Shown here in pieces: positions 1 through 64,000 of a stretch of DNA of 64,000 nt. The DNA lies in assembly GCA_965217585.1 (NCBI GenBank), contig OZ244561.1, positions 6,208,001 to 6,272,000 on the forward strand. Reading direction: 5' to 3'. Origin of the DNA: Candidatus Latescibacterota bacterium. GTDB lineage: Bacteria > Latescibacterota > UBA2968 > UBA8231. How positions within the stretch are numbered: the first letter of the stretch is position 1; every line of letters starts with the position of its first letter. A program made the position numbers and the translations under genes. A model generated the notes under the pieces. The model saw nothing but the letters and a program-made list of their open reading frames with translations. It made no database searches and was not told the DNA's origin.

Positions 1-9648: not shown

Positions 9649-11628
9649 CTAATCGCCATCTATCGCCGCGATCTGCTCTTCGAGCTCCGCCAACATTGCC
9701 TGCAACGACTCCTCAGGCAAAAAGCGGCCACCGACGACCACACCGGCGATTTTCGCTGTATTGCGGATATCCTCCAGCGGATTGGCCTCCAGCAACAGCA
9801 AATCGGCGATCTTCCCCGCTTCCACCGTGCCGAGGGAGTCGACTTGGCCGCTGAATTTGGCTGGGTTAAGGGTCGCCGTCTGCAGCGCCTCCAGCGGCGT
9901 CAGGCCCGCTTCGACAAAGAGCGCCAGCTCGTCGTGCAGGGTGAATCCGGGATAGACGTGCGATACGGGCGCGTCCGTGCCCGCCAGCAAGGGAATCCCG
10001 GCCCGGTGCAACTCGCCGACATAGCCCAGGACGCGCTGCAGCAGTTCCCGGCGCAGTGCGTCGTCTGGCGGCTGCTCAAAGCCGCCCGTACTTTTTAATT
10101 GGTCGCCGAAGATATCCAATATCAATGGGGCGAGGTATTTGCGCTTGGCTTCGTCCGTCGGCGCGTCGGCCGTGCGGAAGAGGACGGAAAAAATCGAAAG
10201 CGTCGGCACGTACCAGGTGCCGTTGTCGACAAAGGTCGCATACAGGACCGCGGCTTTTTCGGCGCTGTACGAGTCCATGAGCTCTTGCCAGTGCGACAGC
10301 TTAGTCTCCTTGCCGACCCCATCCTGCGCCGCCCGTATGAATTCCTGCGCCGTCCGCATGAATTCCGCTTCCCGGGTGGAAGAGCCGACTAACGCGCCGT
10401 CTATGTGGTCAATAGCCCGCTGGCCCGCGGCCGCGGCCGCGGCTATGCTACCCACGGCCAGCGGCACATGGCCGGCAAAGGGAATGGACTGTTTTTTCGC
10501 CTCGTCGGCAATGGCGAAGTACACCTCGCGAGAAAGCAGGTTATAGACCTTTACAAAATCGGCACCGCGCCGCTTCAGGTCGACCACTGCCGCCCGAGCC
10601 TCGTCTGCGGTGGACAGGGCGATGGAGCCCGGCCAGATCGGCTCTGGGCCGTCGAGAATGGGGCCGGCCGCTAAAACGCGCGTCCCCAGCAGGTCGCCGC
10701 TGGCGATCCGCTCCCTTATCGCATGCCACTGCTCGGGCAGGACCGAGCCGCCCATATAGCGCACACCGGTGACGCCGTTGGCGATGAAGAGCGGAAAAAA
10801 CCACGCCGGGTCCCCGAGTATGTGGACATGCATATCCCACAGGCCGGGTAGGAGGAATTGGCCGCTAGCGTCGATCACCTCCGCGCCCGCGGGAATCGCG
10901 GTCGATCCGGCTGGGCCGAGGGCTTGGATGCGCCTGTCCTCAATTACAACCGTCATATCGGACTCGGACGGTCCGCCCGTCACATCGATGACGGTGACGT
11001 GGGTGAAGGCGAGGGGGGCCGTAGATAGCCGCCGCTGGGGCTGGGCAGGGGTCGTGTCGGCAACGCCAAACTCCGCCAGCGCCGCTTTGGCCTCTTCGTA
11101 GTCAGGGGTCAATTCGAGCGCCCGGTAAAAGGCCGCCTTGGCCTGGGCGACATCACCGTTCTTCTGATGCGCGACTCCGAGGAAGTAATGGGCTTCGGCG
11201 TGGTCGGCGTCCAATTCGACCACTTTCCGCAAATCGGCCAGGGCGGCGTCGACATTGCCGAAGGGTGGTGGCGCCATCAGGCTGGAGGTGCCGCGTCCTA
11301 GGTGCGCAGTGATATTGTCCGGATCGAGTTTGAGGGCCGTTTCAAATGCCTCCATCGCCGCCCAGCCATAGCGGGCCATCTCGATCATGTTCTCCGCTTG
11401 GTCAGCTAGGGCACCCAGCACCATCCCTTTCTGCGCCTGCACTTCGGCGTCGTTGGGGTTTTGTTGCAGCAGGGCGTCCAGTTTTTGCAGCGCTTGTTCG
11501 TACTGTCCGCCATTGATAAGGGTTTCGATCTCAGCAAACGGCTCCGCTGCCCCGGCTGCGATCGGGAAGAGAAAGAAACAGGCGGCTAGGATCATTTGGG
11601 CGCGCGTCAAAGCATTCCAATAAGTCAT
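9649..11628 (-). CDS. Secreted TPR-repeat plus amidohydrolase fusion protein
   Basis: Signal peptide, about 4 TPRs, then LPGLWDMHVH, GADFVKVY, AGHVP, IDH, LLAGTD and GKIADLLLL. Start at ATG 11628 with GAGGT RBS. Confidence 0.85.
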   Translation of the reverse strand: MTYWNALTRAQMILAACFFLFPIAAGAAEPFAEIETLINGGQYEQALQKLDALLQQNPNDAEVQAQKGMVLGALADQAENMIEMARYGWAAMEAFETALKLDPDNITAHLGRGTSSLMAPPPFGNVDAALADLRKVVELDADHAEAHYFLGVAHQKNGDVAQAKAAFYRALELTPDYEEAKAALAEFGVADTTPAQPQRRLSTAPLAFTHVTVIDVTGGPSESDMTVVIEDRRIQALGPAGSTAIPAGAEVIDASGQFLLPGLWDMHVHILGDPAWFFPLFIANGVTGVRYMGGSVLPEQWHAIRERIASGDLLGTRVLAAGPILDGPEPIWPGSIALSTADEARAAVVDLKRRGADFVKVYNLLSREVYFAIADEAKKQSIPFAGHVPLAVGSIAAAAAAGQRAIDHIDGALVGSSTREAEFMRTAQEFIRAAQDGVGKETKLSHWQELMDSYSAEKAAVLYATFVDNGTWYVPTLSIFSVLFRTADAPTDEAKRKYLAPLILDIFGDQLKSTGGFEQPPDDALRRELLQRVLGYVGELHRAGIPLLAGTDAPVSHVYPGFTLHDELALFVEAGLTPLEALQTATLNPAKFSGQVDSLGTVEAGKIADLLLLEANPLEDIRNTAKIAGVVVGGRFLPEESLQAMLAELEEQIAAIDGD

Positions 11629-11629
11629 T

Positions 11630-12211
11630 TCAAGTACCTCCATTATCGCGGGTTGATTCGGCGTCGGCGAGTTGGTTGATCTCCTCAATGCTCTTGTCAC
11701 ACCAAGCTATGGTCGCTTGAGTGGTCTGCCGGCCTAGGTCGAGGCCGAGCAACCAGTAGGGCAGATTGGGGGAGTCGGCGCGCTCGGTGCGCAGGAACTG
11801 TTCCATTTGCCTGCAATACTCCAGTCCGGCGACCTGTTCCCGACGGTATCTCTCGATGAGCGCGATATTGTCGCCGACAGCGACCTGGCTGGCGAAGAAC
11901 AGCTTGAGCAGGAATTCGCTGCGCACGGACTCGGGCTCGGGGGGCTCTTTGAGCCAGTCGTGCAGCTCGGCCCGCCCCGCATCCGTCAGGGCGTACACGT
12001 AGCGATTGAGCTTGATGGGCCGTTTTTCCGTCTGCCGGGTGGCCAGGCCTTCTTCCACGAGTCGTTTGAGGTTGGGGTAGATCTGGCCAAAGCTCTCGTT
12101 CCAGAAATGGCCGATGCTCTGTGCGATCACCTTTTTCATCTCGTAGCCCGACATGGGACGGAGGCTGAGCATACCTATAATGGCGTACTTGCTTTTATTA
12201 GTTTTTGGCAT
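11630..12211 (-). CDS. PadR family transcriptional regulator (AphA-like, with C-terminal virulence-activator domain)
   Basis: PMSGYEM...GHFWNESFGQIYPNLKRL, YALTDAGRAELHDWL and RSEFLLKLFF. Confidence 0.92.
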   Translation of the reverse strand: MPKTNKSKYAIIGMLSLRPMSGYEMKKVIAQSIGHFWNESFGQIYPNLKRLVEEGLATRQTEKRPIKLNRYVYALTDAGRAELHDWLKEPPEPESVRSEFLLKLFFASQVAVGDNIALIERYRREQVAGLEYCRQMEQFLRTERADSPNLPYWLLGLDLGRQTTQATIAWCDKSIEEINQLADAESTRDNGGT

Positions 12212-12213
12212 TG

Positions 12214-12265
12214 ATATATCTCCCAGATATATATTTGAGTATATCTAAAAGATATAAATTGTCAA
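12214..12265 (-). promoter_or_regulatory. sigma70-type promoter of padR with two palindromic operators (TATATCT-N3-AGATATA)
   Basis: Minus-strand TTGACA (12260-12265)-N16-TATACT (12238-12243). Perfect inverted repeats at 12215-12231 and 12240-12256. Confidence 0.75.
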
Positions 12266-12304
12266 GCCATAGACTTATTGGACACTGTTTTAGGTTTCAT
12301 CTAG

Positions 12305-12828
12305 CGCCTGAATTCGGCCGGGATTTAGAGCATTCCAACAGGTTGCGCCTGATGTGGTCTGGCTCGCGGATGCGCGGGCGCGGGCGGCGGGTGGATTGGT
12401 CCGGGGTTATCCGCACCACTGAGGCGACCATTGTAGAGGCGACCACGGTCAGCTTTGACTCTGCGGCCGACGGCATCACCGCGACCGAGCCGCAGGCCGT
12501 GGCTTTTCAATCGCAGATCACGGGGGATTGCGACGGGATTGAGCTGGTGCTGGACGATGGGCGAGTCGGCAGCTTGGTGTTCGACTCTGCGGCGGGGACG
12601 ACGGAGATTGATCTGGCGGGGCTAGGCTACGAGCCGCTGCGTTTCGACTACGGTGGCTTGGACATGCAGTTGGTGGTGCAGTGCTATCCCGAGCGGGTGG
12701 AAGCGCTGGAGTTGACGCTGGAGACTGTGGATCAGCCGCCGGGGGAGGGGCAGGCCGCTTATTTCGTCAAGGCCATTCAGTGTGACGGGGAGATGGCTTG
12801 GTCGAGTCCGGTGTATGTGTTGGGGTGA
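12305..12828 (+). pseudogene. Duplicated 3' fragment of the DUF3604-like gene (repeat copy 2)
   Basis: Matches 9011-9524, ends AWSSPVYVLG*, and lacks the 5' three quarters of the gene. Confidence 0.9.
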
Positions 12829-12955
12829 GGAGGGGATGTCCTATTTTGTGGGGCCGCATAGTGCGCGATACACTTGCAATTAATGAGCAATACCACATCT
12901 TCATCTTGATTGTGATAAGAAGCACACATTCCGGCCAACTTATGGGGGCAGTGCT

Positions 12956-13252
12956 ATGGATACACACGACGATAACCTGACCGATGTTCGGACGATCAAG
13001 GCATCTGAGTTCAAGGCTAAATGCCTCAAGCTGATGGATGAGGTCGCCGATAGCGGCGTCGAGATTGTCATTACCAAGAACGGTCGCCCGGTATCGCGCC
13101 TCGTGCCTTATCACAAGGAGGCATCGAGCATGTTTGGCAGGGACCGGGACCGGATACGGATACTCGGGGACATTATTTCTCCTCTGGAATTTGACTGGGA
13201 TGAGAAAAGAGAATTGGCGCTCATCCAAGGGAAGAACCCAGACAAGCCATGA
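12956..13252 (+). CDS. Phd/YefM family antitoxin
   Basis: IKASEFKAKCLKLMDEV...IVITKNGRPVSRLVP is the canonical Phd fold. Confidence 0.9.
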   Translation: MDTHDDNLTDVRTIKASEFKAKCLKLMDEVADSGVEIVITKNGRPVSRLVPYHKEASSMFGRDRDRIRILGDIISPLEFDWDEKRELALIQGKNPDKP

Positions 13253-14415
13253 ATGGAAACAACGACTCTCAAACCAAACTCCCGTCACAGCTTAACTGGC
13301 TCAACTGGCTCGGGGTATCAGACGAAGACACCGCCGCTGTCGTCGAGTATCCATTTTACTCTGATGCACATATCACGAGTAAATTCACCGACGGCTTGGG
13401 TCCGTACAGCTTTCTAAACGCTATTCCGTTACACGATGGCCCCGGCGTCGTCAATTCTCCGATCATCCTGAGGGCTGCGATACACTTGCCCCAACCTCTT
13501 CCTGACAATGACAAGTTAGAGACGGACGAATCGCTTTACCACGGTGGGGATTTTGTCGACGAACTCGCAGCACTTACGTCGGTTGCTCTTGGTGTCCGAA
13601 TACGTGCAGGCGACGAATCACGCCGGTTCGACCCCGGACAAGATCCGTACGGACAACCTAGAGATTGGAGGTACGAACCCCAACCTGTTGTTCGTGTCCA
13701 ACCTAATCGACTGATCCTTCCATCAGTCGTTGGTACACATCCAATGAGTCAATTAGAAATAATGAAATCAATTCCTCGGATTGAGCCTGCTCGATACGTC
13801 AATCTAATTCGTGCGTGCAGATCCTACCAAGATGCACTTTGGATTGCGGAATCTGAACCGAATCTCGCGTGGCTAATGTTTGTCTCTGCTCTTGAAACGG
13901 CCGCAAACGATGTTTATACGACCGACGCTAGTCCTAGTGAACGCCTTCGGACATCTAAACCGGACCTTGGAGAGCTTCTCAAAGAACATGGAGGTGATAA
14001 ACTCGTTGATCAGGTGGCTGAGTTAATTGCGGACACATTTGGGGCAACCCAGAAGTTCATCAAATTTACGCTTAGATTCAAACCAAACGAGCCAGACCAA
14101 AGGCCTGATCAGGAGTATTGCCAAGTCAAATGGTCGAACTCTGGATTGAGGGATATCCTCTACAAGGTCTATCAATATCGTTCTCGGTCTCTACATGGCG
14201 GAATACCATTTCCCGTTCCAATGCTTGGATCTCCATTCTACGCTTCCCAAGATCCGACTGCATCAGAAATTCCATTAACAGGTCTTGCTTTACATTCACG
14301 CGGTGGAACATGGATTCCGGGGGACGCCCCCATTAATCTTCATTGCTTTCACTACATTACTCGTGGAGCACTACTCAAATGGTGGGAAGAGATGTCAGAA
14401 GAGGAAAGTCAATAA
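13249..14415 (+). CDS. HEPN-domain protein (ApeA/Abi-like putative RNase)
   Basis: RxxxxH motif (YQYRSRSLHGG) preceded by a helical MFVSALE segment. Visibly more AT-rich than the backbone. ATGA overlap with the Phd gene. Confidence 0.7.
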   Translation: MNGNNDSQTKLPSQLNWLNWLGVSDEDTAAVVEYPFYSDAHITSKFTDGLGPYSFLNAIPLHDGPGVVNSPIILRAAIHLPQPLPDNDKLETDESLYHGGDFVDELAALTSVALGVRIRAGDESRRFDPGQDPYGQPRDWRYEPQPVVRVQPNRLILPSVVGTHPMSQLEIMKSIPRIEPARYVNLIRACRSYQDALWIAESEPNLAWLMFVSALETAANDVYTTDASPSERLRTSKPDLGELLKEHGGDKLVDQVAELIADTFGATQKFIKFTLRFKPNEPDQRPDQEYCQVKWSNSGLRDILYKVYQYRSRSLHGGIPFPVPMLGSPFYASQDPTASEIPLTGLALHSRGGTWIPGDAPINLHCFHYITRGALLKWWEEMSEEESQ

Positions 14416-14431
14416 AAGCGAGTATCAAACG

Positions 14432-14749
14432 ATGAGTGAACAGTTCAAAAACGAGGCACTAGCGGCTGTGCATGAGACAGCCTTTGGACTTCACGAGGCG
14501 GGCGTCCTGAACAAAGTGACCATGAGGACATTTGACGAAATGTGCCTAACACCGTTCGAAGAGTTGACCCCGGAACAGATACGTCAAATCCGGCTACGCG
14601 AGCAGGTGAGCCAATCGGTTTTTGCTCGCTATCTGAATGTCTCGGAGGGCTTGGTGAACCAGTGGGAGTGCGGCGAAAGGCATCCGCATGGGGCTTCGCT
14701 CAAGCTGCTCACGCTTGTCGCGAGGAAGGGATTACAGGCGGTAGCGTGA
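14432..14749 (+). CDS. XRE/HigA-type helix-turn-helix antitoxin (no adjacent RelE toxin)
   Basis: TMRTFDEMCL...IRQIRLREQVSQSVFARYLNVS...QWECGERHPHGASLKLL. Confidence 0.88.
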   Translation: MSEQFKNEALAAVHETAFGLHEAGVLNKVTMRTFDEMCLTPFEELTPEQIRQIRLREQVSQSVFARYLNVSEGLVNQWECGERHPHGASLKLLTLVARKGLQAVA

Positions 14750-14761
14750 AACGGAAGCAGA

Positions 14762-15364
14762 TTGGACTCAAGTCTGCCCCACGCAAGCAACGCATCATCA
14801 GAGAGGACGGCAACCATGGCTATCCCCAATCCCATAATCAAGTTTACCTACGAAGATTACCTGAATACGCCGGAAGACAAGCGCTACGAGCTTCTGGACG
14901 GAGAGTTGGTTCCGACCCCTACGCCTGGAGAACTTCATCAGAGCATTTCCATCCTGCTAGGATCGAAACTGCTTCAATTCGCGTCTGAGAGTAGCTTGGG
15001 GCGGGTCTACCACGCGCCTTTTGACGTGGTGCTGTCGGATGTGGACGTGGTGCAGCCCGATCTGCTGTTCGTCTCCAATGAGCGCGGCCACATCATCACT
15101 CCCGCGAACATTCAGGGCGCACCGGACTTGGTCGTCGAAATCCTGTCCCCTTCCACAGCCGAACGCGACAGGACGTTCAAGCGCACTCTGTATGCCAATC
15201 ACGGTGTGAACGAGTACTGGATGGTGGACACCACCGCAAAAGACATAACAGTTCTGCTGCTCGGCGAGCGCGGATACGAGATCGTGGATACCTACGGCGA
15301 AGGAGAGACCTTGACTTCGCCGGCATTGCAAGGCTTTGCGTTGAATGTCGGCGATCTATTCTAA
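14762..15364 (+). repeat. Direct repeat copy 1 (Uma2 gene plus upstream BrnA-like remnant); copy 2 at 27188-27792
   Basis: About 600 bp of near-identical DNA from ttggactcaag to gatctattctaa in both copies. Confidence 0.95.
14816..15364 (+). CDS. Uma2 family (DUF820) PD-(D/E)XK endonuclease
   Basis: RYELLDGEL, VVQPDLLFV, GAPDLVVEILSPST and YANHGVNEYWMVD. Confidence 0.92.
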   Translation: MAIPNPIIKFTYEDYLNTPEDKRYELLDGELVPTPTPGELHQSISILLGSKLLQFASESSLGRVYHAPFDVVLSDVDVVQPDLLFVSNERGHIITPANIQGAPDLVVEILSPSTAERDRTFKRTLYANHGVNEYWMVDTTAKDITVLLLGERGYEIVDTYGEGETLTSPALQGFALNVGDLF

Positions 15365-15393
15365 GTGCCTGACAGCTTGAATTTCACGGCGGA

Positions 15394-15720
15394 TTAGCCC
15401 GTCAGTTGGTATATCCGTCCTGGCTCCACCCCTTTGGCCAGTACGTCTTCAATCGCAGGCACAAACTTCTCAGTATCCTCCAAGCGATTGCTCCTTGATA
15501 CCAACAAGATCACAGCAAGATTATACTGGGGTAAATGCTGTTGGTGTTCCATGTTCCGGTCCATCGTTACCAGCACATCGAACCCCTGCTCTGCTGCCTC
15601 TAGCAGATCTCCGTTGCGCATGCCGGTCCATCCCATCTCACGGACGGAACAAACCTCGTGCGCATCAGTGAATACGCGAGCTATACGCCAATTAAGTTGC
15701 TCATCAATCAAGACGCGCAT
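15394..15720 (-). CDS. DUF5615 PIN-like toxin (VapC45-like)
   Basis: MRVLIDEQL, GWTGMRNGDLL, FDVLVTMDRNM; adjacent to a DUF433 gene. Confidence 0.85.
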   Translation of the reverse strand: MRVLIDEQLNWRIARVFTDAHEVCSVREMGWTGMRNGDLLEAAEQGFDVLVTMDRNMEHQQHLPQYNLAVILLVSRSNRLEDTEKFVPAIEDVLAKGVEPGRIYQLTG

Positions 15721-15724
15721 CAGG

Positions 15725-15955
15725 TCAGGATAAAGGCTCTTGCGGTGTGCTCTCCAAGGCTTCGGCCAGAGCCAATTCGAGAAATGCCTCGGCTTGCTCG
15801 CGGCTTACGCTTGGGAAGCCGTCGAGGAATTGCTCAAGAGAATCACCGGCCTTCAGGTGAATGATAAGGCTATCTACAGGAACCCGGGTGCCCGTGAACA
15901 CGGGGGTTCCCCCTATGATCTCGGGATCAGAGTGATAAATCTGATGCTTGTCCAT
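15725..15955 (-). CDS. DUF433 antitoxin
   Basis: DPEIIGGTPVFTGTRVPV...GDSLEQFLDGFPSVSREQ. Confidence 0.92.
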   Translation of the reverse strand: MDKHQIYHSDPEIIGGTPVFTGTRVPVDSLIIHLKAGDSLEQFLDGFPSVSREQAEAFLELALAEALESTPQEPLS

Positions 15956-16077
15956 TTTGTCATCTCACAGGGTTGTTTCTCTTTAAGATGACTCTGCACC
16001 GCACGGTAGGCAAGTGGTTTCACGGTAGAAAACAGGTCTGCTTGCCGCCCGGTTACTGATCCCTCGGTGGGCGGCCA

Positions 16078-16110
16078 GCTTGGTCGAGTCCGGTGTACGT
16101 TTCAGCCTGA
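16078..16110 (+). repeat. Third, short copy of the DUF3604-like gene 3' end
   Basis: gcttggtcgagtccggtgta (20 bp) is identical at 9499, 12796 and 16078. This copy reads AWSSPVYVSA*. Confidence 0.8.
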
Positions 16111-16302
16111 CGGAGGGACGGCCCTTTTGCAGAAATAGGGCACCTAGCAGAAATTTGTATCGGCGCATCTATATATGCGGCAAACATAGAGAACTATCGC
16201 CCGGGAGACCCCAATTAGCCCAGCGAGTTGCTCGTGAACACACGTCGTAGGTGCATCCGGGACATGATGGCGTTGGTTCGGCACCCTGATAACAATAATA
16301 CC

Positions 16303-17462
16303 TAAGTAGGTGACAAAAAGTTCGTTTACACCAGGTTTATGACTTCAGCCAGAAATTATCAGCGTAGACGCCGGCTTTTTGCAATCGCTCCTGCGGCCTC
16401 AGTTGCCAGATATACTGGCATGCCCTATCGGCGGACTCATCGATGGAGGCGGTGGGTTGGTTGGCCAACCCGCGTCCTTTCACCCAACGCCATAAATGAT
16501 CCATCGCATTCAACTCCGGGGTGGCCCGCGGTAATAGACGAATTTCCATATTCAGGTCGGCCGCCAACCGCAAACTGCCTTCCGCTTTATGAGGCGAGCC
16601 CCGATCTTCAAAGAGGACGATCTGCCATCCGCGCCAGTGGGCGCGTATGAGACGCAGAAAAATCTGGTGGGTATCTTGCGTCCATTCCTGCGAAATCAGC
16701 AGCGCGACCTCGCCACTTTTGATGTTAAGCGCGCCGTGCAGAATCCGTTTGGCGCGCTGGCCGGTGATCGGCACCTGCACCGGTTGGCCACGGTGCCCAT
16801 AACAACTATACAACGGCGGCGTTTCGGTGAGAATGACTTCATCCAGCATGAGGATTACGGTGCGTTTCCGCGTCGCCAGCCCCTTTTTAACCCGCCTTTG
16901 GCTTGCCGCCAAGTCGGCGAGCGCAAGGACAAGGTATGCCGAGGCCGTTTCCATTTAATATCTAATCGAACCAGCGCTTGGCGGATACTAGACACCGAAA
17001 CGCAGAGGGTATGCTCTGCGTGTAGATACTGCGCCAATAACGACGCGGTCCATACCGTTGAATTGAGGCCGAAAAGACGAGGATCGTGATCGATGACTTC
17101 GTCTAGCAGGGGCTCAATCACGCCTTTTACTTTACCCGGTCGTCCACTGCGGGGGGCGGCTTGAAGGCGCGTCGCCAGATTCGAGATCGACGATTGCTCA
17201 AACAGCCGGATCCATTTATAGATGGCTTGACGCGTAACACACAGGCGTTGAGCAACATGAGTTACCGAATCGCCCGCCGCCACCCAAAGCAGGGCTTGCG
17301 CTCGACGTAAGACCATCGCATCCGGGGTTTGGACGACCAAAGCCTCCAACAAGCGGCGCTCGCGGCGGGGAAGGGAAAACGGAGTCATAAGCGGCCTCCG
17401 GGCATACAACTAAGTTTAGAGGGCAAGGGAAAAGTGTCAACGGACTTTTTGTTAACTACTTA
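16303..17462 (-). mobile_element. IS630-family insertion sequence
   Basis: Terminal inverted repeats CTAAGTAGGTGACAAAAAGTTCGTTTACAC (16302-16331) and the reverse complement of 17434-17463 match at 26/30. Duplicated TA target within CTAG; DDE transposase inside. Confidence 0.92.
16337..17388 (-). CDS. IS630 transposase: two ORFs (HTH part and DDE part) joined by a probable -1 programmed frameshift
   Basis: ORF A has HTH and GRP motifs; ORF B has MLDE, FEDRGSPH and PELNAMDHLWRWVK. Slippery TTAAAAAG on the minus strand at 16883-16890 lies in the overlap. GGAGG RBS before ATG 17388. Confidence 0.85.
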
Positions 17463-17495
17463 GTCCGTGCCCCATTGAACCTCGACGACATATCC

Positions 17496-18866
17496 TTAAT
17501 AGAGTGCGGTGGTGTATCCAGGATTGAGAGACAGAAAGCTATTAGGATTGGGAACGGCGAGGCGCTGGTCAACAGAGAGCAGATCAATATCGATCAACTG
17601 ATAGGGGTTCTCGCCATGGAGAAGGCGTAGCACTTGGGCTAGTGCCAGCGTAGCCGCTACGGTGCCTACGAAGGGTGCGCCGACTGCCTTACCAGCTAGA
17701 AGCGTAACGCCGCAGCGATCCAGCTCGCCACTTTTGAGCATCTCTTGATAGGCAGGGCGATCCGCAACCGTTTCGGAGGGTGTCGCCGACTTCCAAATAT
17801 CCGCCGCCGAACGTGCCTCTGGTAGTACGTGTAGGCGTATGGTACGGAAGTTTTGTTGCCCTCTGCCAAGTCCGGCCTCGACAACCAGATCAAATCCCAC
17901 TTGATCGAGTGCTTGCCGTCCTAGAGCATTATCCAGACCACACAACGCGATGGCTGGTTCTTCATTTTGGCGATGGAAGCTGTTATCGAACCGTCGCTCC
18001 TGCAACGCTGTCGCAAACCCGCGTCGTTCTGCCCAAGTAGCCATGGCACGGGTCTTTTTCTGGCCTGCCATCGCCGCGTCGCTCAAAATTGACGTGCTTT
18101 CGGTTGATGGCGTGATCTCGTCTATATCCTGCAGCACGATAGAGAGACTACTTAGCTCTTTATATGGCAGTAGCCCAAGACCCCAAAGATACGCTTGCCC
18201 TAGGTGTCCGAGCCCGATTAGCCAAAGCCGCGATGGGAGATAGGTTATCTGAGGCTCGCCTAGATCAGGCTCAAGCCAATTTATGTCTGCGGCAGGCCGC
18301 CACAGTGAGAATCCTATCGGCCGTCGTCCAGCCGCAGGACTGCCTCCTTCCACGAATAGGAAGGCTTCATTAACTGCGAGGCCAGCGGACAGCATAGCCG
18401 CCAATGGTACAGTCGGTCCTGGGGCCGGCATTAGCTTTGAGTGCGCCGGAAGGATACCACCTCGCCATCCGGCGACTGCCGTGCGTATGTGAAACCCGGG
18501 CCGCTGTCGACGAGGCCCTCCGCCAATAACAATAGTCGGCGTTCCATCGGCTGGAGGCGTAAGCGTGCCACCGAGATCTATCACAGCCTCGTGGAGTCTA
18601 CACCGCAGGGGTAGTGGCACCTTCAGCGGTACATCTAAGTCGCCTTCTACGGAAACCCCACCGAGGAACACGCGACGTCCCAGTGCAACTGCTGTCAACA
18701 ACGCAATTTGATTGAGTGAATTCCGCGACTCTCGGCCGTGGATGGTAAGCGCAAGGCGATAGCCTTGAAAGAGACTCTTGGCCTCGTCGAGACTCTTGGC
18801 CTCTCCGCTATCGAGTGCGTACTTGACTAAGCGGTGCAGGTTGTCGGCGTGTGGTTTGGCAGTCAT
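17496..18866 (-). CDS. bilD: E1-like (ThiF) ubiquitin-activating enzyme of a Bil system
   Basis: N-terminal inactive adenylation-like domain, GLGHLGQ nucleotide-binding loop, QDIDEI, KKTR, CGLDN, and a candidate catalytic Cys385 in LDRCG followed by GAPFVG. Confidence 0.85.
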   Translation of the reverse strand: MTAKPHADNLHRLVKYALDSGEAKSLDEAKSLFQGYRLALTIHGRESRNSLNQIALLTAVALGRRVFLGGVSVEGDLDVPLKVPLPLRCRLHEAVIDLGGTLTPPADGTPTIVIGGGPRRQRPGFHIRTAVAGWRGGILPAHSKLMPAPGPTVPLAAMLSAGLAVNEAFLFVEGGSPAAGRRPIGFSLWRPAADINWLEPDLGEPQITYLPSRLWLIGLGHLGQAYLWGLGLLPYKELSSLSIVLQDIDEITPSTESTSILSDAAMAGQKKTRAMATWAERRGFATALQERRFDNSFHRQNEEPAIALCGLDNALGRQALDQVGFDLVVEAGLGRGQQNFRTIRLHVLPEARSAADIWKSATPSETVADRPAYQEMLKSGELDRCGVTLLAGKAVGAPFVGTVAATLALAQVLRLLHGENPYQLIDIDLLSVDQRLAVPNPNSFLSLNPGYTTALY

Positions 18867-18876
18867 GGATAATCCT

Positions 18877-19395
18877 CTATAAGCCGATGTGAAGAAAGGC
18901 CCTCCGGGTAGCGGGCGTGATGGTTTGCCAACGCTTCGAGCCTTGATAGCGGTAAATACCGATTTCGCGTTTCGAAAGCGGGCGAGCGGCGAAGCGCGGC
19001 AGGATTATTGCCAAATGACCTGCCTGCGCAATCATGGGATAGGTGCGATCTGACTCGCTCTGCTGTGATCCGCTTGGATGGACATGAATGTCGGCCACGA
19101 CAGATAGCCCTCTCTCTTTACAAATTGCCCAGAGCGTCCCGAAGTATCGCCCGTCGAAGCGGACTATGCCGGTATCAAGGCAATGCGGATCGAGATCATC
19201 GTACAGGACGAAATCGGTAATACGGGCACGTTTGCCCTTGTAATGCCCAAGCAGAAAAGCTCCACTTTCCCTAGACTTGCCGTGACCGCGTTCCCGTAAG
19301 CAGATCAGCAAACGACGCCAGAGAAACCAGGAACAGGACAACTCATGTCGCGGTGCAAGAAGGCGGCGTATAGTCTCCGCTATGGAGAAGTTCAT
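18877..19395 (-). CDS. bilC: JAB/JAMM metallo-deubiquitinase of a Bil system
   Basis: RESGAFLLG (catalytic E) and [16 protein letters not shown] (HxH...SxxD). GGAG RBS before ATG 19395. Confidence 0.88.
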
Positions 19396-19816
19396 GGACG
19401 ATCTCCAAGTATTGAACAATTCCTTCTACTGGCCGCCATATTTTTGACGGCATCTCGGTTCGCCAATTTTCATGCCCAGCAAAGCTTTCACGGTCACAAG
19501 GTAGATACAGAGCAGAGCCATTTTTCCAGTCGGTGCGAAAAACCGCTGAGACACGACCTCCTTGGCCTTGTGGCCAGAGATTGAATTCCAAGATAGTATC
19601 TTGCCCAGGATCCCATGGGCCGCCTGTAGGCGGAGCTTGCGGATATCCCTGGCAATTGAAGCGCATAACGTATTGACGCTCATCCTTCGCGGGCACGGAG
19701 ATCTGGACAAAGGGCCAGTCGATGCGAATCAAGCGCCAGCGTCCTTCTACTTGCCCGAGGCGGAACGCAGCCTTGGCCACGTCCGCCTCGAATGCTCGCT
19801 GGTCAGGAGCGCTCAA
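19343..19816 (-). CDS. bilB: E2-like ubiquitin-conjugating enzyme of a Bil system
   Basis: GYPQAPP proline motif of the UBC fold and candidate catalytic Cys107 in LYLPCDR. TTGA overlap with bilA. Confidence 0.82.
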
Positions 19817-20322
19817 GCTACGCTCCCGGTCGAGCCGTTCACCCTCTCGTCGGGGGCTAGGTCAAATGCTTGGCTGCAAGCGGGGCAATCCACCAGTGTG
19901 CCAATATGCGTCCCTGGAGTCGGCCTTTCGTGAGTACCGACCATTTGCAAAGCATACTCACCGGCGTCTTTTGGCTCCATGCCGAATTCCTTTTCGGCTG
20001 CCCAGCACTTGACACGGGCTATGGTCGCGCTTGGCCCGAAGTTGCGCTCGACGGTACGACCATTGAAGGTCACGCTGACTTTGACGAGACAACAGCGATG
20101 CAGGTGGATCTTTATATCCGTCCCCTTAACGCAATCGCTCACCTTCTCGTCTTCGTCGAGTGGATCGTCTTTGTCTTCCAAGAAGATGCACACATCGGCG
20201 GCGAGGCAATGCTTGTCGATCAGCTTGGTTTTGACAGTTGCGAATGTGGCGTCATCCTCAACTTCGACATGCTGTATCTCGCGGGATCCTTCACACTGAT
20301 AAAACAGATCGAGTGTAGCCAT
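19813..20322 (-). CDS. bilA: Tandem (ISG15-like) ubiquitin-like protein of a Bil system
   Basis: Two predicted beta-grasp units (second begins [26 protein letters not shown]). C-terminal RVNG followed by a 6-residue tail (STGSVA). AGGAGG RBS. Confidence 0.82.
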
Positions 20323-20381
20323 AATACGATCCTCCTAGGCTAGAGCGAAGCTCCATTGCCCGTCTCTGCCCTTCACTCTAT

Positions 20382-20411
20382 TAATCGGGTAGGAGGGTAG
20401 AAAGCGGAAAG
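20382..20411 (-). promoter_or_regulatory. Putative alternative-sigma promoter of bilABCD (TTTCCG-N17-CGATTA)
   Basis: Minus strand reads CTTTCCGCTTTC-TACCCTCCTACC-CGATTA. The same elements with the same spacing occur at 25358-25387. Confidence 0.65.
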
Positions 20412-20429
20412 TCGAGGTAGAAAAACTTT

Positions 20430-23400
20430 TTATGGGAGAGTCAGTGGCCCACGCGGCGTAGCAGCACAGACGAAAAAGTGCGGGCATCGCGGGCATGTTA
20501 CTTCGTTGATATTAGGTGGGAATTGCCCCTTCGCAATCTCTCTCAACATCTCGTCACTTCTATCTCGTCGTTTGTTGAGCTTATTCGACGAGATCAGTAC
20601 GTCATCGACCATCTCATCCATAAGATGCAGTGCTTGGACCATCGCACGAGTACCGAAATGGGCCTGACCAGCCAATCGATAAAGAGTGTAGTCGAGGCGA
20701 TCATATTCATCTGTGCGCTTGCGTCCTGTTCGGATCTTGCGTAGTGAGATCTTTCCGTCCGGCATATCAGCTATTTCGTCCGGCTCCACGACCACGCGAC
20801 CATTTGGAAAATCTACTGCTAACGGCTCAACCTCACGGGAACGCCGTTCAGTGCTGGCCCTGATTAGGGCCCCAACTAGTTGCAAAGCAAGGCGGCGGTG
20901 TTCGTCAGCGGAATTATGGTCGACAGGCCCATGTTTACGCCAAATTGTATCGAAGGCGGCTTCAGCCTCGGAGAGCGTCGGCTCAACTTCGCGTCGGCGC
21001 TCGGACACCCATTGGATGAGTTTGTAGAGGCAGTTATGGGTTTGAGAATAGGCAGTCGCTTTATGGATACCACCAAGCCCCAACATATGGGTGTAAAAGA
21101 AACGGCGAGGGCATTTCTCATAGGAGATGAGTGTACTATCTGTGACGTGCCATTCGGTGGATTGCGTTACTTGGATAGGCATCGGGCTCTGCATGTGGGC
21201 TGGTCTCGGTAAGACCACTGGATGGGCAATTTTGTCGATTGTCCTCTCTGGTAGCCAATCTAGAAAACGGGACGGAGATCGATTTCTGCCGTTGGAGCTT
21301 CGACGCGCCAAGTGGAGGCACAGATGGGTTTGCGCTCGAGAGAGCGCAACGAAAAACAGGCATTCCTCCTCGTGTTCGTGATTCCGCTTGGCTTCTTCCG
21401 AGACCGAAAAGCCCTCTGATCCCTCAGTCATGCCGATGGGCGGTGGGCATCGTACTCCACGGTACGAAGAGGGGAAGCTCGAAACCGTCAGGCCGGGTAC
21501 ATGGACTGCTTCAAACTCTAGCCCCTTACTACCATGAACAGTCATCAGCCGCACTGCATCTAGGTGGAGTGCGGCTGATGGCACTTGGCGCAAATCCCGC
21601 TCTTCGGCGAGTAGTACGAGCCGTCGGATACGATCCAGCATCCGCTGAATCGGCAAACCTGTGCCGGTCGGAGGCCTCTCGCGGACGAAGTTAAGGAATT
21701 GCCAAATCGCGACGCTCCGAATGTAGTCGGTGGTTGTCGTGGCTTGGGCCATCTCCCGCACAAGGCTAGTGCGATCAAGCAGATACGTTGAGATAAACTC
21801 CCATGCGGACACGCTTGATGAGAGCCCCGACAGATCCTGCGCGAGGCGAGCAAGTGCTGATGAGCCATCAGGCGAGATACCTTGAGCCTCAGCGAGCGTC
21901 TCTAGACCCGAAAGGGCCGGCTGATTGCTATCTCGCAGATGGTGCACTGCGGTATAGACATCTTGCATCGAAAGACCATAGCGAGGCATTGCTCCGACCC
22001 GCGCAAGGCCATTACCAAACGGATCAACCGCGAGGCTTAGAAGTGCTAGTAAATCACGCACTTCCTCGCGTTCGAACAAGCTGCCAAGATGCAAAACAGG
22101 AATGCCGTATGCCTCGAGGGCTGCGGCGATTTCATTCAGACGACGATTTGAGCGACAGAGCACGGCCTGATCACGGAGAGGAACGCCCGCGCATTCGAGG
22201 TCTCGGATGCTTCCGGCGATACCTCCGCCTTCGTCGTCGGGGGTGTCGTAGTACCGGACTTCCGGTTTTCCGAGACCAGAACCTCGGTCAGCGGCAAGGC
22301 CGAGTGGCAACATGCTCTCGGATGCACCCATCCGGGGAGCAACACTGACGAAACTGGCGACGATCTGCTCTGTCGATCTGTAGTTGATGGCGAGTTGGTC
22401 AATCACTGCACCTGGATAGTCGTCGCAAAAACGAGCCATATTGGTAGGGGACGCTCCGCGGAATCGGTAAATGGACTGGCGTGAGTCACCGACTACCCAC
22501 AAGCGTTTGCCATCTCCAGCGACCGCTTTTAACAAGCGTGCGCTCGCCCGGTTTACGTCCTGATATTCGTCGACGAGAAGATGGCGATGCCGTAGTTGAA
22601 TAGCCTGCTTGAGTGCTGGATCGGACTCTAGGAGCAATGCGGGCTGCATGATAAGGTCGCCAAAATCGACGGCACCCTGATCGCGCTTGGCTTGTTCGTA
22701 TAGATCATAGATGTCGGCAATCTCCAAGCACTTCTCGGCTGCCTTGTGAGCCTCATCGTCGTCTGCGGTCGTTTGCATAGCCTCGGCGAGCTTTCGATAG
22801 CGGATTCGGTCAACAAGTTCATCCTTAGCCCGCGAGATGGCAGGGATCACGTCTCGCAACACCATCGTCGGATCCCAGAAGTTGCGATAGTGGACAAGGG
22901 GCAGCGTCGGAAGGCTATCCTCAAGCACATCGATCGCATCACTACGGTCGAACAAGACTGGATTGGACGGTAGACCGAGGCGGTCATAGTGGCGCCGTAT
23001 AAGATCGAGGCCGAAAGCATGGAACGTCCCGATCCAAATACGTGCAGCGGCTTCTGGCACTATGGCCACCAGTCGCTCCAATAACTCACCGGCAGCCCGG
23101 TTCGAGAAGGTAAGGACGAGCAAAGAAGCTGGGTCAACGCCTTCTGCCAAGAGCGATTCAACGCGTTTTACCAGTGTCCGTGTTTTTCCGGTTCCCGGCC
23201 CAGCCTGAAGAAGGAATGGGGCGTCGCGATGTGTGGAAGCCCGGTCTTGCGACTGGTCCGGACTCGGTGTATAAGACGAAGCCATCGCCGGAGCTACTTC
23301 CTCCACCATCGGAAGTAGAAGGGCATCAAATATCTGCTGTCGGACGAGCGCCTTTGGCAAGTTCATGTGCGAGGCGATAGCTGAAGCGGTCATGGCCTTA

Positions 23401-23855
23401 GCTATGTAGAGCCGACGTGCAAAGCTCCGGGGTAGCAGAAATTCCCGAGCGAAAACATTGGCCTGTAGTTCACGCCGTTCCCGAGTGCCATAGTCCTCGA
23501 CACGCTGCAACCCAACGGGTACTACCTCAGTTGAACGGGATAGATCGATGTCATCCTTCGTACAAGCCGTCGAATCAGCGTGGATGTGTGCATGTCCAAG
23601 TTCGTGAGCCACAAGTAATGTACGGTCAATGATATCCCCGGCCATTTCACAGCAGATCGTACCGCTCTGTTCGTCGAACACCGCCCGGGCATTTTTTAGA
23701 GCAGGATCGCCCGGCGCAAGATAGACGAGTTCAAGGTCAAGGTGAGCCACAGCGGCCGTAATAAGTGCCGTAGTATCCACAGGATCAGTCCCCGCCTCGA
23801 TAATCTTATCGCGCAGATGCGCTGCGGACTTTCGGATTGGCTTGAAGGCTTCCAT
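20430..23855 (-). CDS. ImmA/IrrE metallopeptidase-UvrD/PcrA SF1 helicase-PD-(D/E)XK-like fusion protein
   Basis: AHELGH plus ELQANVFAREFLLP (IrrE_N). Helicase motifs AGPGTGKT, TFHAFG, VDEYQD, VGDSRQSIYRFRGA, NYRS, MTVHGSKGLEF and FVALSRA. C-terminal YEKCPRRFFY...CPRCPHFFVC is an AddB/Cas4-like 4-Cys pattern. Confidence 0.88.
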   Translation of the reverse strand: MEAFKPIRKSAAHLRDKIIEAGTDPVDTTALITAAVAHLDLELVYLAPGDPALKNARAVFDEQSGTICCEMAGDIIDRTLLVAHELGHAHIHADSTACTKDDIDLSRSTEVVPVGLQRVEDYGTRERRELQANVFAREFLLPRSFARRLYIAKAMTASAIASHMNLPKALVRQQIFDALLLPMVEEVAPAMASSYTPSPDQSQDRASTHRDAPFLLQAGPGTGKTRTLVKRVESLLAEGVDPASLLVLTFSNRAAGELLERLVAIVPEAAARIWIGTFHAFGLDLIRRHYDRLGLPSNPVLFDRSDAIDVLEDSLPTLPLVHYRNFWDPTMVLRDVIPAISRAKDELVDRIRYRKLAEAMQTTADDDEAHKAAEKCLEIADIYDLYEQAKRDQGAVDFGDLIMQPALLLESDPALKQAIQLRHRHLLVDEYQDVNRASARLLKAVAGDGKRLWVVGDSRQSIYRFRGASPTNMARFCDDYPGAVIDQLAINYRSTEQIVASFVSVAPRMGASESMLPLGLAADRGSGLGKPEVRYYDTPDDEGGGIAGSIRDLECAGVPLRDQAVLCRSNRRLNEIAAALEAYGIPVLHLGSLFEREEVRDLLALLSLAVDPFGNGLARVGAMPRYGLSMQDVYTAVHHLRDSNQPALSGLETLAEAQGISPDGSSALARLAQDLSGLSSSVSAWEFISTYLLDRTSLVREMAQATTTTDYIRSVAIWQFLNFVRERPPTGTGLPIQRMLDRIRRLVLLAEERDLRQVPSAALHLDAVRLMTVHGSKGLEFEAVHVPGLTVSSFPSSYRGVRCPPPIGMTEGSEGFSVSEEAKRNHEHEEECLFFVALSRAQTHLCLHLARRSSNGRNRSPSRFLDWLPERTIDKIAHPVVLPRPAHMQSPMPIQVTQSTEWHVTDSTLISYEKCPRRFFYTHMLGLGGIHKATAYSQTHNCLYKLIQWVSERRREVEPTLSEAEAAFDTIWRKHGPVDHNSADEHRRLALQLVGALIRASTERRSREVEPLAVDFPNGRVVVEPDEIADMPDGKISLRKIRTGRKRTDEYDRLDYTLYRLAGQAHFGTRAMVQALHLMDEMVDDVLISSNKLNKRRDRSDEMLREIAKGQFPPNINEVTCPRCPHFFVCAATPRGPLTLP

Positions 23856-23859
23856 CTGT

Positions 23860-24519
23860 TTAGAAACTCAGAAGTTGGTGCTGTTGGTCGTCGCTTAGCC
23901 CCGAACTCTTAACAGCCTCGACGAAGCTTTGTCGTTGGTTGCTGTCAGGCTTGTCGGCGGCCTTGTAAAACTGACGACTAGTATTTGTGCTTGGTGCAGC
24001 AAAGTAGGCAGTTACTAGGCTGATCGGAGTATTGAGCGCATCCGCAAGACACTGTAGAAAACTGCTAGGGATGGTATCCGGTTCAATTTGACGATCTCGC
24101 AGCTTGGCGACGAAAACGGTGTTTGCACCGATCCCGTCTGCTAACGCACGAAACGCTGCACGACTTAGTTCGGCGAAGGGATTGGGAGCATCTGCAACTT
24201 CCGGCGACGGAGCACGGTTGCTGGTCAGCTTGGTTGCTTGACGCACGGCGTGTAGGCGATTGTGGAATCGGCTCATTGCACGCGAGACTACAGGACTCAC
24301 ACGGTTCAGATCAATCTCAGCCTTTGAATCGACTTCAGGCTCGGGTCGAAGGGCATCCATAGCGAGTTCGATGGCAAACTCCGTGAGAGAATCGGCATAC
24401 TTCGGGAAGCGCCTAACGAAATCGTCAAGCAGCTCTGCGTCGGGTACACGCTTCGCTAGCGAAAACTCGTACAGCACATCGCGCAACGGTGCCGCGCTGG
24501 GGGTCAAATTCATGGTCAT
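23860..24519 (-). CDS. Hypothetical protein with an XRE-like HTH; putative anti-sigma or peptidase substrate
   Basis: AFRALADGIGANTVFVAKLRDRQI...LQCLADALNTP resembles an XRE HTH. ATGA overlap with the sigma gene and a 4-nt gap to the peptidase-helicase gene. Confidence 0.6.
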   Translation of the reverse strand: MTMNLTPSAAPLRDVLYEFSLAKRVPDAELLDDFVRRFPKYADSLTEFAIELAMDALRPEPEVDSKAEIDLNRVSPVVSRAMSRFHNRLHAVRQATKLTSNRAPSPEVADAPNPFAELSRAAFRALADGIGANTVFVAKLRDRQIEPDTIPSSFLQCLADALNTPISLVTAYFAAPSTNTSRQFYKAADKPDSNQRQSFVEAVKSSGLSDDQQHQLLSF

Positions 24520-25307
24520 GTCTCCTTTTTTAAGTGTGAAAGTTTCTCTGCTGCTCTTGAGAGACGATTACGAATGGTTCGACCTGAGACATTACATATT
24601 GTCGCTACAGTCACCTCATCAGGATTATTAGATTCGATTTTGTACTCCATGACATGACAGAGGATCACAGCCTTGCGCTCGTCATACGGCAAGGTATCAA
24701 TCGCTTCGTATATCTCTCTTAGCAGGACAGAACTCTCTGCTGTATCCTGACTCCTCAACGCTTCTATAAGTCGGGTGGGGACCTCCTTATGGGGAGGGCT
24801 ATATTCGACGTCATCGGCGTGGTCTGATGGGAACACTAATGGCTTGAGGCGGGCTTTTTCACTTCGCACGAGGTCGGTGTAAAAAGTATAGAACGCCCGG
24901 TTGAAGCGGCATTCAAAATAGTCAAGATCGTCGCGATTTTCTTCCGTGCCATCAGTGGCAAACAACTCGCCAAACTGTCCAAGTACTTCCTCCCGGACAT
25001 CCACAGCAGTCGGGAGTTTGTTGGCCGGGATTTTGGCTAATAAGATTGCTTCACATCGGGTGAGCAAGACAGGAAGCACTGCCTTGAAGACGGCGTCGTT
25101 GCTATTTCGACGTGCGTCCCGGATTAGATGGACCAGACACTCAGAATATACATAATCGGGTGCCTGATGATCGGCAACAGCGAGGTGGCATAGGAGCGTC
25201 GCTGAACTCTGGGCAAGAATCTTATTGATCTGTGCCTCCACTCGATGAGGACGGACATAGAGATTTCCAGTTTTATCGCGTTTGGTCAATGGACAAACCA
25301 TTTTCAT
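24516..25307 (-). CDS. ECF-like sigma-70 family factor
   Basis: Region 4 HTH: AIDTLPYDERKAVIL...VATICNVSGRTIRNRLSRA. Region-2-like segment: DVREEV...RFNRAFYTFYTDLVR. AAGGAGA RBS. Confidence 0.75.
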   Translation of the reverse strand: MKMVCPLTKRDKTGNLYVRPHRVEAQINKILAQSSATLLCHLAVADHQAPDYVYSECLVHLIRDARRNSNDAVFKAVLPVLLTRCEAILLAKIPANKLPTAVDVREEVLGQFGELFATDGTEENRDDLDYFECRFNRAFYTFYTDLVRSEKARLKPLVFPSDHADDVEYSPPHKEVPTRLIEALRSQDTAESSVLLREIYEAIDTLPYDERKAVILCHVMEYKIESNNPDEVTVATICNVSGRTIRNRLSRAAEKLSHLKKET

Positions 25308-25357
25308 TCTCCTTTATATGAAGCGGATACCGGGCATACAGATCCCTTATACTTCTA

Positions 25358-25387
25358 TAATCGTATTAAGTTGGGGAAACCGGAAAG
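25358..25387 (-). promoter_or_regulatory. Putative autoregulated promoter of the sigma operon (TTTCCG-N17-CGATTA)
   Basis: Minus strand reads CTTTCCGGTTTC-CCCAACTTAATA-CGATTA, matching 20382-20411. Confidence 0.65.
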
Positions 25388-25402
25388 ATGCCTAAACTTT
25401 TT

Positions 25403-26224
25403 CTAATTTGCAGTATCGACTGGAGCACCAGCAGCTTGTAAAGGTGCCCTAAGCTGCTGACCTGCCTCCACTTCTGGATACTCCAACCACTGCCGTCCAT
25501 CGAGCGTATTCCCACCCGCTTTAGGAGTGCGCCCACCCCATTGCTTAAAGAAAAAGGCGACGCGCTGGGCCTGACACCGGTCGCGCAATGCCCGCACCCA
25601 TTCTGCTTGCACCGGACGCGCTCCCGGCCCGCTCTCACCCCCGGCGATTACCCAATGAATACCCGCGAAATCCACCGCGCCGATTGGACCGAGCAACGGC
25701 TCGAAGGAAACGAAGCGCACGGAGGCATTGGTCTGTTGCAAGTGCCGGAGGCGCGTCAAAGCCGCGTGGTTTTCGACGGACACGCCGAGCCAGATATGCG
25801 AGGGAGCCGCTTGGCCCCGGCGATGCCCTGAGCTTGCCGAAGCACCAGTCGAAGGGTAGCGCTCTTGGACGAAACGGCGCATCAGTGAACTGCGCTTGGT
25901 AAGCACTTGATAGATATGCCAATCGGCGCGCTCCATGGTGTCGAATACGCGCTCAATGTACTCGGTGGGAATGTCCTTGTGGAAGAGATCGCTCATCGAA
26001 TTGACGAAGATGAGCTGTGAACGCCGCCAGTGCATGGGTTGTTCGAGGCGCTTGGGGCGAAGGGTTAGATCAAAGCCCGACTCGAAAGGGTGTCCCTCGA
26101 CGCCGCGGAAACGCTCAGAAAGGCGCTCGGCATAGCAATGGTCGCAGCCAGCGCTAATCTTCGTGCAGCCGGTGGCTGGGTTCCAAGTGCTGTTAGTCCA
26201 CTCGATAGTGCTTTTGCGAGACAT
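25403..26224 (-). CDS. DUF5131 / phage Gp37-Gp68 family protein (three-Cys, radical-SAM-like)
   Basis: IEWTNSTWNPATGCTKISAGCDHCYA, FVNSMSDLFH, LTKR, SFEPLLG, GGESG and FFFKQWG. Confidence 0.92.
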   Translation of the reverse strand: MSRKSTIEWTNSTWNPATGCTKISAGCDHCYAERLSERFRGVEGHPFESGFDLTLRPKRLEQPMHWRRSQLIFVNSMSDLFHKDIPTEYIERVFDTMERADWHIYQVLTKRSSLMRRFVQERYPSTGASASSGHRRGQAAPSHIWLGVSVENHAALTRLRHLQQTNASVRFVSFEPLLGPIGAVDFAGIHWVIAGGESGPGARPVQAEWVRALRDRCQAQRVAFFFKQWGGRTPKAGGNTLDGRQWLEYPEVEAGQQLRAPLQAAGAPVDTAN

Positions 26225-26263
26225 GAGAGACCTTTACGCAACCAAAAATCATAACTGAACATA

Positions 26264-26291
26264 ATTGTAGTATTTCCCGGTCCAATGTCAA
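26264..26291 (-). promoter_or_regulatory. sigma70-type promoter upstream of DUF5131
   Basis: Minus-strand TTGACA (26286-26291)-N16-TACAAT (26264-26269). Confidence 0.6.
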
Positions 26292-26459
26292 GGTGGCCTT
26301 GGGTACGGGCGACCTGCCGAGGACAGCGACCCCCTCCGCATGCACGATAATCCCGCTATCGAGTTGACAATGCTCAGAGCGTCTATCTTATTGACACATA
26401 AGTACTGAACCGCCGCCTGACGGAAGGCGCAAATTCTTTGTGGGCATTAGGTTATATCC

Positions 26460-26801
26460 ATGCATACTGTAGTGGAATTACCTGAATATTTGCGCCGGGC
26501 AGACCGGTTGCTATCGGAGGATGAGCGCCAAGAGCTGGTCGATTATCTGGCAGAGCATCCCGAAGCGGGTATCATAATGCGCGGCATGGGAGGGATCAGG
26601 AAGCTCCGATGGGCACGCACGGGGATGGGCAAGCGCGGCGGTGTACGGGTTATCTACTACTACCACAACGAGCAGATGCCGCTTTACCTCTTAACATTGT
26701 TCGGCAAAGGAGCGAAAGACGATCTCAACTCCTCTGAGCGTCGTGCGTTGCGCGACTTCGTCCACAACTTGATCGAGACATGGAGAAGGCCCCATGAGTA
26801 G
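26460..26801 (+). CDS. RelE/HigB family toxin
   Basis: PEAGIIMRGMGGIRKLRW...GKRGGVRVIYYY...LLTLFGK. Confidence 0.92.
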   Translation: MHTVVELPEYLRRADRLLSEDERQELVDYLAEHPEAGIIMRGMGGIRKLRWARTGMGKRGGVRVIYYYHNEQMPLYLLTLFGKGAKDDLNSSERRALRDFVHNLIETWRRPHE

Positions 26802-27087
26802 CGTTTTTGAGAGTATCAAACAAGGATTGACTGAAGCGATCGAGCACGCGGCAGGCCAGCCAAGTCAGGCGGTCGTGCATCCTCCAAAGACCACCGATGT
26901 AAAAGCTATTCGGGAGCAAGTCGGTATGACGCAAACGGCCTTTGCGGCCGCATTTGGTATTAGCCTCAGCACCCTGCGGCATTGGGAGCGAGGGGATCGG
27001 ACCCCTAAAGGACCCGCACGGGTGTTGCTACATGTGGCGGCTCGCGAACCCCAGGCGGTTTTGCGAGCTTTGAAGAAAGCGAGTTAA
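26794..27087 (+). CDS. HigA-like XRE antitoxin
   Basis: FESIKQGLTEAI...DVKAIREQVGMTQTAFAAAFGISLSTLRHWERG; 8-nt overlap with the toxin. Confidence 0.92.
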   Translation: MSSVFESIKQGLTEAIEHAAGQPSQAVVHPPKTTDVKAIREQVGMTQTAFAAAFGISLSTLRHWERGDRTPKGPARVLLHVAAREPQAVLRALKKAS

Positions 27088-27099
27088 AGACCGCTCGAC

Positions 27100-27230
27100 A
27101 TGCTTTTTGGCTCTTCTTCGCCCTCTGATTATCGGGATGAATATCCTAAAGTGACGCAAGCAGATTTGGACCGTGCGGTATTCCGCGTTGGACTCAAGCC
27201 TGCGCCACGTAAGCAACGCATCGCCAGAGA
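27100..27230 (+). pseudogene. Truncated BrnA-like antitoxin fragment running into the Uma2 leader
   Basis: YPKVTQADLDRAVFRVGLKPAPRKQRI resembles a BrnA N-terminus, but the RHH part is missing. A shorter piece of the same sequence precedes the first Uma2 copy. Confidence 0.5.
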
Positions 27231-27243
27231 GAGGACGGCAACC

Positions 27244-27792
27244 ATGGCTATCCCCAATCCCGTAGTCAAGTTTACCTACGAAGACTACCTGAATACGCCG
27301 GAAGACAAGCGCTACGAGCTTCTGGACGGAGAGTTGGTTCCGACTCCTGCACCTGGAGAACGTCACCAGAGCATTTCCATCCTGCTAGGATCAAAACTGT
27401 TTCAATTTGCGTCTGAGAATAGCTTGGGGCGGGTCTATCTCGCGCCTTTTGACGTGGTGCTGTCGGACATGGACGTGGTGCAGCCCGATCTGCTGTTCGT
27501 CTCCAATGAGCGCGGCCACATCATCACCCCTGCAAACATTCAGGGGGCGCCGGACTTGGTCGTCGAAATCCTGTCCCCCTCCACAGCCGAACGCGATAAG
27601 ACGTTCAAGCGTGCGCTATATGCCAGACACGGCGTGAACGAATACTGGATGGTGGACACTACCGCAAAAGACATAACGGTCCTGTTGCTCGGCGAGCGCG
27701 GATACGAGATCGTGGATACCTACGGCGAAGGAGAGACCTTGACTTCGCCGACCTTGCAAGGCTTCGCGCTGAATATCGGCGATCTATTCTAA
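27244..27792 (+). CDS. Uma2 family endonuclease (copy 2)
   Basis: About 13 amino-acid differences from 14816..15364 over 182 aa. Confidence 0.92.
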   Translation: MAIPNPVVKFTYEDYLNTPEDKRYELLDGELVPTPAPGERHQSISILLGSKLFQFASENSLGRVYLAPFDVVLSDMDVVQPDLLFVSNERGHIITPANIQGAPDLVVEILSPSTAERDKTFKRALYARHGVNEYWMVDTTAKDITVLLLGERGYEIVDTYGEGETLTSPTLQGFALNIGDLF

Positions 27793-27836
27793 ATTTCCTA
27801 CCTAGTCGGCGTTTCTGCGTTCCAATCCAGTATTTC

Positions 27837-28835
27837 CTACAGCTCCACCCGCCGCCCGCTATGGGCCGATTCAAAAGCCGCCTCGACCACTTTGAGCGTG
27901 CCGTCGGCATGGTCGGCCATATAGGCGGGGGTCTCTTCTCCGCGCATACATTGCTGGAAAAAGTCGATGGCCGGCTGGAAAGGCGGCGTGCCAGTCTGGA
28001 AGGTCTCGCTGCGGCTCTCATTGGAGCCGCTGACCACGTCAAAGCTGCTCTCCGCACCGGGATGATACGGGGCGGGCACAACCAGTCGGCCTTGGTCTCC
28101 AGTGATGAGGGCATGAGGCCCGCCACGACCATCGAAACTGCAGTACAAGGTCGCGGTGAGGCCGTCGGGGTATTCGAGGATGAGCGAGGTGGCCACGTCC
28201 ACTCCGACTTGCGTGTCAAAGCGCATATGCGCCTGAACGCCAACAGGATCGGTGCCGGCAATAAAGCGCGAGAAGGTGATAGGGTACACGCCGCCATCGT
28301 AAATACTGCCGCCGCCCAGCGCTTTAATCAGGCGGATGTTGCTGGGGTCGTTGACGACGAAGGTCATGCCGGCGTTAATGTGGCGCAGGGTGCCGATTTC
28401 GCCCGCGGCGATGATTTCCTTGAGACGGCGGCTCTGGGGATGGTGCATAAAGACAAAGGCCTCAAAGAGCAGCACGTCGGCCTTGCGGCAAGCCTCGACC
28501 ATTTGCCGCCCTTCGGCCGCGGTGACGGCTAGCGGTTTTTCGCAAAAGACGTGTTTGCCCGCCTCGGCGGCTTTGATGGTCCATTCGGCGTGCAGCGAAT
28601 TGGGCAGCGAGATATAGATCGCGTCGATGTCCGGGTGGTCGAGCAGGGCTTGGTAACTGCCCAGCGCCACGGGGATATCGTGGTCGCGGGCAAAGGCATC
28701 GGCGGTGGCCTGGCTGCGGCTGGCTATGGCATAGACTTGGGCACCGGGCGTGGCGCGGGCCGAGGGGATGAAGGCGGTGACGCCAATTCTGGCGGTGCTG
28801 AGGATGCCCCATTGGATGGGTCGTGAACTGGTCAT
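27837..28835 (-). CDS. Gfo/Idh/MocA oxidoreductase
   Basis: WGILSTARIG, LPNSLHAEW, GKHVFCEKP and GGGSIYDGGVY. Confidence 0.92.
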   Translation of the reverse strand: MTSSRPIQWGILSTARIGVTAFIPSARATPGAQVYAIASRSQATADAFARDHDIPVALGSYQALLDHPDIDAIYISLPNSLHAEWTIKAAEAGKHVFCEKPLAVTAAEGRQMVEACRKADVLLFEAFVFMHHPQSRRLKEIIAAGEIGTLRHINAGMTFVVNDPSNIRLIKALGGGSIYDGGVYPITFSRFIAGTDPVGVQAHMRFDTQVGVDVATSLILEYPDGLTATLYCSFDGRGGPHALITGDQGRLVVPAPYHPGAESSFDVVSGSNESRSETFQTGTPPFQPAIDFFQQCMRGEETPAYMADHADGTLKVVEAAFESAHSGRRVEL

Positions 28836-29019
28836 TGAAGAACCTCCCGCAACCTAATTTTATGTGATTTTAACAGTATGGGAATACTATATATAGACCA
28901 AATAGCCCAACGAAGTAAATGCGGCCGGTTTTTCAGAGAGACGGCCAGAGTTCCCAACGCGATTGCGGACTGCCGCCGGGATACTATCTTGATCCAGCAA
29001 CTGGATGGAGACAATCTGC

Positions 29020-30516
29020 ATGGCAATGAAAACCACCGCTCCCCAAAAACTCTGGGCTGGTGCCGCAAAAGTCGATATCACCAATACGGCAGCGGACGCG
29101 ACAGACGATCCGCTCTACGCCGGTATTGCAACAACAACCGCCAATGACCCATTATACGCCAAAGTCCTAATCCTGCGCAGTGACCATACCACGGTGGTCC
29201 TGGTCACCGTGGACGCCGTGGCGATCGGCGAGATCGGCACCATCGGCAACGACTATCTGACCAATGTGCGGGCCCAACTGCAAAAAGAGCTGGCAATCGA
29301 TCCGGCGCATGTGCTGATCAACGCCAGCCACTGCCACGGCGTGGTCTGCAAAGATGTCGCAGCGCGGACGGTCCAGGCCGTAGAAGCCGCATGGCAGCAT
29401 ATGGTGCCGGTAACAGTCGGCGTCGGCACCGGCCACGAGGAGCGGATCATGGAAAACCGCCGGCTCAAACTCAAAAATGGCCGTGAAGCGGATATCCGCC
29501 GCGCCTACTCGCTCCCGCCCGACGAACAAATCGCCGAGGTCGGCCCGGTCGATCCGCAAATCGGCATCCTGCGGCTGGACAAGGAGGACGGACAGACCCT
29601 GGCCGTCCTCTATAATTTCGCCTGCCACCCCATCCAGGGCGTGCCTAGCGGCGCCAACACCGCAGACCTCAGCGGCTTTGCCTCCAGAGTCATTGAAGAC
29701 AACATAAGCGACGGTGCCATCGCCTTCTTCTTGCAGGGATGTGGCGCGGATATCAATCCGGTGCTCTATAGGGATATCGACAACCCCCCGGATGCCGAAC
29801 CTCTGGGGCATATGCTAGGCTTGAGCACCTTGCAGGCGCTAAAGCATATCAAGTGCGCGAAAGGCGACCCGCTGAAACTGGTCAACGAGACCCTCGAATT
29901 GCCCAGAGCCGACCTGCGAGAAGGCATCGAGGCCCTACGAGCCGAACAAATGCGGCTATTGCAGTCTTTACAAGCCACCAGCCTCAACCTGAAGACCTTT
30001 GTACCCCTGCTGGTCAAATACAACCTCTCCGGCGAATTTCCCTCCTATGATGCCCATCGCTATCTGCACGAGAGAAAATTCGCCAGCAAGGGCCTGGATA
30101 AACTCGACGCCGACAACAGGCGGAACCTGGATCAGTACATCGCCAATATGCACACTATGGAAGAGCTGACCCGGATCCAGATCAACTTGGACCTGCTGAA
30201 GAAAAACCAAGCTTTAAATCAGGCCGCTGGTAAACAGACCATTGCCGTCGAAGTGCTGGGTTTGAGAATTGGCGATTTTGTGCTGGTCGCCTTTCCCGGT
30301 GAGTTGCCGGTTGAAATCGGCCTCGGTATCAAGGAGCGCTCGCCACACCCTTTCACTTTTGTCTCCGGGGTGACCAACGGTTATCTCTATTATACCCCGA
30401 CCGCGGAACAACTGAAGAATTTGGGGGGTGCCCAGGAGGATAGCGACTGCATTCTGGCGCCGGCATGGCAATCGTTATTTGAAGAGAAAGTCGCGGAAAT
30501 ACTGCAAAGGTTATAA
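29020..30516 (+). CDS. Neutral/alkaline ceramidase-like hypothetical hydrolase
   Basis: AGAAKVDIT, DPLYAKVLIL, INASHCH, NFACHP, QGCGADINP, FPGE and NGYLYYTPT. Confidence 0.7.
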   Translation: MAMKTTAPQKLWAGAAKVDITNTAADATDDPLYAGIATTTANDPLYAKVLILRSDHTTVVLVTVDAVAIGEIGTIGNDYLTNVRAQLQKELAIDPAHVLINASHCHGVVCKDVAARTVQAVEAAWQHMVPVTVGVGTGHEERIMENRRLKLKNGREADIRRAYSLPPDEQIAEVGPVDPQIGILRLDKEDGQTLAVLYNFACHPIQGVPSGANTADLSGFASRVIEDNISDGAIAFFLQGCGADINPVLYRDIDNPPDAEPLGHMLGLSTLQALKHIKCAKGDPLKLVNETLELPRADLREGIEALRAEQMRLLQSLQATSLNLKTFVPLLVKYNLSGEFPSYDAHRYLHERKFASKGLDKLDADNRRNLDQYIANMHTMEELTRIQINLDLLKKNQALNQAAGKQTIAVEVLGLRIGDFVLVAFPGELPVEIGLGIKERSPHPFTFVSGVTNGYLYYTPTAEQLKNLGGAQEDSDCILAPAWQSLFEEKVAEILQRL

Positions 30517-30579
30517 TGTCTATACCCGTCATCTTCGGCACCGATATCGGCAGCCAAGTCCAACAATAGAGAGGTAACC

Positions 30580-31755
30580 ATGGCCCAGCGCAAAAAGATC
30601 GCCGCCATTATCACCGAATACCGCGTCCCGGCGCACGCCGACGTCATTGTCGGCAAGTTCATCAAGGGTTTTCCCACTGACGAGGGCATGCAGGAGCCGC
30701 AGGTGGATATCGCCTCCATGTACCTGGACCAGATACCCGACAATGATATCGGCCTACAAGTATCCAAAGAATACGATATACCCGTGTACCAGAGCATCCC
30801 CGCGGCTCTGTGTCTGGGTGGCGGCAAATTGGCCGTCGACGGCGTAATTTCCATTGGCGAACACGGCACTTACGCCTTCAACGAGAAGGGCCAGCACCTG
30901 TATCCCCGGCGCTTTTTCTTTGAACAGATCTGCGGCGTTATGGCCACCTCCGGCCGCTGGGTGCCGGTGTTCAGCGACAAGCACCTGTCCTACAACTGGT
31001 GCGACGCCAAGTGGATGTACGACCGGGCAGTGGAACTGAACGTCCCCTTTATGGCCGGCTCTTCAGTGCCCTTGGGCTGGCGCGACCCCTGGCTCGAACA
31101 CGAGCTGGATGCCCCCATCGAAGACGCCCTCATGCTCAGCTTTGGCGGCATTGAGTCCTACGGCTATCACGGCTTTGAGGGCCTGCAGGCCATGGTCGAG
31201 CGGCGCCGGGGCGGTGAGACCGGTCTGGCGGCCGTGCAGTGTTTGGAAGGCGAGGCCGTGTGGCAGGCCGGCGCCGACGGCCTGTGGTCGCGCCAGTTGG
31301 CCGCCGCGGCCGCGGCCGTGGGCAAAACCTCGGCCGAACCCATGGAGGAGGCCTGCGAAAATCCAGCGGCCTTTCTGCTGGAATACAGGGATGGTTTCAA
31401 GGCCGCCCTGCTGCACTTGAACGGGTACGTCGAGGAATGGTCGTACGCGGCCCGCGTCAACGGCCAGGTACAGGCCACGGGCCTGCGCTTGCACGGGCCG
31501 CCCTATCCCCACTTCAGCTACCTGGGCCTCAATATCCAGGAGATGTTTCTCACGGGCCAGCCGCAGTATCCGGCGGAGCGCACCCTGCTGGTAAGCGGCG
31601 GTCTGGACGCCCTGATGAATTCGCGTCACCAGGGCCATATACGGCTGGAGACGCCGCATTTGGACGTGCAGTACCAGGCCCCTGAAAACATGCCCATCCG
31701 CCCCACCGGACCCCGGCCGCAAGGGACGAGCACAGTGCCTTTCGACGGGATTTAG
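30580..31755 (+). CDS. Conserved hypothetical protein (Gfo/Idh/MocA-like oxidoreductase fold)
   Basis: VDGVISIGEHG, VFSDKHL, MAGSS and YGYHGFE; good RBS and codon usage. Confidence 0.7.
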   Translation: MAQRKKIAAIITEYRVPAHADVIVGKFIKGFPTDEGMQEPQVDIASMYLDQIPDNDIGLQVSKEYDIPVYQSIPAALCLGGGKLAVDGVISIGEHGTYAFNEKGQHLYPRRFFFEQICGVMATSGRWVPVFSDKHLSYNWCDAKWMYDRAVELNVPFMAGSSVPLGWRDPWLEHELDAPIEDALMLSFGGIESYGYHGFEGLQAMVERRRGGETGLAAVQCLEGEAVWQAGADGLWSRQLAAAAAAVGKTSAEPMEEACENPAAFLLEYRDGFKAALLHLNGYVEEWSYAARVNGQVQATGLRLHGPPYPHFSYLGLNIQEMFLTGQPQYPAERTLLVSGGLDALMNSRHQGHIRLETPHLDVQYQAPENMPIRPTGPRPQGTSTVPFDGI

Positions 31756-31840
31756 GGCCACTACCAGCACAACGATCACCTCTTTCCGCTGGCGAAAGCG
31801 GCCTTGTCAACTCCGGTGTCTGCGCTTTGATTTGCTCCCT

Positions 31841-32080
31841 ATGGATGATTCTCAAGAACAACTCGTCTCTGAGCCGCGCAAGGTCGGCTACATCTGGATC
31901 GTCTATTTGCTGCTCTACGCAGTGGCCGTTCCCTGGTACTGGCCCGAAGGGTATCGGGGGCCGCTGGTGTTGGGCTTTCCGCTGTGGGTGGCGGTGTCGC
32001 TGGGCGCGGTGCTGCTGTTGGCGCTGTGGACGGGCTGGGTGATCCACCGCTACTGGATTGAAGCAAAGGAGCAAGACTGA
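31841..32080 (+). CDS. Small membrane protein (DUF3311-like partner of the SSS transporter)
   Basis: Two hydrophobic helices with PLVLGFPLW; TGATG coupling to the symporter. Confidence 0.7.
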   Translation: MDDSQEQLVSEPRKVGYIWIVYLLLYAVAVPWYWPEGYRGPLVLGFPLWVAVSLGAVLLLALWTGWVIHRYWIEAKEQD

Positions 32081-33531
32081 TGGGCGGCATGGTGTTTGGT
32101 CCGGGCGCGCTCATCGCGGTGGGGCTATACCTGGTCTCGATGATCGGCGTGGGGTGGATTGCACGCACGCGCCGCCAATCCAACAGCATGGCCGACTTCT
32201 ATCTGGCGGGGCGCTCGATGGGCTTGGCCGTGCTCTTCTTGACGCTGTACGCCACCCAATACAGCGGCAATACGCTCTTTGGCTACACGGGCAAGACCTA
32301 CCGCATCGGCTTTGAGTGGACGGCGTCGGTGCTCTTTATGTTCTCGATCATCGTCGGCTACATGCTCTTTGCCCCGCGCTTGGTCGCGTTGGCGCGCAAG
32401 GAAGGGTTTATCACCCCGGGCGACTACATTACGCACCGCTTCCGCTCGTCGGTGCTGACGCTTTTGAGCACGGTCTTGATGATCTACGCGCTGGGCAACT
32501 ACGCGCTGGCCCAGCTCAAGGCAATGGGTGCAGCCGTCGAGGGGATCACCGACGGCGCGATCCCCGGCAGCTACGGCATTATTGGCTTGGCGGTCATTAT
32601 GGTCATCTATGAGACCTTGGGGGGGATGCGCTCGGTGGCGTGGACGGATGTTATGCAGGGGGGCGTGCTGCTGTTGGGCTTTGGCATCTTGGTCTTCCTC
32701 ATCCCGCAGAAGCTGGGTGGGGGTCTAGGACAGGTCGTGGCCCAACTGAGCGAAATGGATCCGCCCAAGGTCCAAGCGCCGAGCTGGGAGGGGGCCAACA
32801 CGTGGATCAGCTACGTGCTGCTGTTGGGCTGCGGGGCGGCCATTTACCCGCAGGCGATCCAACGGCTCTACGCCAGCCGCTCGGTCGCGGTGCTCAAGCG
32901 CTCGCTGGCCCTGATGGCCTTTATGCCGCTGACCACTACGTTGGTGGCCCTGGTGTGCGGCTTGACCGCGGCGGTGGTGTTGCCCGATCTGAGCAAGGCC
33001 GAAAGCGACCAAGTGTTGGCCCGGCTCTGCGCGCTGATTATGGGCGAATCCGCGCTGGGCTACTGGCTGGTCGTGGCGATCTTTGCCGCGGTGCTGGCGG
33101 CGCTGATGTCCACTGCGGACTCAGCCCTGTTGTCGATCTCGTCGATGTTCACCAAGGATATTTACCTGCCGTATTTCCGGCCGCAGGCCACCGAGGCCGA
33201 GCTGACGAAGGTGGGCAAGATCTGCTCGTGGGTCATCGTCGTATTGCTAGTCGCGGTGGCTATTAGCACCAAGGCGACTTTAGTGCGGCTGCTGGAGCTG
33301 AAGTTCGAGGTCTTGATCCAGGTCGTGCCGTGCTTTTTCCTCGGGCTGTACTGGAAGCGGCTTTCGGCGCGGACGGCGCTAACCGGCATGGTCTGCGGGC
33401 TGGCGGTGGCACTGGGGTTGACCTTCGTGGGCAAACCGATGATCTGGGGCTTCCACGCCGGGGTGATTGGTCTCGGCGTCAACACGGCGATCTGTGCCAT
33501 CGGCACCTGGTGCAAACCGGCGACATCATAG
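32080..33531 (+). CDS. Sodium:solute symporter family protein
   Basis: DFYLAGRSMG, GGMRSVAWTDVMQG, AALMSTADS; about 13 TM helices. Confidence 0.93.
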   Translation: MGGMVFGPGALIAVGLYLVSMIGVGWIARTRRQSNSMADFYLAGRSMGLAVLFLTLYATQYSGNTLFGYTGKTYRIGFEWTASVLFMFSIIVGYMLFAPRLVALARKEGFITPGDYITHRFRSSVLTLLSTVLMIYALGNYALAQLKAMGAAVEGITDGAIPGSYGIIGLAVIMVIYETLGGMRSVAWTDVMQGGVLLLGFGILVFLIPQKLGGGLGQVVAQLSEMDPPKVQAPSWEGANTWISYVLLLGCGAAIYPQAIQRLYASRSVAVLKRSLALMAFMPLTTTLVALVCGLTAAVVLPDLSKAESDQVLARLCALIMGESALGYWLVVAIFAAVLAALMSTADSALLSISSMFTKDIYLPYFRPQATEAELTKVGKICSWVIVVLLVAVAISTKATLVRLLELKFEVLIQVVPCFFLGLYWKRLSARTALTGMVCGLAVALGLTFVGKPMIWGFHAGVIGLGVNTAICAIGTWCKPATS

Positions 33532-33546
33532 ACTAAAAGGGGACCT

Positions 33547-34611
33547 ATGCGTCCAGCATCCAAGCAATTTCTCGTCGATCTGCTCAGTGCTCCCGGCCCT
33601 TCGGGCTACGAGGGGCCGGTGCGGGCGGTGTGGAAGGCCGCAGTGGAAAAGTACGCCGACCGAGTCGAGGTCGATGTCCACGGCAATACCATCGGCGTCC
33701 ACAACGAAGCTGGCGGCCCCAAGATCATGTTCGCCGGACACGCCGACGAGTTGGGTTTCCAGATCGTTTACATCGACGACAAAGGCTATCTCTACTTTGA
33801 CACCATTGGCGGCTTTGACTTACAGATCGTGCCCGGTCGCAAGGTGCGCATCTACACGGTGCAGGGGCCGGTTTTCGGCGTGTTGGGCAAAAAGCCCATC
33901 CATCTGATGAAGGCAGCGGATCGGACCAAGGTACCGGACAAACACGACTTGTGGATCGATATCGGCGCAGCCGACGCGGACGAGGCGCGGCAACTGGTGG
34001 CCATCGGCGACCCGGCGACCTACGACGCCAACTTTGAGGAACTGCGCAATGGGCTGGTGGTGTCGCGGGGGATTGACAATAAGGCCGGTGCTTGGGTGGT
34101 CGCCGAGGCGCTGCGGCGGGTGAGCCGCGCCAAGCGCAAGTGCCGCGCCGCCGTGTATGCGGTGGCCACCGCGCAGGAGGAAGTGGGGATACGCGGAGCC
34201 AAGACCAGCGCCTACGGAATCGATCCGCTGGTGGGCATTGCCGTGGATGTTACTTGGGCAACGGACCATCCAGACATCGATAAGCGCCAAGTCGGGGAGT
34301 GCAAGCTGGGCGGCGGCCCGGTCATTTTGCGCGGGGCCAACGCCAACCCGGTCGTGTCCGAGCGGCTGGTGCAGGTGGCGAAAAAGAAGAAAATTCCCTA
34401 TCAGATCCAAGCCGAGCCGGGAGGCACCGGCACGGACGCCAACGCCATCCAGCTCAGTCGGGCCGGGGTGGCCACGGGCTTGGTCAGCGTGCCGCAGCGC
34501 TACATGCACACGCCGGTCGAGATCGCGTCCTTAGAGGACTTGGACCACACCGCACGACTGTTGGCGGAGTTTGCGCTAGCTGTGGATGAAAAGGAGAGTT
34601 TCATACCATGA
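33547..34611 (+). CDS. M42 family metallopeptidase
   Basis: GPSGYE, AGHADE, DNKAG, QEEVG, GTDA and RYMHTPVE. Confidence 0.93.
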   Translation: MRPASKQFLVDLLSAPGPSGYEGPVRAVWKAAVEKYADRVEVDVHGNTIGVHNEAGGPKIMFAGHADELGFQIVYIDDKGYLYFDTIGGFDLQIVPGRKVRIYTVQGPVFGVLGKKPIHLMKAADRTKVPDKHDLWIDIGAADADEARQLVAIGDPATYDANFEELRNGLVVSRGIDNKAGAWVVAEALRRVSRAKRKCRAAVYAVATAQEEVGIRGAKTSAYGIDPLVGIAVDVTWATDHPDIDKRQVGECKLGGGPVILRGANANPVVSERLVQVAKKKKIPYQIQAEPGGTGTDANAIQLSRAGVATGLVSVPQRYMHTPVEIASLEDLDHTARLLAEFALAVDEKESFIP

Positions 34612-35714
34612 AAATAACGTCTGTCGATATTTGGACCGTGGTGGTGCCGACGATACCCGGGCGGGTACACAGCCCGGAATGCGTCGCCGAGACCGGGTGG
34701 GACCAAATGCCCAAGCACATCGTGCGCCTGAATACGGATACCGAGTTGACGGGTTTGGGCGAGACTGGGCGCGGCGTGCCGATAGAACAGGTCCGCGCAG
34801 GGGCGGCCCAGCTCTTGGGCAAAGACCCTGAGCAACTGACCTTGCAGGATATTTTCGCCGCCCGCCACGACGGCACTGAGAAATTGCCCACAGTGGGGGG
34901 CGGGCCGGCGTATGACGCCTTTGAGATGGCGGTCTTTGACTTGGTGGGTAAAGCTCGTCAGGTGCCGGTACACGCGCTGCTGGGCGGTGCGGTACGCGAC
35001 CGAGTGCGGGCCGATTACTGGATGGGGCACCTGACGGTTGAAGACGGCAAGCGAGCGGTTGAACGGGCGCTCGCACACGGATTCAAAGGCGTCAAGATCA
35101 AGTGCAAGATCGAGGAGCCGATGGTCGAAAGGCTCCAGGCCATGCGCGAGGTGGGCGGAGTGGATTTCAAGGTGACGGTCGATCCTAATGAGCGCTTCCA
35201 CACGGCCGAGCAGACCATCGAGCTGGCGCAGCAACTCGCGGAGGTGGGCAACGTCGAGGTTTTTGAAGACCCGATCCCCAAATCCGATTTGCAAGGTTAC
35301 GTCCAAATCCACGAGGCGATTGACCTGCCGGTAGCCATGCACGTGGGGAGCGGGCCAGCTATCATCCGCGCCATCAAGGCTGGGGTCGTCGATTGTTTTA
35401 ACTTGGGCGGCAGCCTCGTGGGCTTTCAGAAGAATGCGGCGGTTGCCGCAGCCGCGGGCCTGCGCTGCTGGCACGGCTCGGGCAATGACTTGGGAATTGT
35501 CGATACCTCGTACGTCCACGCGGCCGCGGCCGCGCCCAATTGCACGATGGCTTCGGATTTTGTGGGGAGCTGGACTCGCGAGGACGACCTGATCGTCGAG
35601 CCGATCCCTTTTGTCGATGGGTACGTGCCCACGCCCATGCAGCCGGGCTTGGGCTGTGTGCTGGACGAAAAAGCCTTGGTGCGCTACGTTCGGGGGAGCG
35701 AAACCGCTTCTTGA
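34608..35714 (+). CDS. Mandelate racemase/muconate cycloisomerase family protein
   Basis: GLGE, EMAVFDLVGK...LLGG, KIK, VDPN, FEDP and PGLG. Confidence 0.9.
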   Translation: MKITSVDIWTVVVPTIPGRVHSPECVAETGWDQMPKHIVRLNTDTELTGLGETGRGVPIEQVRAGAAQLLGKDPEQLTLQDIFAARHDGTEKLPTVGGGPAYDAFEMAVFDLVGKARQVPVHALLGGAVRDRVRADYWMGHLTVEDGKRAVERALAHGFKGVKIKCKIEEPMVERLQAMREVGGVDFKVTVDPNERFHTAEQTIELAQQLAEVGNVEVFEDPIPKSDLQGYVQIHEAIDLPVAMHVGSGPAIIRAIKAGVVDCFNLGGSLVGFQKNAAVAAAAGLRCWHGSGNDLGIVDTSYVHAAAAAPNCTMASDFVGSWTREDDLIVEPIPFVDGYVPTPMQPGLGCVLDEKALVRYVRGSETAS

Positions 35715-35790
35715 GCGGAGCGATCCATTTACAATTCTGTGCGTCGGGATTGCTTGGCGCACTTAATCTCTATATAGGAGGAATAGTATC

Positions 35791-36318
35791 ATGCGCAAAT
35801 GGCTGGATAAAACCACGGCCCTGGTCCTGTGCAGTGCTCTGGTGCTGGCCGCCTGTGGTGGCGACGACGACGAAGCCGCACCAGTGGAACCCGAGCCGGA
35901 ACCGGTGGCTGAGATAACGCCTGAAATTATCGGCTTATACGGCACGGTGGTCTCCAGTTTCCAGACGATCTTCTTCGCTGCGCTGATCCCTGGTACGACG
36001 TCGGTGCCGGGGGAAGGCGGTGGCTCGGTGGAAATCGCAGGCAACGATTGGACGTTGAATGAGTATTCACCCGATGGTGCGTTGATAGTCAACGGTGCCT
36101 TGAACGTCGGCATAGACCAGACGCCCATTCCGCTGACCGGGGAGGTTACCTTGTCTGGATCACAGGAAGCCGAGCTGGTACTCAATATGGAGCTTTCGGT
36201 TGGGACCGACGGTCTTTCTTCTACCGGGACGATAACCATTGACGGCGCAGAATTTGACGTCGCGGAACTCTCGGCTGCTGTCGCCGCTGCTGTCGCTGCT
36301 GCCGAGGCCGCTGGATAG
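35791..36318 (+). CDS. Putative lipoprotein
   Basis: Lipobox LAAC followed by an acidic linker; AGGAGG RBS. Confidence 0.75.
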   Translation: MRKWLDKTTALVLCSALVLAACGGDDDEAAPVEPEPEPVAEITPEIIGLYGTVVSSFQTIFFAALIPGTTSVPGEGGGSVEIAGNDWTLNEYSPDGALIVNGALNVGIDQTPIPLTGEVTLSGSQEAELVLNMELSVGTDGLSSTGTITIDGAEFDVAELSAAVAAAVAAAEAAG

Positions 36319-36324
36319 TAGGCC

Positions 36325-36837
36325 GTGCCGTTTTGCTGTTTGGTCGCAGCCCTAGCCTTGTGCTGGGGCTGCGACCGCGGTCTCGATGCTGAGGCCACCG
36401 GGCAGACCGGGATCGCCGGTCGGCTGCACTTTGTCGGCGAGTGGCCCGCGAACGTGGGGCAGGTGGCTGTGGCCGTCTATCGCGAGCCACCCGCTTCGCT
36501 TGCCGATTTTTTTCGCATCAATGGCTGGGATACCGAGGTGGCGCTCGGAGTCGAGTCCTATGACTATTTCGTCCCCTTAGACGGGGAAGGCGTATATCAG
36601 TGGATTATCGTGGCTTGGCGCGAGGAGGACCAGTTCTGGGACTTCACCTCGCTTTTGGGCTGCTATCACCTACCCGAAGCCGACCGCCCCTCGTCGGTGG
36701 AAGTTGGCCCCGGAGAGGTCGCTACCGGTATCGACATTGAGATCAACTTCGCTGTGTTGGACCATGAGACCGAGCTTAGCACTGCTCTGTGTGAGCGCGT
36801 TTTGCCTGCTGAACTCTTGGCCGAGTTCGGCCGCTGA
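36325..36837 (+). CDS. Hypothetical exported protein or lipoprotein
   Basis: Hydrophobic N-terminus ending CWGC; lies in the operon before the TonB receptor. Confidence 0.6.
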   Translation: MPFCCLVAALALCWGCDRGLDAEATGQTGIAGRLHFVGEWPANVGQVAVAVYREPPASLADFFRINGWDTEVALGVESYDYFVPLDGEGVYQWIIVAWREEDQFWDFTSLLGCYHLPEADRPSSVEVGPGEVATGIDIEINFAVLDHETELSTALCERVLPAELLAEFGR

Positions 36838-39016
36838 TATCGTCGTCCGCGTCCTCGACGCCAGCGACCAAACCCCGCTGCCCGGCGCGACGTTGGCGGT
36901 GCTGGGAACGGAATTTGGGGGATACGCCAACGAAGAGGGCCACTGCCGGGTCGAGGGCTTGCCGCCCGGCCAATACGATCTGCTTTGTTCGCATATTGGC
37001 TATCGCTCGCACACCCTGCACGGCGTTGCGCCCGGGGAGGAGGAGCGCGTCGTCGCCCTCGAACCTACGGCCGTCGAAGTTCCCGAGCTAGTCGTCTCTG
37101 CTGCCCGCCGCTCCCAAACTTTTGCCCAAGCCCCCATTAGTATCTCAGTCGCCGATGCCGAGCGCATCGCCGATCACAACGCCTTCTCGCTGACAGGCCC
37201 CCTGCGCTATGTCTCGGGCATCAGCCAAGTGGGTAGCCAGCCCGTCGTCCGCGGGTCGAGTGGCTACAGCCGCGGCACGGGCAGTCGGCTGCTGATGCTG
37301 GTGGATGGGTTTCCAATGCTGTCGTCGGATGTGGGCGACATCAAGTGGGATGCCGTGCCCCTGCAGCAAGTTGAGCGCGTGGAGGTAGTCAAAGGAGCTG
37401 GCTCGGCCCTGTACGGCACGGGGGCTTTGGGCGGGGTAATCAACGTGCTTACGCGCGATCCGGCGCGTGAGCCGGGCACCCGCTTTCGGCTGCTCAGCGG
37501 GCTGTATAGCCAGCCAGCGCATAGCCAGTGGCGTTGGCGCGAGTCCCCGATGCACTTTGTCGGGTTTGACGTAAGCCACAATCGGGTCTTGGGCCGGACC
37601 GGCTTGGCGCTGAGTGGGGGCCACAATCGGAGCACGGGGTACCACCAAAACGGAGATAATCGCCGCTACCATCTATACGCCAAGGCAGTGCATCGCTTTT
37701 CGCCGACGAGCTATTGGCGCGTGATGGGCAATTGGGCACTGGACGACCACGGGGTTTTCATCCAGTGGCGCGACCGCAGCCATCCGCTGGCTGTGCCCGA
37801 AAGCGACGCCCCAGCCCATACCCTCTCGTGGAAGCTGCACCTCAATTCCGAGTACTACCACTTGGTACACAGCGACCTGGGCTACCGGCTCAAGCTGGGG
37901 TATTACCGCACGGATTTTACCAACAACGCGGCGGCTGGAGGCTTGGCCTCAGATGGCCACAAAATTTCGGGCGAAGGTCAGTTCGATTACACGGGGTTGC
38001 GCGGTTGGAATTGGACGCTGGGGCTGGCCTCCGTGGCCGATCTGGTGCGCTCGCCTGACGATTTCCTCGGCACGCGCTCTTTGATGACGGTCTCCGGCTA
38101 CGCCCAAGGCGTGTATGAAATCAGTCCGCTAGCCGAGTGGACGACCGGGTTGCGCTACGACTGGAGTCGGCTCTCCGCCGCCTCTGGGCTGACGGGCGGG
38201 CCGTGCGGGGCACCGCCGGTCGAGAGTAAAAGTATTGGGGAATTTAGCCCCCAGGTCGGCTTTTCCTATCGGCTGTCGGAGGCGACTGCGCTGCGGGCTT
38301 CGCTCGGCCGTGGTTTTCGCGTGCCTTCGGTACTTGAGGTCTTTTCCCAGGCCGAGGCCTCTGGTATCCGGGTCTGCCCTAACCCCGCCTTGGATCCCGA
38401 GCGGGCTTGGTCTGGCGAGGTCGGGATCAAACAGGGGCTGGCAAAGTGGTTGGCCCTCGATATGGCCCTGTTTTGGAACGAGTACCGCGGGCTGATTGAG
38501 GGGCGTCCAGACCCCTATACTGGAGGGACCGTGCCCGTGGCGCGCTTCCTGAATTTGGCGCGGGCGCGGGTCGGCGGGTTTGAAAGCGAAGTCTTGGCCG
38601 CCCTGCCGCTGGGCTTGGGGGCTAGGGCGGCTTATACCTTTGTCGATGGCGTAGAGTTTCTCGATGGGGACCAAGTGCTGCCGCCTTATTGCCACGGCGA
38701 CTACGGTGATCAGGCACCGCTGCCCTATCGGTCGCGCCACGTCCTCAATCTGGGCCTCCAAGGGGAGCGCGGTCCCACCAGCGGGCGGGTGAACTTCCAA
38801 TACCTCAGCCGTTTTGAACGGGTATCCGGCCTCTTTGCCGAGTGCGGGCGCGACTATGTGCCCATTTACTTGCTCGACGTGCAGTTGAGCCGACAGCTAG
38901 GCCCCTTGCGGCTCAACCTGCGGGTGGACAACGCGCTGCAGTATTACTACGCGACGATCGAGCGCAAAATACGCCCCTTGCGTCGCATCTCCTTGAGCGT
39001 GGATGGTGCGCTCTAA
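36764..39016 (+). CDS. TonB-dependent receptor
   Basis: Carboxypeptidase-regulatory-like N-domain; plug motifs LVVSAARR and ERVEVVKGAGSALYGTGALGGVINVLT; RASLGRGFRVPS, NPALDPE and VDNAL. Confidence 0.9.
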   Translation: MRPSLALLCVSAFCLLNSWPSSAADIVVRVLDASDQTPLPGATLAVLGTEFGGYANEEGHCRVEGLPPGQYDLLCSHIGYRSHTLHGVAPGEEERVVALEPTAVEVPELVVSAARRSQTFAQAPISISVADAERIADHNAFSLTGPLRYVSGISQVGSQPVVRGSSGYSRGTGSRLLMLVDGFPMLSSDVGDIKWDAVPLQQVERVEVVKGAGSALYGTGALGGVINVLTRDPAREPGTRFRLLSGLYSQPAHSQWRWRESPMHFVGFDVSHNRVLGRTGLALSGGHNRSTGYHQNGDNRRYHLYAKAVHRFSPTSYWRVMGNWALDDHGVFIQWRDRSHPLAVPESDAPAHTLSWKLHLNSEYYHLVHSDLGYRLKLGYYRTDFTNNAAAGGLASDGHKISGEGQFDYTGLRGWNWTLGLASVADLVRSPDDFLGTRSLMTVSGYAQGVYEISPLAEWTTGLRYDWSRLSAASGLTGGPCGAPPVESKSIGEFSPQVGFSYRLSEATALRASLGRGFRVPSVLEVFSQAEASGIRVCPNPALDPERAWSGEVGIKQGLAKWLALDMALFWNEYRGLIEGRPDPYTGGTVPVARFLNLARARVGGFESEVLAALPLGLGARAAYTFVDGVEFLDGDQVLPPYCHGDYGDQAPLPYRSRHVLNLGLQGERGPTSGRVNFQYLSRFERVSGLFAECGRDYVPIYLLDVQLSRQLGPLRLNLRVDNALQYYYATIERKIRPLRRISLSVDGAL

Positions 39017-40709
39017 CAATCCCTATACAGCTAGTATAGTCCAGTGGCAGGCCGCCATTGAGCAGGGCCGCTTCGACTGCGAGTTCGGACGGATCTACGG
39101 ACGGGACCAGGTGGCGATTTGGCGGGCCAACTACTTGGAGGCTCTGCGCCATTTTGCAGCTCGCTACGGCAGCGAGGGCCGCGTGGTCGTGGCGCGCTGC
39201 CCTGGGCAGATGAACGTCATGGGTATGCACATTGACTACGGCGGCATGCCCTCAGTGCGGATGGCCGTGCGCGGCGCGGATACGTTGGTGGTGGCGCGGG
39301 CGGCTTCCAGTCGGCGAGTGCGGCTCGCCAGCTTTTTGCGCAGCCCAGGTGCGGCCGTAGATCGCTTCGCTCCGATTGAACTCGACTTGAAGGAAATCCT
39401 ACCGAAGGTCCGCGTGGCCGAGCGGCAGGCACTGATGGACTACGCGGGCCAAGTTTGCCGCCAGCGCTTAGAGCGCACGGGTAGCGCCTTGGCCAGCGAC
39501 TGGTCGGCGCTGGTAGCGGGGCAGCTCGTGTACTTGGAGAGTTACTTTCGCGGTCGCGTGGCCTTGGGCGGCTTCGACGGGCTGGTGTGGAGCAATGTCT
39601 CGCCCAGCGGGGGCATGAGTTCGTCTTCGGCGCTGGTTGTGGCGACGGCGCTGGCGGCGATGGGGGTTCACGGATTGGTGCCGCGCCGCGATATGCCCGA
39701 AGCGGACTTGGTCGATGGGCTGGGCACCTCGGAGTGGATGCGCGGCACGCGCGGTGGCACGGCAGACCACGGAGGGATGATCTTGGGTCGGGCGGGCAAA
39801 CTGGTCGGCGTCGGCGTCTTTCCGGCTCGCGTACAAGGCGAGGCCGCGTTGCCCGACGAGTACGCAGCCCTAGTGCTCGACAGCGGCGTCGTGCGCGAAT
39901 ACGACGAGGCCGTCAAGGAAGAGACGGTCATCGCCTATCCGCTCGGCGCGTTTATCGCCCGCGAGCTGATTTTGCCGCGGCTGGGCAAAGGCAGCGCTGT
40001 GCGCAAGCGCATCCGCTATCTCCGGGATATTGCGTCCGAGCCGCTGGGGCTGTCGCTTGCGGACCTGTACCGGGTCTTGGGCCAGATGCCTCGGCAGACC
40101 AGTCTGGCGGAGTTAGCGACCGCAGCGCAAGCGGCCGGAGTCGGGGAGCATTTTGACGCCATGTGCCAGCGAGAGGTCGCCGGCAAGTTCCAGCTCCTAT
40201 CCGAGGACACGCCGTTGTTTATTCGCCGGCGCTGTATTTATGGATTGGCCGAACAGGACCGGGTGGCCGGTATGGTCGAATACCTCAATGCGGGCGATGT
40301 GGCCACGGCCTTGGAACTGATCCGCATTTCGCACGACGGCGATCTAGATCGGGAAGTCGGAGACGAAGTTTTGGCGCAGCTTGTAGAGCGGGCCGAGCGT
40401 GGAGAAGAGCGAGCGCAATTGCGCTTTTTGCCCGGGGGCTACGGACGGATGACGCCAGCTTACGATCGGACTGTGCGAGAGGTCAATCGGTTTCTCATCG
40501 CCGAGGGACCAACGGCGGGGGCCGTGCAGCGGCTGGGCGCGGGCTGGGGCGGCAACATCGGCGGGCTAGTCCACCGTGCGTTCGTCGATGGGAAACGCCG
40601 CGCCGCATTTGCCGATATGTTGCGCACGGAGCTGGGCCATGAGCCGGAGCTAGCCGTGGCCGTGCCCGGAGAAGGTGCGAATTTGCTCGCCGCGCCCCAA
40701 AGAGGCTGA
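39003..40709 (+). CDS. Galactokinase-like GHMP kinase
   Basis: RCPGQMNVMGMHIDY (galactokinase signature), PSGGMSSSSA and RLGAGWGG. Confidence 0.85.
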   Translation: MVRSNNPYTASIVQWQAAIEQGRFDCEFGRIYGRDQVAIWRANYLEALRHFAARYGSEGRVVVARCPGQMNVMGMHIDYGGMPSVRMAVRGADTLVVARAASSRRVRLASFLRSPGAAVDRFAPIELDLKEILPKVRVAERQALMDYAGQVCRQRLERTGSALASDWSALVAGQLVYLESYFRGRVALGGFDGLVWSNVSPSGGMSSSSALVVATALAAMGVHGLVPRRDMPEADLVDGLGTSEWMRGTRGGTADHGGMILGRAGKLVGVGVFPARVQGEAALPDEYAALVLDSGVVREYDEAVKEETVIAYPLGAFIARELILPRLGKGSAVRKRIRYLRDIASEPLGLSLADLYRVLGQMPRQTSLAELATAAQAAGVGEHFDAMCQREVAGKFQLLSEDTPLFIRRRCIYGLAEQDRVAGMVEYLNAGDVATALELIRISHDGDLDREVGDEVLAQLVERAERGEERAQLRFLPGGYGRMTPAYDRTVREVNRFLIAEGPTAGAVQRLGAGWGGNIGGLVHRAFVDGKRRAAFADMLRTELGHEPELAVAVPGEGANLLAAPQRG

Positions 40710-40710
40710 G

Positions 40711-41898
40711 ATGGAACACTTGTTGGATGGCGTGCGGGTGCTCGACTTGACGCGGGTTTTAGCCGGGCCGTACGCGTCTATGGTGTTGGCCGACTTGGGC
40801 GCGGAAGTCATCAAGATCGAGCTGCCGGGCACGGGCGACGAGGCGCGGGGGTTCGGGCCGTTCCAAAACGGCGAGAGCGCGTACTTTGCCAGCGTCAACC
40901 GGGGCAAGAAGAGCGCGACGATCGACTTGCGGCAGGCGCGGGGTCAGGACTTGGCGCGGCGTTTGGCCGGCGAGTGCGATGTGTTGATTGAGAATTTTCG
41001 TCCCAGCAGTATGGATCGCTTTGGGTTGGGGTACGCGGACCTGCACGCGCTGTACCCGCGCTTGGTGTACGCGTCGATTTCGGGTTTTGGCCAGACTGGC
41101 CCGTACGCGCAGAGGCCTGCGTACGATGTCCTCATTCAGGCGATGGGGGGTCTAGCCAGCATTACCGGGCAGCCCGACGGTCCGCCCGTGCGGGTCGGCT
41201 CGTCGATTGCCGACTTGAGTGCGGCTCTCTTTGGGGCCATTGGCATCCTCGCGGCCTTAGAGCGGGCGCGGCGCACCGGCGAGGGGCAGCAAGTCGATAT
41301 TTCCATGCTCGACTGTCAGGTGGCCCTGCTGGAAAACGCCCTCGCCCGCTACGCCGTATCCGGCGAAGTGCCCCGGCCGCTTGGGTCGCGGCATCCGGCC
41401 ATTACCCCTTTTCAGTTTTTCGCCGCCCGCGATGGGTACATCGTCATTGCCGCGGGCAACGACCGGCTCTGGCGTCAGCTCTGCGACGCCTTGGGCCTCG
41501 GCGCGTTGGCCGACGATCCGCGTTTTGCCAACAACGCGCTGCGCACCGAGAACCACGCGGCTTTGGAGCCGATGTTGGAGCCGGTGCTGGCCGAGAAAAC
41601 GGTTGATGAGTGGTGCGCGATCCTAACTGCGGCCGGCGTGCCGAGCGGGCCGTTGTGCGATGTGGAGCAGGTCTTTGGCGACGAGCAGGTGGCGGCGCGG
41701 GAGATGATCGTCGAGCTGGAGCATCCGGTGGCGGGCCGGCAGACGGTGGCCAACTCGCCGCTGCGGTTTTCCGCGACTCCGGTGGAACTGCGCGGGCCAG
41801 CGCCCTTGTTGGGGCAGCACACCGAGGAGGTCTTAAGCGGCGTCTTGGGGCTGACGGAAGGGGAGATGGCGGCGTTGCGGGCTGAGGGTGTGATATGA
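40711..41898 (+). CDS. CaiB/BaiF family III CoA-transferase
   Basis: LDGVRVLDLTRVLAGP, NRGKKS, ENFRP, SGFGQTGP and YDVLIQAMGG. Confidence 0.95.
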   Translation: MEHLLDGVRVLDLTRVLAGPYASMVLADLGAEVIKIELPGTGDEARGFGPFQNGESAYFASVNRGKKSATIDLRQARGQDLARRLAGECDVLIENFRPSSMDRFGLGYADLHALYPRLVYASISGFGQTGPYAQRPAYDVLIQAMGGLASITGQPDGPPVRVGSSIADLSAALFGAIGILAALERARRTGEGQQVDISMLDCQVALLENALARYAVSGEVPRPLGSRHPAITPFQFFAARDGYIVIAAGNDRLWRQLCDALGLGALADDPRFANNALRTENHAALEPMLEPVLAEKTVDEWCAILTAAGVPSGPLCDVEQVFGDEQVAAREMIVELEHPVAGRQTVANSPLRFSATPVELRGPAPLLGQHTEEVLSGVLGLTEGEMAALRAEGVI

Positions 41899-42067
41899 GG
41901 GCGGGGAGTGCTTGGCTGCGCCTTGGTTGCCGCTGGATATGCTGCGACCTAACGGAAAAGTGGGCGTTAGGCTGGTATCAAATCCAACCCTAATAGCAAA
42001 GCTTCTATCTGATAAGCGGAGCCGAATTTTACATCGAACCTGCCCAACGAAATTCGGGCGTGTACCG

Positions 42068-43336
42068 TCAGATCGGAAAAGACAACTGTTCCTCCTTCGA
42101 ACTAGTGTGATCGGGCAGTTCAAAACGCACCGGTCGCAACTTCTTGATGACCACTCCTTGCTCGACAGCCCTCTTCATCCAAATGTCGAACTGAGTCTGC
42201 ACAAGGCCATAGTGGCTTTCCAACTCTGATTTTTTGCGAGGCCCGTTCGCAAGCCGTTCGCGGAGCGACTGAATGAAGTGTCCGTATAGGTCAGAACTCT
42301 GCTCCTGCGGTCTGGTGTGCTCGGGCTGTTCCGAGACGTTTCCAGCACCAGAAGGAGCGGTCCCTACTTCAGTGTCTGCATATAAGGAGTCGGCCTCTAT
42401 TTGCCCTGATGAGGCGGCTGATTGATCCAAGGCACAAATCCGCTGGATTACCTCCTGCGGGGGACCTTGTGCATGATGGACGCTTAAAAGGGCCGTATTG
42501 CCAGAACCATCGCTGTCTTGGCGGACCCAGATAGGCACCCATTGTTTCTTCATGTTCTCAATGGCACCTTCCCAAGTGCCACCTTTTATACCGGAATGAA
42601 CAACTAACGCTCTATCGGACAGGCAGTAGATGTACTTATTCCTTTGCATGGCCTTGCCGACGGTGAAACCTGCTTCGGGGTTAAATGGCGAGACCAGCAC
42701 CAGATTCTGAGACCGCAGATAGGATCGGTACATCTTACTTGACGACGCGCGTAGCAGGCTGTCCGCAAGAATGCCGACAACAGTGCCTTCCCTGTCCAGT
42801 GCCCCGAACATCGCGGCTTGGTCAATCCCCTTCGCTCCGCCCGATACGACGGAGTAACCGGCTTCAGCCACAGCTCCGCCGAACGCCTGAGTCCAAGAAA
42901 GATCGCGCTCCGAAGCCGCTCGAGAGCCGACGACCGCGATTCCTCCAGAGCACAGCAGCGTTCGGCGACCGCAGCCGTACAGCACTGCGGGGGATGCTTG
43001 GCCGAGCCGCTTCTTTAGGCGGGCTGGATAGTCCTCGTCGGCGCTCGTCAACCACCATAAGCCAGCTTGTGCCCACCTATCCTTGGCAAGCCCCAAGGCA
43101 CTTCCTCGGTCTAGAAGCCTTTTGATCCGCTCCGTAGTTCCCCTAGGGTCGGACCTGTCTCCCAAGACTTCATCCGCATTCTCCAAGAGGTGGTCTGGGG
43201 TTGCATTCTGTTTCTCGAGCCAACTCGCAAACGCCCCCCATTCTTCCGTCGTTAAAGGTTTCGCTCCGCTGTCATCAGAGCCGGAAAGGTGTGCCGTCAG
43301 GAGCAGCACCGCATCGCTGTTGCCAGATGTAGCCAT
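42068..43336 (-). CDS. DprA/Smf-like protein (RqlI-like)
   Basis: DYPARL, AVVGSR, VVSGGAKGIDQAAM, AMQRNKYIY and GGTWEGA; winged-helix-like C-terminus. Confidence 0.85.
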   Translation of the reverse strand: MATSGNSDAVLLLTAHLSGSDDSGAKPLTTEEWGAFASWLEKQNATPDHLLENADEVLGDRSDPRGTTERIKRLLDRGSALGLAKDRWAQAGLWWLTSADEDYPARLKKRLGQASPAVLYGCGRRTLLCSGGIAVVGSRAASERDLSWTQAFGGAVAEAGYSVVSGGAKGIDQAAMFGALDREGTVVGILADSLLRASSSKMYRSYLRSQNLVLVSPFNPEAGFTVGKAMQRNKYIYCLSDRALVVHSGIKGGTWEGAIENMKKQWVPIWVRQDSDGSGNTALLSVHHAQGPPQEVIQRICALDQSAASSGQIEADSLYADTEVGTAPSGAGNVSEQPEHTRPQEQSSDLYGHFIQSLRERLANGPRKKSELESHYGLVQTQFDIWMKRAVEQGVVIKKLRPVRFELPDHTSSKEEQLSFPI

Positions 43337-43339
43337 TTT

Positions 43340-45418
43340 TCAACCTCCTATGCCCGCTGTTGCCAGTCCTACAGGATAAACCAAGCCGCTGCCGGAGCGC
43401 CGTAGGAGCGCCGCCAGAACAGTCATCGTCCAGCGTGAGTCAACTACATCGTCAACGAGTAGGACGGGTGAAGCTGGAACTTTGCCGACGACTTTGAACG
43501 CGCCGTCGAGATTTCGGCACTGATGAAAGGTGTTCTCCTGTTGTTTCTGTGGCGGGCAGTCTCGTACTTTCTGGATCACATCGTAGAACGGCAGCTTGAG
43601 CTTATCTGCCAAGCGTCGTGCAAAATCAGGAACCAGAGTTGGGCACCGAAGCGATGGAACGCAAGCAACCCATTTCACAGGCGGGTCGGGCTGCCATCGC
43701 TCTCGGATCATTTCAGCCACTGCGTGGACAAGCTCGTCCCGGAAGTGCTCAGATTCCTTGTCCTCGGCGACGAGCGCACCCCAGCCAGCATCTCCCCACT
43801 GGGACAGAATTCGCCCCTCCGATGCCTGTAGCTCCGGTACTAAGCGGTCATCAGGGAACCCGTAGGTCGGCAGCACTCCTTTGCGGATGCTCTTTCTCGG
43901 CTCAAACGGCAGTTCCGATCTGCGTAGAAAACGGATCGCTTCCACCTCTAGTGCGTGCTCGACTGTGGTTGCGATTACGGGCTTTCCTATGCAGTTCGCG
44001 CACTTGCCGCATCTACCGGCTGCGGGATCGTCCAGCATGTGTCCGAGGTATTCCATGAAGCAGTCGTCGGTATCGACGTACTCTTGGAACTCTTGCCACT
44101 CGCGGTCCCTCTGACTAGAAAGTCGATGAATGCGTTCCTGATCCAATTCGAATTCGGCTGCGGTGCGATGCCATTTTGAATCGTCCTTTATGATGGGTGA
44201 AGGAACTTCGACGCTGAGAACTTTCAGTACCTGATCAATTTGGCTCTGGCGCATGTTTAGCTGTTTCTGTAGTTCAGCGATGGACTGGCCGTCAGAGTCT
44301 TCCAAGGCATCGAGTACTTTCTCAACCGCACGTTCTGGCGGGAAGGCTGTTCGCCGAAAATAGTCGTGGATCTGCTCATCTTCCTCTCCTGCGAGCAGGA
44401 TCCCAACGGCGCTAGGGATAGCCCGGCCGGCTCTGCCTACCTGCTGATAGTAGGCGACGACCGAGCTAGGAGCCTGATAGTGGATGACGAAGCTGAGGTC
44501 TGGCTTGTCGTATCCCATGCCTAAGGCTGTGGTAGCGACTAGGACTTTGATCTCGTTGTTCAGCAGCATGTTTTCCAACCGGCGGCGTTTATCGTGATCA
44601 GCGCCTGCATGGTAGGCCCGAGCTGAAATGCCATGCTGAGCCAGCCAAGTGGCAACCTGTTCGGCGTCGCGCTTGGTGAGTACATACACTATGCCACTGC
44701 CTGGGATCTGCGGAATTGATTGGGCAAGCCACGCCAAGCGCGAGGCTTGATTGTCGAGCCTTATGGTTTGGAGCGAAAGCGAGTGACGCGAGAGTGGGCC
44801 GCGCTGGATTTGGAAATCCGCTAGCTGCGTCTTAATGTCGCCAATCACCCGGTCGTTGGCAGTTGCGGTCGTGCCGAGGACCGGTGTATTGCGCGGAAGC
44901 ATTCTCAGCACGTTGGTCAAGCGCCGGTAATCAGGCCGGAAGTCATGGCCCCAGTCGGAAATACAATGCGCCTCGTCCACAACCAGTAGGCCGATACGAT
45001 CTGCGATCTTCATCAGTGTGCTCTGGCGAAAGTCTTCGTTCGCGAGTCGTTCGGGCGTTATCAGCAAGGCGTCGATCTGATCGTTAATCACGTCCGTGAC
45101 GGTGGCGTCCCAGTCATCGCGATTGGACGAGTCGATCGATGCGGCGCGTATCCCGAGTCGCTGTGCCGCCTCAACCTGATTTCGCATCAGGGCCAGCAGC
45201 GGCGATACGATGATGGTTGGGCCGCGATCTGCGTCGCGGAAGATTCTCGTGGCGACGAAGTACACTGCACTCTTGCCCCAACCTGTCCGTTGCACTAGGA
45301 GCAGCTTGGCTCTCCGATTCGACACGGCATCAATCGCTTCCCATTGCCCAGCCCTGAATCGCGCATCGGGGTTGCCTACAGCTATCTGTAGAAGCCTCTC
45401 CGCTTGTTGTCTATTCAT
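43340..45418 (-). CDS. RecQ-family helicase with C-terminal phosphoribosyltransferase domain (RqlH-like)
   Basis: QRTGWGKS, VDEAHCISDWGHDFRPDY, ATTALGMGYDKPD, QQVGRAGR, Zn site C...CGKCANC and PRTase loop VLLVDDVVDSRWT. Confidence 0.9.
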   Translation of the reverse strand: MNRQQAERLLQIAVGNPDARFRAGQWEAIDAVSNRRAKLLLVQRTGWGKSAVYFVATRIFRDADRGPTIIVSPLLALMRNQVEAAQRLGIRAASIDSSNRDDWDATVTDVINDQIDALLITPERLANEDFRQSTLMKIADRIGLLVVDEAHCISDWGHDFRPDYRRLTNVLRMLPRNTPVLGTTATANDRVIGDIKTQLADFQIQRGPLSRHSLSLQTIRLDNQASRLAWLAQSIPQIPGSGIVYVLTKRDAEQVATWLAQHGISARAYHAGADHDKRRRLENMLLNNEIKVLVATTALGMGYDKPDLSFVIHYQAPSSVVAYYQQVGRAGRAIPSAVGILLAGEEDEQIHDYFRRTAFPPERAVEKVLDALEDSDGQSIAELQKQLNMRQSQIDQVLKVLSVEVPSPIIKDDSKWHRTAAEFELDQERIHRLSSQRDREWQEFQEYVDTDDCFMEYLGHMLDDPAAGRCGKCANCIGKPVIATTVEHALEVEAIRFLRRSELPFEPRKSIRKGVLPTYGFPDDRLVPELQASEGRILSQWGDAGWGALVAEDKESEHFRDELVHAVAEMIRERWQPDPPVKWVACVPSLRCPTLVPDFARRLADKLKLPFYDVIQKVRDCPPQKQQENTFHQCRNLDGAFKVVGKVPASPVLLVDDVVDSRWTMTVLAALLRRSGSGLVYPVGLATAGIGG

Positions 45419-45479
45419 CCTAAATACCTCTTATAAATACCTAACGAAGCGAATAAAACAGCGTCAAGCTCAAGTCAAA

Positions 45480-45522
45480 GGCGGCCATCTCAGCACATCG
45501 AGATGGCCGCCCTTTTTGTTTT
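45480..45522 (+). terminator. Rho-independent terminator-like hairpin
   Basis: 12-bp stem GGCGGCCATCTC/GAGATGGCCGCC, 8-nt loop, followed by CTTTTTGTTTT. Confidence 0.6.
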
Positions 45523-45578
45523 AATCTTAATGATAAGCAGCCTTGAGGATTTTGAGGCGAGGATGTTTGAATGGTATC

Positions 45579-48464
45579 TTAGAAAGCCTCATCGTCTTGC
45601 GCTGCTTGGGCTGCATTCATAATACGACCAAAGCTAGTAGCCCCATACCTTATAGTTAAGGAACTCTCAGAAGAGGAAAATGCCCCTGCTTCTACCGTAA
45701 TGGAAGAAAGAGGATCATGCCTCTCAAGATGATAATACTTGACTAATTCACGGTCGCCGTCTTCCAACGCCCGCAAAAAGTCGTCGTCGCGCTTCAAGAC
45801 ACTAGAGGACTTTAAATAGTCAAAAGTCTGGGCGATTCCAGATAGATCTCCTGATACTGACTCATTTACAATATGTCTGAGGTTCGCTCCGTACTTGCCG
45901 TCTAGGGACTTAACAACACGGTCAAAGTCACCTCGAACAGCCTGACCATACTTATCATTCTTATTAATTTTTCCTAACCCAGTGATTCTAAGTATTCCTA
46001 ACTCATCATGTACATAGACAAGATAAGAGTCAAACAGAGGATGAGGGTTCGGGGGATTATCAACGCTGTATACAGACAGAATTCCACCTATTACATTCGA
46101 GGGATCACCTAACTCTATACCTTGTAAGGGTCCCGCCTCAAGCGGAAGTCCAAAAGGAGAGGGTGCATTACTCATAACAACTCCTGTGGGTGGGTTAGTA
46201 GAACGTGAGTGCTCTACAGGGCCTTTGGGAGGGGAAGGAGGTTCAGAAGGTGGTTTGGAGGACGACGCGGGCGGTAAGTAGGTCGGACCGCTGCCAATGG
46301 GACGTAACTTGTCAAGCTCTCCACCCGGAACAACGCGACCTTGCTGTTTCATCTTGTGCAGAATACTTCGCAGAAGAGAGCGTGCTGGCAAGCGCTTGTC
46401 TAGGTGGGTCAGATTGGCAAGCACCACAAAGTGTTCCTGCGCTCTACTAACCGCGACGTTGATAAGACGCGCCCCAATATGGTCAGGCGGCACCCCCCGC
46501 ACGAACTGTCCCAGATTCCTATGTGCGCCGCTTTCGGGGATTTCCAACAGCACCATTCGACGTTCGTCCCCTTGAAAACGATGAACGGTTCCGCACTGCA
46601 CTAAGTTGTCGAGGCTATCCTCTTTGAGCAGCTTTTGGATCTGGCGCGCCTGCGCGGAATAAGGTGTGCAGATGCCGAGGTCGTGGTTGGTTTCTATCAC
46701 ACCATTCTGTCGAAGATACCACACAAAGTTCCTCACGAGCAATGCATGGAGTTTGTTGAAGCGTGAACCATTATTCTGGCTCTCGACCGGCCTAAGATCA
46801 GACGTGTCGATGATCGTGAGAGGCTTTTCAAACGGATTTGGTGGCAAACGACCGAGTACCTTTTTTCGTGTTGGGGAGGTCCTCAGTTTATCTTCGTACA
46901 TTGGCCCGGAGATAAGTCCACAGATCTCAGGGTGCATCCGATACTGTGTGGTCAGCATTGCCAGGCCGGGAGCATCGGGTTTTGTCCGTTCCGTTGCGGT
47001 GAAGGAATCGATCCCTAGCTCTTGGAAGATTGCCTCCTGTTCGGTCGTCACAATAGATGGTATCTGACGAAAATCGCCCGAGATTACCACTCGCTGGCTC
47101 GCCAGACCTGCCGAGAACCATACTGCCGGCCGGATAACCATTGACGCCTCGTCAACGATAACCAAGTCAAATTGGCCGATCTCTCCTGTGAGGTATGCTG
47201 TAGTGCAGGTCGCGCCAACGATCCTCGCATCCCTTAGCACTGTCTTCCGCAGTGCTGCGGTCTCCGCCTTTGTTTCGCGTATTTCGGCAACCAACTCATC
47301 GCGTTGCTGTTTGGCTTTGTCGATGCTGGCTTGCGCATTCGTCCTGTCTTCAACAGCCTTAGCGGATCGGCGATTATCGCGCGTTTGCCTCGCCTGTTCG
47401 AAGCGCTGGCAAGCCGTCGCATACTGCTCTTTCAACTTCTGGGTATAGGCATCATTCCGTGCGATCTCTGCTTCGAGTTGACTCTTTTTTCCCTCTAGCT
47501 CGGCTGAGCGCCGCTCTGCAATCTCGTCGATTGCCACATATTTGCCATATTTGGACTCCAGTTTGTCATCGGCGATTCGACCTAAACGGACAACTTTACC
47601 CCCTTCCATGGCAGGATGTTCATGGGTAAGTGCTTCGCAAATCTTATAAAGAACCTGATCTACGGCCTTGTTTGTGTTGGAGCATATCAGTGTTCGCTTC
47701 CCGCTGTTGAACGCCGAGTGCACAATCGCGCTTAACGTCATGGTTTTGCCACAACCGGGAGGACCCCAAATGAACGTTACTGCCTCTCTAAGTGCAGTAT
47801 AGTAGGCTGCACGCTGACTGTCGTCTAGTTCAGAACCGCCATTTGCTTGGATTGGATGAACTGGCCTGTTGGGCAAGACCCCTGGCTGGACCACCACGTC
47901 GGCGAGAGTGCGGTTGAGCGTGATTTCTCCTTTATTGACTGCTTCGATTTTCTCCTTGAGTGCCTCCAAAAGTGCGGTCTTATAAATCAGAAGCATGGCA
48001 GAGCGCACTTCGTCGCCGATATCCTCCTTCAGGGCCAAGACCAGATGGCCAGCTCCAATCGACACGATTGTTCCCTCAACCCGCCGCTGATCGACTTGAA
48101 TCTCGACTTGATCTTCCCGCTCTATCTCGACTTGGGCTTCCCGGTCCACCTTATCGGAAAAAAGAAAACGGTAGGAAATGTCGTCACCGGCTGTCTCGAT
48201 ACGACGGCCTTTCTTAAGCTCATAGCGTTTCTGACCCGCCCTACTTGTCTTCATTTCTCGGATTAGCTCTCCGAGTGCCGCAATGAAGCGATCGGGAAGA
48301 TCCGCATCGTCTAGGCGAATCTTGGGACGAGAAGAGACCTCAGATGGTGGCTTAGGAGGTGGCGCGGATGTCTGGCGCTTTTCTGGATTTATAGGCGGTT
48401 GGGCGGGCGTTCTCTCCTGCTGCGCTCGTTTAAGCGCTCGTTCATATGCATTCGGCAATGTCAT
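45579..48464 (-). CDS. SF1B (DNA2/NAM7-like, AAA_11/AAA_12) helicase fused to an unrelated C-terminal domain
   Basis: WGPPGCGKT, VDEASM, GDFRQI, QYRMHPEI, TPYSAQ, TVHRFQGDE and NVAVSRA; Pro-rich linker, then an AT-richer domain. Confidence 0.85.
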   Translation of the reverse strand: MTLPNAYERALKRAQQERTPAQPPINPEKRQTSAPPPKPPSEVSSRPKIRLDDADLPDRFIAALGELIREMKTSRAGQKRYELKKGRRIETAGDDISYRFLFSDKVDREAQVEIEREDQVEIQVDQRRVEGTIVSIGAGHLVLALKEDIGDEVRSAMLLIYKTALLEALKEKIEAVNKGEITLNRTLADVVVQPGVLPNRPVHPIQANGGSELDDSQRAAYYTALREAVTFIWGPPGCGKTMTLSAIVHSAFNSGKRTLICSNTNKAVDQVLYKICEALTHEHPAMEGGKVVRLGRIADDKLESKYGKYVAIDEIAERRSAELEGKKSQLEAEIARNDAYTQKLKEQYATACQRFEQARQTRDNRRSAKAVEDRTNAQASIDKAKQQRDELVAEIRETKAETAALRKTVLRDARIVGATCTTAYLTGEIGQFDLVIVDEASMVIRPAVWFSAGLASQRVVISGDFRQIPSIVTTEQEAIFQELGIDSFTATERTKPDAPGLAMLTTQYRMHPEICGLISGPMYEDKLRTSPTRKKVLGRLPPNPFEKPLTIIDTSDLRPVESQNNGSRFNKLHALLVRNFVWYLRQNGVIETNHDLGICTPYSAQARQIQKLLKEDSLDNLVQCGTVHRFQGDERRMVLLEIPESGAHRNLGQFVRGVPPDHIGARLINVAVSRAQEHFVVLANLTHLDKRLPARSLLRSILHKMKQQGRVVPGGELDKLRPIGSGPTYLPPASSSKPPSEPPSPPKGPVEHSRSTNPPTGVVMSNAPSPFGLPLEAGPLQGIELGDPSNVIGGILSVYSVDNPPNPHPLFDSYLVYVHDELGILRITGLGKINKNDKYGQAVRGDFDRVVKSLDGKYGANLRHIVNESVSGDLSGIAQTFDYLKSSSVLKRDDDFLRALEDGDRELVKYYHLERHDPLSSITVEAGAFSSSESSLTIRYGATSFGRIMNAAQAAQDDEAF

Positions 48465-48725
48465 ACTTGTCTCTTTTATGATCTTCTAGATAGGCTTCCC
48501 GCCAGCGTCTCTGGCTGATGGCCGCTCAAATTCGGCTCGCAAGCCGTCGAGAAACAGCGGATTAATATAACTTGATGTGGGCGGGTATCCAGTGGCCAAT
48601 CGAGCAGACGCCTAAAGGCGATGCGATTTTGCAGACCTACACGGTGCCACGGGATCGCCTATTCATAATGTGTCCATAGGCGGAGCACCTTGAGTTTTTT
48701 CTTTTTGTGCGGGTTATATCCGTTG

Positions 48726-50273
48726 TCACGCCCGCTCCACGTCAAACGCCGTGACATTGCGCTCGTCCTTGCTAAACTCCACGCCGATTAGGTAAATCGG
48801 CTGCTCCAAGGCGCGATACTTATCCGCATACCGCCGCTCCTGCAACTGCGCCATCGCCGCACCCGCTGACGCCATCTCGACCACCTTGAACTCAAACAGA
48901 TAGACATGGCTGTTGAATAGAACCGCCATGTCTAAGCGGCCGTGGCTACTGCTGTCCTCCACCGCGATGTTCAGTCCTAGCCCTGCGAAATAGGAGTAGA
49001 ACACGCTGGCGTAGTAGCCCTCGTAACGGGCGATGTCGTTGTTGGTGTACCATTCGTAGGGAATGCTAGCGAAAAAGGCGTGGAACAGCGTCTCCAGCCC
49101 GGCGAAGTCGTTGGCTTCCAACAGCCGATACAGTCGAACGCTGTTGGCCATCTGCCGAGTCGCATCCTGCACCAAGTAGCGCAACAGGCTCTCGTTGAGA
49201 CTCTGTAGCACCTCTTGGTTGGGATAGCCCAATTGATAGAGCCGCTTGCCCCCCAGATCTTCGGCACTCTTGATGGTCAGGTAGCCAGTCTGGAACAGCA
49301 GGGCCTCGGTCGCTATGTCATCCACGTCAAAGGTCGAGAGCAACTCGTCGCTGCCGATCATAGCGTCGAGTTCGAGGGAACTCACCTGCCGCTTGAACAG
49401 CGTTTCGACCAGAAACGTCGGCGTGCCGGTCTCAAACCAGTAGGCCCCGAAGGTGCGCTTGTCGAACAGCAGCAGAATGTCGAAGGGGTTGTACACCTTC
49501 TCGTCGCCGAGCCAACTGTAGCCATTGTACCAGTTGCGAATCTGATCCCGGTCCAAGCCGGAGAGTTCTGGCGCGAATACCGCGTCCAAGTCGCGCTCGG
49601 TATAGCCGCAGATAGCCGAGTAGCGCGGGTCTAAAGTGATGTCGGTGAGATTGTTGAGGCCGGAAAACAGGCGCACTTTGGAAAATTTGCTGACACCGGT
49701 GATGAATGTGAAGCGGACGTGCGCGTCGCAGTCCTTGATGACCGCATAGAGGCCGCGCAGAAAGTCGCGGTTGGCGCGGGCGATGTCCGGCACTTCCAGC
49801 GCATCGAGAATCGGCTTGTCGTATTCGTCGATTAGCACGGCGACCGGCTGCCCGGCTTGGTCGTGTAGGGCCTCCAGTAGAAAGGCAAAACGGCCGGGTG
49901 CCGTAGCGTACTCGGAGACAATCCCCGCCCGGCGTTCGGCCGCGGCGAGTTGCTCCATGAGCGTGGCTTCCACGTAGCCGGACTCTTTGAAGTTGCCGCT
50001 GCCAAAGCTGAGCCGCAGGACCGGATAGCGAATTGACCAATCCCAGTGGTCGTGGATGGCCAGCCCCGCAAACAGCGGCTCGTTGCCCTCGAACAACTCT
50101 TTCAAGGTGTCCAAGAATAGGCTCTTGCCGAAGCGACGCGGGCGCGACAGGAAGTAGTGCGTACCCTCGTCGAGCAGCCGGCGGATGTAGGTGGTCTTAT
50201 CGACGTAGTAGCAGTCCTCTTCCCGAATTTTGCGGAAGGTCTGAATGCCGATAGGCAGTCTGCGTTTGCTCAT
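48726..50273 (-). CDS. AAA-ATPase-like protein with C-terminal PD-(D/E)XK nuclease (PDDEXK_9 type)
   Basis: LPIGIQTF, YYVDKT, SRPRRFGKSL, LIDEYDKP, YNGY, YWFETGTP and GRLDM...FEFK. Confidence 0.92.
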   Translation of the reverse strand: MSKRRLPIGIQTFRKIREEDCYYVDKTTYIRRLLDEGTHYFLSRPRRFGKSLFLDTLKELFEGNEPLFAGLAIHDHWDWSIRYPVLRLSFGSGNFKESGYVEATLMEQLAAAERRAGIVSEYATAPGRFAFLLEALHDQAGQPVAVLIDEYDKPILDALEVPDIARANRDFLRGLYAVIKDCDAHVRFTFITGVSKFSKVRLFSGLNNLTDITLDPRYSAICGYTERDLDAVFAPELSGLDRDQIRNWYNGYSWLGDEKVYNPFDILLLFDKRTFGAYWFETGTPTFLVETLFKRQVSSLELDAMIGSDELLSTFDVDDIATEALLFQTGYLTIKSAEDLGGKRLYQLGYPNQEVLQSLNESLLRYLVQDATRQMANSVRLYRLLEANDFAGLETLFHAFFASIPYEWYTNNDIARYEGYYASVFYSYFAGLGLNIAVEDSSSHGRLDMAVLFNSHVYLFEFKVVEMASAGAAMAQLQERRYADKYRALEQPIYLIGVEFSKDERNVTAFDVERA

Positions 50274-50471
50274 GGCTGTCTCCTTGGCTTTTGGGTCGGG
50301 ACGTGGTTATCTGCTTGTGGCCACTTCCGCACGGACCCCTTCAGCACAGAGTTGCGCGATGGCTTTGGTAGGGCTGGCTAGGTCCTCGTATTATCTTAGG
50401 CATGGTCGGCGTTAGCGTGTTCAATATCGACGAGATTACAAAACAGCGTCAAGCCTAAGCAAGAGGAGAAG

Positions 50472-50837
50472 ATGTCGGCGCTTACTACAATGGGTAAAGT
50501 GCGCGGGGTGATCGTCTGCGCCGTATTAATCGGGGGATGTGCGCTGATCGCCACGCCGGCCACATCCCCGGAACCCTCGCCCAAAGCCGCGCAGCTTTTG
50601 GCCACCGGCGGCTATGTGGAGGCGCACCTGATGCGCCGCTTTGCCGAGGGGCATTTGTTGGTGCGGTTGCCGGACGGAGACGTCTGGTTGCTCGACCCCA
50701 AAGAGCATTGTTCGTGGTGCTGGATCTACGTCGGTAAGAAGGTATGGGTCAAGCTGGGCAAGCACTCGGGCACGCTCCTCAACCCCAAGGGCGAGACGGC
50801 CGAGTGTTGGAACGGCGGGCAGATGAGCAAGTACTAA
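50472..50837 (+). CDS. Hypothetical exported protein
   Basis: GAGGAG RBS and a signal-like N-terminus; no recognised domain. Confidence 0.55.
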   Translation: MSALTTMGKVRGVIVCAVLIGGCALIATPATSPEPSPKAAQLLATGGYVEAHLMRRFAEGHLLVRLPDGDVWLLDPKEHCSWCWIYVGKKVWVKLGKHSGTLLNPKGETAECWNGGQMSKY

Positions 50838-52406
50838 TCAGGCCTTGAACTTCAAGTAGCGGCCCGGCCAAGTCGGCCCCAAGTCTTCGACCGCGCATCC
50901 GTTGCGGACGATGGGAACCCCGTTGACGAGGACGTGCTCGACGCCGACCGAGTACTGGTGGGGATCGACGTAGGTGGCGCGATCCGCAACAGTGGCCGCA
51001 TCAAAGACGACCAAGTCCGCGTAGAATCCCTCGGCGATTTGTCCCCGTTGCGTCAGTCCAAACCGCGATGCCGGGTGGGCGCTCAGCTTGTACACGGCGT
51101 CTTCGAGCGAGAAGAGCTGGTGGTCGCGCACGCAAGGCCCCAACAGGCGCGCGGCCGATCCGTATAAACGCGGATGAACCGCGCCGTCGGGGAAGTAAAT
51201 CCCATCGCTGCCCATCATGTATTTGTCGTGCGACAGGAAGGGATGCACCAAGGCGTCGTCGCCGTGGTGGAAGACGAGCAGGACCGCCAAGTTTTCCTCG
51301 ATCAGCAGGTCGCAGAGGGCGTCGGCTGGGGCGTCGTCGGTCTGTTGGACGTATTCGTCTAAGGTGCGGCCGATAAAGCGGGCGTTGTCCCGCCCGGGCA
51401 GCCAGGCAATGGTCATCCGATCGAGGGGGTTGACGTAGCGGTCGAGGACGCGGGCGAAGCGACGGCGGACCGCGGGATCGTTGAGTTTGGGCAAGACGCC
51501 CAACGGGCCGTCCTCCCACACCTCATAGGGCAACATGAAATTGAGCATGGTCGAGCCGGGCAGATACGGGTACACATCGAAGCTGAAATCCACCTCGTTG
51601 ACCGCGACTTGATCCACGTACGACAGCAGTTCGTCGATTTGCTGGGGCGAGGTGCCCTTGAAGTGGGAAATGTGGACCGGGACGCCGGCACGCCGGCCGA
51701 TTTCGACGGCCTCCTGCACACCGGCGAGGGTGCCCTTTTTGTAGCGCACGTGGGTGGCGTAGAGGCCCTGTTGGGCGGCCATGGCGGTGCAGGCTTCGAC
51801 GAGTTCGTCGGTAGTGGCAAAGCATTCGGCGATGTAGTCGAGGCCGGTCGAAAGGCCGACCGCGCCTTCGGCCATGCCGCGCGCGACCCCGGCGAGAATC
51901 TCTTCCATCTGCACGTCGTCGGGGACGCGGCGGTCCCAGCCGCAGGCCATGGCCCGCAGGTGGGCGTAGGGGAGGTGGGTGATGGTGTTTTGCGCGGTGC
52001 GGCCGTCGAGTAGCTGCATGTAGTCGGCGAGGCTCTCCCAGCCTGAGTAGTGGCTTTGCATTAGGCCGTTGAGGGCGCGCATGTAGTAGAGCCAGTGGGC
52101 GCGGGTGGTGGCGTCAACCGGGGCGTAGGAGATACCGTCGGCCATGAGGACTTCGGTGGTAAAGCCTTGGAGGGTCTTGGGGAGGAAGTTGGGCTTTTGC
52201 AAGAGCCAGCCGTCGGAGTGGTTGTGGACATCGACAAAGCCCGGGGCGACGATTTTACCTCGGGCGTCGATGCTGTGCTGTGATTCGGTGTTGCCGAGGT
52301 CGCCGATGGCCGCGATGCGGTCGGCGCGCAGGCCGACATCGGCGGGATAGCGGTCGGCGCGGGTGCCGTCGATGATGGTGCCGTTGCGAATGATCAAGTC
52401 GAACAA
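50838..52406 (-). CDS. N-acyl-D-amino-acid deacylase (D-aminoacylase) family
   Basis: FDLIIRNGTIIDGT, APGFVDVHNHSD, GLSTGLDY, HISH, GSDG...HPRLYG and ADLVVFD. TTG start with AGGAG RBS. Confidence 0.9.
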   Translation of the reverse strand: MFDLIIRNGTIIDGTRADRYPADVGLRADRIAAIGDLGNTESQHSIDARGKIVAPGFVDVHNHSDGWLLQKPNFLPKTLQGFTTEVLMADGISYAPVDATTRAHWLYYMRALNGLMQSHYSGWESLADYMQLLDGRTAQNTITHLPYAHLRAMACGWDRRVPDDVQMEEILAGVARGMAEGAVGLSTGLDYIAECFATTDELVEACTAMAAQQGLYATHVRYKKGTLAGVQEAVEIGRRAGVPVHISHFKGTSPQQIDELLSYVDQVAVNEVDFSFDVYPYLPGSTMLNFMLPYEVWEDGPLGVLPKLNDPAVRRRFARVLDRYVNPLDRMTIAWLPGRDNARFIGRTLDEYVQQTDDAPADALCDLLIEENLAVLLVFHHGDDALVHPFLSHDKYMMGSDGIYFPDGAVHPRLYGSAARLLGPCVRDHQLFSLEDAVYKLSAHPASRFGLTQRGQIAEGFYADLVVFDAATVADRATYVDPHQYSVGVEHVLVNGVPIVRNGCAVEDLGPTWPGRYLKFKA

Positions 52407-52554
52407 GGTAAGTGTCTCCTGTGAGCCGCAGTGTGAAGAAAGGTAGCCGGTCAATCTAGGCGGCTGGACGCGGCCTCGCAAGCGGCGCATCGCTGGACGG
52501 GCGCGGCCCTTTTTAGCATTTTATCGCGACCCATTTCACCGAAAGGAACCCTTC

Positions 52555-53379
52555 ATGCGCATCATCGACCCTCATGTCCACGTATGGATTAACGATCCGG
52601 CCTTTCCTTGGCCGGTGGAAAACCCCAACCCGCCTGCCGAAGACCATACGGCGGAAGATCTACTGGCGCTGATGGACGCCAACGGGGTGGAAAAAACCGT
52701 GCTGGTGCAGGTCATCCACTACCGCTGGGACAACAGCTACGTCGCCCACGTCATCAAGCAATATCCCGACCGCTTCATGGCCGTGGGACGGATCAATCCC
52801 GAAGACCCGGCCTCGCCCGACCACATGTCGATGTGGACCGAGGAACACGGCCTGCACGGGATGCGGCTCTCGCCGTCGCAGGATGCGGCGGGCGATTGGT
52901 TCAAGGGGCCGGGGATGGACCCGATTTTCGCCCGCGCTCAGGATTTGGGGATCCCGATGTTGATCTTGACCGGGGCGAGTCGGCTGCCGGATTTGGCGCG
53001 GATTCTCGATCGCTACCCGGATGTGGATTGCTGCATTGACCACATGGCCAGCGCTCATCCCGACAACCCGGAGGCGCGGCAATTGCTGATGGATATGGCC
53101 CGTTACCCCCGCGTGTACGTCAAGATCAGCCATACTTGGTCGCTGTCCGAGCAGGGCTATCCCTGGGCCGATACGCATGAGATGGTCGAGGAAGTGTATC
53201 AGACCTTCGGGCCGCAGCGCATCATGTGGGGCACGGATTGGCCGGTGTGCCTGTCGCAGGCCGAATATTCCCAGCCCCTGACGGTGGTGCGCGACGAGAT
53301 GAAGTTCATCGCGCCGGAGGACCTGGAGTGGGTGCTGGGTAAGACGGTGTTGAAGCTGTGGCCATTCGGAGAGGCATAA
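52555..53379 (+). CDS. Amidohydrolase_2 family protein (lactonase-like)
   Basis: IIDPHVHVW, IDHMA, VKIS and RIMWGTDWPV. Confidence 0.9.
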   Translation: MRIIDPHVHVWINDPAFPWPVENPNPPAEDHTAEDLLALMDANGVEKTVLVQVIHYRWDNSYVAHVIKQYPDRFMAVGRINPEDPASPDHMSMWTEEHGLHGMRLSPSQDAAGDWFKGPGMDPIFARAQDLGIPMLILTGASRLPDLARILDRYPDVDCCIDHMASAHPDNPEARQLLMDMARYPRVYVKISHTWSLSEQGYPWADTHEMVEEVYQTFGPQRIMWGTDWPVCLSQAEYSQPLTVVRDEMKFIAPEDLEWVLGKTVLKLWPFGEA

Positions 53380-53380
53380 G

Positions 53381-54247
53381 ATGCTGAACATCGGCATTGT
53401 TGGGGCGGAAAACAGCCACACAGCCGCCATCGCCAAGGTGCTCAACGTCGAAAAAAGAGTGCGAGGGGTACGGGTGTCTCACGTGTGGGGCGAGACCGCC
53501 CAATACGCGCAGGCCGCTGCCGCCGCCGGTCAAATCCCGCACATTGTCCGCACGCCTGCAGAGCTGATCGGCCAAGTCGATGCGGCGGTGGTCGATCACC
53601 GCCACGGCAAGGAGCACCTGCCGGCGGCTTGGCCGCTGCTGGAGGCCAAGATTCCGCTTTTTATCGACAAGCCGTTCTGCTACCGCCGGGCCGAGGGGAA
53701 GCGCTTTTTGGCACGGGCCGAGGAGTTGGGCGTGCCAGTCTGCTCTTTTTCGACGTTGCCCAAACAGGCTTCGTACCGGGACTTTGCCAAAAAGATGCGT
53801 CAGCTCGGCCCCATTCAGGCCGTGGTCTCTACTGGCCCCTGCGACATCAAGTCGAAATGGGGCGGGGTCTTTTTTTATGGCATTCACCAAGTGGATATGG
53901 TGCTGCGCCTGCTCGGCACGGATATACGCTGGGCCGAAATCCATCGCGGGGCTGGGGCCAACCACACGGCTACTCTCACGTACCGCGACGGCTGCGTCGC
54001 TACCCTGAATTTGGTGGGGGGCGCTACGCCAGGTTTCCATCTGAGCGCCATCGGCGAAAAGGGCCGCATCGACGAGCCGATCACGCCCGACGAAAGCCAG
54101 TATCTGAGCGGCGTCCGCGATTTTTGCGCCATGTTCCGCACGGGCAAAACCGACGAGACCGCGCAGACCATGCTGGGGCCGGTGGCAGTGCTGGAGGCGC
54201 TGGAGAAGTCCCTAATAAAAAAGAGCCGGGTGCGAGTGCAGCTATGA
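53381..54247 (+). CDS. Gfo/Idh/MocA oxidoreductase
   Basis: IGIVGAENSH, LFIDKPF and FYGIH. Confidence 0.85.
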   Translation: MLNIGIVGAENSHTAAIAKVLNVEKRVRGVRVSHVWGETAQYAQAAAAAGQIPHIVRTPAELIGQVDAAVVDHRHGKEHLPAAWPLLEAKIPLFIDKPFCYRRAEGKRFLARAEELGVPVCSFSTLPKQASYRDFAKKMRQLGPIQAVVSTGPCDIKSKWGGVFFYGIHQVDMVLRLLGTDIRWAEIHRGAGANHTATLTYRDGCVATLNLVGGATPGFHLSAIGEKGRIDEPITPDESQYLSGVRDFCAMFRTGKTDETAQTMLGPVAVLEALEKSLIKKSRVRVQL

Positions 54248-55389
54248 TCGAGAAAACCATTCGCAGATTGAAGATCGAAAACTTCAAGAGCATTGACTCT
54301 TTGGAGGTAAAGGGGCTTGCTCCCTTTTCGGTATTCGCGGGGGCGAATGGCTCGGGCAAGAGCAATTTCTTTGATGCGCTGGATTTTGTCAGTCTCTTTG
54401 TGCGCGGCGGGCTTGAAATCGCGCTGCGCGAGCATGGGGGCTTTGCAAATATCCATTCAAAGAAACGCGAGGGGGCAGATTCCAAAACGTTCAGCTTTGA
54501 GATCGAATGCGATCTTTTGGAACAGCAGGGAGTTTACTATTCGTTGAGCATTAACGACCTCGACAGCGAACCCGGAATCAAAGAATGCTTGGAGTTCAAT
54601 GAGGAACAAACTATCGAGGGGAAAGGGGATAAGGGAGAGATTGAGACCATAGGAGAACGGCCCGTTGTAAGTGAGGACCGTATCTATTATGAGGACCGTA
54701 TCTATTCGAATCTATCGCTTGAGCATCGAAATCATCCGCTTACCAAACTCCTGAGAAATTTGAACGTGTACCGGATTGAGCCTACGGGTGCAAAGGAGCC
54801 AGGTAGAGCTGACTTTGATTCAACGCAATTAGGGAGCAAGGGGCACAATCTGGCGAGTGTCTTACAGCGCTTAGAGAACGATCAGGAGATACGCGAAGAA
54901 ATTCAGGACTGGATGGAAATGATTGTCCCAGGGATCGAGAAGATCCAGATTGAACAGCAGAGACTGGATGGTAGAACAGCTCTACGATTCAAGGAGGAAG
55001 AGATCGAGAAACTGTTTCCAGCCCATCTGGTTTCAGACGGGACAATGTACGCGCTCTGTTTGCTGGTCGCCGTGCTCGACGCGCCTTCAGGTTGCGGCAT
55101 GACGTTGATTGAGGAGCCGGAAAGAGGGCTGCATCCCAAGGCCGTCCGCAAGTTGATAGATTTGATGCGGCAGCAGGCTTCGCTTGAAAATCCCATCTGG
55201 TTGACTACTCATAGCGAGTCAGTTGTTCGAGCGCTCAAACTTAGCGAACTCGTTCTCGTGGATAAGATTGACGGTCGCACTACAATGAAGTCGGCCGATG
55301 ACGGGAACATCTCCCAAGAGGATCTAGCGCCGTTGGGTCTCGACGAAGTGTGGCTCTCGAACCTGCTGGCCGGGGGAATTCCATGGTGA
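54244..55389 (+). CDS. ABC-type AAA_21 (AbiEii-like) ATPase
   Basis: IENFKSI, GANGSGKSN, VSDGT, IEEPERGLHP and TTHS. ATGA overlap with the upstream gene; AT-richer. Confidence 0.9.
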   Translation: MIEKTIRRLKIENFKSIDSLEVKGLAPFSVFAGANGSGKSNFFDALDFVSLFVRGGLEIALREHGGFANIHSKKREGADSKTFSFEIECDLLEQQGVYYSLSINDLDSEPGIKECLEFNEEQTIEGKGDKGEIETIGERPVVSEDRIYYEDRIYSNLSLEHRNHPLTKLLRNLNVYRIEPTGAKEPGRADFDSTQLGSKGHNLASVLQRLENDQEIREEIQDWMEMIVPGIEKIQIEQQRLDGRTALRFKEEEIEKLFPAHLVSDGTMYALCLLVAVLDAPSGCGMTLIEEPERGLHPKAVRKLIDLMRQQASLENPIWLTTHSESVVRALKLSELVLVDKIDGRTTMKSADDGNISQEDLAPLGLDEVWLSNLLAGGIPW

Positions 55390-55713
55390 CCGTGGGGTTC
55401 GTGGTGGAAGGGGAGTCAGAAACTCTGCTGGTCAAAAGCGAAGCGTTTCGGCAATGGCTACGTGAAGATTGCAACCTGGAAGTGGTTGATCCGGTGGTCG
55501 ATGCCTCTGGGAACGGTAATGTTAACCGGAATGCCTTGGGATCGGCTGAAGGAACTTCGCGACAAAAGAGGCAGAGGACCGGGGAGAGAACGACTCGTTT
55601 TTACCAGAAAATTCATTCGCGATCACAGGTTTGATGTCAGACGAGCAGCACAACACGCCCAGTGCCCTAGTGCCCGTTATTTTCTCGAACGGCTCTGTGC
55701 GTTGGGCAACTGA
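55383..55713 (+). pseudogene. Disrupted TOPRIM/DUF4276-like partner of the ATPase
   Basis: N-terminus MVTVGFVVEGESE (TOPRIM-like) is in one frame and the C-terminus ...AAQHAQCPSARYFLERL* in another. The DxD-containing middle appears to be missing. Confidence 0.65.
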
Positions 55714-55749
55714 CTATAACGTCAACAATACAAGGAGGAAGACAGTAGT

Positions 55750-56880
55750 ATGACCATCCAACTTAAATCAACAGACCAAACCCACTACGACGCCATCGCC
55801 CTAGGCGAAGTCCTCATGCGCATCGATCCCGGCCAAGTACCCACGGCTCGGGCGCGCACCGCCCGGATCTGGCACGGGGGCGGCGAGACTAATGTCGCCG
55901 AAGGCTTGAGTTATTGCTTCGGCTTGCGCGCCGCCGTCATTACGGCTCTTGTGGACGACGGGATCGGCCGCAACATCGAAAACCAACTGCGCGAAGCCGG
56001 GCTAGACACCGGGCATATCATCTGGTTTGACAACGGTGGTAAGGGCCAATTCAGCACCGACGCCAAGGGGACCTTGCACAACGGGATCAACTTCACTTGG
56101 GCCGGCAAGGGCCTTTTGCCTTCGGTGACCGAATACTATCGCGCCCACACCCCGGTGCGCGAAATCGGGCCTGGCGATGTGGACTGGGACCATCTCTTCG
56201 GCGCGTTGGGGACGCGGTGGTTTAGTACCGGCGGGATTTACACTTTGCTCTCGGAGAAGACGGCCGCACTGGCGTTAGAGGCCATGCAGAAAGCCGGCGA
56301 GCACGGCGCAGGCCGCTCCTTTGACCTCAACTACCGCTCCAAGGTCGAGCCGGACAAGGAGCGGGCACGCCAGATCAATCGCTCTATTGTGCCGCACGTC
56401 GAATTCCTCGTCGGCAACCAAGACGACTTTGACGACGCGCTGGGCTACGAAACCGAAAAGGTGGCCAAGGACGCCAGCTTTGATCAGTGGTTGGCGATCT
56501 ACACCAAGATGCTGCACCAAGTCGCCAATGACTATCCGAACCTCAAGTACATCGGCACGCAGTTGCGCGGCGCGCTGACGGCGGATCGCATCAACTGGGG
56601 CGCGGTGCTCTTCGACGTCGAGGAGGGCGAGATCTATCAAGCGGCTGTGCGGGAGAACATCGAAATCGCCGATCGCACCGGCGGCGGCGACTCCTTTGCC
56701 TCGGGCGTGATCGCGGTGCTGCTCGACGGCCGGGGAGCAGCCGACGCAGTGCAGTGGGGAGCCGCCCACGGTATCCTGGTGCAGGAGTGCATCGGCGACA
56801 CCACCATGGTCACGCGAGACGATGTTGAAAAGGAAGTCGCCCGCGCCCTCAAAGGCGGCGGCGTTTCGGCACTCAGATGA
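55750..56880 (+). CDS. PfkB family sugar kinase (2-keto-3-deoxygluconate kinase-like)
   Basis: LGEVLMR, GGGETNVA, SFDLNYR and DRTGGGDSFASG. Confidence 0.92.
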   Translation: MTIQLKSTDQTHYDAIALGEVLMRIDPGQVPTARARTARIWHGGGETNVAEGLSYCFGLRAAVITALVDDGIGRNIENQLREAGLDTGHIIWFDNGGKGQFSTDAKGTLHNGINFTWAGKGLLPSVTEYYRAHTPVREIGPGDVDWDHLFGALGTRWFSTGGIYTLLSEKTAALALEAMQKAGEHGAGRSFDLNYRSKVEPDKERARQINRSIVPHVEFLVGNQDDFDDALGYETEKVAKDASFDQWLAIYTKMLHQVANDYPNLKYIGTQLRGALTADRINWGAVLFDVEEGEIYQAAVRENIEIADRTGGGDSFASGVIAVLLDGRGAADAVQWGAAHGILVQECIGDTTMVTRDDVEKEVARALKGGGVSALR

Positions 56881-56888
56881 GGGAGCCT

Positions 56889-56914
56889 GTAGGGGCGTCC
56901 CTTGTGGGCGCCCT
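56889..56914 (+). repeat. GTAG-type REP-like palindrome
   Basis: GTAG-GGGCGTCC-CTTGT-GGGCGCCC, intergenic. Confidence 0.5.
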
Positions 56915-56932
56915 AATCAGTGGAGAACGAAC

Positions 56933-57952
56933 ATGAGCAGGTTGCAACGGAGTATTGGGTGGGTATTGGCGCTGGCCACGTCCACTATGGCTCAGGTCAC
57001 AGTCGAGGAAATCGAGTACGAGGGCTGGGCAAACTCGATTGAAATTTCAAATCCCGATGTGCGCGTAGTCGTGGTGCCGGCCATCGGTCGCATCATGCAC
57101 TACGGATTGGCCGGGGGCGAAAACATCCTCTGGTCCGATCCCAAACTCCACGGTCAGGTGCTGCCCGACGGCCAACCCAATGTCGATGAGGAAGGCCAGT
57201 ACGTGTGGACCAACTTCGGCGGCGATAAGGTCTGGCCCAACCAGCAGAGCGATTTTGTCAAAATTAACGGCCACTCTTGGCCGCCCGATCACGCTTTCGA
57301 CGGCGCGGTACACGAGGTTGAGTTGCGGTCCCAGGGGGTGTTGATCTACAGCCCAGTAAGCGATTACAATGGGGCGCGCAGCGTGCGCGAGATCCGCTTG
57401 GCGGAACGGGGCACGCGCGTGGAAATTCACCAGCGGATCGAAAAGCTGGCTGCTGCCAAGGTCGAGCCGTTGCGCTATACCATTTGGAACGTCACCCAGA
57501 TCCAGTCGCCCGAGCAGACCCTCTATCCGCTCAACCCGCACAGCCACTTCAATCTGCGCTATCACCCCTTTGGCTTTGCCGAGAGCGCGGCGATGGGCAA
57601 CTTTACCATTGAGGGCGACATTGGCATTTTCGTGCCCGACCCGGAGGAGGCGCAGAAGACTGGAGCTGACTCGGATCGCTGGCTGGCTGGCATTGTCGGC
57701 GACGTGGTCATGGCCGAGTTTTTTCGCCGCGATGGGACCCAGAGCTACCCGGACGGGGGCCTGAGTGCCGAGGTCTATACCTGCCCGGATTACACCGAAC
57801 TAGAGCTGTTAAGCCCTTGGGTCTATTTGCAGGTGGGCGAGACCTTGATGCACGAGATCGCTTGGGAATTGCACCGCTTGCCAGCGGACGCGGGGACGCC
57901 AGAGGCGCGGCGGCAAGCGGCCGTCGAATGGCTCGCTACGCGCGTGGAATGA
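56933..57952 (+). CDS. Exported hypothetical protein (DUF4380-like)
   Basis: Signal peptide; YEGW, VVVPAIGRIM, FGGDKVWP and YTELELLSP. Confidence 0.7.
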   Translation: MSRLQRSIGWVLALATSTMAQVTVEEIEYEGWANSIEISNPDVRVVVVPAIGRIMHYGLAGGENILWSDPKLHGQVLPDGQPNVDEEGQYVWTNFGGDKVWPNQQSDFVKINGHSWPPDHAFDGAVHEVELRSQGVLIYSPVSDYNGARSVREIRLAERGTRVEIHQRIEKLAAAKVEPLRYTIWNVTQIQSPEQTLYPLNPHSHFNLRYHPFGFAESAAMGNFTIEGDIGIFVPDPEEAQKTGADSDRWLAGIVGDVVMAEFFRRDGTQSYPDGGLSAEVYTCPDYTELELLSPWVYLQVGETLMHEIAWELHRLPADAGTPEARRQAAVEWLATRVE

Positions 57953-57963
57953 GGAGGGAATGC

Positions 57964-58971
57964 GTGAAACCTAAAGTGTTGGTGGATCCACATGGTTATG
58001 CGCAGCCAGAAGAGTTGGCGCGTCTGGGGCAAGTGGTCGAGGTCGTCGAACCGACGGAGCGCCTGTCCGAGCGGGCCTTTATCGAGGCGTTGGTTGGCTG
58101 TGAAGGCGTGATCCGTCTCGGGGGGCGGTTGCCCGAGCTGACGCGGGCTGTGTTTGAAGGGGCCCCCGACTTGCGGATCGCCGGCGTCAGCGGGGATCGC
58201 TTTGGCACGGGTATCGACTTGGCGGCCGCTGGGGAGCACGGCGTGCTGGCCGTGGATACCGACAATATCGCCTCGGCCGCGCCGGTGGCCGAGTGGGACT
58301 TGGCCCTGATGCTGTTTTGTCTGCGCAATGGGGCGGCGGTTTATCGGCAGATGATGGCGGGCGATGAGCAGTGGGCGCAGGCGGGCAACGACGACTTTGT
58401 CCACGGCGAATTGACCGGCAAGAAGGTCGGATTGGTTGGATGCGGGCACGTGGGGCAGCGGTTGGTCGAATTACTAGGTCCCTTTCGGGTGGATCTGCGC
58501 GTCGCCGATCCGTATTTGCCCGAGGCAGTGGCCGCGGAGTTGGGCATTGTGCGCGGCTCGCTCGACGAGGTGTTGCAACACGCCGACATCCTCGTCGTCC
58601 AAGTTCCACACACGCCCAAGACCGAAAAAATGATTGGTGCGCGGGAGCTCGATTTGCTGGGTCGCGGTCGCATCCTGATCAATTGTTGTCGCGGGCCGGT
58701 CGTGGATTACGAGGAACTGACGCAGCGGCTGGCAAGGGGCGAGCTAATCGCCGGACTTGATGTCTTCGACCCGGAGCCGCTGCCCAAAGACAGCCTCTTA
58801 CGCCACCTGCCCAACGTCTTTGTCAGCCCCCATATAGCTTGGTATGCGCCCGAGACGTTTGGCCGCTATTTTTCGGTGATGGTCGATGAGTTCGTGCGAT
58901 TCTTCCGTGGGGAAGGGCTGCGGTTTGAACTGACGCGGCGGATGGTGGACATCCGGCACGGGCGGATTTAG
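57964..58971 (+). CDS. D-2-hydroxyacid dehydrogenase family protein
   Basis: VGLVGCGHVG, INCCRG, GLDVFDPEPLP and SPHIA; GAGGAGG RBS before a GTG start. Confidence 0.9.
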   Translation: MKPKVLVDPHGYAQPEELARLGQVVEVVEPTERLSERAFIEALVGCEGVIRLGGRLPELTRAVFEGAPDLRIAGVSGDRFGTGIDLAAAGEHGVLAVDTDNIASAAPVAEWDLALMLFCLRNGAAVYRQMMAGDEQWAQAGNDDFVHGELTGKKVGLVGCGHVGQRLVELLGPFRVDLRVADPYLPEAVAAELGIVRGSLDEVLQHADILVVQVPHTPKTEKMIGARELDLLGRGRILINCCRGPVVDYEELTQRLARGELIAGLDVFDPEPLPKDSLLRHLPNVFVSPHIAWYAPETFGRYFSVMVDEFVRFFRGEGLRFELTRRMVDIRHGRI

Positions 58972-58978
58972 CGAGGAA

Positions 58979-59006
58979 AGGGGCAGGTCTGCGGCGACCT
59001 GCCCCT
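58979..59006. terminator. Hairpin between convergent genes (terminator or REP-like)
   Basis: 11-bp stem AGGGGCAGGTC/GACCTGCCCCT with a 6-nt loop; no strong U tract. Confidence 0.45.
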
Positions 59007-59019
59007 CGGAAAATGGTTC

Positions 59020-59949
59020 CTACTTGGAGCCTTTGCGGCCGGGAAAGGTCAGCTCGGCAATACCCGACTTGTCGAGGTCACCGAGGCCCAGTTTTTTCAT
59101 TTTGTCGTACTGGCGCTTGGTCGCTTGGGCCAGCGGTAGGCTAAGCTTATTTTGGCGGGCCAGTGCGAGGGCGATGCCGGAGTCCTTGGCCGCGTGGTCC
59201 GCGGAAAAATAGCACTCGTGGTCGCGGATGGTCATGTCCTCGCCGTCGGTCTCTAGGACGCGCGAGTTGGCTCCAGTTTGGGAGAAGACCTTCATCAGCG
59301 TCTTCAGGTCCAGCCCGAGGGCTTGGCCTAGGCCCAACCCTTCGGCCAGCCCAGCGGTGTTGATGTTCATGACCATGTTGACGAGGGCCTTGACTTGGGC
59401 CGCTTGGCCGGCCGGGCCGATATAGCGCAAATCGACGCTCAGGGCGTCGAGGATGGGCCGGACGCGGTTGAAGACGCTGCGCTTGCCGCCGCACATCAAA
59501 TACAGCGTGCCTTGGCGCGCTTGGGTGATGCTCGAGGCCATGCAGCCTTCGAGGGAGGAAGCACCAACCGCTGCCGCGCGCTCTTCGACCTCGACGTGGA
59601 CCGCGGGCGAGATGGTGGCGCAGTTGATAAAGGTGGTGCCTTTGGCATTGGCCAACAGGGAGTCGCCAGAAGTGGAAAAGATCGAACGCACGGCCGCGTC
59701 GTCGGTGACCACGGTGATGACCACGTCGGAGAGGGCCGTAACTTCGGCCAGGGTTTTGGGAGCGGCGCAGCTGAGCTCTTTGGCTAGTTTGCGGGCGGAG
59801 CGGCTGTTGGCGTCGAATACGGCCGAAATGTTGAAGCCCTTGTCGTTGAGGTTAAGGGCCATGTTGGCTCCCATACGACCCACGCCGACAAAGCCGATTT
59901 GAAAGTCCTTTTTGCCCTTTTTGCTTTTGGCGGATTTTCTTTTTGCCAT
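59020..59949 (-). CDS. 3-hydroxyisobutyrate dehydrogenase-family NAD(P)-dependent oxidoreductase
   Basis: IGFVGVGRMGANMALNL, VKALVNM and FSADHAAKD. Confidence 0.92.
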   Translation of the reverse strand: MAKRKSAKSKKGKKDFQIGFVGVGRMGANMALNLNDKGFNISAVFDANSRSARKLAKELSCAAPKTLAEVTALSDVVITVVTDDAAVRSIFSTSGDSLLANAKGTTFINCATISPAVHVEVEERAAAVGASSLEGCMASSITQARQGTLYLMCGGKRSVFNRVRPILDALSVDLRYIGPAGQAAQVKALVNMVMNINTAGLAEGLGLGQALGLDLKTLMKVFSQTGANSRVLETDGEDMTIRDHECYFSADHAAKDSGIALALARQNKLSLPLAQATKRQYDKMKKLGLGDLDKSGIAELTFPGRKGSK

Positions 59950-60085
59950 TTCGTTCTCCTCAGTTGAAGGGGTAAAATGTCCTAACCGCCGACCAAAGCG
60001 GTCGGCGGAAAACGAATTGTGGTGGGCCGAATGCGATGGCCCATAACATACTGAGCGCGTTAGATATATTCAATAGAGGTGTGCT

Positions 60086-60877
60086 ATGAAAGTAGGGATC
60101 ACGCAGATCATTTTGGGGAGCATGTCGTTAGAGGACACCCTGACGCTGTGCGAGGACGCTGGCTACCAAGCTGTGGAGTTGGTTTTTGCCGAGGGCAAGG
60201 ACCTGGATCCGAGCATGAGCGCCGACGAGATCGCGCAGGTTGGGCAGCAGTGCGTTGCGGCCGGAGTTGAAATCGGCAGCGTCATTGTCTGGTATCAGGA
60301 GCGCGGCAATCTGCTCAGCCGCGATGCCGGCGAGCGCGAGCGGTGCCTCAAGTGCTTGCGGCGCTCGCTTGAGATCGCCGGTGCGCTGTCGGTTGATGGG
60401 GTGCTGCTGCACCCGGGCCAGCTAGCGGTCGAGGGTACCTATCAGCAGGCTTGGGATGGGTTGCGGGACGCGCTGAGCGATACGGCCCCCTTGGCCGAGG
60501 AAATGGGGGCGGCCATTGGCTTGGAAAACGTCTGGAACAAGTTCCTGCTCAGCCCGCGCGAAGCCCGGCTTTTCGTCGATGAAATCGACAGCGAGTGGGT
60601 GGGGATCTACCTCGACACGGCTAACATGATGGCCTATGGCTATCCAGAGCACTGGATCCGCGAGTTGGGGCCGCGCATCAAGAAGGTCCATTTCAAGGAT
60701 TTCCGCCGCAGCGAGCACAGCTTCGTCAACCTGCTTGAAGGGGATACAGACTGGCCGGCGGTCATGGCCGCCTTGCGGGCGGTGGGATACGATTCTACGC
60801 TGATTCACGAAGTGGGCGGCAGCCGCGAAGAACTCATTGATCTTGGTGCGCGCATGCGCCAAATTGCCGCCTTGTAA
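60086..60877 (+). CDS. Sugar phosphate isomerase/epimerase (xylose isomerase-like TIM barrel)
   Basis: LENVWNKFLLSP, YLDTAN, VHFKD and LLEGDTDW. Confidence 0.9.
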   Translation: MKVGITQIILGSMSLEDTLTLCEDAGYQAVELVFAEGKDLDPSMSADEIAQVGQQCVAAGVEIGSVIVWYQERGNLLSRDAGERERCLKCLRRSLEIAGALSVDGVLLHPGQLAVEGTYQQAWDGLRDALSDTAPLAEEMGAAIGLENVWNKFLLSPREARLFVDEIDSEWVGIYLDTANMMAYGYPEHWIRELGPRIKKVHFKDFRRSEHSFVNLLEGDTDWPAVMAALRAVGYDSTLIHEVGGSREELIDLGARMRQIAAL

Positions 60878-60895
60878 ACATAGGAGGAATGAGAC

Positions 60896-61618
60896 ATGGT
60901 GTACATCATCAATTGGCGCGACGTCCAACCCAACATAGCCCACCTGAGTGCTGTGCATTGGGGTGGGTTGCGCGACCGCGATGGCGATGACGACCCAGAT
61001 CCGCGCCATTGCCTAGAGCGCCTGCAGGGCTTTGCCCGCCACGCGCTACAGGGCCGCAAGAATTCGGATTACCACAAGCACGAAAACCTCGAACAAGTGT
61101 ACTACGTGCTCTCGGGTAGCGGCTATGTGCTCTTTGACAAGGAGCGCTTTCCCGTGCAGGAAGGCGACGCGGTGTACCTGCCGTCGGGCGTCCATCACCA
61201 GATGTTTAACGACGCCAGCGAGGACTGGCTCGAACACCACGTGATCAGCCAAAGAATCGCGGCCAACAGCGGAGAGTTTGCCATCCGCAACTGGCGCGAT
61301 GTGCCGGCGATGGGCGACGGTGCGGGCGCGGTGCGCTGGCATCAGCTAGGCCCGGTCGGCGAGGAGGGAGTGGGCTTTACGCAGGGGCTGCGCTGCATCG
61401 ACCGCGAGGCCGTACAGCCGCGTGGACAGACGGTCGAGCGCTGCAGCGAAGAGCTGGAGCAGGTCTATTACGTGCTGGAAAACAGCGGCGTCTTGGAAGT
61501 CGAGGGCGACGAGCAGGAGATTCGGGAAGGGGATATGATCCACCTGCCACCGGGCACGCGCTACGCGATCCGCAACCCGCACGCCGAGTGGCTTTCCTAT
61601 CTCATCATGGCGGCCTGA
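60896..61618 (+). CDS. Bicupin protein
   Basis: Two cupin units: HKHENLEQVYYVLSGSG...GDAVYLP...H and EQVYYVLE...GDMIHLP. Confidence 0.85.
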   Translation: MVYIINWRDVQPNIAHLSAVHWGGLRDRDGDDDPDPRHCLERLQGFARHALQGRKNSDYHKHENLEQVYYVLSGSGYVLFDKERFPVQEGDAVYLPSGVHHQMFNDASEDWLEHHVISQRIAANSGEFAIRNWRDVPAMGDGAGAVRWHQLGPVGEEGVGFTQGLRCIDREAVQPRGQTVERCSEELEQVYYVLENSGVLEVEGDEQEIREGDMIHLPPGTRYAIRNPHAEWLSYLIMAA

Positions 61619-61621
61619 GCT

Positions 61622-61846
61622 ATGTCACTAGACCAATTGCACGCCACCCTGCAAGCGCTGATGGCGGCTATCGACAATCGCGAGGGCGAGTCGATTGCCA
61701 CGCATCTGCGGCAGCTCGACGAACTCGGACAGGGGCTGGGTAACGAAGCCCCGCCGATGTTGCGCCACTACTTGGAGAAGCGCAGCTATACCAAGGCCCT
61801 GGACTTTTTGGAAGGGCGTGATGAGGCCGCGGCTCCCAACTGCTAA
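61622..61846 (+). CDS. Small hypothetical protein
   Basis: LRHYLEKRSYTKAL motif; fits the operon spacing. Confidence 0.65.
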   Translation: MSLDQLHATLQALMAAIDNREGESIATHLRQLDELGQGLGNEAPPMLRHYLEKRSYTKALDFLEGRDEAAAPNC

Positions 61847-62162
61847 AAGCCCCATGCGCCAGGCGTTCTACGAGACCATCGCCTGCGTGCCCTACGGCAA
61901 GGTCGCCACCTACGGGCAGATCGCGACCCTGGCCGGCTATCCGGGGCGGGCGCGGCAAGTAGGTTTTGCTTTAGCGGGGATGCCCGAGGAATGGGACCTG
62001 CCTTGGCACCGCATCATCAATGCCCAAGGCAAGGTCTCGCCGCGCAGCGGCAGCAAATTTCATCTGTTGCAATACGAGCTTTTGGCCAGCGAGGGCGTTG
62101 TCTTTACAGCGCAACGCATCGACCTGAACCGGTTTGGCTGGCGACCTGAGGCGGAGGATTGA
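61821..62162 (+). CDS. Alkyltransferase-like (ATL, MGMT family) protein
   Basis: VPYGKVATYGQIA, ARQVG and PWHRI (Trp in place of the catalytic Cys). The start may be 61854. Confidence 0.88.
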   Translation: MRPRLPTAKSPMRQAFYETIACVPYGKVATYGQIATLAGYPGRARQVGFALAGMPEEWDLPWHRIINAQGKVSPRSGSKFHLLQYELLASEGVVFTAQRIDLNRFGWRPEAED

Positions 62163-63490
62163 AATCTCTCGACCGTCAGATACTCCGACTCGCCGTTCCC
62201 AGTATTCTCACTGCCCTATCTACGCCGCTGATCGGCATCGCCGACACTGCGCTGATCGGCCATTTGCCGGAAGTGGCCTTTATGGGCGCGGTCTCTACGG
62301 CGAGTTTGATCTTCAATGGCATATTTTGGTGCTTGGCCTTTCTGCGCATGGGGACCACGGCGCTGGTGGCCCAGTACAGCGGGGCCGGGGATCGACGCCA
62401 GAGCGCGGGGGTGCTCTACCGCTCGTTGATCGTGGCCGTCTTATTCGGCATGGGGATCGCGGTAGCCGGCGGTTGGATCGGCCGGATTGGGTTCGAGTTG
62501 GCCGGCGGATCTCCCCAAGTCCAGTACTGGGGCATACGCTACTTCGCCATCCGGGTGTGGGAAGCGCCCCTGGCGCTGAGCGTTATGACGCTCAACGGCT
62601 TTTTCCTCGGGACCGCCAATGTCATAGCACCGCTCTGGGTTACGACCGTCGCCAATCTGGTCAACATCGGTGCAGACTACGTGCTTATCTATGGCAAGTT
62701 GGGCGCTCCTAAGCTGGGCGTCGAAGGGGCGGCTTGGGCTTCCGTACTGGGCAATGCGGCGGCGCTGGCCACCGGGGGTTTTTTGTTGCTACGCGGCTAC
62801 CGCTCCTATCTGCGGGAGTGGCCTACAAGGCTTTGGGACCTGCGCGCGATGAAGCGCTTAATGCAGACCAATGCCTTCCTTTTCGGCCGCACCCTATGTC
62901 TGCAATTTGCCGGTTTTTTTACGCTCGGCATGGTCTCGCGGATGGGCGAAGCACCGCTGGCGGCCAACGCCGTGATCTTGCAGGTTTGGGGGCTGACCAG
63001 CTTCGCCGTTGACGGCTTTGCCCACGCCGCCGAGACGCTGGTCGGCCGCTGCTTAGGGGGACACCTTTTTGCCGAGGCCCGGCAGCTCGCTCGGCGGATC
63101 ATCTGCTGGGGCTTGGGTTTGGGAGCGGGGTTTGGTTTGGCTTACTTTGCGGCCTTGGAGCCTATTGCCGCGCTGTTTACCCCGCATCGGGAAGTCGTAG
63201 AACAGGTCGGCGCGCTCTATGTACTCATCGCTCTGCTCCAACCGTTGAACGCCGTGGTCTTTGTCTTTGACGGAATTTTTATTGGCGCTAGCGATATGGG
63301 GTATCTGTTCAAGGCTATGGCGCTGGCCACTTTTGGGGTGTTTGTGCCTTCGGCGTTGGTTTTTATATACTGGTTGGATTGGGAGTTGGCCGGTGCTTGG
63401 ATGGCCTATAGCGGCCTAATGGTCGGCCGCTTTGTTACACTGTGGCCGCGTTATCGCGGCGATGCTTGGTTGCGGAGCTTTGTCGAATAG
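62159..63490 (+). CDS. MATE family efflux transporter (DinF-like)
   Basis: PLIGIADTALIGHL, FLRMGTTALVAQ, DGFAHAAETLVG and FDGIFIG. Confidence 0.92.
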   Translation: MKSLDRQILRLAVPSILTALSTPLIGIADTALIGHLPEVAFMGAVSTASLIFNGIFWCLAFLRMGTTALVAQYSGAGDRRQSAGVLYRSLIVAVLFGMGIAVAGGWIGRIGFELAGGSPQVQYWGIRYFAIRVWEAPLALSVMTLNGFFLGTANVIAPLWVTTVANLVNIGADYVLIYGKLGAPKLGVEGAAWASVLGNAAALATGGFLLLRGYRSYLREWPTRLWDLRAMKRLMQTNAFLFGRTLCLQFAGFFTLGMVSRMGEAPLAANAVILQVWGLTSFAVDGFAHAAETLVGRCLGGHLFAEARQLARRIICWGLGLGAGFGLAYFAALEPIAALFTPHREVVEQVGALYVLIALLQPLNAVVFVFDGIFIGASDMGYLFKAMALATFGVFVPSALVFIYWLDWELAGAWMAYSGLMVGRFVTLWPRYRGDAWLRSFVE

Positions 63491-63607
63491 ACCAACGCTG
63501 GAAAGCCAGCCGATGGCCGTTGCGACCGCGGTTGCCCAAAAACCAAAGACACGCCTAGATGTATTGGGCTGAGTACTCGGTGGCTTATGATTTCAGGAGA
63601 GAGATCT

Positions 63608-63877
63608 ATGCCTATTCTGTCCATGTTCTACGGTATAGTGATTCGCATGTATTTTTATGACGATAAACAACACCACAGGCCCCACGTGCATGCCGAATAC
63701 GCCGGCGAGCAGGCGGTGTTCAGTATTGGCGATGGGGAGATGTTAGCTGGCAGTCTGCCCTCTGGGAAAGCTCGATTGGTGCAAGCGTGGATTGAAATAC
63801 ATCGAGAAGAACTAATAGCCAATTGGCAACTGGCTGTGAATGGCGAAGAAGTGTTCAAGATCGAGCCATTAAAGTAG
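63608..63877 (+). CDS. DUF4160 family protein (putative toxin)
   Basis: MPILSMFYGIVIRMY...HHRPHVHAEY...WIEIHREELIANW. Confidence 0.9.
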   Translation: MPILSMFYGIVIRMYFYDDKQHHRPHVHAEYAGEQAVFSIGDGEMLAGSLPSGKARLVQAWIEIHREELIANWQLAVNGEEVFKIEPLK

Positions 63878-63888
63878 GAGAGTTGAAT

Positions 63889-64000
63889 GTGAATCCCCAT
63901 GTCAAACAGGTGCGTCCTCTAGAAGATTACCAACTGGAGGTGATATTTGAGAACGGCGAGCAGCGGCTATTCAATATGAAACCCTACCTCCAGAAGGGCG
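63889..64000 (+). CDS. DUF2442 family protein (partial, runs off the window)
   Basis: GTG start after AGGAG; VKQVRPLEDYQLEVIFENGEQRLFNMKPYL. Usual partner of DUF4160. Confidence 0.8.
   Translation, partial: MNPHVKQVRPLEDYQLEVIFENGEQRLFNMKPYLQKG

Follow-up and report, generated by a model that had tools for sequence, protein, structure and literature searches.

A bipartite promoter-like motif conserved before a diverged sigma-like gene and bilA ties a bacterial ubiquitin-like immune operon to a putative dedicated sigma factor

The motif TTTCCG-N17-CGATTA stands twice on the minus strand of this Latescibacterota locus, once upstream of a sigma-like gene and once upstream of bilA, in the ubiquitin-like conjugation operon bilABCD. 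Here, comparative analysis shows that, in the sequences compared, such sites are conserved across phyla in position, orientation and spacing, that they are present only where the cassette of sigma-like, partner and peptidase-helicase-nuclease genes is present, and that the two sites co-vary within a locus in three lineages that carry variants. Sequence comparison and structural prediction support the reading that the boxes CTTTCCGG (-35-like) and CGAT[T/C]A (-10-like) form a promoter, which is probably read by the island's own ECF-type sigma factor (25307..24516).

The site upstream of the sigma-like gene, P_sig (25358..25386, minus strand, CTTTCCGGTTTCCCCAACTTAATACGATTA), has TTTCCG at 25386..25381, within an extended -35-like box, CTTTCCGGTTTC, at 25387..25376, and the -10-like CGATTA at 25363..25358. 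The second copy, P_bil (20382..20410, minus strand, CTTTCCGCTTTCTACCCTCCTACCCGATTA), has TTTCCG at 20410..20405 and CGATTA at 20387..20382. A sequence-only reading of this DNA had put the agreement of the extended element at 11/12 and the spacer at exactly 17 bp; both figures hold, the box CTTTCCGNTTTC agreeing at 11/12 positions between the sites and 17 nt lying between the hexamers in each. Its estimate that the motif ends about 50-60 bp before the start codon is also correct, with the second hexamer 59 nt from the bilA ATG (20322) and 50 or 56 nt from the first (25307) or second (25301) ATG of the sigma-like ORF. The second ATG is probably the true start, since the N-terminus of homologues and an AGGAG fit 25301 better. 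The upstream AAAAAGTTT tract noticed in that reading is present at both sites, but at unequal distance from TTTCCG (12 and 7 nt), and it is a weak promoter detail because homologous sites keep only a loose A-tract at this position.

The motif is rare. The window, the whole 64,000-nucleotide stretch analysed, holds three matches with at most one mismatch, compared with 0.27 expected, and none of 100 shuffles reached three. Exact copies of TTTCCG-N17-CGATTA number two in the whole 7,323,734-base genome, both at this locus and on one strand; a reversed control pattern has no exact match in the same genome. When the genome was scanned with a position weight matrix (PWM) built from the homologous sites, P_sig ranked first (31.3 bits) and P_bil second (27.2 bits). 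The third match, C1:4266063 at 24.2 bits, falls within an oppositely oriented ORF of 724 aa, has no gene downstream of it and was taken as chance. No additional regulon members were found by the exact-pattern and PWM scans of the genome, and this return of the two island sites only is counted in favour of a dedicated promoter. The suggestion that the boxes depart from the housekeeping consensus also agrees with our scan of 17000-26600, where no minus-strand site matching TTGACA-N16-18-TATAAT at 9/12 or better was found before the sigma gene or bilA. The sole strong housekeeping-type site in that region, an 11/12 match at 26291..26264, precedes a DUF5131 gene. P_bil starts 20 nt past the helicase-nuclease stop codon with no terminator-like site found between them, so that read-through from P_sig could additionally serve bil.

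Scanning both strands of 77 homologous genome loci (1.09 Mb) with the strict pattern TTTCCG-N17-CGAT[CT]A returned 92 copies, whereas about 0.3 are expected by arithmetic at uniform composition. Of these, 45 are before the sigma-like gene, 41 before bilA and 6 elsewhere, and all 92 lie on the operon strand, each facing its downstream gene. With a relaxed threshold of at least 12 of 14 consensus positions, the motif is found at the sigma-upstream position in 60 of the 68 loci counted and at the bilA-upstream position in 47 of 48, both counts taking in the present locus. In 97 of the 107 sites the two boxes are 17 nt apart, against 18 nt in nine and 16 nt in one, and the distance to the start codon is about 55-68 nt in most loci. 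The eight loci that score below 12/14 before the sigma gene are all homologues at 24-29% identity, except L063 (33%). In three loci (L068, L071 and L073), a variant motif precedes the ubiquitin-like gene only and no copy was found up to 220 nt from the sigma gene, so that either autoregulation is not shared by all loci or the starts of the genes have been misassigned. The check proposed in the earlier reading, conservation in homologous loci, has thus come out positive, at both positions, in many phyla and in one orientation.

The motif also follows the cassette. From 495 metagenome BilD loci 80 were kept, and 50 could be judged; a helicase gene lies upstream in 49 of these, and 47 of the 49 cassette-linked bilA genes have the motif. 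The single judged Bil locus without the cassette scores 10/14. Since the metagenome set held only this one such locus, cassette-less Bil operons from genomes were added as controls, and the bilA-proximal motif is absent from all four, two of which (L164 and L166, where tblastn missed bilA) were judged via a whole-locus scan only. That the motif links the regulator to bil, as had been claimed, is therefore supported by its retention at both positions in homologous loci and its absence from cassette-less operons. A 12-base pattern is expected by arithmetic about once in a genome of this size, which would allow the similarity to be a chance match or a remnant without function, such as might come from a local duplication. 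However, both positions are kept in dozens of loci at 33-50% protein identity, while the spacer sequence and the flanks are free to vary, and we consider an origin by chance or decay highly improbable.

Variants of the motif change together at the two promoters of a locus. A Chloroflexia locus (L069) has TTTCAGGTTT...GATTGATG at both, L074 has TTACC[G/T]G-N16/17-CGATTG at both, and L167 has GGTTCCGG...GGAATTA at both. The sigma4 recognition helix varies along with the box (GRTIRNRLSRA, EKTVRNRR or RTIYNWLE). Further ubiquitin-like operons (Multi_ubiq / ThiF-E1 / DUF6527) follow the same cassette and a near-identical motif, as does a caspase-like gene at two loci. These observations bear on whether the promoter's reader could be a chromosomal sigma factor of the host instead of the island's own. 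Genomes of this size usually carry many ECF sigma factors, and the link of the motif to the island's sigma is a predicted one. On the other hand, motif and cassette travel together through Latescibacterota, Pseudomonadota, Acidobacteriota, Binatia and others, and on plasmids, the genome holds the two island sites only, cassette-less Bil operons lack the motif, and the variants track the cassette's own sigma clade. A host sigma factor therefore seems quite improbable as the reader of these sites.

The sigma-like protein (24516..25307, minus strand, 263 aa) is classed as a diverged ECF-like sigma factor by Pfam and fold search. Pfam Sigma70_r4_2 (PF08281) matches it at 31.3 bits (cut-off 25.7) and matches 29/29 family members. 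NCBIfam sigma70-ECF (TIGR02937) gives 34.4 bits over residues 132-257, under its cut-off of 42.9, and Pfam Sigma70_r2 has no match in the 263-aa protein or among family members, so the sigma2 assignment rests on the predicted fold. Using the AF2 model (pLDDT 77) as query, the top 14 rows returned by Foldseek are ECF sigma factors throughout, with 190-230 columns aligned to sigmaH, sigmaE and sigmaL (E 1.5e-3 to 8e-3, prob 0.99-1.0). VIA superimposes the model on sigmaE region 4 bound to -35 DNA (2h27_A; Z 9.7, rmsd 2.6 Å over 69 residues) and on SigD4 (Z 9.4, rmsd 1.4 Å over 62), and Pfam and VIA thus both locate the helix-turn-helix of region 4. A VIA alignment to sigmaE 1or7_A covers 155 residues (52-262) at Z 9.7 but with an rmsd of 17.5 Å, and whole-chain superpositions on sigma structures have large rmsd. 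The predictions support the presence of sigma4 and suggest that of sigma2, behind an N-terminal extension of about 50 residues. The proposal that the motif is the cognate promoter of this protein accordingly gains support from conservation, cassette linkage, shared variants and the predicted two-domain sigma fold.

Immediately downstream lies the gene for a 219-aa partner protein (23860..24519, minus strand), whose start overlaps the last 4 nt of the sigma gene in this locus as in most others. The protein has no Pfam, NCBIfam or PADLOC match, and we propose it as a candidate cytoplasmic anti-sigma from the gene overlap and complex prediction. The predicted sigma-partner complex scores 0.78 (runs 0.79, 0.78 and 0.77) versus 0.00 for the best control. 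Of solved complexes, 58 of 80 attain this mark, as do 2 of 110 mismatched pairs; the pass may in part reflect likeness, since sigma/anti-sigma structures have been solved already. At least 84% of contacts are shared between runs, and the partner pLDDT is 75 or higher. In the model, partner residues 3-92 contact sigma residues 78-150 and 184-237, so that the N-terminal half covers sigma2 and sigma4 while the C-terminal half, with its putative XRE-like helix-turn-helix (HTH), lies away from the interface. This in silico result supports an adjacent partner whose N-terminal, predicted sigma-binding half would clamp both sigma domains in an anti-sigma-like manner. Judged by eye, the partner alignment has no long hydrophobic stretches of the membrane-span type.

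The partner also has weak local fold matches (E >1) to P22 c2, the 434 repressor, SinR, DdrO and the N-terminal domain of CapH (7t5u, 28% identity over 47 columns), and its HTH-like domain might bind DNA itself. It is conceivable, then, that the motif is an operator, bound by this CapH-like protein as a repressor or by the region-4 HTH of the sigma-like protein, and that another promoter is used. The weak likeness to XRE repressors such as CapH and DdrO would fit, as would the known control of Bil and Bub operons by CapH/CapP repressor-protease pairs, and entries in public databases for proteins homologous to the sigma-like one are called 'DNA-binding response regulator' or 'transcriptional regulator'. 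Yet the motif is non-palindromic, which also speaks against binding by the XRE protein, the rival that the sequence-only reading had itself raised. The 92 strict copies all face a downstream gene, two conserved boxes at a fixed 17 ± 1 nt of free sequence are the geometry of a sigma factor, and neither site has a housekeeping-type promoter. Moreover, the fold search recovers sigma2 and sigma4 domains, and the predicted complex places the N-terminal half of the partner, not its HTH-like half, over them. We regard an operator as unlikely and favour a promoter read by the island's sigma.

The third gene of the cassette (20430..23855, minus strand) encodes a 1141-aa fusion in which Pfam recognises an M78 (IrrE/ImmA-like) peptidase (Peptidase_M78, PF06114, residues 81-171, 25.5 bits against a cut-off of 22), a UvrD-type SF1 helicase (UvrD-helicase and UvrD_C) and a PD-(D/E)XK nuclease (PDDEXK_1). 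The HExxH motif of the peptidase, HELGH at 84-88, is kept in 50/51 full-length homologues, as is Walker A, and the fusion may act both as a sensor of DNA and as a protease. The operon presumed to be the sigma's target, the anti-phage bilABCD (17496..20322, minus strand), comprises bilA (20322..19813), bilB (19816..19343), bilC (19419..18877) and bilD (18866..17496), and PADLOC identifies Ubl, E2, JAB deubiquitinase and E1 in this order (BilA 2.4e-53, BilB 9.9e-62, BilC 5.5e-67, BilD 3.3e-167), all four being strong matches to the models of the BilABCD (bacterial ISG15-like) system.

How these genes could work together is suggested by CapH/CapP, DdrO/IrrE and ImmR/ImmA, in which an XRE repressor is cut by an M78 peptidase activated by single-stranded DNA or damage. 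P_sig would drive the sigma, the partner and the peptidase-helicase-nuclease, giving positive autoregulation, and P_bil would drive bilABCD. By analogy with the three pairs, the helicase-nuclease would encounter foreign or damaged DNA, whereupon the fused M78 peptidase would cleave the partner; the released sigma, with core RNA polymerase, would then transcribe both promoters, amplifying itself and turning Bil on. The chances seem evenly balanced that the cassette is a mobile three-gene switch of this kind, in which a DNA-tracking helicase/nuclease with its own M78 peptidase cuts a cytoplasmic CapH-like anti-sigma and frees a private sigma for CTTTCCGG-N17-CGATYA. Such a switch appears specialised for ubiquitin-like immune operons (Bil, Bub, at times with a caspase-like gene) and appears to spread on plasmids with them.

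Transcription would be expected to start about 6-9 nt past CGATTA, for bilA near 20373-20376, which would place a conserved stem-loop at the extreme 5' end of the bilA mRNA. This element of the bilA leader (20337..20371, minus strand) has an outer stem, GGGCAGAG / CTCT(A)GCC, and an inner GGC-loop-GCC hairpin. A covariance model (R1) gives 42 matches in 55 sources, each adjoining a bilA-linked motif site. The covariance-model alignment is fitted to the structure; in it, 89.7% of cells are paired (shuffles, 83.9%), and both sides change in 8 of 13 pairs, a count that none of 500 shuffles attains. RNAalifold on a MAFFT alignment of the leaders recovers the inner 4-bp hairpin only. The test on the covariance-model alignment replaced a crude stem search (9/9 pairs in 13/38 sequences versus 10/760 shuffles), the null of which was weak, with at least 8 pairs in 26% of shuffles. 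No Rfam match to the leaders was found at E <=1 in 17000-27000. Two metatranscriptome runs contain 8-10% of the sampled words. Over 17400-26300 the RNA contigs from these runs are 90-99% alike and so derive from a relative; they overlap segments of the helicase, partner and sigma genes and carry no information on start sites or strand. None reaches bilABCD, a gap that is uninformative.

The arrangement resembles autoregulated ECF modules such as sigmaE-RseA, AlgU-MucA and SigW-RsiW in its small, by prediction two-domain sigma adjoining a partner gene, in the predicted placement of the partner between sigma2 and sigma4, and in a bipartite promoter with a 17-nt spacer before the sigma's operon and also before a small regulon. 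The closest fold matches to the island's sigma come from such ECF/anti-sigma modules, and, by sequence comparison, its own operon is likewise preceded by the promoter motif of its targets. It differs in a region 2 too diverged for Pfam and in the N-terminal extension; the partner, judged by eye, has no membrane-span stretches and carries a putative XRE-like domain, and the presumed releasing protease is the M78 domain fused to the helicase-nuclease rather than a membrane site-1/site-2 cascade. The usual ECF promoter consensus is GGAAC / CGT, from which the boxes TTTCCGG / CGATYA differ.

CapH/CapP similarly pairs an M78 peptidase with a small protein; the HExxH is intact in the island's peptidase, and the fold of its small partner is putatively XRE-like. 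In the island, however, the small protein would by prediction bind a sigma factor instead of acting as the repressor, the peptidase shares one polypeptide with a UvrD helicase and a PD-(D/E)XK nuclease, and the proposed output is activation via a private promoter, not de-repression. The three genes are co-directional upstream of bil, whereas CapH and CapP, in the accessible text, are divergent and stand-alone and share a promoter region, an arrangement that the island does not have. The same text associates CapH/CapP with 25 Bil (CEHH/6C) operons (15%) and with 168/544 Bub operons (31%), and CapP is a single-stranded-DNA-stimulated peptidase according to the title of a 2026 preprint (PMC13228613). 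The available text on DdvS/DdvA of Myxococcus xanthus describes an ECF sigma and a transmembrane anti-sigma that control an island of CBASS and type III-B CRISPR-Cas (PMC11506125). There, as proposed here, a dedicated ECF-type sigma turns on anti-phage genes; the partner in our island, unlike DdvA, is a predicted cytoplasmic protein with a link to a DNA helicase-nuclease-peptidase, and ubiquitin-like Bil/Bub operons are the targets. A term search of the open text of two Bil preprints found no mention of a sigma factor or helicase; one has CapH/CapP regulating 15% of operons and the other names no regulator. The accessible text of an ECF re-classification preprint does not mention helicase, UvrD, M78, nuclease, ubiquitin or ThiF. 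In the open texts searched, neither a sigma factor nor a peptidase fused to a helicase was described in association with Bil or Bub.

Bil and Bub are bacterial relatives of eukaryotic ubiquitin-like antiviral pathways, and their mode of activation is established only for those that CapH/CapP or CapW controls. The motif provides a concrete, testable cis-element tying a large Bil clade, to which 49 of the 50 judged metagenome loci in this sample belong, to a dedicated sigma and a helicase-fused peptidase. It predicts a transcription start, a two-promoter regulon, a positive feedback loop and a route from DNA sensing to transcription that we did not find described in the literature searched. We would like to point out that cultivable rhizobia and pseudomonads carry homologues, on plasmids and contigs, which brings bench tests within reach. 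With no more than two sites in a genome of 7.3 Mb, the compact sigma/promoter pair looks orthogonal enough to serve as a genetic part. If the proposed mechanism is true, the cassette would represent a new signalling route in which DNA sensing leads to the release of a sigma factor.

On the minus strand of the window, the bipartite motif TTTCCG-N17-CGATTA occurs at 25386..25358 (read as CTTTCCGGTTTCCCCAACTTAATACGATTA at 25387..25358), upstream of a sigma-like gene, and again at 20410..20382 (read as CTTTCCGCTTTCTACCCTCCTACCCGATTA at 20411..20382), upstream of bilA. The first copy is followed by a cassette of three genes, which encode a 263-aa sigma-like protein (25307..24516) whose sole Pfam match is sigma-70 region 4, a 219-aa partner protein with no family match (24519..23860), and an 1141-aa fusion of M78 peptidase, UvrD helicase and PD-(D/E)XK nuclease (23855..20430). 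The second copy is followed by the ubiquitin-like anti-phage operon bilABCD (20322..17496; PADLOC E 2.4e-53 to 3.3e-167). The geometry described in the sequence-only reading was borne out on the minus strand: both copies are exact, their first boxes are identical at 11 of 12 positions, each spacer is 17 nt, and the motif ends about 50-60 bp before a start codon. At the bilA copy, the ATG lies 59 nt downstream of the second box end; at the other copy, the sigma-like ORF has its first ATG 50 nt and its second 56 nt past the corresponding box end, of which the second fits better as the start, judged by homologues and an AGGAG.

The two copies were confirmed, on sequence statistics, to be far above chance expectation. 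Allowing up to one mismatch, the window holds three matches versus 0.27 expected, a number reached in none of 100 shuffles. The window copies are the only two exact matches in the whole 7.3 Mb genome, across which a reversed control pattern has none. The earlier reading had also proposed a genome scan for further regulon members. In our PWM scan the two window sites rank first and second, and the third match was rejected as a member, being intragenic and on the opposite strand; thus the predicted regulon in this genome consists of these two promoters only. A promoter scan predicted no housekeeping-type promoter before the sigma-like gene or bilA, and no terminator-like site was found between the helicase gene and the second motif.

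Conservation of the motif at homologous loci was upheld by a wider comparison. A protein collection contains 352 relatives of the sigma-like protein at E up to 1e-3, and scanning a single genome from each species gave 77 loci (1.09 Mb) from Latescibacterota, Alpha-, Beta- and Gammaproteobacteria, Acidobacteriota, Binatia, Planctomycetota, Chloroflexia and others, most of which keep the gene order sigma, partner, helicase-peptidase, bilABCD. The strict form TTTCCG-N17-CGAT[CT]A occurs 92 times in these loci, every time on the operon strand (45 directly before the sigma gene, 41 directly before bilA and 6 elsewhere), where about 0.3 would be expected by our own arithmetic for uniform composition. 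When 14 positions were scored against CTTTCCGG and CGATYA, with the window counted in, the threshold of 12/14 was reached by 60 of 68 sigma-upstream regions and 47 of 48 bilA-upstream regions; all but one of the eight sigma-upstream regions with no recognisable motif belong to homologues of 24-29% identity. Of the 107 sites at this threshold, 97 have a spacer of 17 nt, nine of 18 nt and one of 16 nt, and most lie 55-68 nt from the start codon. In an information profile built on 87 non-identical sites, both boxes stand out sharply and the spacer is free of constraint. The upstream AAAAGTTT tract of the earlier reading is reduced in this profile to a loosely A-rich stretch. Some loci have an unusual number or distance of motifs (L035 at 12901 and 12976, a tandem pair before bilA; L036 at 12961; L053 at 4563; L118, L121 and L128), with 108-184 nt to the start codon in some rather than about 60 nt; extra sequence within the leader or misplaced gene starts may be the reason.

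The association was replicated in metagenome contigs scanned with BilD, where 80 of 495 relatives were kept and 30 loci were then dropped (28 with no detectable bilA start, two with too little upstream sequence). The helicase gene lies upstream of bilA in 49 of the remaining 50; the motif scores at least 12/14 in 47 of these 49 and 11 in the other two, and the single cassette-free locus scores 10/14. BilD is present in 6 of 401 sampled Pseudomonadota genomes, from which five regions were retrieved, four cassette-free and one with the cassette. The motif is absent near bilA in all four cassette-free regions, two of which were judged by whole-locus scan since bilA was undetected in them, and the fifth carries the cassette with a variant motif at both promoters.

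Three lineages have one variant common to both promoters of a locus. In Chloroflexia (L069), TTTCAGGTTT...GATTGATG precedes sigma as well as bilA, and the same form precedes bilA in L077; Verrucomicrobiota L074 has TTACC[G/T]G-N16/17-CGATTG, and proteobacterial L167 has GGTTCCGG...GGAATTA, at both promoters. The sigma4 helix predicted to read the -35 box is GRTIRNRLSRA with TTTCCGG, EKTVRNRR with TTACCGG and RTIYNWLE with TTTCAGG. That helix and box appear to change in step is suggestive rather than proof, since the variant groups are also phylogenetic clades.

Structural predictions bear on what the cassette proteins may do. In a PDB fold search, the top matches of the AlphaFold model of the sigma-like protein (pLDDT 77) are all sigma factors; Foldseek returned sigmaH, sigmaE, sigmaL, AlgU and SigW (E 1.5e-3 and worse, prob 0.99-1.0), and VIA gave Z 9.7 to sigmaE region 4 on -35 DNA. 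Whole-chain VIA alignments cover about 155-168 residues with large rmsd, as the sigma domains are posed differently. Pfam did not recognise sigma region 2 in this protein and its NCBIfam ECF score is under the cut-off, so that ECF-group membership is shown for sigma4 and no more than indicated for sigma2. In most loci the partner and sigma genes share 4 nt. The partner model (pLDDT 80) has weak fold matches only, all of them XRE-type HTH domains, including those of DdrO and CapH, two proteins that M78 peptidases cleave. The predicted sigma-partner complex scored 0.78 (runs 0.79, 0.78 and 0.77) versus 0.00 for the best control. Among solved complexes 58 of 80 came up to the mark of the sigma-partner pair, as did 2 of 110 mismatched pairs; part of the score may stem from resemblance to sigma/anti-sigma pairs of solved structure. 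The runs have at least 84% of contacts in common with a partner pLDDT of at least 75, and place partner residues 3-92 against both sigma domains, at residues 78-150 and 184-237 of the sigma-like protein. These predictions support binding of the partner to the sigma-like protein. The sequence-only reading had named an XRE operator as the alternative to a promoter; the HTH-like domain of the partner could bind DNA, and the partner may thus combine an anti-sigma role with that of an operator protein. In the helicase-peptidase fusion, HExxH and Walker A are each present in 50 of 51 full-length proteins.

The bilA 5' leader carries a conserved stem-loop (window 20337-20371, minus strand), with homologous leaders in 41 other loci, which would come right at the start of the bilA transcript as predicted. 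Its outer stem is GGGAC-GAAG / CTTCG-(A)-TCCC, in the window GGGCAGAG / CTCT(A)GCC, and its inner hairpin is GGC-loop-GCC. In the alignment fitted to this model, pairing holds in 89.7% of cells, and both partners vary in 8 of 13 pairs, a number that none of 500 shuffles attains. Many alphaproteobacterial leaders have an alternative hairpin, CACTTCG / CGGAGTG, which would bury the Shine-Dalgarno and thereby hints at translational control. No Rfam match was found for the stem-loop.

Upstream of the cassette lies a DUF5131 gene (26224..25403, minus), with the PADLOC candidates PDC-M41B and PDC-M30B among its matches; it is preceded by a near-consensus housekeeping promoter, TTGACA-16-TACAAT (26264-26291, minus; 11/12). 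As no terminator-like site was found ahead of the sigma promoter, transcription running on from the DUF5131 gene could maintain a basal level of cassette expression in this genome; the gene is outside the conserved unit and recurs among homologous loci only in L003. Contigs of two metatranscriptome libraries cover 22296-24869 and 25451-26124, parts of the helicase, partner, sigma and DUF5131 genes, with a 12-nt insertion behind 23301; at 90-99% likeness they come from a relative, and as assembled contigs they cannot show starts and may reflect DNA carry-over. The flanks, a DDE_3 transposase fragment (16337-16954, minus), a RelE-like toxin gene (26460-26801, plus) and a Uma2-family endonuclease gene (27100-27792, plus; PADLOC PDC-S03), fit a mobile defence island.

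Homologues of the sigma gene are found on 61 plasmids (30 of Acinetobacter, others of rhizobia and further hosts), annotated from 'hypothetical protein' through 'DNA-binding response regulator' to 'sigma-70 family'. Both motifs are present on a Rhizobium leguminosarum plasmid, and on an Acinetobacter plasmid a multiubiquitin gene is preceded by a TTACCG variant. Candidate non-pathogenic carriers are the R. leguminosarum plasmid locus L081, Pseudomonas tumuqii (L006) and Paraburkholderia phenoliruptrix (L012). More distant versions of the trio stand in front of Bub-like operons, which are non-Bil ubiquitin-like operons of Multi_ubiq, ThiF-E1 (DUF6791) and DUF6527 (L068, L071, L073 and L074, about 12760-15300; L063, 8480-10660; L082, 13760-14596), followed in one case, L068, by a SAVED-HNH effector. 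Directly before the ubiquitin-like gene the motif reads TTACCGG-N17-CGATT[A/G], or TTTCCGG-N17-CGATCA in L063. In alphaproteobacterial L040 (6156-7705) and L041 (6149-7700), a caspase-like (Peptidase_C14) gene some 1.8 kb upstream of the sigma gene has a third motif copy in front of it, with an in-frame GTG or ATG 65-77 nt beyond the second box, so the putative sigma regulon can extend to other effectors in some loci.

By comparing these loci, we showed that a dedicated bipartite element precedes both the cassette and its target operon. That the motif is a promoter, and that of the island's sigma as first proposed, is well supported by comparative analysis and structural prediction. Control of defence genes by a sigma factor has its nearest precedent, as far as the accessible text of PMC11506125 goes, in DdvS/DdvA of Myxococcus. 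In the accessible text of the Bil and Bub preprints, the only regulators named are CapH/CapP and CapW/BrxR, and neither a sigma factor nor a helicase came up in term searches there or in that of the 2026 CapP preprint; that of the ECF re-classification preprint has none of the cassette-linked terms. Our full-text literature search, which did not reach subscription papers or preprint supplements, returned no description of the cassette. The cassette is predicted to encode a sigma factor together with a partner resembling an anti-sigma, and a DNA motor to which an intact peptidase is fused. On the model of CapH/CapP, DdrO/IrrE and ImmR/ImmA, sensing of DNA by the helicase-nuclease would activate the peptidase, which would cut the partner, and the freed sigma would transcribe bil as well as its own operon. 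In our reading, the cassette joins an ECF-type sigma/anti-sigma switch to a CapP-like, helicase-fused peptidase in a new combination.
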